The notes beneath the pieces are model-generated. The model ran no database searches and was not told the DNA's origin. It saw only the letters and a list, made by a program, of their open reading frames with translations. Below, in pieces: positions 1-64,000 of a stretch of 64,000 bases of DNA (position 1 is its first letter; every line of letters begins with the position of its first letter). The DNA comes from Squalus acanthias. Its lineage: Eukaryota. The position numbers were made by a program, and so were the translations under genes. The stretch is from positions 95,728,001-95,792,000 of the forward strand of contig CM059426.1 of assembly GCA_030390025.1 (NCBI GenBank). Reading direction: 5' to 3'.

Positions 1-275
1 GCCATTTAGGACTGAGATGAGGAGGAATTTCTTCACCCAGAGAGTTGTGAACCTGTGGAATTCTCTACCACAGAAGGCAGTTGAGGCCAATTCATTAAAT
101 ATATTCAAGAAGGAGTTAGATATATTTCTTAAGGCTAAAGGGATCAAGGGATATGGGGAGAAAGCAGGGAGAGGGTACTGAATTTGGATGATCAGCCATG
201 ATCTCATTAAATGGCAGAACAGGCTCGAGGGGCCAAATGGCCTACTCCTGCTCCTATCTTCTATGTTTCTATGTT
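1..275 (+). mobile_element. CR1 LINE 3' end fragment
   Basis: ORF2 C-terminal 'FRTEMRRNFFTQRVVNLWNSLP' followed by the CR1 3' UTR (tggcctactcctgctcc) and a tctatgtt tail. Confidence 0.9.
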
Positions 276-1461
276 ACTCTACCTTTCTGTTTTTCCTACC
301 AAAGTGGATAACTTCACATTTATCCACGTTATACTGCATCTGCCATGTATTTGCCCACTCACTCAACTTGTCTAAATCGCCTTGAAACCTCTTTGCATCT
401 CCTCACAACTCACAATCCCACCTAGTTTCATGTCGTCAGCAAACTTGGAAATATTACATTTGGTTCCCTCATCCAAGTCATTGATATATATTGTGAATAG
501 CTGGGGCCCAAGCACTGATCCCTGCGGTACCCCACTAGTCACCACCTGCCATCCCGAAAAAGACCCATTTATTCCTACTCTCTGTTTCCTGCCTGTTAAC
601 CAATTTTCAATCCATGCCAGTATATTAACCCCAATCCCATGTGCTTTAATTTTGCACACTAACCTCATATGTGGGACTTTATCAAAGGCCTTCTGAAAAT
701 CCAAATGCACCACATCCACTGGTTCTCCCTTATCTATTCTACCAGTTGCATCCTCAAAAAACTCCAGTAGATTTGTCAAACATGATTTCCCTTTCATAAA
801 TCCAGGTTGACTTTGTCTAATCCCGTTGATATTTTCTAAGTGTGCTGTTATCACATCCTTTATAATAGACTCTAGCATTTTCCCTGCTACTGATGTTAGG
901 CTAACCGGTCTGTAGTTCCCTGTTTTCTCTCTCCCTCCTTTTTTAAATAGTGGGGCTATATTTGCCAACCTCCAACCTGCAGGAACTGTTCCATAATCTG
1001 TAGAATTTTGGATGACAACCAATGCATCCACTATTTTCATGGCTACCTCTTTTAGTACTCTGGGATGCAGATTATCAGGCCCTGGGGATTTATCGGCTTT
1101 CAGTCCCATTAATTTCTCCAGCATTATTTTTTTACTAATACTAATTTTCTTTAATTCCTCCTTCTCACTAGACCCTTGGTTCCCTAGCATTTCTGGGAAG
1201 TTATTTGTGTCCTCTTCCATGAAGACAGAACCAAAGTATTTGTTTAATTGCTCTGCCATTTCCTTGTTCCCGATTATAAATTCTCCCGTTTCTGACTGTA
1301 AGGGACCTACATTTGTCTTCACTAATCTTTTTCTTTTTACATACTTGTAGAAGCTTTTACAGTCCGCTTTTATGTTCCTTGCAAGTTTACTCTCATACTC
1401 TATTTTTCCCCTCTTAATCAATCTCTTGGTCCTTTTTTGCTGAACTCTAAACTGCTCCCAA
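276..1461 (-). mobile_element. CR1 LINE reverse transcriptase fragment
   Basis: ORF 372..1490 has [37 protein letters not shown] and FADD motifs. Confidence 0.95.
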
Positions 1462-2770
1462 TATCTACTTTGAATAAGTGGAATTAACACTGAGCAGGAC
1501 TTTTGCTCAAATCTTGGAAGATGCAGAGTTCAATGTCAATGTACTCTTTTACGTGCAGTTAGCACGCATAATCGCACACTTTCTGCTCGATCTTTATAGA
1601 AGTAATTTTATGACTTTGCACTCCCAGCAGGGAGCCTCGCCCATCAGCAAAGGGTATTGGAAATCCCGGTACGCAATCATGCTTCTGATGGGCGAAACTC
1701 CCTGCCAGAATTGCAGGGTCAGGAGATGAATCCTTATATGCCAGTATGAATTGTGTGGTCTACCTTCAGAGGGGGCTCGGCGAAGTCTTGCAGACAGCAT
1801 TTTCTAGGCCTCACTCTTATATTAGTCCTTAATGTTTATACTGCACTGCAATGTAATTTCTAACTTTCTTATTTGAAAGCTGTTGACCTAGATTACTTTT
1901 ATCATTATAGAGAGTCCAACATACATGGTGCACAAAGTGAGTTGACTTAAAGGATCCTCGAAGAAGAGCACATTCACTAAGCAGTTGCAGAAAATAGCAG
2001 ATGCTCTGAAAATAGTGGAAGTCAGTGTATCTGTGCAAACGGTATAACAATGTATGACCGTTGATAAGCCACTTGAATACTTACTCAATCTGTGTGGTTA
2101 CCTCTGAACAAGAGGATATTGATAGTATCTTTACTGTTCATGATGCAGGTGTACAAGTCAGGCGAGAAAGGAAAGGATGTGTGTGTAGAGTCTACAGCTG
2201 AACATGACTGGGACAGTGGTGAAGCGAGATCTGTTCTGGCTTCCACAGCTATTTCCATATTCCGCGCAGTGAAATAAATATAACTATTGACATAGCAACA
2301 GTGAGTCTGTGATGTAATTACATGATTAAATGTTTAATTTTTATAAATGGAAATTAAATTCATAATTTTAGAATGTTCTTATTATGTGCTTATTATTAAC
2401 ATTAATTGAACATTTGGAACAATATCAACAGTTGCAGTTAAAATATATACAGTAAGTTATATACAAAGTACAATGAATAATTAGACAAATATAGGGGTAC
2501 ATTTTGAACTTTAGCGCTCCTAGCGCACAGCTTCACACACTGGGAGTGCATGTTGGGAATTTGGGTATGTGCCCCCCAAATTTTCTGCCTATGATGGAAA
2601 GAAAATCACATCCAGCGAATGCCTGAATTTCCAATATGCTCTCTGCTGGGAGATCGAAAGAGGACAATTACCCAATGCATCTTTCAACACATGTGACACA
2701 CATAGATGCACACCTACAAACATAGTGGATAGATGCATATGTTTAATGATTAAGAAACATACATGATGGA

Positions 2771-2863
2771 GAGAGAAACAGAGTTAACGTTTCCGGTCGG
2801 TGACTCTCTGCACAGATGCTGGTTGACCTGCTGAGTATTTCCAGCATTTTCTGTTTTTAACCC
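2771..2863. mobile_element. Short Penelope-derived insertion, internally inverted (partial hammerhead arm plus tail arm)
   Basis: Left part is the reverse complement of the HHR 3' half seen at 52806-52842; right part is the forward tail; flanked by TGATGGA at 2764-2770 and 2864-2870. Confidence 0.7.
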
Positions 2864-3673
2864 TGATGGAAGTGTCAAGTGAGGTGAGCTCAGCTCCCTT
2901 GGTCACCCTCTTTCTGGGTTGAATAGCCAGCTGATGTCCACTGGCCAAATAGATGGAGAAAGGCCATTAAGGCAGGTATTGGGAGGCTACCAGCACCCAT
3001 GGAACTATCCCAACATGAGTCCCACCTTTAAGGAAAAGGGGATCAAGGAAAAGAAATCAGAGGGGGAAATAAAAATTTGACAAAAAATACAGGAGAAACA
3101 TTTAAAAGCATTGATTTTTTTCTGTTCATAGAGTTTGTAAGGCAGGACGTAGTAAAAACATAAACACAACCTTTGCTGAAAAAGTGGCAGAGATGGGTTA
3201 AATTGATTGTTAAGCAAAATGTGTTTCTTGCGGTTTCTCGAACCTGCTCAGCAGAAGCGCTAGCACCGTAGTAATTGGTACAATCGGAGCACACGTCAGA
3301 AGCGACTTATTAACCAACTTCCTGCCCAGAACAGCGCAGCAAGATTGAAACCTGAACTAAAAGCGGGTGGAGACGTGGTGAGGACTATACCACTTCACAA
3401 CAGGTGAAAACATTGTAGCAGAGGATTGCGACTGTCTCAACATCCAAGATAAACACTGAAGTTAAATAACAAGCCCAACCCAGTGGGAGTTTACACGCGC
3501 TTTCAGAAACACAATTGAAACCAAACTCTAATTTAACTGACAGGGCACGAATGGTTACTCCCTGAGAAGTGTCCAGGACTCTTTAAACAGCAGTGTGGCA
3601 TGTAATGGTAATGGAAATCTTGCGCTGATGTCTGATACATTTTAGTGCAAAAACAATTGGCTAAAATAAAAAC

Positions 3674-4052
3674 CGACACGGCAAGAGAGCCCCAGGTGGG
3701 CAGAGGAAACGCTTCAAGGACACCCTCAAAGCCTCCTTGAAAAAGTGCAACATCCCCACCGACACCTGGGAATCCCTGGCCCAAGACCGCACAAAGTGGA
3801 GGAGAAGCATCCGGGAAGGCGCCGAAAACTTCGAGTCTCTTCGCCGGGAGCAAGCGGAAGCCAAGCGCAAGCAGCGCAAGGAGCGCACGTCAACCCAAGC
3901 ACCCCACCCACCTGCCCCTTCAACCACCATCTGCCCCACCTGTGACAGAGACTGTAGATCCCACATTGGACTCATCAGTCACCTGAGAACTCATTTTTAA
4001 TGTGGAAGCAAGTCATCCTCGGTTCCGAGGGACTGCCTAAGAAGAAGAAAAG
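3674..4052 (+). mobile_element. RTE-clade LINE, 5'-truncated 3' end
   Basis: GGQRKRFKDTLKASLK...DRTKWR...CPTCDRDCRSHIGLISHLRTH C-terminus; (AAG)n tail; 11-bp TSD AAAATAAAAAC at 3663-3673 and 4053-4063. Confidence 0.88.
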
Positions 4053-4270
4053 AAAATAAAAACAGAAATTGCTGGGAATACATAACATCAGCATGTGAAA
4101 AGAGAAAAGAAAGGTTAATATTTTGGGTGTAAACCACTTATCAGAACCAAAAAACCTAATGCAGTGAAGAATGCATTAACTCCATCGTAAAGGCATTGTA
4201 CTCCATCAGGTTCAGATAGGCCTGCAGTGTATTTCCATCATTTTCTGTTTGCATTTCAGATTCCCAGTCT
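4053..4270. mobile_element. Degenerate Penelope-derived HHR/tail remnants (minus arm ~4053-4150, plus arm ~4200-4270)
   Basis: Decayed similarity to 25945-26042 and 52792-52920 (aataaaaacagaaattgctgg; tatttccatcattttctgtttgcatttcagattcccag). Confidence 0.45.
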
Positions 4271-5252
4271 GTGGATTTTTCTAAATCTCCACAAATTAAA
4301 TTCCCTATTCGATAATTAGGTACAAAGAGTAAAATTTTATGATTTAGCACACAGAGCTTTGCACAACAGGGGTTCGTATTGGGACTTCAGGCGCAGCCTA
4401 AGTCAGCACACCCGATATAAGGCCCGCATAATTAGTAACCTGAACATTGTGAAAACTGTGAATTGGGCATCCTGACCGTCACATCAGATCCGTAGTGTTC
4501 ATTCTCCTCATGCAAAGCTCTGCGCCAGGAGAGCTAACTCGATATATTTCTCCCAATATATTTAACAAATGACAGATAGCTTTATTATGTTTTACGGTCA
4601 CTTTATTTTTTTAACTTTTAGACTGATAACAGTCTGCGAAATATTAAAATATGCAATAATTGACACAGCATATAACATAATCAAAGTGATTCCGCGATTC
4701 ACTGCTTCCTGCTGGGAACGCCGGATTGTGGAATCAGCCTTTTTTGAAGACTTCTTATCAGAAAGCCAAAATAAGTTTTGAGTAAATTTTGTTGGCAGGC
4801 TTAAGAATAGCATTATTGATTATTATATAGATGTAGGCATGTATGGCGTGTTATTTAGCAAATATTAATGAGGAAAATAACATTTGCAAAGTCTAAGATC
4901 ACTCGGACTTGGAAGTCACCCTAACATCTCAGTTCTGGTTGAGATACTGAAGTAGTCTGTAAGTGTTATATCGCTTGAATATTGAGGATAACATCATAAC
5001 CCCCTGTAACTAGGCTATGTCTGTGATGTCACTCTGGTTATCCCCAGCATGTTTATGAGTGGCTTCCTTATAAGTGACCTTTACTGAGTCATTTCTTTAT
5101 ACACAAGTGCATAGTTTACAGAATCTGTGGGTGTTATGAATTGTGCTAAAAGAAACAGCACTTTGACTTCAGGCCGAATTTCAATAATTCCTGTATTTTA
5201 TCCTGTTCCACATTTGTAAAATTGTAAAAAGAAAACTTGCATTTATATAGCT

Positions 5253-6921
5253 TGTAAGGTTTCCAAAATTTGCAGATCCCCAAAACCTAAGGAAAAAGGA
5301 CTTTGGAACTACCCCAGAGTGATAAAAATGCATTTGGGCCTAACATAAGGAATTTAAGACCAAAAACCAAGTTTTGGCATTTTAAAAACATGTCTGGGCC
5401 TGTAAAGGGAGAAAAGGCTGTGAAGGAAGTTTGGATCAACCTCTGTAAAAGCAGTTTGGGTATTGCAGTTAATTGCAATGTCTGGGGAACCGGGATGATC
5501 TCACTCAAAGCCCCAGCACGCATTAACATTTTGACAATAGACCCTAGGAGAAGACAGCCCCACCCAAAACAATAGGTCCCATCAAACCGATTACAAGGCC
5601 CATCAAGAAACATGCATAATACAGAGCACCCAGGACTAGGCTATAGATCAGCCTAGGAACCCAAAATACAAAACCCATCACCAGCAATCAGCCAAGAAAA
5701 TCGACAGGAGGCAAACCATCCCAAAAACCCATTTGACACTTACAGAGCAGTTACTGGTAGCAGGCCCGCCAAATTCAGACAATGAACTGAACAGATTTGG
5801 TGGGTAGATAAGGCCATATTCAATGGGTCAGATTGAAGGCCTGTTAAAACCCAGTTAACGAGCTAGTAAATCGTTACCGATTTACGAGCCCGCCAGAACT
5901 AGACAATGAACTAAACAGATTTGGCGGGTAGATAAGGCCACTTCAATTCTGTATAATTGAAGGCCCACCAAGCACACACGAGGAGAAGCAGGAGAGAGAA
6001 GAAGGAAGGAGAGCCAGCGAGAAGAGGAGAGACCAAGAAGAAGAAGGCCCGAGCTGGAAGCGAGTCGGCATCGCTCACCACTCAGACACACCTGAGTCCA
6101 GCTCGCGAAAACACCACCTCAACAGACCTCCAACCACAGCCCCAACACAGCCACCCGGAGCAACAAGCAGCAACCAGTCACCGACGGCTCCATGAGGTCG
6201 ACCGACACACCAACCAAGGCCTAAAGCCATCACGGAAACCAAAGGCCTCACAAAACCAACAACCGCGCATTACCCCCAACTGACCGGGTAATCGCAGGCC
6301 ACAGCAACCAACAAAGACCAACTCCAGGGAAGAAAACCCGAAGAATCGCAAAGTTTCCACACTACAAACTACTCCTGACTTACCCCTGGGTAAGATTTTC
6401 CCCAAAGACTCTAAGCCCTACTGCTGAACTAAAGAAATTGGGTACTCACCAGATAAATCCATAACGACATCCTACCGCATCAGCGTCACTCGCGAAGACT
6501 GACCAGAGACCCAGGTGAAGTCCTCTACCGCGTACGGGGTACAGCAGATACTAACCGCCATAAACAGCGAACCCCAAAACCGCGATTTAGCCCAACTGTC
6601 AAAGGATTGGTGAGCATTATCCCTGGTCCTTCAAAACCTAACTTAGCTAGTAAAGTGGGGTTGGGAGGGGTGAAGTATTGTCTACTGTCATTTCCCTCGC
6701 TTGTACCGAAGTGTTCCCCACCTTTAGAGTGATAAGAGTGTTATTATTTGTGTCTTACCTTTTAATAAAGATTGAAGTTCTTTCATCAAACTCAGTTGTC
6801 TGCTGCACCTTTTGTATAACAACCCCCAAATAAGTCCAAGGTCTAGAACCAAGGGAGTGGGAGCGATTCGAACCGCTCAGAAATCAGAGGTAAAGCTGAC
6901 ACAAAAACACCCCCCCCTACA
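5253..6921 (+). mobile_element. Solo LTR (ERV- or Gypsy-type)
   Basis: TGTAAGG...CCCTACA termini; 4-bp TSD AGCT (5249-5252, 6922-6925); ~60-bp internal duplication (5764-5824, 5888-5948); AATAAA near 6764; splits a SINE tail that matches 57637-57715. Confidence 0.8.
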
Positions 6922-6995
6922 AGCTCCTTATCATGTCCTCAGGATTTCCCAAAGCAGTTTACAGCCAATGGACTACTTTTGAATTTACTGCTAGC

Positions 6996-7618
6996 ATAGA
7001 ATCATAGAATGGTTACAGCACAGAAGGAGGCCATTTGGCCCATCGAGCTCGTGCCAGCTCTCTGCAAGACCACTTCAGCTAGCCCCACTCCCCCAGCCTT
7101 TCCCCGAAGCCCTGCAAATTTTTTTTCCTTTAGGTACTTATCCAATTCCCTTTTGCAAGCCATGATTGAATCTCCACCACTCTCTGAGGCAGTGCATTCC
7201 GGAACCTAACCGCTCACTGCATTAAAAAGTTTTTCTTCATGTCGTCTTTGGTTCCTCTGTCAATCACCTTAAATCTGTGTCCTCTGGTTCACAACCCTAC
7301 CGCCAATGGGAACAGTTTCTCTCTTATCTACTCTGTCTTGACCCCTCATGATTTTGAACACCACTATCAAATCTCCTCTCAACCTTCTCTGCTCTAAGGA
7401 GAACAACCCCAGCTTCTCCAGTCTATCCGCATAACTGAAATCCCTCATCCCTGGAACCATTCTTGTAAATCTTTTCTGCACCCTCTCTCAGGCCTTCACA
7501 TCCTTCCTAAAGTGCGGTGCCCAGAATTGGACATAATATTCCAGTTAAGGTCGGACCAATGTATATAAAGGTTCATCATAACTTCCTTGCTTTTGTACTC
7601 TATGCCTCTATTTATTAA
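6996..7618 (-). mobile_element. CR1 LINE 3' part (interrupted by the PLE insertion)
   Basis: QKRFTRMVPGMRDFSYADRLEKLGLFSLEQRRLRGDL; (catagaat) tail; sequence resumes at 11720. Confidence 0.9.
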
Positions 7619-7668
7619 ATTGAGAGGTCGCACAACACCAGGTTATAGTCCAACAGTTTTATTTGAAA

Positions 7669-7706
7669 TCACAAGCTTTCGGAACTATCGCTCCTTCCTC
7701 AGGTGA
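7669..7706 (-). ncRNA. Minimal type I hammerhead ribozyme in the PLE 3' region
   Basis: Minus strand reads UCAC-CUGAGGA-A-GGAG(CGAUAG)UUCC-GAA-AGCU-U-GUGA: helix I UCAC/GUGA, CUGANGA and GAAA boxes, palindromic AAGCUU in place of helix III; AAUAAA follows at 7663-7658. Confidence 0.85.
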
Positions 7707-8040
7707 AGTAAATTGGATACAGAATCGTCAGAGCATATATAGATGGAAAAAAAAGCATGTGTACTTTACAATTGCAGACCAATAAATTAAATCATCCTGA
7801 CTATCTGCCGAGGTGTGATAAAGTTAATTAAGTCAGCCAGGAAGGTACCACATCAAAAGGCATAGCAAGATACAACTGAGACAATGAGGTGAAGTCGCAG
7901 GGGTTCTAACGTGTCAAAAGCTGCCGTATGTATGTAAAACGAAAAGCTTTAAAAAAAAATTTACTTTTTTACTGGGAAAATTTTTACTTTTTTACTGGGA
8001 ATCACATCTGTGAACAAGCTAACGACGACTCGAGTCCGGA

Positions 8041-9555
8041 TCACGTCATGTATCGTGACATAAACCCAAGATCCCGATTGAGACCGTCTTCATGAGTGCA
8101 GAACTTGGCTATCAGTTTCTGCTCGATGATTTTGCGTTGTCGTGTGTTTCTAAGGTTGCCTTGGAGAACGCTTACCCGCAGATCCGAGGCTGAATGTCCT
8201 TGACTGCTGAAGTGTTCCCCGACTGGGAGGGAACAATCCTGCCTGGCGATTGTTGCGCGGTGCTCGTTCATACGTTGTCTCAGTGTCTGCATGGTCTCGC
8301 CGATGTACCATGCCGCGGTGCATTCTTTCCTGCAACGTATGAGGTAGACAACGTTGGCCGAGTCACATGAGTATGTACCATGTACCTGGTGGGTAGTGTC
8401 CTCACGTGTGATGGTGGTATCTGTGTTGATGATCTGGCATGTCTTGCAGAGTTTGCCATGGCAGGGTTGTGTGGTGTCGTGGTCGCTGTTATCCTGAAAG
8501 CTGGGTAATTTGCTGCGAACGATGGTACTTCTGAGGTTAGGCGGCTGTTTGAAGGCAAGTAGTGGAGGCGTGGGGATGGCCTTAGCGAGGTGTTTGTCGT
8601 CATCGATGACATGTTGAAGGCTGCGAAGAACATGTCGTAGTTTCTCCGCTCCGGGGAAGTACTGGACGACGTAGGGTACCCTGTTGGTTGTGTCCCGTGT
8701 TTGCCTTCTGAGGAGGTCTATGCGATTTTTCGCTGTGGCCCGTCGGAACTGTCGATCGATGAGTCGAGCGTCATATCCCGTTCTTACGAGGGCGTTTTTC
8801 AGCGTCCGTAGGTGTCCATCGCGTTCCTCCTCGTCTGAGCAGATCCTGTGTATTCGCAGGGCTTGTCCATAGGGGATGGCTTCTTTAACATGGTTAGGGT
8901 GGAAGCTGGAGAAGTGGAGCATCGTGAGGTTGTCCGTGGGCTTGCGGTAGAGTGAAGTGCTGAGGTGTCCGTCTTTGATGGAGATTCGTGTGTCCAGGAA
9001 TGAGACCGATTCTGAGGAGTAGTCCATGGTGAGTTTGATGGTGGGATGGAACTTGTTTATGTTATCGTGTAGTCTTTTCAGTGATCCTTCGCCATGGGTC
9101 CAAAGGAAGAAAATGTCGTCGATGTATCTGGTGTACAGCGTTGGCTGGAGGTCCTGTGCAGCGAAGAAGTCTTGCTCGAACTTGTGCATGAAGATGTTGG
9201 CGTATTGGGGTGCGAATTTGGTCCCCATGGCTGTTCCGTGTGTTTGGGTAAAAAAATGGTTGTCGAAGGTGAAGACATTGTGGTCAAGGATGAAGCGGAT
9301 GAGTTGTAGGATGGCGTCTGGAGATTGGCTGTTGTTGATGTTGAGTACTGAGGCTGTTGCAGCGATGCCGTCATCGTGGGGGATACTGGTGTAGAGTGCC
9401 GATACGTCCATCGTGGCAAGGAGTGTTCCTGGTTCAACTGGTCCGTGGGTGCTGAGTTTCTGTAAGAAGTCTGTAGTGTCGCGACAGAAGCTGGGGGTTC
9501 CCTGTACGATGGGTTTCAGAATGCCCTCGACGTATCCAGAGAGGTTCTCACACAG
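8041..9555 (-). CDS. PLE RT-GIY-YIG ORF, 5'-truncated (left arm)
   Basis: Open frame with MDVSALYTSIP, GTAMG, YIDDIF, CHGKLCKTC linker, VYLIRC...WYIGET, RMNEH, GLN; the annotated ORF's first ~30 aa are antisense of the other arm. Confidence 0.9.
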   Translation of the reverse strand: MCENLSGYVEGILKPIVQGTPSFCRDTTDFLQKLSTHGPVEPGTLLATMDVSALYTSIPHDDGIAATASVLNINNSQSPDAILQLIRFILDHNVFTFDNHFFTQTHGTAMGTKFAPQYANIFMHKFEQDFFAAQDLQPTLYTRYIDDIFFLWTHGEGSLKRLHDNINKFHPTIKLTMDYSSESVSFLDTRISIKDGHLSTSLYRKPTDNLTMLHFSSFHPNHVKEAIPYGQALRIHRICSDEEERDGHLRTLKNALVRTGYDARLIDRQFRRATAKNRIDLLRRQTRDTTNRVPYVVQYFPGAEKLRHVLRSLQHVIDDDKHLAKAIPTPPLLAFKQPPNLRSTIVRSKLPSFQDNSDHDTTQPCHGKLCKTCQIINTDTTITREDTTHQVHGTYSCDSANVVYLIRCRKECTAAWYIGETMQTLRQRMNEHRATIARQDCSLPVGEHFSSQGHSASDLRVSVLQGNLRNTRQRKIIEQKLIAKFCTHEDGLNRDLGFMSRYMT

Positions 9556-11578
9556 ACAGCAGACAGAGGGACTCGCAGTGCAGCAACCGAAGAAAAAAGA
9601 GTCAAACTGGACCCCTCCGGAGGGTCGCTGCCCCAAGCTTGACATGTATGCTCAAGCTGTCAGGAAATGCATCAACGCCAGATTCATCAGCCGCACTCAC
9701 AAGACAGTCCAGAATGTCACCCGAGCACAACGCAACGCCATCCACGCTCTCAAGACCAACCGCAACATTGTCATCAAACCAGCGGACAAAGGAGGAGCCA
9801 TCGTCATACAGAACAGAACGGACTATTGTAAAGAAGCATACCGACAACTGGACAACCAGGAACACTACAGACAGCTACCCGCAGATCCGACCAAAGAACA
9901 CACCCGCCAACTCAATAGACTGATCAAGACCTTCGATCCAGACCTTCAAAACATCCTACGCGCTCTCATCCCACGTACTCCCCGCGTGGGAGACTTCTAC
10001 TGCCTCCCAAAGATACACAAAGCCAACACACCCGGACGTCCTATCGTATCAGGCAATGGAACCCTGTGTGAGAACCTCTCTGGATACGTCGAGGGCATTC
10101 TGAAACCCATCGTACAGGGAACCCCCAGCTTCTGTCGCGACACTACAGACTTCTTACAGAAACTCAGCACCCACGGACCAGTTGAACCAGGAACACTCCT
10201 TGCCACGATGGACGTATCGGCACTCTACACCAGTATCCCCCACGATGACGGCATCGCTGCAACAGCCTCAGTACTCAACATCAACAACAGCCAATCTCCA
10301 GACGCCATCCTACAACTCATCCGCTTCATCCTTGACCACAATGTCTTCACCTTCGACAACCATTTTTTTACCCAAACACACGGAACAGCCATGGGGACCA
10401 AATTCGCACCCCAATACGCCAACATCTTCATGCACAAGTTCGAGCAAGACTTCTTCGCTGCACAGGACCTCCAGCCAACGCTGTACACCAGATACATCGA
10501 CGACATTTTCTTCCTTTGGACCCATGGCGAAGGATCACTGAAAAGACTACACGATAACATAAACAAGTTCCATCCCACCATCAAACTCACCATGGACTAC
10601 TCCTCAGAATCGGTCTCATTCCTGGACACACGAATCTCCATCAAAGACGGACACCTCAGCACTTCACTCTACCGCAAGCCCACGGACAACCTCACGATGC
10701 TCCACTTCTCCAGCTTCCACCCTAACCATGTTAAAGAAGCCATCCCCTATGGACAAGCCCTGCGAATACACAGGATCTGCTCAGACGAGGAGGAACGCGA
10801 TGGACACCTACGGACGCTGAAAAACGCCCTCGTAAGAACGGGATATGACGCTCGACTCATCGATCGACAGTTCCGATGGGCCACAGCGAAAAATCGCATA
10901 GACCTCCTCAGAAGGCAAACACGGGACACAACCAACAGGGTACCCTACGTCGTCCAGTACTTCCCCGGAGCGGAGAAACTACGACATGTTCTTCGCAGCC
11001 TTCAACATGTCATCGATGACGACAAACACCTCGCTAAGGCCATCCCCACGCCTCCACTACTTGCCTTCAAACAGCCGCCTAACCTCAGAAGTACCATCGT
11101 TCGCAGCAAATTACCCAGCTTTCAGGATAACAGCGACCACGACACCACACAACCCTGCCATGGCAAACTCTGCAAGACATGCCAGATCATCAACACAGAT
11201 ACCACCATCACACGTGAGGACACTACCCACCAGGTACATGGTACATACTCATGTGACTCGGCCAACGTTGTCTACCTCATACGTTGCAGGAAAGAATGCA
11301 CCGCGGCATGGTACATCGGCGAGACCATGCAGACACTGAGACAACGTATGAACGAGCACCGCGCAACAATCGCCAGGCAGGATTGTTCCCTCCCAGTCGG
11401 GGAACACTTCAGCAGTCAAGGACATTCAGCCTCGGATCTGCGGGTAAGCGTTCTCCAAGGCAACCTTAGAAACACACGACAACGCAAAATCATCGAGCAG
11501 AAACTGATAGCCAAGTTCTGCACTCATGAAGACGGTCTCAATCGGGATCTTGGGTTTATGTCACGATACATGACGTGA
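9556..11578 (+). CDS. PLE RT-GIY-YIG ORF, 5'-truncated but uninterrupted (right arm)
   Basis: SNWTPP, IKPADKGG, FYCLPKIHK, PGRPIVS, YIDD and GIY-YIG motifs; Cys-rich RT-EN linker is characteristic of Neptune-group PLEs. Confidence 0.93.
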
Positions 11579-11719
11579 TCCGGACTCGAGTCGTCGTTAG
11601 CTTGTTCACAGATGTGATTCCCAGTAAAAAAGTAAAAATTTTCCCAGTAAAAAAGTAAATTTTTTTTTAAAGCTTTTCGTTTTACATACATACGGCAGCT
11701 TTTGACACGTTAGAACCCC

Positions 11720-12776
11720 TTTATTAAGCCTAGGATCCCGTATGCTTCTTTAACCGCTTTCTCAACCTGCCCTGCCACCTTCAATGATTTGTGCACATAT
11801 ACCCCCAGGTCTCTTTGTTCATGCACCTCCTTTAGAATTGTACCCTTTAGTTTATATTGCCTCTCCTCGTTCTTCCTCACAAAATGTATCACTTCTGCGT
11901 TAAATTTCATCTGCCACGTGTCCGCCCATTCCACTAGCCTGTCTGTCCTCTTGAAGTTTATCACTATCCTCCTCACTGTTCACTATACTTCCAAGTTTTA
12001 TGTCATCTGCAAATTTTGAAATTGTGCCTTGTACACCCAAGCTCAAGTCATTAATGTATATCAAGAAAAACAGTGGATATAGTACCGACCCCTGGGGAAC
12101 ACCACTGTGTACCTTCCTCCAGTCCGAAAAACAACCATTCACCACTACTCTCTGTTTCCTGTCACTTATCCAATTTCGTATCCATGCTGCCACTGTCCCT
12201 TTTAATCCATGGGCTTCAACTTTGCTGGCAAGCCTATTATGTGGCACTTTATCAAATGCCTTTTGGAAATCCATGTACACCTCATCAACCGCATTGCCCT
12301 CATCAACCCTCTCTGTTACCTCATCAAAAAACTCAATCAGGTTAGTTAAACACGATTTGCCTTTAACAAATCTGTGCTGGCTTTCCTTAATTAATCCACA
12401 CTTGTCCAAGTGACTGTTAATTCTGTCCTGGATTATCATTTCTAAAAGCTTCCCCACTACTGAGGTTAAACTGACTGGCCTGCAGTTGCTGGGTTTATTG
12501 TTACAAGGGTGCAATATTTGTAATTCTCCAGTCCTCTGGCACCACCCCTCGTATCTAAGGAGGATTGGAAGATTATGGCCAGTACCTCCGCAATTTCCAC
12601 CTTTACTTCCTTCAGCATCCTAGGATGCATCCCATCAAGTCCTGGTGACTTATCTACTTTAAGAACAGCCAGCCTTTCTAGTACCTCCTCTTTATCAATT
12701 TTTATCCCATCCAGTATCTCAACTACCTCCTCTTTCACTATGACTTTGGCAGCATCCTCTTCCTTGGTAAAGACAG
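11720..12776 (-). mobile_element. CR1 LINE RT part (continuation of 6996-7618)
   Basis: ORFs 11900..12514 and 11710..11976 with [21 protein letters not shown]; frameshifted. Confidence 0.92.
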
Positions 12777-14887
12777 AATCGGCCCCTTGGGCCAGTTTTG
12801 GTGAAAAAATGGCGGCCGCCTTGCTTCTGCCCTCTTCTGGCATGGAACGCGATGGCCACCATTTTGGGCAGGTCGGCAGCACTGCCGTTGCCTGCGCTCG
12901 CTGCAAATATATAATTAGTCAGATCATGAAGTCAATCAGTGTGCAACGTTGAATTGACACACAACCTGGTATTTTGGACGTCGCCGCTCCTTTTAACACC
13001 CTCTCCAAAGCACTCGTTCAGCTGTACGACGGACTCCCCACCAGCGCTTCTTAAAGGCACACACGCACCTTTGAGGTAAGTTTAGACTTTAGCTTTTGTA
13101 CTGTTTTCTTTACATTTTATTTGAGTAGTGGCTTGGTGTAAGACATTTAAAAAGTTGTTAAAGTGTGAAGGGAGTGCAGGGAGTGCTGCTGGACATTTGC
13201 AAGGCTTTGGCTCTGAAAGGAAGGCTTCTGAGAAGACCACTTGCTCACAGTCCTGGGGGCTCTAGTTGCAGTCCCCCTTGGGCTGCAGCATGACATGGAG
13301 ATGGAGCAGAGGCAGCAAAGGGGACAAGCAACTCGCAGAGGGAGGAGGAGGAGGAAGAAGAAGAAGAAGGAGAAGAGAAAGAAGCAGAAGAGAAAGGAGC
13401 AGAGGAGAAGGAAGCAAAAGAGGAAGAAGCAGAAGAGGAGGAAGTGGAGGGGAGGAGGCAACCCAGACAGCCCCTTTCTGGCTGGGATATCGTGGATTGA
13501 ATCATCCGCCTGCAGTACCAGTGAACACAACCCCAATTCCCCTTTCAACATTTGTCCCACATCTTACCGTCCCTCTGTTACTGACTATCGCAGCATCCTC
13601 TTGGCCACGATGCTGAAATAAAAGCCACCACAAAGCAAACTTTCCAATCCAACTTTATCCATATATTTATCCAATATTACATCAAAAAATCAACTAATCA
13701 CCCTTACGCATTCCCTTAGAGAGTGTCTTGTGTGTGCCTTTGCCTATCCTAGTCCTATAACGTAGTGCTACCCCAGTGGTTGCAGCATGGCTGCTGACTT
13801 TCAGTGAGGGAGACTGCAGATGGCCTTGCAGGATGACATTGAGGAGCTGGTGGCTGGGAGTGTCAAATCAAGTGATGGTGTTTCTTCTTCTTCTTCTTCA
13901 CTCTCCTCTCCCTCTTCTTGGTCAACCACTGGCTAGGCAGGCTGGATTTCTTGCGTATTTGAAATGAGGAAGGCACAAGGGTAGGGTTGTGGTGAGGAAA
14001 GGGCGGGAAAGCAAGATGTGCATGCTTACACCATGTGCAGCTTGTAAATCAGAAGATATTGTGGAATGAGGGTGAAGTGAGATGTGAGAAGGAGCATAAC
14101 GTATGAGGACACCGGCATCAAGTATTCTTTCAGCCCTGCTGCTGGCCAAGGGCTCAGCCATGGCCCTGCCATGAATGGCCAGCACCATCTCCTCCAAGGG
14201 GGTGAGGTGAAGCTAGGAATGTGAGGTGTGCCTCATGTTTGGTACAGATTGTTGGTAGGTGGGGGAGTTGTGCATTGAGCAGTGTGTGAGGCTACAGGTG
14301 CAGTTGGTAGGAGATGGCTTTTGAAGATGCATTCACTGACCGTGACCACTTATCTGAGATCATGAAACTTCTTTGGGCACTGAAGCTAGGTCGTGGGGGC
14401 GACACTGCTGGCAGTGATCGACTCGGCGATCTGGTCCCACATCCTTCTTTCTGGAGGGCCTACTGGCCCCCTGTGGGTAGAGGACCTCTCTACCAGTGTT
14501 CACCTCTGCACAAAGGCCTCGAGTGCTACATCTGGGACCCTGGATGCCCATTCCCTGGACATTTGATCCCTTTGGGTTAGTGCTGAAGCAGTTTTTAAAA
14601 ATTTTCAGCACCAGAAGGCAGCTCACCTTTAAGAGGTGCAGACTGCATTTAAGAGGCGCAGGCTAGCTTTAAGTAACGCTAGCCTCAATCGAACATCGAG
14701 AACTTTGGCCCCCTGCTGAGTGCACAACCTGTCAGCAGCGCGTTCAGCGCTGGGCTGTGTGCTACAATCAGTATAATTAGCAGGCAGCACACATTGATGT
14801 GCTGCCTGAAGTCCTTTCAACGGGCGTGGGCATATCACGTATTGCGCTGCCCACGCCCATTTTTCTGCGTTATCAAATTTCACCCCC
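12777..14887. mobile_element. Degenerate PIF/Harbinger-derived element with Myb/SANT-like gene remnant
   Basis: Minus strand ~14563-14340 reads (with stops/frameshifts) DVALEAFV...REVLYP...WDQIAESITASS...QCPKKFHDL, then LTPLEEMVLAI near 14200; right end ...AAATTTCACCCC; GA-rich tract 13330-13460. Confidence 0.6.
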
Positions 14888-15463
14888 TTAGAATCTTACA
14901 GCACAGAAGGAGGCCATTCGGCTCATCGTGCCTGTGCCGCCTCTTTGAAAGAGCTATCCAATTAGTTCCACTCCCCGCTCTTTCTCCATAGCCCTGCAAA
15001 TTTTTCCTTTTGAAGTATATATCAAATTCCATTTTGAAAGTTACTATTGAATCTGCTTCCACCATCCTTTCAGGTAGTGCGTTCCAGATCATAGCAACTC
15101 ACTGTGTAAAAAAAATTCTCATCGCCCTTCTGGTTCTTTTGCCAATTATATTAAATCAGTGTCCTCTGGATATTGACCCACCTGCCAGTGGAAGCAGATT
15201 CTACTTAGTTATTTTATCAAAACCCCTCAAAATTTTGAACACCTCTATTAAATCTCCCCTTACCCTTCTCCGCTCTAAAGACAACAATACCAGTTTATCT
15301 CATCTCTCCACATAACTGAAGTCCCTCATCCCTGGAATCATTCTGGTAAATCTCCTCTGCACCTTCTCTATTTCCTTGACATCTCTCCTAAAGTATGGTG
15401 CCCAGAATTGGACACAATACTCTAGTTGAGGCCTAACCAGTGACTTATAAAGGTTTAGCATAA
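14888..15463 (-). mobile_element. CR1 LINE 3' fragment
   Basis: LYKSLVRPQLEYCVQFWAPY, VQRRFTRMIPG, IWNALPERMVEA. Confidence 0.88.
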
Positions 15464-15850
15464 CGAGGTCCCACAAACAGCAAATGGTGGTAGTGTTTGG
15501 GGGATGAATGTACTCCCTACTCTTCTTCAAATAGTGCATCCATCTGAGCTGGTAGGTAGTGTCTCAGTTTAAAGCCTCAATCAAAATATGGCACCTCAGT
15601 ACTGCACTTAAATATTAGGTTAGATTATGGGGGTTGAATTTGTCACCCAGCATGTGTTCAAATCTGTAATGTGACTTGAATCCACAAACTTTAGACTCAG
15701 GCAAAAGTGCTACCAACAAAGTCAAGCTAATACTTGCAGCATCATTTTATCCGTAAAAAATGCATGCATGCAGGGATCGATCTGCTTTTGATGATTTCCA
15801 TGTATATCTAGGTGAAGTGTACAAGTATGTCTGGGCTGACTAATTTTTAA

Positions 15851-17731
15851 CACAAGACAGTCCAGAATGTCACCCGAGCACAACGCAACGCCATCCACGC
15901 ACTCAAGACCAACCGCAACATCGTCATCAAACCAGCGGACAAAGGAGGAGCCATCGTCATACAGAACGGAACGGACTATTGCAAAGAAGCATACCGACAA
16001 CTGGACAACCAGGAACACTACAGACAGCTACCCGCAGATCCGACCAAAGAACACACCCGCCAACTCAATAGACTGATCAAGACCTTCGATCCAGACCTTC
16101 AAAACATCCTACGCGCTCTCATCCCACGTACTCCCCGCGTAGGAGACTTTTACTGCCTCCCAAAGATACACAAAGCCAACACACCCGGACGTCCTATCGT
16201 ATCAGGCAACGGAACCCTGTGTGAGAACCTCTCTGGGTACGTCGAGGGCATCCTGAAACCCATCGTACAGGGAACCCCCAGCTTCTGTCGCGACACTACA
16301 GACTTCTTGCAGAAACTCAGCACCCATGGACCAGTTGAACCAGGAACACTCCTCGTCACAATGGACGTATCGGCACTCTACACCAATATCCCTCACAATG
16401 ACGGCATCGCTGCGACAGCCTCAGTACTCAACACCAACAACAGCCAATCTCCGGACGCCATCCTACAACTCATCCGCTTCATCCTTGACCACAATGTCTT
16501 CACCTTCGACAACCATTTTTTCACCCAAACACACGGAACAGCCATGGGGACCAAATTCGCACCCCAATACGCCAACATCTTCATGCACAAGTTCGAGCAA
16601 GACTTCTTCGCTGCACAGGACCTCCAACCAACGCTGTACACCAGATACATCGATGACATCTTCTTCCTTTGGACCCACGGCGAAGGATCACTGAAAGGAC
16701 TACACGATAGCATCAACAGGTTCCATCCCACCATCAAACTCACCATGGACTACTCCTCAGAATCGGTTTCATTCTTGGACACACGAATCTCCATCAAAGA
16801 CGGACGCCTCAGCACTTCACTCTACCGCAAGCCCACAGACAACCTCACGATGCTCCACTTCTCCAGCTTCCACCCTAACCACGTTAAAGAAGCCATCCCC
16901 TATGGACAAGCCCTGCGAATACACAGGATCTGCTCAGACGAGGAGGAACGCGATGGACACCTACGGACACTGAAAGACGCCCTCGTAAGAACGGGATATG
17001 ACGCTCGACTCGTCGATCGACAGTTCCGACGGGCCACAGCGAAAAACCGCATAGACCTCCTCAGAAGACGAACACGGGACACAACCAACAGAGTACCCTA
17101 CCTCGTCCAGTACTTCCCCGGAGCGGAAAAACTACGCCATGTTCTTCGCAGCCTTCAACATGTCATCGATGACGACGAACACCTTGCTAAGGCCATCCCC
17201 ACGCCTCCACTACTCGCCTTCAAGCAGCCGCCTAACCTCAAAAGTACCATCGTTCGCAGCAGATTACCCATCTTTCAGGAGAACAGCAACCAAGACACCA
17301 CACAACCCTGCCACGGCAACCTCTGCAAGACATGCCAAATCATGGACACAGATACCATCATTACACGTGAGGACACTACCCACCAGGTACACGGTACATA
17401 CTCATGTGACTCGGCCAACGTTGTCTACCTGATACATTGCAGTAAAGGATGCTCCAGAGCATGGTACATCGGCGAGACCATGCAGACACTGAGACAACGT
17501 ATGAACGGACACCGCGCACCAATCGCCAGGCAGGAGGGTTGCCTCCCAGTCGGGGAACACTTCAGCAGCCAGGGGCATTCAGCCTCGGATCTGCGGGTAA
17601 GCGTTCTCCAAGGCGGCCTTCGAGATACACGACAGCGCAAAATCATAGAGCAGAAACTGATAGCCAAGTTCCGCACTCATGAGGATGGCCTCAATCGCGA
17701 TATCGGGTTCATGTCACGATACAGAACGTGA
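15851..17731 (+). CDS. PLE RT-GIY-YIG ORF, 5'-truncated
   Basis: ORF 16307..17731 (474 aa) with YIDD, CHGNLCKTC, VYLIHC...WYIGET; upstream sequence from 15851 is collinear with the first copy. Confidence 0.88.
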   Translation, partial: HKTVQNVTRAQRNAIHALKTNRNIVIKPADKGGAIVIQNGTDYCKEAYRQLDNQEHYRQLPADPTKEHTRQLNRLIKTFDPDLQNILRALIPRTPRVGDFYCLPKIHKANTPGRPIVSGNGTLCENLSGYVEGILKPIVQGTPSFCRDTTDFLQKLSTHGPVEPGTLLVTMDVSALYTNIPHNDGIAATASVLNTNNSQSPDAILQLIRFILDHNVFTFDNHFFTQTHGTAMGTKFAPQYANIFMHKFEQDFFAAQDLQPTLYTRYIDDIFFLWTHGEGSLKGLHDSINRFHPTIKLTMDYSSESVSFLDTRISIKDGRLSTSLYRKPTDNLTMLHFSSFHPNHVKEAIPYGQALRIHRICSDEEERDGHLRTLKDALVRTGYDARLVDRQFRRATAKNRIDLLRRRTRDTTNRVPYLVQYFPGAEKLRHVLRSLQHVIDDDEHLAKAIPTPPLLAFKQPPNLKSTIVRSRLPIFQENSNQDTTQPCHGNLCKTCQIMDTDTIITREDTTHQVHGTYSCDSANVVYLIHCSKGCSRAWYIGETMQTLRQRMNGHRAPIARQEGCLPVGEHFSSQGHSASDLRVSVLQGGLRDTRQRKIIEQKLIAKFRTHEDGLNRDIGFMSRYRT

Positions 17732-17892
17732 CTTGACATCATGGCCGGTCTTCCCAGGTGTTTTTTTTTTAAAAGTCTAACACAAGAACACAAATTGACA
17801 GGATATGCAGCCAGCAGGTGGTTTGACACGTTGGACCCCCTGGGACACATCTCATTGTCTTGGCTATGCTCTTTGTTGTAGGGAATAATGTG
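15851..17892 (+). mobile_element. Second Neptune-type PLE copy, truncated at both ends
   Basis: 10-bp TSD TAATTTTTAA (15841-15850, 17893-17902); closely similar to 9698-11578; 3' UTR retains the tttgacacgtt...ctcattgtct block but no HHR. Confidence 0.92.
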
Positions 17893-18556
17893 TAATTTTT
17901 AATACACAAACTAGATTTTAAATGTCACAGAACGGGCACAATGACCTTAAAGGGAGAAACTTCTTGTAAATTCAACATGCATTGGAGACTGATTAAAATA
18001 TAAACAATTATTGGTTTGTATGGCATTTGCAACCAAGTAGGAATCATTAGCAGTAAGTCCATGAGCTGTAAGTACTTCCAGATTAATGCACGTGTTTATA
18101 TATTTTCCCTGTCAAATGCTTCATTACAAAGTAAATGCACTTTTCATCTGTTACACTTTCATCTTATCCCAAATATTAAAAAAGGATAGATATTCTTTAC
18201 TTACTATTCTCTCTGCACTTGTTGAAACTTCTCCCCACCCCATTAATAAACAACCAAACTGGCAAAAATACAAGTATTTGTTCCAACAAAACAATCCTGA
18301 ATTGATATGTTGTCTCAACTCACCTACTCCCTGTTTACTGTGTTTTACCCAAACTCCAAACAAACCTCTGAACTTATTTGTTATAAAAACTTTAGCAGCA
18401 GCTGATTGGCTGGCCCAAGTTCCTTATTGGGAGATGCTGCCATTCCATTCACTGATGTTCTTCTTCCTGTCAGTTCCAACTGCAGTTCCTACCTGATATT
18501 ATGTTTCATTCTGGGACTGAAATCTGTGCTGCAAGTGAAACTCCTGGTCTTACAAT

Positions 18557-19294
18557 GGCCTGTGTGCGGATGCCTCCTATCGGGAAAAAATCTACACCCT
18601 CACCTGAGGGCTTCCGAGGTGCGGCCATTTCCGCTCCTGGGCCTCTCCACAGTCACAATGCGCAGGGCCCAGGTATCCCAGGGGCACATGTGGTTCGCAA
18701 GCGTCCCTGGGATCACGTGGGCCAGGCGAGCCAATGGGAGAAGGGAATCTCCCTTCATATTTTTGACAGATAGAACTGTCTAAAGTATGAATGGAGATCA
18801 CCCCAAAAACACATCAAATCATTAAATACATTTTTAAAAAACCATCACATTTTAAAAATGAGTTAAAATTACATTAAATTAAATATTTTAAACAAAAATT
18901 TAATTTTTTGAAAAAATAATTACAGTTTTTTTACGGGGCTAAAAATAAACTTACCTTTTTTAAAAGTATTTTAAAATTATAAATGAGTGAAAAAAAATAT
19001 TTTTTAAACTTTTTTAAACTCTTATGCTGGTAAAAGCAAGCCTTACGCCTGCTTTTACCAGGCGTAAGATTTTTAAGGGATTTCAGCGGGCGGAGGTTCT
19101 GCAGAAAGCGAACACTCCTACCCGCAGAGGCCCTTCTCCAGGGCAGGCGTGCGATCTGTCAAGAGCATTCTTGACAGATCGGAAATGCCGGTTTTCAGCA
19201 CATGCGCTTCGCATGCCTGAAACCGGCATTTCCGATGTCCCTATGGGTGTGTACACAGCTCGTACACACCCGTAGCCATCGGAAAATACGGGCC
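18557..19294. mobile_element. Non-autonomous Harbinger-like element, related to 31568-32310
   Basis: GGCC termini with AAT on both sides; shares tgccggtttt...gcatgc...aaaccggca and tcacgtgatccc blocks with 31568-32310 in the opposite orientation. Confidence 0.65.
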
Positions 19295-20508
19295 AATAAA
19301 TCAGATATTCCTGCCTTCAGCCACAAAGTCCGATCCTGGAACAAAGCAGGGATGTCAGGTAGGAGCTGTAGTCGGGACTGGCAGAGAGAACATCAAGGAG
19401 GGAGAGAGTCTCTATGAATTGGGGGAAGGAGGTTAGAGGAATAGAGTGTCTCTGTGAACTGTGGGGGGGCTTGGAGAATGAATGGCCCAGAAATTCGGGA
19501 CCACCCATTTCTGAGCGCACGGTGGGTGCACAGGATATATACCCTGCACCAGGATGGTGAGATCTAAGGCTCCTCAGGTATTGGGCTTCAGGCCTCATTA
19601 TAATGGAACCGGTGTGGCGCAACAGCTTGCCATCAAAGAGTAGTGAAAAATCGCACCGCTACTAGTGTCACAGCGGCTCTCAGGTAAGTGGGTCCGGGGT
19701 GGCGATGAGGCAACAAGGGACTGGTGGTCCAGGATCATTTTTTTAAACAATAAATATAATATAAAAGAAAACCATTGTAAAATAAGCCTGATAAGGGCCC
19801 TAGATAAATGAAAGATAAATAGCAAAGTCCTCGTATAAATGCTGATCAGCTCGAAAATAGCACCAAATGCCATTAAAAATAGTGGCTTCTTTCTGTTTAA
19901 ATGGTCTCCTATTAACTTTACTAAAAAAAAGTTCCTCCCATAATATTGCACACAGGAAGTCAAGATTAAGTGAGGTCTTCAGGTGAAGCAATGTTAGAAG
20001 ATGGTGATAATTGGGCCAGGGCATGCAGATGTAATTCAGCCCCCATTTTAAAGTCATGCATTCTGTACTTACTTTTATATTTCCATTATAAATTTCTATG
20101 TCTACATTTATAATGAAAATCTAAAAATAAGTACAGAATGTATGACTGGTAAACACTCTCGCCCAAGTCATTTACAACTGCACTTTCAAACTCCCAGCTA
20201 CCCAGCCTTTGGCCTTCCATTCACAATACTTCTGCAGTTGTTGATTTGCTCAACCGCACCCTCACCTTCACCTCTGATGCCTTTGGGCCCAGCAAAACCT
20301 TTACTCTCTCCCACCCTGATTGTTCCCCCTGGTATGGCCCCCATCTTCGCTCCCTCAAGTCCAAGGGCACAGACTTGAGTGTATCTGACACACAACTGGT
20401 TTAGCCATCCATCACTAGATCTGGCTGGACCACATCAAGTACTATCGGGCCTAACTCTCATGTGCCAAAACCACGCACTACTCCAGAAGTATTGTGGAGA
20501 GCAAAGAT

Positions 20509-21783
20509 AAGAATATAAGAAATAGGAGCAGGAGTAGGCCATACGGCCCCTCGAGCCTGCTCCATTCAATAAGATCATGGCTGATCATCCACCTCAACTC
20601 CACTTTTCCGCTCGATCTCCATATCCCTTGATTCACCTAGATTCCAAAAATCTATCTCAGCCTTGAATATACTCAAAGCCTCAGCATCCACAGTCCTCTG
20701 TGGCAGAGAATTCCAAAGATTCATAACCCTCTGAGTGAAGAAATTCCTCCTCATCTCAGTCTTAAATGGCTGACCCCTTATCCTGAGACTATTCCCCCTA
20801 GTTCTAGACACTCCAGCCAGGGGAAACAACCTCTCAGCATCTACCCTGTCAATCCCCTTCAGAATCTTGTACGTTTCAATGATATCACCTCTCATTCTTT
20901 TAAACTCCAGAGAGTATAGCCCATTCTACACAATCTCTCATCATAGGACAGCCCTCTCATCCCAGGAATCAATCTAGTGAACCTTCGTTGCATCTCCTCC
21001 AAGGTAAGTATATCCTTCCTTAGATAAGGCGACCAAAACTGTGGACAGTACTCCAGGTGTGGTCTCACCAAGGCCCTGTACAATTGTAGCAAGACTTCTT
21101 TACTCTTATACTCCAACCCCCTTGCAATAAAGGCCAACATGCCATTTGCCTTCCTTATTGCTTGCTGTACCTGTATGCTAGCTTTCTGTGTTTCTTGCAC
21201 AAAGACAGCCAAATCTCACTGAACACCAACATTTAAAAGTTTCTCATCATTTAAAAAATATTCTGTTTTTCTATTCATCCTACCAAAATGAATAACCTCA
21301 CATTTCCCTACATTATACTCCATCTGCCACCTTACTGCCCACTCACTTAGTCTATCTATATCCCTTTGCAGACTCTTTGTGTTCTCCTCACAGCTTACTG
21401 TCCCACCTAGCTTTGTATCATCAGCAAAATTGGATACATTACACTCGGTCCCTTCATCTAGGTCATTAATATAGATTGTAAATAGCTGAGGCCCCAACAT
21501 TGATCCTTGCGGCACCCACTAGTTACAGCCTGCCAACCTGAAAAAGACCCGTTTATCCCTACTCTCGGTTTTCTGTCCATTAACCAATCCTCTATCCATG
21601 CTACTATATTACCCCCAACCCCATGAGCCCTTATCTTGTGTAATAACCTTATATGTGGCACCTTATCGAATGCCTTTTGGAAATCCAAATATATTACATC
21701 CACTGGTTCCCCTTTATCTACCCTATTAGTTACATCCTCAAAAAACTCTAATAAATTTGTCAAACACGATTTACCTTTCATAA
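20509..21783 (-). mobile_element. CR1 LINE 3' portion, frameshifted
   Basis: Four overlapping ORFs covering RT to C-terminus; (taagaa) tail; inserted in L2-like sequence. Confidence 0.92.
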
Positions 21784-22477
21784 GATAACCCCCTCTCACC
21801 TCCCCTTTAAAAGCTTCATTGTCTACCACCTCCACAACGAGTTTCTCACCGAAGTATCATGGATTGCAGTGGTTCAAGAAGGCAGCTCACCACCACCTTC
21901 GCAAGAGCAGTTAGGGATGGGCAATAAATGCTGGCCTTGCCAGCGACGCCCACATCCTGTGAATGAATTTTAAAAAATCCGCCCTCCTTTTCTCTAGACT
22001 GAGCAACTTCTTATCCTCTGTGATTTCTAGCTCCCCTTGCTGAATTCACTGCCCTCCTGTCCTCCCTAAGCCTCTCTTTCCATATAAACTCCCCTTGACT
22101 TTGCCATTTCCTATGGCACCCCTACTGCTATAGTCTCGATCACAGACAAGACAACCTCCAATTACTTCCTTGTATCACTCATCACCCACACCCCTCTTAT
22201 AACATCGCTTCCTTCTGCATCTACCTCCAGAAAAAAATTCTTCCCCAATTCACTTGCAATTGCACTTTCAGAATCCCAACTGCCTAGCCTTTGGCCCTCC
22301 ATTCGCCACACTACTTCTGCAACTGTCAATTTTCTCAACCATTCCCTCACCTCAACCTTTGATTCCATTGTCCCAGTAAACCTATCGCAGTTGTTCCCCT
22401 TATCTTCACTCCCTCAAGTCCAAGGGGCGCACAAATGAGCGTAGCTGGCGCACAACTGGTTTAGCCATCCCTCACCA

Positions 22478-23003
22478 GGGAACCGCACCTCAGGAAGGAT
22501 ATATTAGTCTCGGAGTGGGTACAGTGCAGATTCACCAGAATGATACTGGGGCTTAAAGGGTAAAATTATGAGGACAGGTTGCATAAACTAGGTTTATATT
22601 CCTTGAGTTTAGAAGGTTGAGGGGTGATCTAATTGAGGTGTTTAAAATGATAAAAGGATTCAATCGGGCAGATACAGAAAAACTTTTTCCTCTGGTGGGG
22701 AATCCAGAACAAGGGGGCACAATCTTAAAATTAAAGCTAGGTCATTTAGGAGTGAAATCAGGAAGCACTTTTTCACACAAAGGGTTGTGGAAATCTGGAA
22801 CTCTCAGTTGTGGATGCTGGGTCAATTGAAATTTTCAAGACTAAGATCGATAGATTTTTATTAGGTGAAGGTATCAGGGGATATGGAGCAAAGGCGGGTA
22901 AATGGAGTTGAGGTACAGATCATCCATGATCTGATTGAATGGCTGAATAAGCTCGAGAGCCTGAATGGCCTACTTCTGCTCCCATGTACCCGTGTTCCTA
23001 TGT
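22478..23003 (+). mobile_element. CR1 LINE 3' fragment nested in L2
   Basis: RGDLIEVFKMIKG; CR1 3' UTR; flanking L2-like sequence resumes at ~23004. Confidence 0.85.
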
Positions 23004-24420
23004 AGATCTGGTTGTACCATTTCAAGCACTATCACGCCTCACTCTCCTCTGCCAAAACCATCCAATACTCCAGGATCATTCTGTAGAGCAAAAATAACCC
23101 CAGCTTCTTTTGTCCATTACCAATCGTATCCTTAAACTCCTCTTTCCTGTCTCCTCTACCCTCATCTCCAGCAAGTTCAACTTGTGCAACTGCTCATGGA
23201 CTTCTTTGTCACTAAAATTGAGATAATCGATTCAGCTGCCTCTTCTCCTCAAACCCCCTCCTCAGCCTCCTTGACCTCTCTGCAGCCTTTGACGAGGTCG
23301 ACCACACCATCTTCCTCCAGCGTCTCTCCTCCATTGTCCAGCTCAGTTGGATAGCCCTCGCTTGGTTTCACTCTTACCTATCTGATCATTGCCACAACAT
23401 CTCCAGAAATGCCTTCTCTTTTCATCCCTGCACCATTACCTCCAAAGCCAACAAGGATCTATCCTTGGCCCCCTTCCTTTCTCATATACATGCTCCCTCT
23501 TGGTGACATCATCCACAGACATGGGATCAGCTTCTACATGTACGTTAATGAAACCCAACTCCACCACTTTGCTCAACCCCTCTACTGCTCATGTGTTTTC
23601 AGACTGCTTGTCTGACATTTTGAATGAGCCAGTTTGCTCCAACTAAATAATGGAAGACCAAAGTCAACATCTTCGGCGCCCTCCACATCGTACTTTTGAC
23701 ATTAATTTCATTCCCCCCCCCCACTCCCTGGCCACTGTCTCAGGCTGAACCTGACTGTTTGAAACCTCAGCATCCTATTTGACCCTGAGCTGAGTTTCTT
23801 ACCCCATATCCTTGCCATCAAAAAGACCGCCAATTTTCACTTCTATTACATCACCTGCTTGCACCCCTACTTCAGCCCATCTGCTGCTGAAAACCCCATT
23901 CATGCCTTTGTTGCCTCCAGACTTGACCATTCCAATCCTCGCTGGCCTCTCATCCACCATAAACTTCAATTCAGCTAAATTCATCACTCCTGTGCTCACT
24001 GACCTACATTGGTTCTTGGTCCCCCAACAATTCAGATTTAAAATTCTGATCCTCGTGGTTAAATCCCTTTACGGTCTCGCCTCTCCTTATCCCCTCCATT
24101 CCTACAACCCCCCCACCTCCAATCGGTCTGCCGATTCTGGTCTCTTGTGCATCCTACACTTCATTTCTCCAGACCATTGACAGCTATGCCTTCAGCTACT
24201 TCGGCCCCATGCTGTGGAATTGTCTCGCTAAGCTCCTCTGCCTCTCCACCTCCCCCTCCTCCCTTAAGGTCCTCCTCAAACCCACCTCTTTGACCAAGCT
24301 TTTAGTCACCTCGCCTAATATCACCTTCTTTTGGTTCAACATCCATTGTGTCTGATTATGCCTGTGTGAAGTTTTCTATGTTAAAGGTGCTAAACAAATG
24401 CAAGTTATTATAAATAACAA
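23004..24420 (+). mobile_element. L2 LINE degenerate 3' portion
   Basis: LLDLSAAFD.VDH, QGSILGP, ITPVLTDLHW...FKIL; tail ...aatgcaagtt. Confidence 0.8.
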
Positions 24421-25269
24421 TTTGGAAATAAACTGCAGCATTTGGTGGGAAGAGCTTAAGTGATATTTTATATATGTCACAATACTGTGCATGAGAGGAA
24501 GCTGGAGCTGCCTGCCTGCAATCTTGGTTACATTGAGGGAAGGGATATATGCTTCGGCTGTGATGCCTTAGATGCGGGTCTCACTTGCACTGAGGAGTTG
24601 CTGATCTGATTCCATAGTTGCACTACAACTTTAGTGTTGCAGTGAGGTGAAAACTACTTTGCTGCAACACTATAACTTTAGGATGTAAGCACCACTAATG
24701 AAACTTAAACTTCCCTTTTCTGCACTTGTGGCTTAACTGCCTTGTTATTTCTGGAATCCCTTTGCAGAAGGAAAGTACAGTCTAAAACATCAGTATGAAA
24801 TTGTTGTGTACAGGCTGACCTTTCTCACATTTTATCCCCCATTCTGATTTTATTGTCTATCTGGTTTATGTTGTAAAAGTATGGATTTGTCTAGTGTTCT
24901 CACTTACTGCTTCAGTACATTAATCTCATCCTCTAAGTTTGACCAACATTGCTCCAAAGCAAAAAATATTGCTTTATCTGGACTAGAATCAATTTTGTTT
25001 AGTGCTACATAGGTTGTTTAAGTTTCTTGACATTACTTCCCACTTCAGCCATTAACTGCAGCATGATAGTCAGATACAGATATTATTATAATGGCTCTTC
25101 GCTCGGCTGTGTGAATTTCGCTGTTTAAAAAAAATGAAGTTAAGTCAGTTTGTTCATCTCCACCCTTACCTCAGCCTCCTGTCGTAAACACCCTTATCTA
25201 CACCTTCACTAACTCTAGACTCAAATTCTCCTGTCCTGCACCCTCACATAAATTCCATGTCATAGTAAG

Positions 25270-25669
25270 TGTCAGCTGTGGCTCAGTGGGTAGCACACTC
25301 GCCTCTGAGTCAGAAGGTTGTGGGTTCAAGTCCCACTCCATGAAGCTAGGCTGACACTCCAGTGCAGTGCTGAGGGTGCCGTTTTTCAGATCAGATGAGA
25401 TGTTGAACTGAGGCCCAGTCTGCTCTCTCAGGTGGGCGTAAAAGATCTCATGGCACTATTTCAAAGAAGAGCAGGGAGTTATCCCCATTGTCCTGGCAAA
25501 TATTTATCCCTCAACCAACATAACAAAAACAGATTATCTGGTCATTATCACATTATGGGACCTTGCTGTGTGTAAATTGGCTGCGACATTACAACCGTGA
25601 CTCCACTTCAAAAGTGCTGAGACGTGCGGTGGTCGTGAAAGGCGCTATATAAATTCAAGTCTTTCTTTC
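25270..25669 (+). mobile_element. tRNA-derived DeuSINE (SacSINE1-like)
   Basis: A box TGGCTCAGTGG, B box GGTTCAAGTCC, Deu-like core (atggcactatttcaaagaagagcagggag...gtcctgg), L2-like tail aggcgctatataaat. Confidence 0.8.
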
Positions 25670-25944
25670 ATACAGAACTCTGTCGCCCGCTTCCTGTCCC
25701 TGCTCACCTTACACTGGTTCCCTGCCCCCAACCACATTGAATTCAAAATACTAATCAGCTCCTTCTACAATTTGCCCACCCCACCTCTGAAACCTCTCCA
25801 GCCCTATACACTTTTGCTCTCCAGTCTTGTGTACATCCCTTTCATCGCTCCCCCTTGAGTGGCATTTCACTACATTAAAGGCTCTATTTAAATGTAAATT
25901 GTGGTTGCTGATGATATGACAATGCAATCCAGCATCCCATTTTC

Positions 25945-25981
25945 AGTTCTGACGAAGGGTCATCAACCTGAAACGTTAACT
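25945..25981 (+). ncRNA. Minimal hammerhead ribozyme
   Basis: AGUU-CUGACGA-A-GGGU(CAUCA)ACCU-GAA-ACGU-U-AACU. Confidence 0.78.
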
Positions 25982-26042
25982 CTGTTTCTCTCTCCACAGA
26001 TGCTGCCTGACCTGCTGAGTATTTCCAGCATTTTCTGTTTTT
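25945..26042 (+). mobile_element. 98-bp Penelope-derived insertion consisting of a hammerhead plus tail
   Basis: 11-bp TSD ATCCCATTTTC (25934-25944, 26043-26053); matches 52792-52890. Confidence 0.85.
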
Positions 26043-26932
26043 ATCCCATTTTCTTTGTTTATTGTCACACTGCTTAGACATGGTGAGCACAAAGTCAATG
26101 AACACCCCTAGATCTCTTTCAGCTTTCCCCATGGATTACAAGTGCCTCCTAGCTTTACTTCCAATATATGCAGTATCTTACACTTCTCTATATAGAACTT
26201 AATTTACCACCACCCAGATATAAAGCCTGTTGTGCTCTCTTTGTAAGATCTTGGCTGCCTTCTCTGAGTCCAGAATCCTCTCCAGCTTGGTGTTACAGGT
26301 ATCTGTGAATTTAACTACTATGTATTGACAATTCATTGACATATACCTGGAACAGGATGGATCTCAGGATTGACCTGTGGGACACCACCCAGTACCTCTC
26401 TCCCATTATGACTATACTCTGCTTCCTCCCCTTTTAGCCAGCTACTAATCCATATCCATGTCTTATCCCTGATACCCACTGACAGTTAATAAATGAATCT
26501 CTCAAGCAGTACTTTATAAAAGGCCCTTTTGAAGTTTTAACTACAGTAAGGATGCCAGTTACCCTTCAGTGCCTCATCCAATGGGCATTCTTTACCTATG
26601 AGGTAAGCAGCAAATATTGCCAAGCTACTTGACCATGTGGGGCATCACAACCAAGCTGGACCCTGTCCTGATCTGACATCGGCACACAAGCACTTTCCAG
26701 CATGGATCATTTGAAAGTGATCAGGAGTGGATTCCTGTCTAATTTTCCCACTCGCTAATCCAGCAACTCTTGATTGCCCTATCACTCCCCTGACTGAGAT
26801 CAACTAACTCATTACAGACCAGGAATTCAATTTTCAACCTTTTTGGTCTGTGTGGCTCAGTATCATGCCACCCTAAATTCCACTTTCTAATATGGAAAAT
26901 AGTGGAACAATCTCTGATTGTAAAAAAGTTAA

Positions 26933-26938
26933 TTTATT
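26933..26938 (-). terminator. Candidate RHOH polyadenylation signal
   Basis: AATAAA on the minus strand ~630 nt past the stop codon, at the end of a repeat-free AT-rich 3' UTR-like segment. Confidence 0.5.
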
Positions 26939-27564
26939 GAGGCGTATTCTGTAAACTGATAGAAAATTACTACAAAACTACACCTTCTTACCACAATATT
27001 TGTACATGTTTCTCATCAGAGGTCAGTGATAACAAGGGAAATAAGTATAAAATTATTAAATATTACAGTCAACAAAAGTGAGTACTTAATATGTACTCCA
27101 GGGTGGATCACTGAGATTGGTGCACTTTATCAGCGAGTGCAAAAGTACAGTTTTATTTAATATGTCGTCTTTAAAGTATCTGGCATCGTGGTGGCATGCA
27201 GTTCAAATTAAATACAACTTGTAACACAAAATAAGATTGTCAGCCATCTTTCCATAGTGATCAAACACCAAAATGTCAAAATATTTAGAACTGTTAAAAG
27301 TCTATGATAGACAATCCTGAAATGAGTTCCTCCTCTCAGTTATATTTTTTGTTAGCGTTCCTGACGGAATCCGTTACTTCAGTAGAAATGAATCAGAGCC
27401 ACACTGATAAGGATACAACAGCACAAGTGGACACGGCCAAAAAAGACCCATGTGCCATGATCAACACAGCCAGATTGAAAGCATTTAGGTGACAGCTTCT
27501 TTAGTATTTGTTGAAAAATTGGAGAGTCAAAATGATTTAAATTACCGTACCAGTCTAATGGAAG

Positions 27565-28131
27565 TCAGGCTATCACACATTTATTTAGGTCTATGATCCT
27601 CCTCCTGGTTTGTTTTTTTATGTAGCTGACAGCAGTCCTCACTCCGCATTCAAACACTTCTTGCACCCCTCTGTTAGTAATTGCTGAACACTCCAGGTAA
27701 CCTCGTGCTCTGATATCTCTTGCCAACCTCTTCCCATCAACAGATGTGATGGTGCGAAAAGTGCCGATGTCACGCTGGTCTATTTGTGTGGCAACGACCA
27801 ATACTGGAGTCTTTGGTAAGAAACTTCTGACTTCTGGCATCCATTTATTCCTAACGTTCAAGTAGGACATCGGGTTTGCCACAGAGTAGCAAATTAGCAC
27901 CACATCAGCCTGCTGGTAAGAAAGAGGGCGAATTCCTTGAAATGAATCATTTCCTGATGTGTCCCAGAGTCCAAGGCTGATTTGAGTTCCATCCATAAAC
28001 ACATCTACTCCAGTATTGTCATAAACTGTGGGCTTGTAGATATCTGGGAAAGTCTCTGATGTAAATCTCACCAGTAATGCGGTTTTCCCCACCTTTACAT
28101 CACCCACGAGAACACATTTTATGGAGCTCAT
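27565..28131 (-). CDS. RHOH: Rho-related GTP-binding protein RhoH
   Basis: 188 aa; [54 protein letters not shown] matches RhoH, including Asn at the Q61-equivalent; VVATQ.DQR; CAAX CVIA; intronless CDS as in other vertebrates. Confidence 0.95.
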
Positions 28132-28288
28132 GTTGCCTTCAAGTCTCTATGCAAACAGCTTTGCACAAGTCTTTTCAATCTCTCAAAGCAGGAGTAAAAT
28201 TCTTCGAAGAAATACTCTTCCTTTTCAATACAGCAGTTCACTATAAAAGGATGTTCTTACAGAAAGTTCCACCAAAGCTTTCTTTCAC

Positions 28289-28310
28289 CTGTGAAACAAG
28301 AAAGAAACAT
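28289..28310 (-). other. RHOH: Splice acceptor of the RHOH coding exon
   Basis: Minus strand tttctttcttgtttcacag|GTG; exon starts at 28288, 157 nt before the ATG. Confidence 0.75.
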
Positions 28311-29322
28311 TTAGCGATTAAAAAGTTCTGGTGAAGTGTCATACTCAAAAGATTAACTAATGTTTTTCTTTCAGATGCTGACCTATCACTGTTTATTCGC
28401 AACTTTTTACTTCAGAAGTAACAATTGGTTGACACGAAAGTTTGGTTTAAAGAGCCTGGAGATTGTAGGAGGAAGGGAAGGAATTCCACAGTCGTGGGAA
28501 AGAATAGTCAGAGCAGAAAACTGGCCGATGAATCCTGACTTTAAATACAGATAAAATGAAGACAGTAACATAATTAATACTAATATGGAGTGAAGAATTC
28601 CTCTGTGTGCTAACTGTAGCAAAATTTTAAGCCTGTCTACAGAGAATGAGCTTACAGTTTCACTACACATAGTGCACAGAGGAAACCTTCCCCTATGCTT
28701 TTCTTTATATTGTCACTCTTTCAAGAAGTTTTACAGAAATCTGTGAAAATTAAGAGGAAAATCATGTTAGCATTTTAACACATTTAAATTAATTGTTGTT
28801 GCAGCTTTTACCTCTAATAAACCACTCAACGTTGTCATTAATTTCCACCACAGGCTTTGCGAATAGATTTTCATATAGCTAGTACTCTTCTGTTACTGTA
28901 TTGTACTTCTCACACTTCAGTTCTGTAGCTCTCACTTCTATATATATATATATATATTGCTCTTCCTTCCTGGTAAGCTGGAGAACAGACGTGACAGCTG
29001 TGCTCCGAGCAGTTCTTGAAACATTCCGGTGACGTACCCAATTCTAAAGGAAATGGACTAACATACTTCCTTCTAAATTCAGGCTAATTGTTTTACTTTG
29101 CACAGAAAAGATACATCACAAGCAGGATCTTCTGCAACCTTTTCCTGGTAATGTGGTGGATGGGAATGGAAATTTGGGGCAAGTCCCATTTTACTGGCAA
29201 GGGGTCCTGGTGCATTTTCTGGTGACCAGGATGAGGAGCATTGAAAACACCCACCAAGAAGAATCCCTTTATCAGACACGTCTGGAAGAAGAGGAGGAGC
29301 TATAGAGGGTGGCAGGCATGTC

Positions 29323-30455
29323 TGTGAAGGAATAAGCCATATAACCTATTCAGAAAAATACACTATCTTATGAAAGAATTCTGGCCTTATTAAAACATGA
29401 CAAACTGGGTTTGGAAATTTAGAAACCTAACTATGAAATATCTATGAAAGCATTCTGGCTATTGAGATAAGACAGTTGTTGACCCTGAACAAATAACCTT
29501 ATTGAAACAGAAGGTTAAGGGCTCCGACAGGCTGAACTTTTTGGAACGAAACAATGGTTCACCATGGATAAGGTGTTTTAATTTACACTTTGTAAAGAAG
29601 CACATAAAGTAAGGAACATCTGCCCTCGTAAAGATGACATAAAGTAAGGAACACCTGCCGTAACACCGTTTTTTATATGGCAAACTTAGAACACCTAGAG
29701 ATGAGACACGAGTCTGGCTGAGCTGGCAGTAAGAATTGCAGAGGTCAGCAGAAAAATGACTAGAGATAATTAGCTTGCATCAGCAGAAAACCTTAAAGGA
29801 AATACCACTGGATAAGGGTATAAATATTGAACTCTCAAATGGGATAGTAGACTCGCTTTAATCGGGCAAAGCGATTCTCAGCTTCAGAGGCGGCTCTGTA
29901 AGTCTCCAACTCTTTGTACCTCGGGGATCAAAGGTATTTGATTTTGGTGGATATCCTGTAGACTTTAAGAACTGTAAAACTGTAGCGAAGTTAAGATTTG
30001 AAAGTAAGGTTCTCTGATAATAAGATCGTAAGCTTTCTCTTTTTGGAACTGTTAATGTTGCAATTGACTCACCAACTGTAAATAACATGTCGGTTCTTTA
30101 ATAAATCTATATATTTTTAGAATAGTCTCACATAAAACTTCTGTATCAAAAACTCGTGAACTCAATCTCTGTACACTCTTTGGTGAGGAGTTGCAGAATT
30201 CTGGGGGAGTTTTCCGGACCCTCATAATATCCGGAACGTTACAGTCTAGCTAAACTTATTAAAAGTGCTATCTGGAGGACGGTAACATTCTCGGGCCTGT
30301 TTCTTTCCTTTAGGGAGAGATAGTCCGGACCTTTAGACCCAATTAAGCGTCTTTAGGATTCAGCTACCTCAAACTTTAGTTGAAAGCGAACGTCTGAGAG
30401 ATACGCCTGATCTGGGGTAGCCCTAAAGGGGCTAGGACTAGTAATAATCCCTTCA
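29323..30455 (+). mobile_element. Solo LTR candidate in the RHOH upstream intron
   Basis: TG(TGAAGG)...CCTTCA termini; 4-bp TSD TGTC (29319-29322, 30456-30459); TATAAA near 29819; AATAAA near 30100; short internal duplication cataaagtaaggaaca. Confidence 0.65.
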
Positions 30456-30488
30456 TGTCAAGCTGCATAAGAGATGCTCTGTGCCCAC

Positions 30489-30644
30489 CAATGTTCCCTT
30501 TAGGCTGCGCAGCCATCGGGAGCTCCTGTGCAGGCCGCTTGCCGGCTTCACAATAGGAAAAACCGCACATGCACAGGAATTTGAATGGGCTGCGCAGCCC
30601 GTTAAAGGGACCGTGCACCTTCCAAAAAATTAAAGGGAACATTG
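30489..30644. mobile_element. hAT-type MITE
   Basis: TIR CAATGTTCCCTTTA / TAAAGGGAACATTG; 8-bp TSD GTGCCCAC (30481-30488, 30645-30652). Confidence 0.9.
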
Positions 30645-31567
30645 GTGCCCACCCTTCAAATTTGACTTACACACAGTTTTCTTCTCCTACCACGAGTCCT
30701 TAGATTTAATTAAATTTATAGCTGAAGTTATGCTAATAAGTTGACAGTAAAATTGGGCGCAATCCCCCTCCCAATTAGTCACTGCAGAATAAATTATGCC
30801 AAAAGAAGAAATCCTAAATCCTTGCATATCCACTAAGAGTTAATCTGCTGTTGTACTTTACTGCCATGGATATCTGTTTACCTACAGAACAACAGTCACT
30901 GCACTTCAAAGTAATTTATTGTATGTTCTTTAGGATATTTCTGAGACAAGTGAAAAGGCACTGTGGCAATACTAGACTTTTTTGCTAAACTACTGCCAGA
31001 GTTAATTTTGTCTGCATTCCTTATGACTTGTCTCAGGGTAAATTGTTCAAATGTCAAACTTTGAGCTGTTCTAAAATCTGAAAAAATTTACAACTCCTTT
31101 TATAGTTCCAATAGATCTAAATTCCCCAGAGTACTTCATAAAATACAGCAATAACTAGGATAGCAATTCCAAGTACCTCTGCCAACAATGTATGAAACAT
31201 AAATGCATGTGTCACTTCACAAACATCTATTTAATGGCTGCACTTATCCTGGCTCTGTCTGCCTGCTTCAGTGTCTTTTCTCTATATCTGCATAATTAAA
31301 AGTGAAATAACAATGGTGTCTCACCTATGTCAGGAATGAAATCTGAAATGGTTTCACAAAAGATATCCTAGGAAAATTTCAGGCTCTCTAATGGCAGGAA
31401 CACTACAGAAATAGCACCATTAAAATATGTTATTCAGCAATGTCCGACTCTGACCTGTACCTGGAAAAATATCAAGCAATCAGGGCCCCATACTTGGAGA
31501 CTCACTCTGCATAAACTGCAGCTCCCTCTCCAGTAAAGCCACCTACTCACTAATCACAAAGGATAAT

Positions 31568-32310
31568 GGCCCAAAAATTAGTGCCTCTACGCGAGAGTAC
31601 GCACTGTGTACTCTCGCGTATTCTGTCTCCAATTGCCGGTTTTCTGCATGCACTGCGCATGCGCTGAAAACCGGCACTTGGTGATTTCAAAAGGGGGCGG
31701 TTCCTAGGTGAACCGCGTGCGCACTACAGGCTGCGCGCACGCAGTGCACTTAGTGCTTTGAACGCGCAGGTAAGCATGGAAGATTTTGCACATAAAGAAA
31801 GGAGGCGTAAGACCCTCTTTTAACAAGGTAAGTAGTCAATTAAGTATTATTTTGAAATTTTTCAACAGGTATATCTTTTTTAGAGACTTTAAAGAAAGGT
31901 AAGTTTATTTTTATAACTTTTTAAAAGATTTTAAATTTTTTCAAAAATTTAATTTTTTGTTTAAAGTGGTTAATTTATTTAACTATACTTATTTTATTAA
32001 TGTGATGGTTTTTAAAAAAATTTAATTGAGGTTTAGCTGTTCTTTTGGGGGGGTATAGATTCATAGCTTTCACAGCACTTGATTGTGAAAACTATGAATG
32101 AAAGATGGTGTGCTGCCATTGGCTCTAACTGAGTCACGTGATCCCACAGCTCGCACGAATTAACTGCGCCTGTGGGATACGGAAGCACTGCACAGCTGCT
32201 GTCTAGAACATCAAGTTCGTGCGAGCTGGGAATGAAAAAGCCGGCGCGCAGTGAGATATCGCGGGGAAGCCTTACCCCCGCACGAAGGCTCCCTCACTAA
32301 TTTTTGGGCC
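31568..32310. mobile_element. Non-autonomous PIF/Harbinger-like element
   Basis: Perfect 16-bp TIR GGCCCAAAAATTAGTG; 3-bp TSD AAT; internal hairpins (tacgcgagagtac...gtactctcgcgta). Confidence 0.85.
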
Positions 32311-32553
32311 AATAACCCAAACCGACATGACCAGTGGTAAGTAGGCTCTATGCCCATCCCTGCAGATCTAACTAGTCGCCACAAATGGATTAAACAAGTC
32401 ATCTGAACCCCTTGATTCACACTGCTCCCAGAACAAGCACAGTCATGGCAGGAAATCTGGATATATCGATGCAGTCCTCCTGCAATCACAATAGGCAATG
32501 ATTTCAGAAAATATATAAAAGGATGGACACTTTTGAAAGCAAGAAAAAAGTTA

Positions 32554-33042
32554 CAGGAAACTTTTGTTTATCCGGCATCCAAATATCTGGAATTCTCGCT
32601 TAACCGGCAAAAATCATCCTCCAAAAACTCCTCTCAAATAACCGGCAATGTTGCCGAGTCGCAGTCGAGTCTCCGCGAACGCCGAGTACTCCGAAAACTC
32701 CTCTCAAATAACCGGCAATGTTGCCGAGTCGCAGTCGAGTCTCCGCGAACGCCGAGTACTCCGAAAACTCCTCTCAAATAACCGGCAATGTTGCCGATCC
32801 CGAGTCCGAGTCTGCGAACGCCGATTTAGTCAGTAGGGGTAGTTTTCAAAAGTGCCGCTACTCGGCCTCCTGGCGCTGTCGGAAGTCCGAAACACTGCAG
32901 TAGCAGGAGTTGATTCTCCCGCCCTGCCGGGAGTCTCTTTGTTAAAAATAGCCTCGGTAGATATAACTCTCCGTTATCCGGTACTTTCGATAAACCGGCA
33001 CCACGGCGGTCCCATCGGTGCCGGTTAATAAAGAGTTTCCTG
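32554..33042. mobile_element. Tc1/mariner (pogo/Tigger-like) non-autonomous element
   Basis: Imperfect 24-bp TIR CAGGAAACT...CCGGCA; TA on both flanks. Confidence 0.8.
32619..32825 (+). repeat. 70-bp tandem repeat, about 3 units
   Basis: accggcaatg recurs at 32641, 32711 and 32781; first two units nearly identical. Confidence 0.95.
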
Positions 33043-33210
33043 TACTTGAGTCTGTCACCAGGTTTGTTGAAAGTGGTTGAGTTTGACTGCGGTTTTGTAG
33101 TTTGCATTGTGGCTCAGGGAGGGGCCCAACGAGGCAGTCAAGTTTTGTCTAAGAGCCTCAAATTTTTAAGAAGAGAAATGAATTCAGTGCCCTTCCAATA
33201 TTCACACCAT

Positions 33211-33584
33211 GGGGGAAAAATTGAGTCGCACTCCTTTGGGGCGCTAACTTCCCCGGGGCGCTACCCTGAAAAAATTAGCGCCCCTGCGGCCGAAATTCAT
33301 TGGTAGCGCCCCAAGAGGGAAGCGGGGTGCTACTGGAAGTGCCCCGCCTCCCTCTTGGGGCACTGCGAGTGAATATCGTGGCGCTACGTGCCGCAGCACA
33401 AGCGGGGCGCTGTGCACGGCGATGACTTCATCGCCGGTGGTGCAGCGCCGCGGGGCGCAAACGGTTACCGCCGCTGCTAACCTCCCGCTGAATTTCGTGG
33501 AAGGCGTTGGCGGCGCCGCGCCCGGGCACTAGTTGCTTTGCACCTCGTTAGCACCCAGGCGCAAAGCAACCGAATTTTTAGGCC
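33211..33584. mobile_element. GC-rich Harbinger-like MITE
   Basis: Imperfect TIR (aaaaattgagtcgc / gcaaccgaattttt); CAT on both flanks; internal palindromes. Confidence 0.6.
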
Positions 33585-33996
33585 CATATCCCTTATTTCT
33601 CAGCCAGGAAATTAAGGAAGAAAGGCTGTGATCCTTAGACAGGGAGAACTGACCTAACTCCCTTCCATCAAATGCTCCTCTGACAGGCCTGTTATACGTT
33701 GCAAGCACACTATCTGCATACAGACCATGCACACACAAAACTGAAAGTGTTAACTCCACCTTCAATTTGAGGCAGAGCAGCACTGCGTGTCTAATCCGCA
33801 GCTGTATTTTCTGATACGAACATTGCCAAGAAATAAAAGGAAGTCAGTTATTCAAATTCAGTTGCTGCAAACTCTCCGAGCATGTATGAACAGAGCGACA
33901 CTTGTAATGCCAGCTTCTTAATGGAGAGGTAAACTGTGCAACTTTATTTTTGACTACATAACAACAATCACTACATTTCAAATTAATTCATTGAAA

Positions 33997-35570
33997 GTGA
34001 TATCAAGAAAAGGCTGATCGCACTGGATACAGCAAAGGCTATGGGCCCCGACAACTTCCTGGCTGTCGTGCTGAAGACTTGTGCTCCAGAACTAGCCGCA
34101 CCTCTAGCCAAGCTGTTCCAGTACAGCTACAAAACTGGCATCTACCCGAGAATGGAAAATTGCCCAGGTGTGTCCTGTCCACAAAAAGCAGGACAAATCC
34201 AATCCGGCCAATCAGTCTACTCTCAATCATCAGCAATGTGATGGAAGGTGTTGTCGATAATGCTATCAAGCGGCACTTACTCACCAATAACCTGCTCACC
34301 GATGCTCAATTTGGGTTCCGCCAGGACCACTCGGCTCCAGACCTCATTGCAGTCTTGGTCCAAACATGGACAACAGAGCTGAATTCCAGAGGTGAGGTGA
34401 GAGTGACAGCCCTTGACATCAAGGCAGCATTTGACCGAGTGTGGCATCAAGGAGCCCTAGTAAAATTGAAGTCAATGGGAACCAGGGGGAATACTCTCTT
34501 CTAGCTGGAGTCATACCTAGCACAAAGGAAGATAGTTGTGGTTGTTGGAGGCCAATCATCTCAGTCCCAGGACATCGCTGCAGGAGTTCCTCAGGGCAGT
34601 ATCCTAGGCCCAACCATCTTCAGCTACTTTATCAATGACCTTCCGTCCATCATAAGGTCAGAAGTGGGGAGGTTCGCTGATGATTACACAGTGTTCAGTT
34701 CCATTCACAACTCCTCAGATAATGAAGCAGTCTGTGCCCGCATGCAGCAAGACGTGGACGACATGCAGGCTTGGGCTGATAAGTGGTAAGTAACATTCAC
34801 GCTACACAAGTGCCAGGCAATGACCATCGCCAACAAGAGAGAGTCTAACCACCGCCCCTTGACATTCAACAGCAATACTATCGCCGAATCTCCCACCATC
34901 AACATCCTGGGGGGTCACCATTGACCAGAAACTTAACTGGACCAGCCACATAAATACTGTGGCTACAAGAACAAGAGTGTTCTGCGGTGAGTGTCTCACC
35001 TCCTGACTCCCCAAAGCCTTTCCACTATCTACAAGGCACAAGTTAGGAGTGTGATGGAATACTCTCCACTTGCTTGGATGAGTGCAGCTCAAACAACACT
35101 CAAGAAGCTCAACACCATCCAGGACAAAGCAGCTCGCTTGATGGCACCCCATCCACCACCTTAAACATTCACTCCCTCCACCACCAGCGTACCGTGTCTG
35201 CAGTGTATACCATCTACAAGATGCACTGCAGCAACTCACTAAGGCTTCTTCGACAGCACCTCCCAAACCCGCGACCTCTACCACCTAGAAGGACAAGGGC
35301 AGCAGGCGCATGGGAACACCACCACCTCCAAGTTCCCCTCCAAGTCACACACCATCCTGACTTGGAAATATATCGCCAATCCTTCATCGTCGCTGGGTCA
35401 AAATCCTGGAACTCCATCCCTAACAGCACTGTGGGAGTACCTTCATCACATGGACTGCAGCAGTTCAAGAAGGCGGCTCACCACCACCTTCTCAAGGGCA
35501 ATTAGGGATGGGCAATAAATGCTGGCCTTGCCAGTGACGCCCACATACCATGAACGAATAACAAAAAAGA
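33997..35570 (+). mobile_element. CR1/L2-superclade LINE, second family, RT to 3' UTR
   Basis: RPISLLS, QFGFR, LDIKAAFDRVWH, GVPQGSILGP, FADD; tail gggcaataaatgctggccttgccag; further fragments at ~21860-21975 and ~43783-44020 (minus). Confidence 0.88.
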
Positions 35571-35705
35571 AACACTTCGAGACATTGCTGAGCTATATTA
35601 CATCAATTTAAGTCTTTTAGAAGTTTTTTTAAGTTCGCTTTTAGGAGGGCTAATAATTTTCATTTACTATATTTTTCTGCACACTGGAGCAATAGGAACG
35701 CAAAT

Positions 35706-36280
35706 TACAACAACAACTTGTATTTATATAGTGCCTTTAACACAGTAAAACGTCTCAAAGTGCTTCACAGGAGCATTATCAAACAAGATTTGACACCGAG
35801 CCACATAAGGAGATATTAGGACAGGTGACAAGAGGTAGGTTTTAAGGAGCGCCTTAAAGGAGGAGAGAGAGCTAGAGCGGCGGAGAGGTTTAGGAAGGGA
35901 ATTCTAGAGCTTAGGGCCCAGGCAGCAGAAGGTACGGCTGCCAATGGTTATACACTGCAAGTACACTATTGAGATACGAGCAGATTCAGGCAGCAGAGCT
36001 TTGGTTGAGTTCAAGTTTATGGAGGGTGGAAAATGAGCCGGCCAGGACAGCATTGGAATAGTCAAGTCTAGAGGTAACAAAGGAATGGATGAGGGTTTCA
36101 GCAGCAGGTGAGCTGAGGCAGGGTCGGAGACGGGCGATGCTATGCAAGTAGAAGTAGACGGTTTTAGTGATGGAGCAGATATGTAGTCAGAAGCTCATCT
36201 CAGAGTCAAATAGGACGCAAGGTTGCGAACAGTCTGGTTCAGCTTCAAGCAGTGACCAGGGAGAGGAATGGAGTCAGTGG
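35706..36280 (-). mobile_element. L2 LINE 3' fragment
   Basis: caacaacaacttgtatttatatag tail; similar fragments at ~46400-46600, ~47030-47290 and ~61490-62130. Confidence 0.75.
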
Positions 36281-36759
36281 CGAAGAAACGGATTTTGTAC
36301 TTTTGACAGAATATTATTTAGCATCCCCAATGGTTTAGTGGGTAAATGCAAAACCCAGGTTGGTACCGAGCTATACAGAACTGAAAAGTCCCAGGTTTGG
36401 TCCTCAGTCAATGCTGAATTATGTGATATCTGCCAGGACAGCAATATACATGCTACACTTGAGCTCAGCTCTTCTGGATTAAGGAGAAGAAAATCAGCAA
36501 GAGTTTTTGTTCCTGATTGCTATCCATTGACTCCTGCTAGATAGTGTGCTGGTGTGGCTATTGAGTTAAGATAGGATTGTACTCGTCGTCTGTGCTGCTC
36601 TCACTGATCAAACAGCCTGCTCACACTCGAGCATAAATGTTCGGGTCCCTTAACACACACCAACTTCCCACTGGCCTGTACGCCTGAGATTTTCTTTAGG
36701 TCAGTCCTAATTGATTATTCAAGGAAAGCTCCTGTGTCATATTAGGGTTGGCACTGGAT

Positions 36760-38849
36760 CTCAGGAAGGAAAATTGCCCTTAAATAGCTTCTGCAAAAAT
36801 TCAAAGGCTATTGCAACAATACCGCTTATCAGATAGAATTGAATAATGGGAGGCCTTCGAAGAGATGGTTTGGGTACAGAGTAGACACATTCCCATGAGG
36901 GGGGGAAAGGGAGGGCATCCAAAGCTAGAGCTCCCTGGATTACTAAAGACATTGAGATTAAAATGAGACAGAAAAAGGAGGCTTATGATAATTGTAAGGT
37001 TCACAATTCAGTAGAGAACCATGCTGAATATAGAATGTACAGAGGAGATCTAAACAATGGAATAGGAGGGGCAAAGAGAGACCATGAGAATAGATTGGCA
37101 GCTAACATAAATAGTAAAAGGGTAGTCAAAGGAAGGGTGGGGCCAATTAGGGACCAAAAAGGAGATCATCTTGTGGAGGCAGAGGGCACGGCTGAGATAC
37201 TAAATGAGTACTTTGCATCTGTCTTCACTAGAGAAGAGGATGCCGCCAATGTAGCAGTAAAGGAGAAGGCAATAGCAAAATTGGCTAGGATAAAATATAA
37301 AGAGAAGGTATTTAAAAGGTTGGCAGGCCTCAAAGTAGAAAACTCACTAGGTTACTGAAGGAAGCAAGGGTGGAAATTGCAGAGGCTATGGCCACAATCT
37401 TCCCATTCTCCTTGTATATGGGGGTGGTACCAAAGGACTGGAGGATTGCAAATGTTACATCCCTGTTTAAAATAAGGGGAGAGGGATAAACTCGGCAACG
37501 ACAGGCCAGTCAGCCTAACGTCGGAGGTGGGGAAACTTTTAGAGACAATAATTCGGGACAAAATTAATTGCCATTTGGAAAAATATAGGCTAATAAATGA
37601 AAGTCAGCACGGATTTGTTAAAGGCAAATTGTGTTTGACTAACTTGATCGAGTTCTTTGATGAAGTAACAGAGAGGGTTATTGAGGGTAGTGCAGTTGAT
37701 GATGTGTATATGGACTTTCAAAAGGCGTTTGACAAAGTACCACATAATAGACTTGTTAGCAAAATTAAAGCCCATAGGATTAAATGCACAGTCGCAGCAT
37801 GGATACAAAATTGGCTAAGGGACAGAAAACAGAGAGTAGTGGTGAATGGTTATTTTTCAGGGAGGTATACAGTAGTGTTCCACAGGGGTCGATATTAGGA
37901 CCACTGCTCTTTTTGATATATATTAATGACCTGGACTTGGGTATACAGGGCATAAATTCAAAGTCTGCAGATGACACGAAACTTAGAAATGTAGTAAACA
38001 ATGAGGAGGATAATAACATACTTCAGGAGGACATAGACAGACTGGTGAAATGGGCAGATACATGGCAGATGAAATTCAATAAAGAGAAGTGTGAAGTGAT
38101 ACATTTTGGTTGGAAGAATAATGAGAGGCAATATGAACTAAATGGTACAAATTTAAAGGGAGTGCAGGAAGAGAGAGACCTGGGGGTGTACGTACACAAA
38201 TCTTTCAAGGTGACAGGACAAGTTGAGAAAGCTGTTAAAGAAGCAGATGGGATCCTTGGCTTTATTAATAGAGGAATAGAGAACAAAAGCAAGGAAGTTA
38301 TGCTGAGCCTTTATAAAACACTGGTTAGGCCTCAGCTGGAGTATTGTGTTCAATTCTAGGCACTGCACTTTAGGTAGGATGTCAAGGCCTTAGAGAGGGT
38401 GCAGACGAGATTTACCAGAATGGTACCAGTTATGTGGAGACTGGAGAAGTTGGGGTTGTTCTCCTTGGAGCAGAGACGGTTAAGAGGAGATTTGATAGAT
38501 GTGTTCAAAATCATGAATGGTTTTGATAAGAGTAAATAAGGAGAAACTGTTTCCAGTGGCAGAGTGTCGGTAACCAGAGGACACAGATTTAAGGTGATTG
38601 GCAAAAGAACCAGATGCAACACGAGGAAACATTTTTTTACACAGCAAGTAGTTGTGATTTGGAATGCACTGCCTGAAAAGGTGGTGGAAGCAGATTCAAT
38701 AGTAACATTCAAAAGTGAATTGTATAAATATTTGAAGGGGAAAAATTACAGAGCAGGGAGTGGGATAAATTGGATAGCTCTACCAAAGTGCCAGCACAAG
38801 CACGATGGCCCAAATGGTTGCCTTCTGTGTTGTATCATTCTATGATTCT
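36760..38849 (+). mobile_element. CR1 LINE, ~2.1-kb 3' portion, frameshifted
   Basis: Successive ORFs 36963-38845 cover RT and C-terminus; attctatgattct tail. Confidence 0.92.
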
Positions 38850-40687
38850 AAGAAGGCCTAAGTATGCATGTCACAAAACGTTGCCCATTTATGGCTGGCC
38901 CATACTAAGCCTTCATATGATCTTGAACTCTTCAGCATGCCAACCCATATATTCAAGCTGCAACTTGGTCTAGTCACATCTTCAAAAGACTTCATATATA
39001 AAATCATTGTAACACAACCTAGCTGTGTGATGCATGGTCACTTACTGACACCCAAAATAGGCTTCAGGTTGGGCATATGTCTGTCACTGTGTATGTGCTC
39101 CTAAACTTACAGTATCTGAAGACTACTTCTGTGTTTGCAAAGCAAGATGGCACAGAAAGGGTCATTTAACGAGTAGGAGCTGTGAGCAGATAGTCCCGCC
39201 CACCAGCAGCACACATTGGAAATTTGGACAACACACACCCGAATTTCCCAAATGCACTGCCCGCGAGTATGGATTCGTAAAATTACTCCTAGAATAACAA
39301 AGGAGCAGACCCCGACTGGGGGGAGAGCTCAGAAATTGCAAGCCTTACATTCTCTTGGAGGAGACTACCCTAGACTTTCTTGCGTATGGAGTGCACATAT
39401 CAGCAGAGGTTGAGGAGGCTGCTGGGCTATTCCATTTTTTTTTGGTACAGCTCAGTAATGAATATTATAAATTTAGAAATAACTGTATCTGATTTCATAA
39501 GGTTCTTGCTTTTTGAAGGAGAGGAGTCCTTTTTTTCTAAAAATATATATTTTTCTTATAGTTAATGTTCCTATCATTGGGACAGGATAGTCCAAAAAAA
39601 TCTTTCTTCCTCCATATAAAATTAGCTTTGTATTACAAATTCAAAATGATTAAATCGCAAAGTCAGGCAGTTTGGTTTATTGGTGATACGCTTCCAGATG
39701 CAATTATAACATTACTTTCATCGGCACACACCAACACAGCATCTGATGCTGCAGCTATACTGGGCTACTAGTCGGAGACTGATAAGATGCAGAGTACAGT
39801 TCATAGTCAGCCTGAGGTCAGTGCTTCGCTCCAGCGGATAATTCTGTACATGCTTACGTGTGTACATACAGCTCCACACCCAGCCACAAGAGCTCAGCCA
39901 GGACCATCAGCTTTCTAAAATCATCAAAAAAAACTTTGCTTCAGGTTAGAAAGTGCCCAGGAGGTCCAACAATGTAATTCCCAAGCAGTATTAAATGCCC
40001 ATTCCCTCCCCCCAAAGCTGACTCACAATCCTGCATTCCAAAGTCAATTCAGAACCTGACTCTGGGGTTATATCCTCACTTTACACGGCAGCGACCTAAA
40101 AGTGGCACTGTAACTGCACTAGTAATATGAAATTACAATCTACATGCATTGTTTGATTTCCTGGTTTCCCAGAAAACTGTTTTCAAGTCCTATAATATCA
40201 GAATTACATCCTTTGGAAAGGGTTAATTGAAATGTTAAGTATTTCTGAATTTGAAGATGAGGAAGGAGTCAAAATATATTTTTATATGGAGCGGTTTTAA
40301 GAAAGCTTTGTTCAGAGGAGGGAGCTTTGAAGAAGGCAGTCTAAACCCTAACTCATTTTTAAGTACTTTTGCTTGTATGAACTGTCTTTGCAGGAATGGA
40401 GAGTGGTTAATTGTTTTGTTTTATCCTACTATTGTTGCCTATAGTTAATATTCTGTGTTTGTATTGACCTTATGATGTTATTTTACTGTTATTGCAACCA
40501 TTAATCTTAATATCAAGTTGAAGGCAAAAAACTGTTTTCATGTTCACAAATGTCACATGTAGCTGTAACCAGACAAAAAGCTCATTTTCACTGGATAAAT
40601 AATATTAAATGGAGCCCAAAGCCTCATTCTAATGATGCATTTTAATTGGTTTCTTCAATGATGCTTTTTGATTGCAAACCCGAATGA

Positions 40688-41574
40688 TTCGACTACATTG
40701 ATATGCAGTGTAGATGAAAGCATAAAATTACAAAGGAATATTAATAGATTAAGTGAATGGGCAAAACTGTGGCAAATGGATTGCAATGTAGGCAAATGTG
40801 AGGTCATCCACTTTGGACCTAAAAAGGATAGAACAGGGTACTTTTTGAAATGGTGAAAAGCTAAAAACAGTGGAGGTCCAAAGAAACTCGGGGGTCCAGG
40901 TACATAGATCATTAAAATGTCATGAACAGGTACAGAAAATAATCAGAAAGGCTAATGGAATGCTGGCCTTTATATCTAAGGGACTTGAATACAAGGGGGC
41001 AGAAGTTATGCTACAGCTATATAAAGCCCTGGTTAGACAACACCTGGAGTACTGTGAGCAGTTCTGGGTTCCACACCTTAGGAAGGATATATTGGCCTTG
41101 GAGGGATTGCAGTGTAGGTTTACCAGAATGATACCCCGACTCCAGGGGTTAAGTTACGAGGAGAGATTAAACAAATTAGGGTTGTATTCCCCAGAATTTA
41201 GAAGGTTAAGGGGTGATTTGATTGAAGTTTACAAGATATTAAGGGGAACAGATAGGGTAGAGAGAAACTATTTCTGCCGGTTGGGGATTCTACGACTAGG
41301 GGGGCCTAGTCTAAAAATTACAGCCAGACCTTTCAGGAGTGAAATTAGGAAACACTTCTACACACAAAGGGTGGTAGAAGTTTGTAACTTTTGTTCTGCA
41401 AACGGCAATTGATGCTAGATCAATTGTTAATTTTAATTTTGAGATTGATAGATTTTTGTTAACCAAAGGTATTAAGGATATGGGGCAAAGGCGGGTATAT
41501 GGAGTTAGGTCGCAGATCTCATTGAATGGCGGAACAGGCTCGAGTGGCTAAATGGCCTACTCCTGTTCCTATGT
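40688..41574 (+). mobile_element. CR1 LINE 3' fragment
   Basis: LQRNINRLSEWAKLWQM...HLEYCEQFW...RRLRGDLIEVYK; CR1 3' UTR. Confidence 0.9.
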
Positions 41575-41711
41575 GGGGAGAGGGGGAGAAATTCTGGGTT
41601 GAAGAAGCCTAATAAATGATGCATTTCAAGTCCTCAGCCATGTGTAATGGAATTCACTTACCTAGTAAAGCTATGGATACTACACAACAGTCAGTACAGC
41701 AAAGACATATA

Positions 41712-41873
41712 AAGAAATAACAACAGAAAGTGCTGGAAACACTCAGCAGGTCAGGCAGCATCGAGGAGAGAGAAACAGAGTTAACGTTTCGAGTCGAACC
41801 CTTCGTCAGAACTGGAAAAGGTTAGGGAAGAGAGATTTTTAAGCAGGGGCAGGGAGGAGGGGAGGAAAGAACA
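41712..41873 (-). mobile_element. Penelope-derived 3' fragment with hammerhead (HHR 41779-41813)
   Basis: Minus strand AGUU-CUGACGA-A-GGGU(UCG)ACUC-GAA-ACGU-U-AACU plus the same tail and upstream pyrimidine tract as 52720-52895. Confidence 0.8.
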
Positions 41874-42994
41874 GTCCTACAGTTATGAAACTATAGTCAG
41901 TGTATTTAAGCATCATATGACAATATACTACAACTGACTGTAAAATAAATGTAAACGTGAATACCACTGTGTAGCACAATGGAGTGGCGGAATAGGAAGG
42001 AAATCCCCAGGCTATTCTCATGCATTTCTGTGCATTAACTCATAGCAGCATTGGCAGCAGCTCAGCCATCTGCTCAAACCTCTCTGCTGCAAGAAGGAAG
42101 ACCCTAAGTGAGGAATGAAAGAAAATAGAAGGTCTTCTTCCCTCACAAATAATAAACAGATATAAATGTATATGAACACTGAAATGAAAAAGCCCTAATC
42201 AGTTTTGATCGCACCTTAAGATGCAACTGACACAATTGTGTCTTTGTGGAATAATGTTCACATTATTTTTTTTAAATCCTCCCTACGTTATGTATACGCT
42301 TTAGAAACATGCTTGAACTTAGCTGACTAAAACTGGAAAATTCTCTGGTACAACATGCAAAACAGCTTGAAAAAAATAGACAATTCTAATCAGAGTGATT
42401 ATGAGCCATGTTGTGACACTTCACACAACTCGTCTAGTCCCTGCAGCTACAGCAACCGTTCCTATGATCACCACGACCAGCCATCGGTCTTGCATATGAA
42501 TAAAATCAATTCCAACAGAGTTGTTCATTTTTGAGAAGCCTTAAGATGATAGCCACTGTGACAGATAACATTTGAATTCCTACTCAAACAGTTTTAACCT
42601 AAAAATCTGTCCTAGGAAATTAATTCATCTATCTAAACCCTTCATTTGCATATAGGTCAGATCAGACTGCGCTATGAAACAATTTATGAAAATATTAAAA
42701 ACCTTTAAAAACAAAAACTAGTAAGTAATCCAACTCAAATTAATAAATGGCAATGCAGCTTCTCTCCCTCACAGATTTTCCTGCTTTGTGTTGAGCATTT
42801 TCTGGGAGCTCATGATCCCATTTAGCACAGGTTCCAAATTCCTGATAATCTCTGTGAATTTGAAATTACAACGCTGGAAAGATGGAATATTGTTTTAATA
42901 AAAAGCAAATTGCACAACTTTGGCCATTAAAGTTATGCTTAATTATTTTTATCGCAATCAATTCTGTTCTAATTGTCTATATTTATATGATCAA

Positions 42995-43690
42995 TAGCAT
43001 TGAAAATAAAATAAGTGAGCATTTAGAAATGCATCGGTTAATCAAGGACAGCAGCATTGACTTATTCAAAGCAAGTCCTGTTTAATGAGGTAACGATTTG
43101 AATAAATAAAGGGAACACAGTAGATGTAGTGTATATGAATTTTCAGAAGGCATTTGATAAGGTATCTCACAGGAGGCTCGTTAGAAAAATTCAGAGCATG
43201 ATATAAAAGGAAACATAGCAGCATGGACAGAAAGTTGGTCGATGGACAAGAAACAACGAACTAGGGTAAACGGGTGTTGCTCGTATTAGAGGATTAGGTC
43301 AGTGTTGGGTCGATTTTTGTTCTCAGTATATATAGATGATTTGCATTTGGGCATAGGGAATGCAATCTCAAAATTTGCTGATAACACAGAAGTAGGAAAC
43401 TTGGCAAACAATGAGGAGGACTGTAAAAGATTTCAGGAAGATGTAGACAAGTTAACAGAATGGGCAATTAGGTGGAAGTGCCAATTTAATGTGGATTAGT
43501 CTGAAGTAATACATTTTGGGAGGAGAAACAAGGAATGCGATTATACACTCAATGGAAAGACATTGAACGGTGTGGATGAACAGAGAAACGTAGGGTTTCA
43601 AATATATAAATCTCTGAAAGTGCAAGTGCAGGTAGGTAAAGCCATTAAAAAGGCTAATAAAATGTTGGGTTAATAGGAGTATAGAGTACA
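42995..43690 (+). mobile_element. Old degenerate CR1 RT fragment
   Basis: [30 protein letters not shown]. Confidence 0.75.
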
Positions 43691-45053
43691 GTAATTCCAA
43701 CCCCACCATCTCATAAATCATGAGACAAACTCTTAAAAATCATGAGATTTGGTAAGAAATCATGAGTTGTTTTTTTTTTAAATTCGTTCATGAGATGTGG
43801 CCGTCCCTAATTGCCCTTGAGAAGGTGATGGTGAGCCGCCTTCTTGAACCGCTACAGTCCATGTGGTGAAGGTACTCTCATAGTGCTGTTAGGGAAGGAG
43901 TTCCAGGATATTGACCCAGCGACGACGAAGGAGCGGCGATATATTTCCAAGTCAGGATGCTGTGACTTGGAGGGGAACTTGGAGGTGATGGTGTTCCCAT
44001 GTGCCTGCTGCCCTTGTCCTTCTAAACCAATATAGATTGACATTCCGTTTATAAACCTCATTAGTGGCTTTATTTAATCTCGAACAGGTCACAGCTCTTT
44101 ACAAAAACTATATTACTGCATCTGAAAATGCTTTACAAAAAACTTTAAAGAAATCCTACCCGTTATCATCACCCCTCACCTCGTGCCCAATACAACCACC
44201 ACGCAGTGCAGTCCCTGCAGCTGCCAACCAAAGGTATTCAGCCCATAAAAGCTCATCCCTCTAGAACCCTAACCAACTTTAATTTGAACTATAAAATCAA
44301 TTAAATCATAGAAATGACAGCAGCAGTATTGCCAGCTCTCGCGATTCCATCGCGAGATACGCAATTTCCGAGTGAAATAAAGCTTCTCTAAATGCCTAAA
44401 TCTTGGATTTTTTTGAAAAATATGGCAATTTGCGCATTGGGATTATTAATATCAGCACCAAAGTTTTTTTGTGATGAAATAAGGTTTAAAAATTGGAGTG
44501 CTAACATCTCTCCAAGCTCAGTAATGTCTGGCCCAAATGTTTGGAGATACACAGAACGTCAATAAAAATGTATAATAGGGGAAACATGACAGATTGCCAT
44601 GCTTTGTTTCTCAAATACTTGGAGAAAAACTGCTTTTGGAAAATGGCAACAAAAACAAAGAATGTTTGACCTAATTGGATATCCCTGCAACACTCTGCAG
44701 TATTGCACACTAAATGTTATCTAAGTTAAGATTTAGTTGTGCTCTGTCAGGTTACCTCCACTTATATTTTATTATGGTGTTTTTTTTTAAACACATGTCA
44801 ATTGATATGAATTCTGCTCTCACCTGGGAAAGACACCAGTCACATTTCTCAAAGGGCCTCTGTTAAGACTCAATATTAATGTGGTTTCACAAGAAGATTG
44901 GGATTACTTTATAACGCCAGGAAATTTTAATTTTACTTCCTCAGAAGTGTGGGATAACAAGTGAAAGAATTCCCTGTGCTGGCTTAGATTTCTTCACTTC
45001 AATCAAGGATTGTTTGGCTTAAAAAGTTCTGATTCTCCGTGGCTTTACTTTTA

Positions 45054-45530
45054 GCTTACCTGTTGCTCTCCCACCTCATGCTCAGCCACTTTGCGCTGCC
45101 TCAGTCACCACGGCAACCCTGCAGGAGGCGCAAGATATCGCGAGATCTCTTGGTATTCGTGACGAGAAGGAAGGGGTCCAAGGTCACGGAGCGAATCGGC
45201 GCAACATGGACTGCGGCGCTGTCGTCAGCCGGGGCCAGAGGGGAGGAAGCTGAGCGTGGCTCCCTCTGCTCGGAGGGAGGAGGAGGTGGCTCACTTGGTC
45301 GATTGTTCACCCTGGTTAATCCTGGCCCTCGCCTGTGCGTGTTTATATATGAGGGCGGCCGGGCCGAGCTGAGCCCACGAACTTGGATGCGGCGGAGAGA
45401 GGAGGAACCCAATGGATGTTATGGAAAGCCCTCTGAACCTGGTGGGTTTTTTTGCGCATGCGCAAATCGCATTTTTTTTCCCATCACGAGTGAAGCTTTA
45501 TTTCACTCGGAAATCGTGCGTCTCGTGATG
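45054..45530 (-). promoter_or_regulatory. CpG-rich promoter with candidate first exon (~45315 to 45060)
   Basis: High CpG; minus-strand TATATAA at 45342-45350; NRF1-type palindrome TTTGCGCATGCGCAAA 45451-45466; CCAAT near 45409; donor CAG|GTAAGC at 45060/45059. Confidence 0.6.
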
Positions 45531-47756
45531 GAATCACAAGAGTTGGCAATACTGAGAGTACAAAAATAAAGAAGTAATAATATATTTGTACAAAACATTG
45601 GTTCGGTTAAATTTTTTGTACTGTGTGCTATTTTGGGTGTTTCATTATTCAACGGACATTAAAGCCACAGAAAGTACATAGTTTGGATTCACCACGATGA
45701 TGCCAGGGATGGTAAACTACTGTAATGGGGAGAGACATAAGCTATTGGAGCAGAGGAGATTTAATAGAAGTTTCTAAAATTAAAAAGGGTTTTGGTAAGA
45801 GTCAAAAGGGAAAGACTATTTCCTCTGGTTGGGGAGTCAGTGTCGCTGAGAGTGAGAAGAGCGGTTAGGAGGAATGTCTTTACACAGGGTTGTTGAAGCA
45901 TGGAATATGGGCCCAGACTAACTTCTATCCCATTGTGTCTTAATAAGCCAATCATATGACACATTATGCATCAACACAAAGCAATTTCAGCTTTCCATTT
46001 ATGCAAATCGTCTACTAGAATCCATTCCTGAGGAATTCTGTAGTGTTTTTGTTTTCTTTATATGTACAGGATTACATTGCTGCTGATATTTTGTTATGTT
46101 GCTTGTGATCACAGCTGGTATCTCAGGGAAATTAAAATGCAGGTGCCAGTTGAGTGTTGTCCAGGCAAAACATAAACCACAAACATTTTCAGTTACTGGC
46201 CAGGATGTCTCATGGGGATATTGTGCCAGTATGCAGTTGATAGCACAGCATCTGGGTAAGTACAATTTCCATCGTCATCGGTCTATTTTACAACAACCTT
46301 CAACACTTGTCAAAGTTATTACACTCAGAAATATCTGGAATATTGCATAAATGAAGTGCAGTGTTGAACAGGAGCAGAATCTGTACCTCTAACACTACTA
46401 CAACAACTTTAATTTATATAGCACCTTTAACATAGCCCCAAGGCACTTCACAGGAGCGCAATAAAACAAAAATTGTCACCAAGCCAAAGAAGGAGATACT
46501 AGGACAGGTGAGTAAAAGTTTGGTTAGAGGCAAGTTTTAAGGAGTCTCTTAAAGGAGGAGCGGTGGAGAGACGGAGAGGTTTAGGGAGAGAATTCCAGAG
46601 CCTACAATTTTCCACCCATTACAGTAAGTCACAGGTTGGGGAGTGTGGAATGAGAATTGATATCCTTTTGGATCATAAATTATTCAGCCACATTACAGTC
46701 CACAGTGTACAATTAACTATGTTACTTTAAATAATAAACTGTGACTATAAATCTTAAAACTAAAATGATGGGCATGGCATAGTATAACTTTATATTTTAA
46801 TGTAACAAATTCATGATCTGTGAACAACACATTTACATGAAATATATTGTTAGCAGTTCCACTTTTTGTGGAAATTATTGAGTGGAGAGCTCTGTCCCTT
46901 ATCAAATAATACTTTGCTTAACAAAGAGCTCAGAATTTTAGATTTTCAATCCTATGTGATATTGTGTCTTTCTAGGCCAATTATATGACATCCTATGCAT
47001 CAACTCAAAGTAATTTTGGCTTTACCTTTATGCAAACAGTGCTTCACAGGAGTATAACCCGACAAAAATTGACACCAAGCCCAAGAAGGAGACATTAGGA
47101 TAGGTGACCAAAAGCTTGTTCAAAGTGGTAGGTTGTAAGGAGGTTCTTAAAGAAGCAGAGAGAGGTAGAGAGGCGGAGAGGTTTAAGGAGGGAATTCCAG
47201 AGCTTAGGGCCGAGACAGCTGAAGGCACGGCCGCCAATGGTGGGATGAAGGAATAGGGAGATGGACAAGAGGCCAAAGTTGGAGGAATAGATTCTGCCAC
47301 TGAGTCCTTTATAAGCAATATGTATTGTAAAATCACAATGGACTGTGATCCTAAACAACAAGTTCTTTACATGCAGCATAAATTATCAATGGGAGTTTCT
47401 TCCTTCAGTCATGAAACTCCAGATGGCATGACCTTTAAGATGTTAGTCTCACACCTGTAGATTCAAGACATAATCCTGGTAGACACTCAGATCTACCTTC
47501 CACAAGTTCCTTGTAACTGGACCACTAAATGAGATGCCTTAATGCCTTGTATATTGGGGGATATCTCTGCTCAGGGTGTGAACAAAGGCGGTACATAGTC
47601 TGGAGCCATTTAGACCAGGAAATATCAGCTTCTGAACACTATTCATAACTCCTGCTGAAAGTGTTCATGTGTGGAATTTGGGTGAGGTCCGCATCAAACT
47701 GTGCCATGGTGCCATCAGAGCTGACTGACACTTACTCGTCACGCTCATACTGTAAT

Positions 47757-48230
47757 CCAGAGAATGCAAGTTCAAAGTCCACCATGGCAGTTTGAGAATT
47801 TGAATTCAGTTTAAAAAAATCTGGAAATAAAAAGCTGGTATCAGTAAAAGTGACCTTGAAGCTGTCGGATTGTCATAAAAACCCAACTGGTTCGCTAATG
47901 TTCTTTAGGGAACATTCCGACATTTATTGCCCTAGTGGGCCTTCTTCTTGAACTGCTGCAATCCATGTTTGTAGTAGCTTGAGACAACTGAATGGCTTGC
48001 TAGGCCACTTCAAAGGGCAGTCAACCACGTTGGTGTGGGACTGGAGGCCAGACTGGGTAAGGACGGCAGGTTTCTTTCCCTGAAGGACAGTAATGAACCA
48101 GTTGGGTTTTTACAGCAATCTGACAGCTTCATGTTCACTTTTACCGATACCAGCTTTTTATTTCCAGATTTTTTTAAACTGAATTCAAATTCTCAAACTA
48201 CCATAGTGGGATTGAAGTCACGTTCTCTGA
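47757..48230. repeat. Inverted pair of a SINE-like repeat (~47757-47912 vs ~48075-48230)
   Basis: gagaatttgaattcagttt...ctggaaataaaaagctggtatc...aaaacccaactggttc present in both orientations. Confidence 0.8.
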
Positions 48231-51200
48231 ATTGGCAGTCCAGTGCCTCTAGATTACTAGTCCAGGAACATAACCACTACACTACTATACCCACTGACAT
48301 AATAATATTACTGTAATACTGAATTGTTGACTATTGGCATGAAAATTAATTTAAACTAAACAAACTTACTTGAGGTATTAGTGACAATTTACTGCAGTAA
48401 AATAATGTAGTAATGAAAGAAAAAAATAATTATTCTTCCGCTTTCCACTAAAAAAAAATCAAAGTCTGCTACTTCTGATCGTGCCAGCTTACTAAAAATG
48501 ACCTACTGAACAGTTTTCTGTTATTTTGATGTTGATCTGGGGTTTTTTTCCAACTGTGAATCCGGATATGGCACAGATGTGACAGTTATCCAGAAGCCAA
48601 ATACTCCAAAGTTACATTACAGCATTCTAAAAGGCCTCACCTGCAATAATTCAGCATTGCCAGTTGATCACTACTCTGTGAGTTAACTGATCTCAGCCAG
48701 AGCAGCAGATGAGGCACTTGGCTTAAACACCACTGGGCTAGAAAGGGGGAGGGGGAAAATTAGCCGGGGTTCCCACTCCAGATCACTAACTCAGTGATCC
48801 CTGCAGTAAAGCGCTCACATTTGGATTGGGCGAGGACAGGATAATGCTTAGCTGGTCGTATAGCCCGCCAACACTCGCTGTCTAGGCTCACATGTGAAGA
48901 ATGGTCACTGACCAGAGGTGGTTAATGCCCATGGAACTATACTCCAGCAATTCAGGCCTACCAGAGAGTAATGCAGAAAAAAAGGAGAAAATTAGAAGAA
49001 AAAACAATTACTGAAGAAAGTTAACATTGTGTTTTGTTTTCTAGCCTAAAAAGAAATGAAAGCTACAAAAAATAAGATAATAAGACAGTAAAAGGGAAGG
49101 AGCAAGATAAATTAAAATGACCCAATATATGTGGGGAGGCAAACTATTGAAAAAAATGAAAGAAAGAAATCAAAGAATAAACAGAAAACAGGAACTGTTT
49201 GAAGATTTTGCCCACCCACCCCTCTGAAATGGTGATATTTTGATGCCACTCCTATATTCAAAATGTAATCCATGAGTAAAATGGAAGTGCTACCCTAACC
49301 AACAGTTATGAGCTTCCACTCATTTACTGTGGGCTTTGAACCATTCCTAGAGTGGATCTCACAATAAACATTTAAAGAAAATGGAAGCTTCCAACAAGGT
49401 AGCTTTCTAGCAGATGTCTCCTTTATCAGTTATCATCAACAAAACCAATATTCTGACAAATAGCAATGTACCCGCACGATTGTTTTTGTTTTGTTACCCA
49501 AACTATCAGTCACACTTTATACATTTTAACCCAATCTTTCTTCCAGCTGTATGGAAAAAGTATTTATTTTAAACAATAGAGCAGTGAGAGCCACCCACAC
49601 GTCGGTGCATATGTGGTGCCATGGAATATTATGCGTAACAAACCACCTCCACTGTACAATCAAGTTACTAACAAATAAGGTAAACATGTCAAACTTCCTT
49701 ACAGCACCAAACTATTCTCCTCGAAAAATTGTCTGAAAGTTATTTTCTTTCCAAATTAATGTCTTTCTATAGCACCCTCCAGTCTAAATATCATGGCTTT
49801 TGGTGAATCAGGAAACTTAAAATTAGTTTGAACCCTTCAGTGAAATAATACATCTGTTTTGTTGACTTCGTAAGATTAAACATTGAAAAATTGTAATCCT
49901 TTTCAGTTATTAATTTGTTTGTGCTACCTTTTGTTTGGCCTCAAATCTAAACATAAAAGTAACTTGGTCTGGAATTCAATTTGATTTATCACTACATTCT
50001 TTAAAAGTATTGCCGACTTGATTAATTATTGAAAAAAATCTTACTAGGTGACAGTTTAAAGCTGGTGCATAGTTAAATTTATATTGTTTATTACTGCACA
50101 AGCTATGCTTCATATCTAAAAGATAATGCTTTACTCTGCATGTAGTTATTGTCTGATAAAGTGTAAGCTCACTGCAGAACAGCAAACCCTAATGTACAAC
50201 AAGGCCTATTGGCAGGAAGCTTCTATGTACAATCCACTTCCAGCAACCACCTGATTATTTTAATGCTTTTCTTTAAATAATGAATCTGTAGAAATTGAAA
50301 ACGACATATTATTTGTAATCCTATCTGCATTGCCACACTACATCATATATGCTGAAATGTGTTGTCATTTTATCTACCTTGATACCTCAAAGTTCATATG
50401 AAATAAACAAGGCAAAGATGCTGCCTTCTCTCCACGCAGAAAGATTGGCATTGTTTTGGTGTACCGTTTAAACACTGAATTCATTAATATGCATTCTTCT
50501 GAACAAGTTGGACTACTTCGACAAAATTACCAACACAACAGTAAATATCACTTTTGAAAAAAAAACTTTGTGGAATGCTGGCAAACTTTACCCAGTACTT
50601 TCATTTAAAATGTCAGCCCTCCAAGACATGTTGAAGACATTTTAATAGTGCTAGCTTTGATATAACTGACTTGAGGCTCCAGGTGTTGCACATTGTAAGT
50701 GTATATTGTAGTATTAGTGAACATTATTAACAGTGTATTGTTGGTGTACGAGTGTACCTCGAAAGTGCTGCACATTGCAGATATACATTACTGCGCATTA
50801 TTGGTGGTTATCATATTTGTGCATTACAAAGACAATATTCTCCCACTTCATTTCCCAACATACTGTACAGGTCATAGCCACAGTTTATTTTCTGCTCATT
50901 TCTGCCAAACTTACTCTCTTCAATTTTTAAACCCTCTCCAGTTGATTTTTAAAAAGTTTTAATTTGTTTCTTGTTCTCATTTTGCCTCAGGCGTGAAAGA
51001 AAATGTGCCTCCCCACGTGATTAAATTCAACACGATTCGATGGGTTTAAGTAACGAAAATAACAAAACTAACGAATAGTCCGAGTCCATCTCCACAGATA
51101 AAAACAAACGGTGCCGCTCGGCTCCGACAATTCTTCCGATGCTTTCAGTATTTATTCAGTGATTTTATTAGCAACAGGACGAGGTGAAAAGCGCGGCAGA

Positions 51201-51531
51201 TCCTCCTGGGTCCGGCCGGTCCCCAGACTCAGGAAACCCTCCGCACTCTGCCCAAGTTTCACCATTTAGCAAATATTTCCACAAATATAGCAAAATCTGA
51301 ATTTTGACTCAGAAAATTATATTTTCATTTTTATTTTTGATGCTAAACAATTCGAAAAAGCGTTTCACTGTGATTTTCTTTAAGCAATGTCTTTTTATTT
51401 TAGTGTGTTTTATTAAATTGGATCGATGTTCCCAATGAAATCAGCCTGTAATTAGAACCAAGGATAGGAAGAGAGAGAGACATGTCTCGGCAATTTTTTT
51501 TAAATAAGGCTTTTATCTGATTATTGCGCCG

Positions 51532-51700
51532 ACCTACCTCAGCACCGCTCCCCCTTCGGCTCCTTCAGAATGGCGCAGCACGGCCCCGCTCTGCGCTGCC
51601 AAATCACCGAAACCTCTCAAACCGGCGGAAACTGCTCACAGGCTCAATCTGTCTTTTCTTTTATATATGAAGCAGCCCGTCCCTCACACCGGACAACATC
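51532..51700 (-). promoter_or_regulatory. Second candidate promoter and short first exon (~51635 to 51538)
   Basis: Minus-strand TATATAAAA at 51659-51667; CpG-rich exon; donor GAG|GTAGGT at 51538/51537. Confidence 0.5.
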
Positions 51701-52214
51701 TTCTTCAGTTTGAGCACTAGTTCTCACGACTACCTAACATATCCACAGGTAACAGTGGGCATCAAAAGGACCAGCAAGAGCCAAGTTGTGTCAGAGTGAC
51801 TGAGCCAGAGACTGACTACGCTGCAAGCCTCCACTCAGACTAGGTAGGACATCCTGTGCCGCAAGCATCAAACCAAAAGAGCTGTAGGTTGCAGTTTCAC
51901 CTACCCCTTTTTGTGGTTTGTGCTTAGCAGCAACACTAAAGGACAACATAACTATAGAATTAGGTCCAAACCTGACTCTAGAGAAGAGGTGTGAAACCCC
52001 CTAGAGGATAATGTCTCACACTGTTTTGGTTTGGCTCCGCATGGAATATAACTCCAGTGTGGTGTCAAATCTGGTTTCGATGTGCTCAGAGGCTCCTGCC
52101 CACACACATTCATGACATTTAAAATGTAATGGCCAGGAGCACACTTACATAAAGCACTCTCTTGGCCATGGTAATTCAAGTGATAATTCAACTAGGAGCC
52201 AGGCAGGAGCCTGC

Positions 52215-52925
52215 AATTTAGTATACTGTATTCGCTGCTCACGATGTGGTCTCCTCTACATTGGGGAGACCAAACGCAGATTGGGTGACCGCTTTGCGGA
52301 ACACCTCCGTTCAGTCCGTAAGGGGGACCCCGAGCTCCCGGTGGCCTGTCACTTTAATTCACCGCTTCACTCCCACTCTGACCTCACCGTCCTCGGCCTA
52401 TTACACTGTTCCACGGAAGCGCAGCGTAAGCTCGAGGAACAGCACCTCATCTTTCGTTTAGGCACACTACAGCCCTCTGGACTCAATATCGAGTTCAACA
52501 ATTTTAGATCATAACCTCAGCTCCAATCACATTTATATTTTATTTTTTCCATCCTTTTATTTGCCCCCCCCCACCTTTTTTTTCCTCCTAGAAGCTGGCA
52601 GCTGTCCTTCATTCTGCCAGTGGATTTCACACTTCTTTCAGCCTTAATCTGTCACATTAACACCACCTCTAGCCTTGCATATCTCTTAATGTCTCTTAAT
52701 GTCTCTTCATCTCCCCCTTTGTTCTTTTATCCCCTCCCCCTTTTCCCAGCTTTACTCTGGCCTTAAATCTATTTGATTTCCGGCTCTTCACAGTTCTGAC
52801 GAAAGGTCATCGACCTGAAACGTTAACTCTCTTTCTCTCTCCACGGATGCTGCCTGGCCTGCTGAGTTTTTCCAGCGTTTTCTGTTGTTATTTCAGATTT
52901 CCAGCATCCGCAGTATTTTGCTATC
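52215..52925 (+). mobile_element. 3' end of a second PLE family: GIY-YIG domain, 3' UTR and hammerhead
   Basis: 52215-52514 reads NLVYCIRCSRCGLLYIGETKRRLGDRFAEHL...LPVACHFNS...RKLEEQHLIFRLGTLQPSGLN*; pyrimidine-rich UTR; HHR at 52792-52828. Confidence 0.9.
52792..52828 (+). ncRNA. Minimal hammerhead ribozyme
   Basis: AGUU-CUGACGA-A-AGGUC(AUC)GACCU-GAA-ACGU-U-AACU; fully paired helices I and II. Confidence 0.85.
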
Positions 52926-53379
52926 GTATTAGAAAAAAGGTATTGCCTTGCTGGAACAGATGTTCTCAGACCGGTAGCTACAGTATAAACACGTCCAAAA
53001 GTGAATTGTTTTTGTACCCAGGGCAACAATGGATTTCATTGTACATCAGTGTCATTCAAACGGGAATGTCTGTAAATCAGTTTAATCACAGCATGACAGA
53101 AGGGCCGATTTTCCAAATGCACAGTACTAGAATGGAGCACTTCCCATGATTTTCCTCCCATTAGTGGGAGGGGGTGGCAGGCTTTGGAGGCAGGCATCGT
53201 GCCAGGAATAGACACTTGCAACTTCTGGCTTACACTGTATTTGCAAACTTTATTTGCTCTGTCCTAGAAATGCAATATTGCTAAATTCCTGGACGTTACC
53301 CAGGAAACAGCTTTATCTTCTTTCAAATGCTTACTGCACTTTTACTGACTTTAGAAAGAGTAAAAGTGCAGTAAGTGCT

Positions 53380-55265
53380 TTGACTCCAGAGCTCATTACT
53401 GCCTTGATCCAGACATGGATGCAAGAGCTGAATGACAGAGGAGATGTGAGAATAGTCGTCCTCGAAAGTAGGTCTTTCCCTCGCGAACATTTTTTGTATA
53501 TTTGTATGTTACATAGAAATTACATAGAAATTACAGAACAGAAACAGGCCATTCAGGCCAATTTGTCTATGTCGGTGTTTATGCTCCACACGAGCCTCCT
53601 CCCACACTACTTCATCTAACCCTATCAGCATATCTTCTATTCCTTTCAATCTCATGTGTTTATCTAGCTTCTCTTTAAATGCATCTATACTATTTGCCTC
53701 AACCACGCCATGTGGTAGTGAGGTCCACATTCTAACCACTCTCTGGGTAAATAAATTTCTCCTGAATTCTTTATTGAATTTATTAGTGACTATCTTATAT
53801 TTACAGCCCCTAGTTTTTGGATTCCCCCACAAGCAGAAACATCTTCTCTACGTCTATCTTATCAAACCCTTTCATAATCTTAAAGACCTCTATTACATCA
53901 CCCCTCAGTCTTCTCTTTTCTAGAGAAAAGAGCCCCAGCCTGTTCAGTCTTCAAGGCAGAATTCAACTGAGTATGGCACCGAGTAGCCCATGCCAAACTG
54001 AAGTCAACGTGGGTCAACAGGAGAAACTGTCCAGTGGCTGGAGTCAAATCCGACACAAAGGGAGATAGTTGTGGTTGTTGGAGGCCAATAATCACAGCAC
54101 CAGGATAGCAGTTCTTCAGGGAAGCATCCTCAGCCCATCCATCTTCAGCTGCTTCATCAATGACCTTCTCTCCGTCATAACGTTAGGAGTGGGGTTCTTC
54201 TCTAACTATTCCACAGTGTTAAACTCCATTCACAACTCCTCTGATAATGAAGCAGCCCATGCCAGCCGAGAGCAGGACTGGAATAAGATCCAGGCTTGGG
54301 CAGATAAGTGGTAGGTAACATTCATACCACATAGGTGCCAAGTAATGACCATCTTGAACAAGAGAAAGCACAACCATCTCCCCTTTACCTTCAGCAGTAC
54401 CACCGTTGCTGAGTCTCCCACCATCATGGTTGGCGGGCGGGACTGTCGTATGAGAAGAGATTGAGTAAACTAGGCCTGTATTCTCTTGAATTCAGAAGAA
54501 TGAGAGGGGATCTCATTGAAGCATACAAAATTATTACAGGGCTTGATAGGGTGGATGCTGGGAGAATGTTTCCCTTGGCTGGAGAGTCTAGAACCAGGGG
54601 CCACAGCCTCAGGATAAAGGGTAGGCCATTCAGGACTGAGATGAGAAGAAATTTCTTCACACAGAGGGTGGTGAATCTTTGGAATTCTCTACCCCAGAGG
54701 GCTGTGGAGGCTCAGTCATTGGGTATATTCAAAACAGAAGTCGATAGATTTCTGACTAGTAAGGGCATCAAGGGATATGGCGATAAGGCCGGTGAATGGA
54801 ATTGAGGCAGAAGATCAGCCATGATCTCATTGAATGGCGGAGCAGGCTCGAAGGGCCGAATGGCCTACTCCTGCTCCTATTTCTTATGTTCTTATCAATA
54901 TCTTGGGGGTCACCACTGACCACAAGCTTAACTCAACCAGCCCTATAAACATTGTGGCTACAAGAGGCTAGGTACACTGCAATGTGTAGCTCACTTCCTG
55001 GCCCCTCAAAGCTTCTCCACCATCTACAACAACAACTTGCATTTATATAGCACCTTTAAAGTAGTAAAATGTCCCAAGGCGCTTCACAGGAGCGTTATCA
55101 AACAAAATCTACTAGGCTCAAGTCAGGAGTGCAATAGAATACTCACCACTCACTTTGATGGATGAAGCCGCAACAACGCACAAGAAGCTCAACACCATCC
55201 AGGACAGAGTAGTTCACTTGATTGGCAGCCCTGTCACCAGACTCAATATCTGCCCTCCATCACCG
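53380..55265. mobile_element. Nested LINE cluster
   Basis: Old copy of the 33997-35570 family (plus strand) interrupted by CR1 ends at ~53510-53951 (minus) and ~54431-54893 (plus) and an L2 tail at ~55027-55110. Confidence 0.8.
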
Positions 55266-55491
55266 GCAATGGCCATCGTGATTTTATTGGATTAACGCCC
55301 CTTTTCATGTCGCGGCCAATTAGACTGAAAAATAATGGTACAGGTGACCTGATATTGACGTGCTTTATGGCCCACACAGGACTCTCAGCTTGGGAGACCA
55401 ACAAAGGGGCCATTAAAGCTGTGGAGCCTCACCCCTGCGGTCTGGAAATTGTTCTCAGTTTTGCCATCGAGAGTCCTGTTAGTGTCTGAAG

Positions 55492-55967
55492 TGTAAGATA
55501 TAGCCTAGAACGCCTATACATGCTTATTTAGATATTTTACATATTGCAAAGGTTAAGTATCCCAGAATCCTTTTCCAACAGGCCAAGAAGCCCTTGATGA
55601 GTTGTAGCAGCTATTGATCTCCCACAATCGCCAGACAAACAGGCTGCAAATAACAAGACAAGAGGGAAGTCCTTGATTAGATCCAGCAAGCTATCAATCT
55701 CCCACAATAGCTAGACTAAAAAGAATATGAACAAGATAAGCAATAAGTGCCACATAAACAGGCAGAGAAGGAATAGAGTCCGAATGTCAACATTTCTCTC
55801 AGCGGAACCTGGTAGTATCGAGTCTTTTGTATTAATCACTGTAACTTGTGTTTTGCTAGTGAGTCAGCTTGTTAACTCTGTGACTGCCGTGTGTTCTTTT
55901 AAATCTGTTAACAAAATAATCCCACTATATATCCATATTGGTTTGGTCTCCTTCAGAATCTCTTACA
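55492..55967 (+). mobile_element. Short solo LTR candidate
   Basis: Perfect 7-bp inverted termini TGTAAGA/TCTTACA; internal duplication (gctat..atctcccacaat.gc.agac); TSD is imperfect. Confidence 0.5.
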
Positions 55968-57626
55968 GTAAGCAATTACTTTCAGGATCCCACCTCTAGC
56001 TACGTGTTAAGGGGAAAGCATGGCAATGGCTATCCAGTCAAGATGCCCATGGATCCGAAGGCTCATGGGTGGTGGCCGGCCGGTGACAGCGGCCAAGGCG
56101 GTCAGAGAGCAGCTAGTGGCTCAGGTGTTTGGATAATGATACCCTGCCCCCCACCCAGCCCTCATTTCCAGCCCCCCCCCCCCGCCCCCATTTCCCGCCC
56201 CCCATTTCCCCCCGCCCCCCCAGGAAATCTGAATTTTTTTTGCCATGAACTGATCCTCACGAAGCTGTGTCTGCAAAGAATGACAGGCAAGATCGAAACA
56301 AACAATTGAACTTTTATTCAGTACAACAGTACAATAACCATAAATTAGCAAACAACATCAGTGTAAATTCAGAAGAGAACAAGGAACTTTCATCACAAAA
56401 ACTCAACAAGAGGCAACTACTGAAAATTGAACTGTTTTGAAACTGGCAGTCACAAATGGCGAGGCCCGCAACCATCTGCAGAAAGCAGCATTGTTGGGCA
56501 GCAACCTCAGGTGCAACAAGGAAGGTGGTTGAGGATTAAACGGCAGCAGTGGTAACACTGCCTTGAAGTAGTCAGTTATAAAGTAGTGCATAGTATTAGA
56601 AATAATGCAAAAACTTTCATGTGGCAACACTTTAGGTACAATTGTTTCTAACAGTAGTAAATAACTATTCTACAATGAACGTGTCTACGTCATTGCCTGT
56701 AAACTAAGCTACAGCAGCGGTAACACTACGTTGAGGTATTAAATTAAAAAGTAGTGCATAACATTGGAAATTGTGCAAAACTTTTCCTGTAACATTACTT
56801 TAAGTGGAAATTTGTTCAACAATTTTTGAAAGAACAAAATGTGTTAACATCATTTCTTATACACTTAAATTTCAAACTAATTACAAGCAATTCTGTAGCC
56901 CTAAGGGTGACTCAGAGCCAATGAGGTTGAGAATGAGCAGGAGGAAGAGACCCTTACAGGTAGGCGACGCCCAATCCCTCATACCCATGCCTCCCAATGC
57001 ACCCTGATGCCTGACAGGTCGACTCTGACCACGAGCTCTCTCAGCCCCGTCTAACCAAATCGCTGGGAACGTGGCTGCAAGTGGGAAGGCGTGTGCGCCT
57101 GCTGCAGGGCGAGAGGGGCTGGGCGGCGGTGAGAAGGTGGCACGCTAATGGGAGGGTGCGAGGAAGGTGGCCACTGTCACATGTCCCCTCCATGTCAGCA
57201 CCCTCACGGTGCAGTGTGAGGATGTGAGTCCCCGCGCCACTTCTTCCGCCCACCCCCCCGAGGAGGTGCTTAACCTCCTTGTCCTCTTCCTGGTCCTGCA
57301 CAGTCGCTGCCTAAGTCCCCTCTGCCATAGTATCCTCCGGCCAGTGTGGAGCTGTAGGAAGGAAGGATAAAAGGTTAAAATGGTCCTCAGATTTCATAGT
57401 CAATATTACATTCAATCTACAACACGGTAAACGGCCATTTGACCCAAGTGGTCTATGCTGGTGTCTACACGATACACAAGTCTCCTCCCACTCTAATTTT
57501 CTCCTCCCATCCTGCACCCACAAGTGGAAACAGTTTCTGCACATCCAGTCTATTGAACACCTGCAAATTTCCAATATCTCTATCGGGCCTCCTCTTAGTC
57601 TCATCCTTGGCCAGATTGCTACCCAT

Positions 57627-58059
57627 GAAAGAAAGACTTGCATTTTATATAGCACCTTTCACGACCATCGGACGTCCCAAAGTGCTTTACAGCCAATTAA
57701 GTACTTTTTTGAAGTGTAGGCACTGTTGTAATGTAGGAAACGCGGCAGCCAATTTGCGCACAGCAAGCTCCCACAAACACCAATGTGATAATAACCAGAT
57801 AATCTGTTTTTTAGTGATGTTGATTGAGGGATAAATATTGGCCACCACACCGGCAATACCTCCCCTGCTCTTCTTTAAAATAGTGCCATGGGATCTTTTA
57901 CATCCACCTGAGAGAGCAGACAGAGCCTTGGTTTAATGTCTCATCCAAAAGACGGCACCTCCATGAGTGTCAGCCTAGATTGTTGTGCTCAAGTCTCTGG
58001 AGTGGGACTTGAACCCACAACCTTCTGATTCAGAGGAGAGGGTGCTACCACTGAGCCAC
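57627..58059 (-). mobile_element. tRNA-derived DeuSINE (SacSINE1-like)
   Basis: Reverse-complement match to 25270-25669 including A/B boxes, Deu-like core and tail. Confidence 0.82.
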
Positions 58060-58830
58060 AAAAATCTATCAATCTCAGTTTTGAAATTTTCAATTGACCG
58101 AGCCTCAGCAGCTTTTTGGGGGAGAGTTTTCCAGATTTCCACTGCCCTTTGTGTGAAGATATGCTTTCAGATATCACCCCTGAACAGCCTAGTTCTAATT
58201 TTAAGGCTATGCCCCCTTGTTCTGGCCTCCCCAGCAGAGGAACTAGTTTCTCTCTATCTACCTTATCAACTCCTTTAATCATCTTAAACATCTCAATTAG
58301 ATCACCACTTAATCTATATTCAAGGGAATACAAGCCTAGTCTATGCAACCTGTCCTCATAATTTAACCCTTTTAACCCCGCTGCACCCCTTCCAAGGCTA
58401 ATATATCCTTCCTGAGGTGCGGTGCCCAGAACTGAACTGAACAGGGTACTCTGAATGGGGTCTAACCAGAGCTCTGTGCAGCTGTAGCATAACTTCCACC
58501 CCTTTGTATTCCAGTCCCCCGGAGATAGAGGCCAACATTCCATTAGCCTTTTTAATTATTTTTTGAACCTGTCCACTAGCTTTTAGTGATTTCTGTACTT
58601 TGACCCCTAAATCTCTCAGTTCATCCACAGTTCCTACCTTCTCACCATTTAGAAAATACTTTCTATCTTTTTTAGGTCCAAAGTCGATGACCTCACACTT
58701 TCCCACGTTGAACTCCATCTGCCACAGTTTTGCCCACTCACTTAATCTATCAATGTCCCTTTGCAACTTTCTGCTCCCATCTACACTGGTTAATGTGTCA
58801 CATAACTTAGTGCCATAGAAATTACATCGA
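58060..58830 (-). mobile_element. CR1 LINE fragment
   Basis: QRDIDRLSEWAKLWQMEFNVGKC, KANGML, EDRLHRLGLYSLE. Confidence 0.88.
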
Positions 58831-60261
58831 AATTTGTAATTTGTACAACACTGGGTTAGGTGACACAGCTTAGTGTTGTCAGCAAACTTTGATATATGGG
58901 TTTTGTGTTTCTATTTTGATAAACAGAATGATTCCTTCAATGCCGGTGCATCCAAACTACAGCCCCTGGGCCACATCAGGCTTGAGAGCCTGGAAATCCA
59001 GTCATTAAACCCAGGACTCAGTCTATTTACACTTAGATTCACCAGAATGATACCGGGGTTATTCCTGCCTTAACCAGCGATTGCCTTATAAACAGATTGT
59101 ATCGTCCATTCATAGAACATGTTAATCACCATATAGTACAATTCTGAATTTTTAACCACCAAATATATATTTAACAAATTTTTCCAATTTGAATCTATGA
59201 AAATCTCATTTGAACCAGCCTATTATTCTAATGTGTATGTTGTCTCACCAGCTTAATCATGGAAATTACCCAACCAGGAAACCACTTAAAATGTTGAAAC
59301 AACTTACGTGACTAAACTTTTTACCAAGAAAAAGTTTACTTAATTAACAAGACGAATAGAGATCTTTCAGCATGGAAACATTTCAATTTACCATCAGTAT
59401 GATCTGTCCATTCCCCTTAAAAAACGACAAAAATAATATGATGCGGGTGGGAAACCTGGGAGAAGGGGTTTCTCGCAGGCCCTGTCGACTTTAACGGCAG
59501 GGCCTAGTTTGCATCTGAAGCCTCTATTTCCCACCCACAGCCAGCCAGATGGAGAGGCTGGCTTGCTGCGAGCGGGTTGGCCTGCGGCACTAAGCCGCAC
59601 AGAGGAGAGAGGGATTGGATGGGGGCCGGTGCCGGCCTCCGGGTGGTGGGGGGAAGGTGAGGACGACCACGGCCGGCCTCAGGATGATCGGGGGGGAGGG
59701 GTTGGGTCCGGGAAAGTGATTGGAGGCCTCGTGAGGAGGTCTCCGATCACGAGGGGTGGGCTAGGCAGGGACCCTGGATCCAGGAGGTCAGTGTAAAGAC
59801 ACTTACCTCATGAATGCAGCAGTTCACATCTTGCTGTAACTGCTGGGTTTTACAAAGTGTGTAAAACCCGACCAGATAGCGTTAAAAACAAAATGGTGGT
59901 TAAAGAGGCTTCCAGCCTCATTGTAATCCTTAAATTGATGTCCCGCCTTCTGGCAGCAGGTTGGCTGCCCGCCCCTCCCACATCCATTAAAACCAGAAGT
60001 GGACAGGTTGGAGGTGGGTTCAGGTTGGGATTCCGATTTTTAACAATTTAACCTCCACGCTCCAAACCCACCCATTTTGTCAGGTAAAAATTCCCCCCAA
60101 ATTGTGATTCAGAAAATTTAGGTGAAGTTTGTTGGAATTTACATATTTCATTCTCAGATTCTTACTCTGTGTCACTCTACTGGATTTTCTGAGCATTTTA
60201 CTTTAGAAAGGAATTGGAAACAGAGTTACTTCTAATTCTGGATATTAAAAGCAATCTGCCG

Positions 60262-61416
60262 CAGCTCATCTGCTGCTGAAACCCTTATCCATGCCTTTGT
60301 TACCTCTAGACTTGACTATTCCAACATACACCTGGCCAGCCTCCCATTTTCTACCCTCAGTAAACTTGAGGTCATCCAAATCTCTTCTGCCCGTGTCCTA
60401 ACTCGCAACAAGTCCCGCTCACCCATCACCCCTGTGCTCGCTGACCTACATTGGCTCCCGGAAAACTCTCATCATTTTCAAATCCCTCCATGGCCTTGCC
60501 CTTCCCTAGCTCTGTAATCTCCTCCAACCATACAACCTTCCAACGGCCTTGGTGAGACCACACCTGGAGTATTGTGTACAGTTTTGGTCTCCTTACCTAA
60601 GGAAGGATATACTTGCCTTAGAGGGAGTGCAACAAAGGTTCACTGGACTGATTCCTGGGATGGGGGAATTACCCTATGAGGAGAGATTGAGTAGACTAGA
60701 CCTATATTCCCTGGAGTTTAGAAGAATGAGAGGTGATCTCATTGAATGTATAAAATTCTTACAGGGCTTGACAGGGTAGATGCTGGGAGGATGTTTCCCC
60801 TGGCTGGGGAGTCTAGTACTAGGGTTCACAGTCTCAGAATAAGGGGTCGGCCATTTAGGACTGAGATGAGGAGAAATTTCTTCACTCAAAGGGTTGTGAA
60901 TCTTTAGAATTCTCTAGTTCAGAGGGCTATGGATGCTCAGTCATTGAGTATACTCAAGACAGAGATTGATAGATTTTTGGATACTAAGGGAATCAAGGGA
61001 TATGGGGATAGTGCGGGAAGGTAGAGTTAAGGTAGTAGATCAGTCATGATCTTATTGAATGGTGGAGCAGGCTCAAAAGGCCGAATGGCCTACTCCTGCT
61101 CCTATTTCTTATGTTCTTACAAATATCTGTGCTCCTCCAATTCTGGCCTCTTAAGCATCCCTGATTTTAATCGCTCCACCATTGGCAACCATGCCTTCAG
61201 CTGCCAAGGCCCTAAGCTCTGGGATTCCCTCCCTAAACCTCTCCTCATCTCTTTTCTCCTTTAGGACACTCCTTAAAACCTACCTCTTTGACCATGCGTT
61301 TGGTCATCTGCCCTAATATCTCCTTTGTATCAAATTTTGTTTGATAACAGTCCTGTGAAACGCCTCGGGATGTTTTACCACGTTAAAGGCGCTACATAAA
61401 TACAAGTTGTTGTTGT
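60262..61416 (+). mobile_element. L2 3' fragment with nested CR1 3' end (60546-61119)
   Basis: L2 (LIHAFVTSRLDYSN, ITPVLADLHWLP; caagttgttgttg tail) split by CR1 (VRPHLEYCVQFWSPY). Confidence 0.85.
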
Positions 61417-63064
61417 TTGTATTCTCACAAGTTTAAAAATTGCACCCAGATGGAACATGATTAATATGCTAATTGAAAGTTGTCTTTTCCAACAACAGCT
61501 TGCATTTCTATAGCACTTTTAACACAGGACGATGTCCCAAGGCGCTCTCAGGAGTAATCAGACAGAAATCAACACCGAGCCAAAGAGGGAGATATTGGGA
61601 GGGGTGACTAAAATCTTGGTCAAAGAGGTGGGTTTTTAAGGAGGGTCTTAAAGGATGAGAGAGAGGTGGAGAGACAGAGAAGTTTAGAGAGGGAATTCCA
61701 GAATTTAGAGCCTAGACTGCTGAAGCCAGTCTAGGCTGTCAATGGTGGGGTGAAGGGAGTGGATGATGCACAAGTTGCAGGAAAGCAGAGTTCTCTGAAG
61801 ATTGTAGAGCTTGAGAAGGTTAGGGGTGAAGCCATGAAGGGATTTGAACATGAGGATGAGATGTTTAAATTTGAGGCCCGGGGAGTCAGGGAGCCCATGT
61901 AAGTCAGTCATCATAGAGGTGATCAGTGAGCGAGACTCGGTGTGGGATAGGATGAGGGCAGCAGAGTTTTGGATGAGCTGATGTTTATGGAGGGCAGTGG
62001 ATGTGAGACTGGCCAAGAGAGCATTAGACTAGTCAAGTCTGGAGGTGACAAAGGCATGGATGAGGGTTTAGGCAGCAGATAGGCTGAGACAAGGGCAGAG
62101 ATGTGCGCTGTTGTGGTGGTGGAATTAGGCCCCTGATCTGTGCCAAATTAACTGATAGGATAGCAACAGGGTTCTACAATTTTCCAGGCTAGGGAAAGAA
62201 ACAATCGGACAGAGTTCCCACTCCTGATCTAAGTTAACTCTAGCTGGAAAATATTCAGCTGTTATGCGAAGATAAAATTGGGCTTACTTGTGACACTCAA
62301 ATAGTGTCACTGTGATATTCAAATAGCCCACTGACACTCACTATCAAGGCTCAGACATAAAGAATGACTTGGGAAAGTACCAGTTGCTGTTGAGCAACTA
62401 TACCAATAATGAGTCACTGCTTTCAAGAGGAGGAGAGAAAGTTGGAGAGGAAATGAATAAATTATAAAAAGAAAATAATGTTGGAATTTATTTGCTTATT
62501 TGTGCCTGTTTTTTGTTTCCCTCATGTCCGGTGTCATTCCTGATTGAAATCTCCTTCCTGGCCAATGCCAAAGTCACCTGGCCTATCTTCACAGCATGAC
62601 AAAACCAGAAAGACCCCGGATGAGGTACTGTAAATATGACCCAGGCCCTACAAGCATTGAAACACCAACATTTTTCACTACTGCTCCATTTTAGAATTGG
62701 TTTTGAATATTATAATATTAATAATGGGCCCACTAATGACTAAAATGTAAACCTTTGCACACAGCTATTGAGCCTGAGGATTGAACCTGCAACGCTAATT
62801 GTGTGATCAAAACAGGATTCTGCTCTGTTGTTTAATCAAGGAAACGTTCTGTTTTTTTTGACTTGGGAACCTTAACTTACATTACTCATTTCAAAAATTG
62901 GTACCTATTTATCGTAATAGACTCATTACTCAGGATTAAAACATTTCCACCCATTTTGGGGAATAGATTGGCAAGAGCAGCGACACAACTGCATATTTTA
63001 CCTCGTTACATCTGTAGTAAAAAAAAAATTACTTTGGTTAGGTTGATTTGGCTATGATAAATTG

Positions 63065-63317
63065 ACCCTTAGTGTTAGGGGGGGATTAAATATGTGGGGT
63101 TACAGGGATAGGATGGGATATGTTAGCGGGAATTAAATACGTGGCGTTATGGGGATAGGGTGGGATATGTGTCGGTGCAGGCTCGATGGGGATTCTGTGT
63201 GAGAAAGCAGGGACAGGGTACTGGATTTGGATGATCAGCCATGATCGTATTGAATGGTGGAGCAGGCTCGACGGGCCGAATGGCCTACTCCTGCTCCTAG
63301 TTTCTATGTTTCTATGT
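63065..63317 (+). mobile_element. SINE remnant with CR1-type 3' tail
   Basis: ggctcgacgggccgaatggcctactcctgctcc plus tttctatg tail preceded by G-rich SINE-like body. Confidence 0.6.
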
Positions 63318-64000
63318 AAGTGTTGCACTTGAGTTTATTGCATTATTGTATATGGTTTCTAAGGGGTTTTCTGTAAAACTCATGACAAGTTGGCCAATGT
63401 TTTAAATTTTTCTTGTGTAGTTTTTCGAACAGTTTACTATTTTCCATAAGATTACAATGATAAAAGAAATCTCGGCATCAAACCTATAGTCAATGTCTTT
63501 GCTAAGCAATGTGTTGGTGCATGGCTCCTGAATTTAGCTCATGAGAAAATGAAACTTCACACACCATTTACAAGAAATGAAAAATAAGTTGACCACATCT
63601 AGATTAGTCAATTAAAGTTCCGTTCAGTTTAGGAAAATGATTCATTTCCACTGGTTGTTGAGCTTCCTCATTAACTTCATCACTGATTCTTCCAAGATTT
63701 ACACTGTCTGCAGGAAGTTATAATTATACTTCCTTGAGCCACAAGTGTATATGTCATTGAAAAGATCAGATGATCATCTGCATTTGTAATAATGGTCACC
63801 ACATTTTCCCACATAACTCTCCAAAAAGCTCAGCTTTCATAAATCACTTTGCATAAGCAAGGCTGATTTTCAGTTTTTAAGTTTATATATTTAAACATTT
63901 TCCACATTTTTTGGGGAATACTCACATATTCACAATATTTCCCCTTTGTTTCAGATTTTAGAAGGTAAGACCACGAGGACCCCCTCCCCCCAAAACACAG

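Follow-up and report, generated by a model that had tools for sequence, protein, structure and literature searches.

Head-to-head insertions, a palindromic target and one-sided tails in a young Penelope-like retrotransposon family of Squalus acanthias

The window, i.e., the whole 64,000-nt stretch of Squalus acanthias DNA analysed here, contains an insertion that belongs to a young family of Penelope-like retrotransposons and has the head-to-head form usual for it. Probably each strand of a 12-bp staggered cut primed reverse transcription, both with one RNA source as template, and the two cDNAs were then joined. The head-to-head form is the norm of the family and already in print for Penelope-like elements, and the insertion itself is ordinary. 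Of more value are the rules that the family follows, namely a symmetric 12-bp cut, one tail per insertion and arms from the same source, which exclude fold-back for staggered copies. Penelope elements are the closest mobile relatives of telomerase.

The insertion in the window and its element family

Self-alignment resolves the insertion into two outward-pointing, 5'-truncated Penelope arms, joined head-to-head and enclosed as a whole by one 8-bp duplication (TTTATTAA at 7611-7618 and again at 11720-11727). The left arm (7619..9555, minus strand) covers unit positions 1202-3138, with the frame stop at 8041, and ends at the commonest tail-less terminus of the family. The right arm (9556..11719, plus strand) covers unit positions 694-2858, carries the 5'-truncated RT-GIY-YIG frame to 11578 and lacks the last 280 nt of the unit and the tail of about 40 nt. 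The arms meet at 9555..9556 with an exact overlap of 0 nt. They share 1,657 nt (7899-9555, minus, against 10064-11720, plus), the shared stretches being spaced by 508 nt, and neither arm is contained within the other. The only mismatch, at 8742/10877, is a CpG-type C>T change replacing Arg by Trp in the frame of the right arm; near-identity with this single difference had been part of the original prediction and was reproduced by the self-alignment.

The insertion lies in an old LINE on the minus strand, which we take to be CR1, with its 3' part at 7000..7618 (75% to other window copies) and its RT-coding part at 11728..12777 (Pfam RVT_1 E=1.8e-24 for 11900-12619). Aligned to another CR1 copy of the window, the flanks are collinear, the left one reaching to 38261 and the right one starting from 38268 with an 8-bp overlap, and one CR1 was therefore cleanly split. 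The earlier description of outward-facing truncated arms within an 8-bp duplication splitting one CR1 was thus confirmed, and with one duplication and collinear flanks the claim of a single insertion holds as well. The left half-site with TG at -4/-3 and the full 12-bp target core (7607-7618) are found at 7603..7618 (plus strand), the last eight bases (7611-7618) being those duplicated; on the other side, 8 of the 12 bases (11720-11727) are followed by the right half-site GCCT (11720..11731, plus strand).

A minimal hammerhead ribozyme is predicted at 7669..7708 (minus strand) from the letters of the left arm, with a CTGAGGA core at 7702-7696, GAAA and a palindromic helix III (AGCT), following the features given in passages of PMC4209133. 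An Rfam scan of 7000-12400 returned nothing relevant, hammerhead included, with a lone chance match at E=4.7, and the region from the hammerhead to the ATG folded no better than shuffled sequences (z=0.1). The left arm had been proposed to run to the true 3' end with hammerhead and AATAAA. Both motifs are present; the AATAAA is located at unit 3094, before the next ATG, and is not followed by poly(A). The end, however, is not the 3' end of the transcript, because natural tandems continue past 3138 into a following unit, with the ATG of the latter 38 nt beyond this point. The left end, i.e., the normal tail-less terminus at unit 3138, is a priming site and not a poly(A) end.

From the natural tandems a 3,138-bp unit was obtained, containing an intact RT-GIY-YIG frame of 893 aa. 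Pfam recognizes RVT_1 (E=9e-9) and returned no match for the GIY-YIG nuclease of the query protein itself; a VVY...YIG core is visible in the translation, and PF01541 is found in many homologues. The segment VVYLIRCRKECTAAWYIG has two cysteines between GIY and YIG, corresponding to the CCHH motif as defined in a passage of PMC8557442. As in EN+ Penelope-like elements, a single ORF encodes the RT followed by a C-terminal GIY-YIG nuclease, the predicted ribozyme, judged by its core letters, is placed in a pseudo-LTR, and the family shows tandem or partial-tandem units, an inverted 5'-truncated copy and a one-sided tail of 30-40 nt, the last of which the window copy itself lacks. The RT-EN linker carries a C-x4-C-x2-C Zn-finger (11156..11182, plus strand, read in translation) of the CX2-5CxxC form that a passage of PMC8557442 gives for Neptune and that is common to Nematis. 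The Neptune bias toward microsatellite targets, a tendency and not a strict criterion, is not seen here, the targets being TG-NN-[12]-NN-CA sites, many of them in LINE copies. Judged by motifs, the family is a Penelope-like element with Neptune/Nematis-type marks, the Neptune type having been proposed originally.

Among named proteins the closest are from sharks, with at most 92% identity if proteins fused to a host part are set aside. P0015, a shark protein with the annotation epsin-2 isoform, includes a 94%-identical piece of the element frame, which may be a gene-model artefact or an exonisation. Variation among copies amounts to 0.06% of 146,458 bases when counted from the column majority; because of this low variation and the intact 893-aa frames the sequences speak for recent activity, in line with the original prediction. 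Multi-unit head-to-head arrays with several intact 893-aa frames at L048 (G000:C7:138546600-138556500), L055 and L058 are candidate source loci.

For the locus 24 sequencing runs were listed, none with more than 0.60 of words in common. A read check with four runs over 9556-12600, i.e., the right arm and the flank next to it, gave short multi-copy contigs, which neither span the junction nor show an empty site. One run of a related organism covers the LINE flank and leaves the Penelope arm almost uncovered, while the three other runs cover both; possibly this reflects a patchy distribution among relatives, although such contigs cannot show absence.

Target, tails and arms across the genome

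A search of the genome with the element returned 40 scored near-identical matches, several of them in outward-facing pairs. A 37-nt probe from just inside the right arm end gave 156 exact matches and a 41-nt probe across the tailed end gave 8,464, related subfamilies included. The loci of the 40 matches and others listed among the first 100 of the 156 probe matches form a first set of 80 insertions; the held-out set consists of the first 60 tailed sites of contig 1, for which four predictions were written beforehand. L048 (array beyond both ends) and L106 (no segment of at least 97%) were left out of the first set and L176, L185 and L205 out of the held-out breakpoint test, and L001-L030, L063-L094 and L142-L145 do not enter the insertion counts. 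The reference for held-out breakpoints was a related subfamily, and their positions can err by a few bases.

This survey of genomic copies for head-to-head junctions, proposed earlier as a check, found 39 head-to-head and 41 single insertions in the first set, so that the window copy cannot be regarded as exceptional. Its arm overlap ranks fifth of 39, four insertions having a longer one, and overlaps exceed 1 kb in 9 of 39; the idea that read-through yields double-stranded RNA as a source of small RNAs would, if true, apply equally to other loci. The 3' ends of the first set fall into two classes, either at unit 3138 or 26-48 nt further, ending about at the ATG of the next unit, and poly(A) tails were absent from the examined copy ends. 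Exactly one tail is present in 36 of the 39 head-to-head insertions, two in none and no tail in three, a pattern hardly compatible with independent choice of ends (P=2e-8). Likewise, 47 of the 60 held-out sites are head-to-head and none of these 47 has a second tail. The tail-less exceptions are the window copy, L098 and L122, the last of which, with its duplication intact and neither end tailed, breaks the one-tail rule.

Insertions target a palindrome, TG-NN-[12 bp]-NN-CA, and duplicate its 12-bp core. The longest flanking repeat, microhomology included, measures 12-14 bp in 37/39 head-to-head insertions compared with 20/41 singles, and at least 12 bp in 39/47 held-out head-to-head sites. 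Across the 30 unambiguous 12-bp cases T is found at -4 in 27, G at -3 in 30, C at +3 in 28 and A at +4 in 24, and across 20 distinct site classes the respective counts are 18, 20, 19 and 18; shifting the register by 1-3 bases abolishes the signal. Held-out unambiguous 12-bp cases show G-3 in 16/17 and C+3 in 15/17, and held-out repeats of at least 12 bp have both in some register in 37/39, against a background of 5% per register; the repeat calls are doubtful at L225 and L235, and two long repeats were missed by the parser (L176, L205). C is present at -7 in 22/30, and the half-site is often C-N-N-T-G. The window site belongs to the commonest target class, which holds 18 of 66 other contexts, 8 in one orientation and 10 in the other. 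The idea that CR1 is targeted specifically was rejected in favour of motif and abundance, as a single 26-nt pattern of this commonest site has 3,970 matches that carry no insertion.

In the first set the tail is located on the arm reaching less far 5' in 22 of 35 pairs, which is not significant alone (P=0.18). In these 22 tailed pairs, as in the window, each arm holds sequence absent from its partner, and because of this neither arm was copied from the other in staggered pairs. In the other 13 pairs the tail is on the longer arm, for which a strict leader-follower model needs later trimming. If tail-less singles are counted, the 5'-shorter arm is tailed in 57/76; the held-out ratio of 29 to 13 was disregarded, as these sites had been selected by their tail and the ratio is therefore biased. 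Direct junctions show microhomology of at least 2 nt (2-5 nt) in 20/32 compared with 17% expected. At their far junction, three tail-less singles, 3 of the 7 with extra bases, have 6-9 nt derived from the end of the tail.

Rare variants are common to both arms in L060, L062, L107, L111, L121 and L130 and run-length changes in L103, L115 and L131. Such sharing is far above that of random copies; an exception is the recurrent CpG change at unit 2015, which is seen in the window. The original prediction had treated two RNAs as an equal option, but with rare variants shared between arms two independent RNAs are not as likely as one source. In held-out pairs the partner arm is the nearest or tied in 34/40, 6 of the 46 aligned pairs having been left out as too short or with too few comparators. 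Against a one-RNA model, the arms are discordant within the overlap at a homopolymer run in L062 and L031.

The 5' stops of the two arms lie within 20 nt in 6/36 first-set pairs (1.0 expected) and within 5 nt in 11/44 held-out pairs (3.1 expected). Arm lengths correlate with rho 0.84 in the held-out set, which subfamily structure may inflate, and with rho 0.21 in the first set (P=0.23). Many held-out stops form a cluster (unit 3044-3058) about 30 nt downstream of a TATATAT box (7735..7741, minus strand, in the window), with both arms stopping there in 10 pairs, one only in 3 and 3, and neither in 28; the complete insertion L185 starts at this cluster too. Box and cluster are likely to be promoter and start site, and the stops would accordingly represent run-off at the transcript start. 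In three held-out pairs, however, only the tailed arm ends at the likely start site, which speaks against one RNA. At or beside the predicted hammerhead cut (unit 3084/3085) 5' stops are seen in L219, L202, L209 and L201, in L219 for both arms, and may derive from ribozyme-cut template; an enrichment of stops at this cut was rejected as too weak, with five at unit 3082-3087.

Proposed priming from both strands and competing explanations

In the proposed mechanism a two-fold symmetric complex would nick both strands 12 bp apart, leaving 12-nt 3' overhangs; this complex is probably dimeric, judging from the symmetry of the target and from PMC11167929. Each 3' end would then prime a cDNA on the same transcript: one RT would begin at unit 3138, and a second, beginning where the tail ends, would displace the first cDNA. 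Both cDNAs would have a common RNA source, most simply one molecule, and their 3' ends would anneal by microhomology, each serving as template for the second strand of the other. If the second cDNA failed, a single arm would result, often with a shortened duplication and sometimes with a tail remnant of 6-9 nt. The more specific version, in which a dimer reads TG-NN-[12]-NN-CA and makes its cuts at a distance of 12 bp, and a single RNA molecule is copied by both 3' ends from two fixed sites 40 nt apart, has about an even chance of being correct. If true, one rule would cover inverted arms, one-sided tails, palindromic junctions and short inverted copies stopping at the start site, and the Penelope nuclease would be sequence-directed, with integration resembling that of a symmetric homing nuclease that carries two RTs.

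A closely related explanation is that both strands prime on separate RNAs, or on separate units of a multimeric RNA, from one source locus. Multimeric templates are indeed used, as arms longer than one unit are found in L055, L058, L121, L040 and L059; one source locus would account for the shared variants, and no strand displacement would be needed. By itself, however, this explanation forces neither one tail per insertion (36/39, and no double tail in 47) nor matching 5' stop points, and we consider it rather unlikely. The shared variants could also be due to gene conversion, one arm having converted the other, or to a single locus having supplied two transcripts.

Self-priming, in which one cDNA, or an antisense template as argued in section 11 of PMC3846280, folds back and copies itself, would produce identical arms with shared variants, and the near-perfect, near-symmetric palindromic junctions of L180, L203, L217 and L219 fit such an origin. 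The copied arm must then lie inside the first, which is untrue of the window copy and of the 22/35 tailed pairs, and both ends are at fixed termini against an intact 12-bp duplication. Because neither of its arms is contained in the other, the window copy cannot be made by fold-back, which is excluded for staggered pairs on a sense template; for the insertions overall we regard it as improbable. Even less probable is that the window structure is an assembly artefact or represents two independent insertions. Long inverted repeats are hard to assemble and the contigs from the four runs over 9556-12600 do not span the junction, but the single duplication, the collinearity of the CR1 flanks, the stagger of the arms and their only mismatch argue against it, as do 38 other loci of the same build, each with its own duplication. 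Priming from both target strands with joining of cDNAs, as the original prediction had suggested, is thus the supported reading, neither arm being contained in the other.

Known systems and the right end of the window copy

In LINE-1 twin priming both target strands prime, the cDNAs join by microhomology and one target-site duplication encloses the inversion, much as proposed here. Twin priming copies non-overlapping parts of one polyadenylated RNA, whereas both arms of this family copy the same part from fixed non-poly(A) sites, the window arms overlapping by 1,657 bp and the examined ends having no poly(A). I-TevI leaves a 2-nt overhang. I-TevI-type homing nucleases belong to the same GIY-YIG superfamily, and the half-site C-N-N-T-G resembles their CNNNG cleavage motif, a resemblance to be taken as a lead only; in the source passages the I-TevI nuclease domain is described as monomeric, while the present family has a doubled site and a stagger of 12 bp.

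The EN+ Neptune-type elements in passages of PMC8557442 and PMC3846280 are alike in the order of RT and GIY-YIG with CCHH, the linker Zn-finger, tandem units, an inverted 5'-truncated copy, a 30-40-nt tail at one end and a target-site duplication. Inverted pLTR, tail and duplication are called typical in PMC3846280, with head-to-head as the most frequent inverted arrangement, and the same arrangement is shown in figure 2 of PMC8557442. Those elements differ in AT-rich or microsatellite targets and duplication examples of 8-10 bp, and the passages contain no palindromic target with a fixed 12-bp stagger. Inversion is ascribed there to self-priming and the tail to nuclease resolution.

For the Poseidon element PAc of Anolis carolinensis, PMC11167929 reports that the protein cuts and extends both strands in vitro and is predicted to dimerize, in analogy to the mechanism proposed here. 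RT starts at two adjacent internal RNA sites defining the tail, with a hammerhead upstream, as is proposed for this family. In contrast, Poseidon has no linker Zn-finger, its RT start sites are located within the ORF at 111-118 nt, compared with sites immediately before and at the ATG in the present family, and the cut preference is ATT (here TG-NN-[12]-NN-CA). In the parts of its main text consulted, the two start sites are not linked to the two arms of an inverted insertion.

The origin of inverted arms and one-sided tail is called undefined in a passage of PMC8557442 and left open in PMC11167929. Dual priming on one RNA, which is likely, would explain these long-unexplained features. No report of a palindromic target or of dual priming for Penelope elements was found in the literature searched, older reviews and Repbase reports being outside its scope. 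With this family, a protein, an RNA and a target are defined on which the mechanism can be tested directly, and its intact, nearly identical copies are usable for biochemistry.

At the right end the window copy departs from the family, stopping at unit 2858 with 8 of the 12 target bases duplicated and the missing four on the right side. The tail expected at this end is missing, as are 280 nt and 4 target bases, through mis-priming from a trimmed overhang or through a deletion of about 320 bp, which are about equally likely. Internal priming of the right arm, as claimed originally, does occur elsewhere in the family (L041, L057), but a deletion fits as well, because four of the usual 12 duplicated bases are missing there. 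L041, L057 and the copy at 15851-17892 keep the whole primed overhang, unlike the window right end.

The copy at 15851-17892 (plus strand) is a single arm from a sister subfamily, 95% identical. It ends about 145 nt before the usual end of its family, against a full 12-bp core (10 bp duplicated) in a perfect TG..CA site, and is a clean case of internal priming. L098, a head-to-head insertion with an overlap of about 1.65 kb, has lost both ends and most of the target core, and long inverted arms may be unstable.
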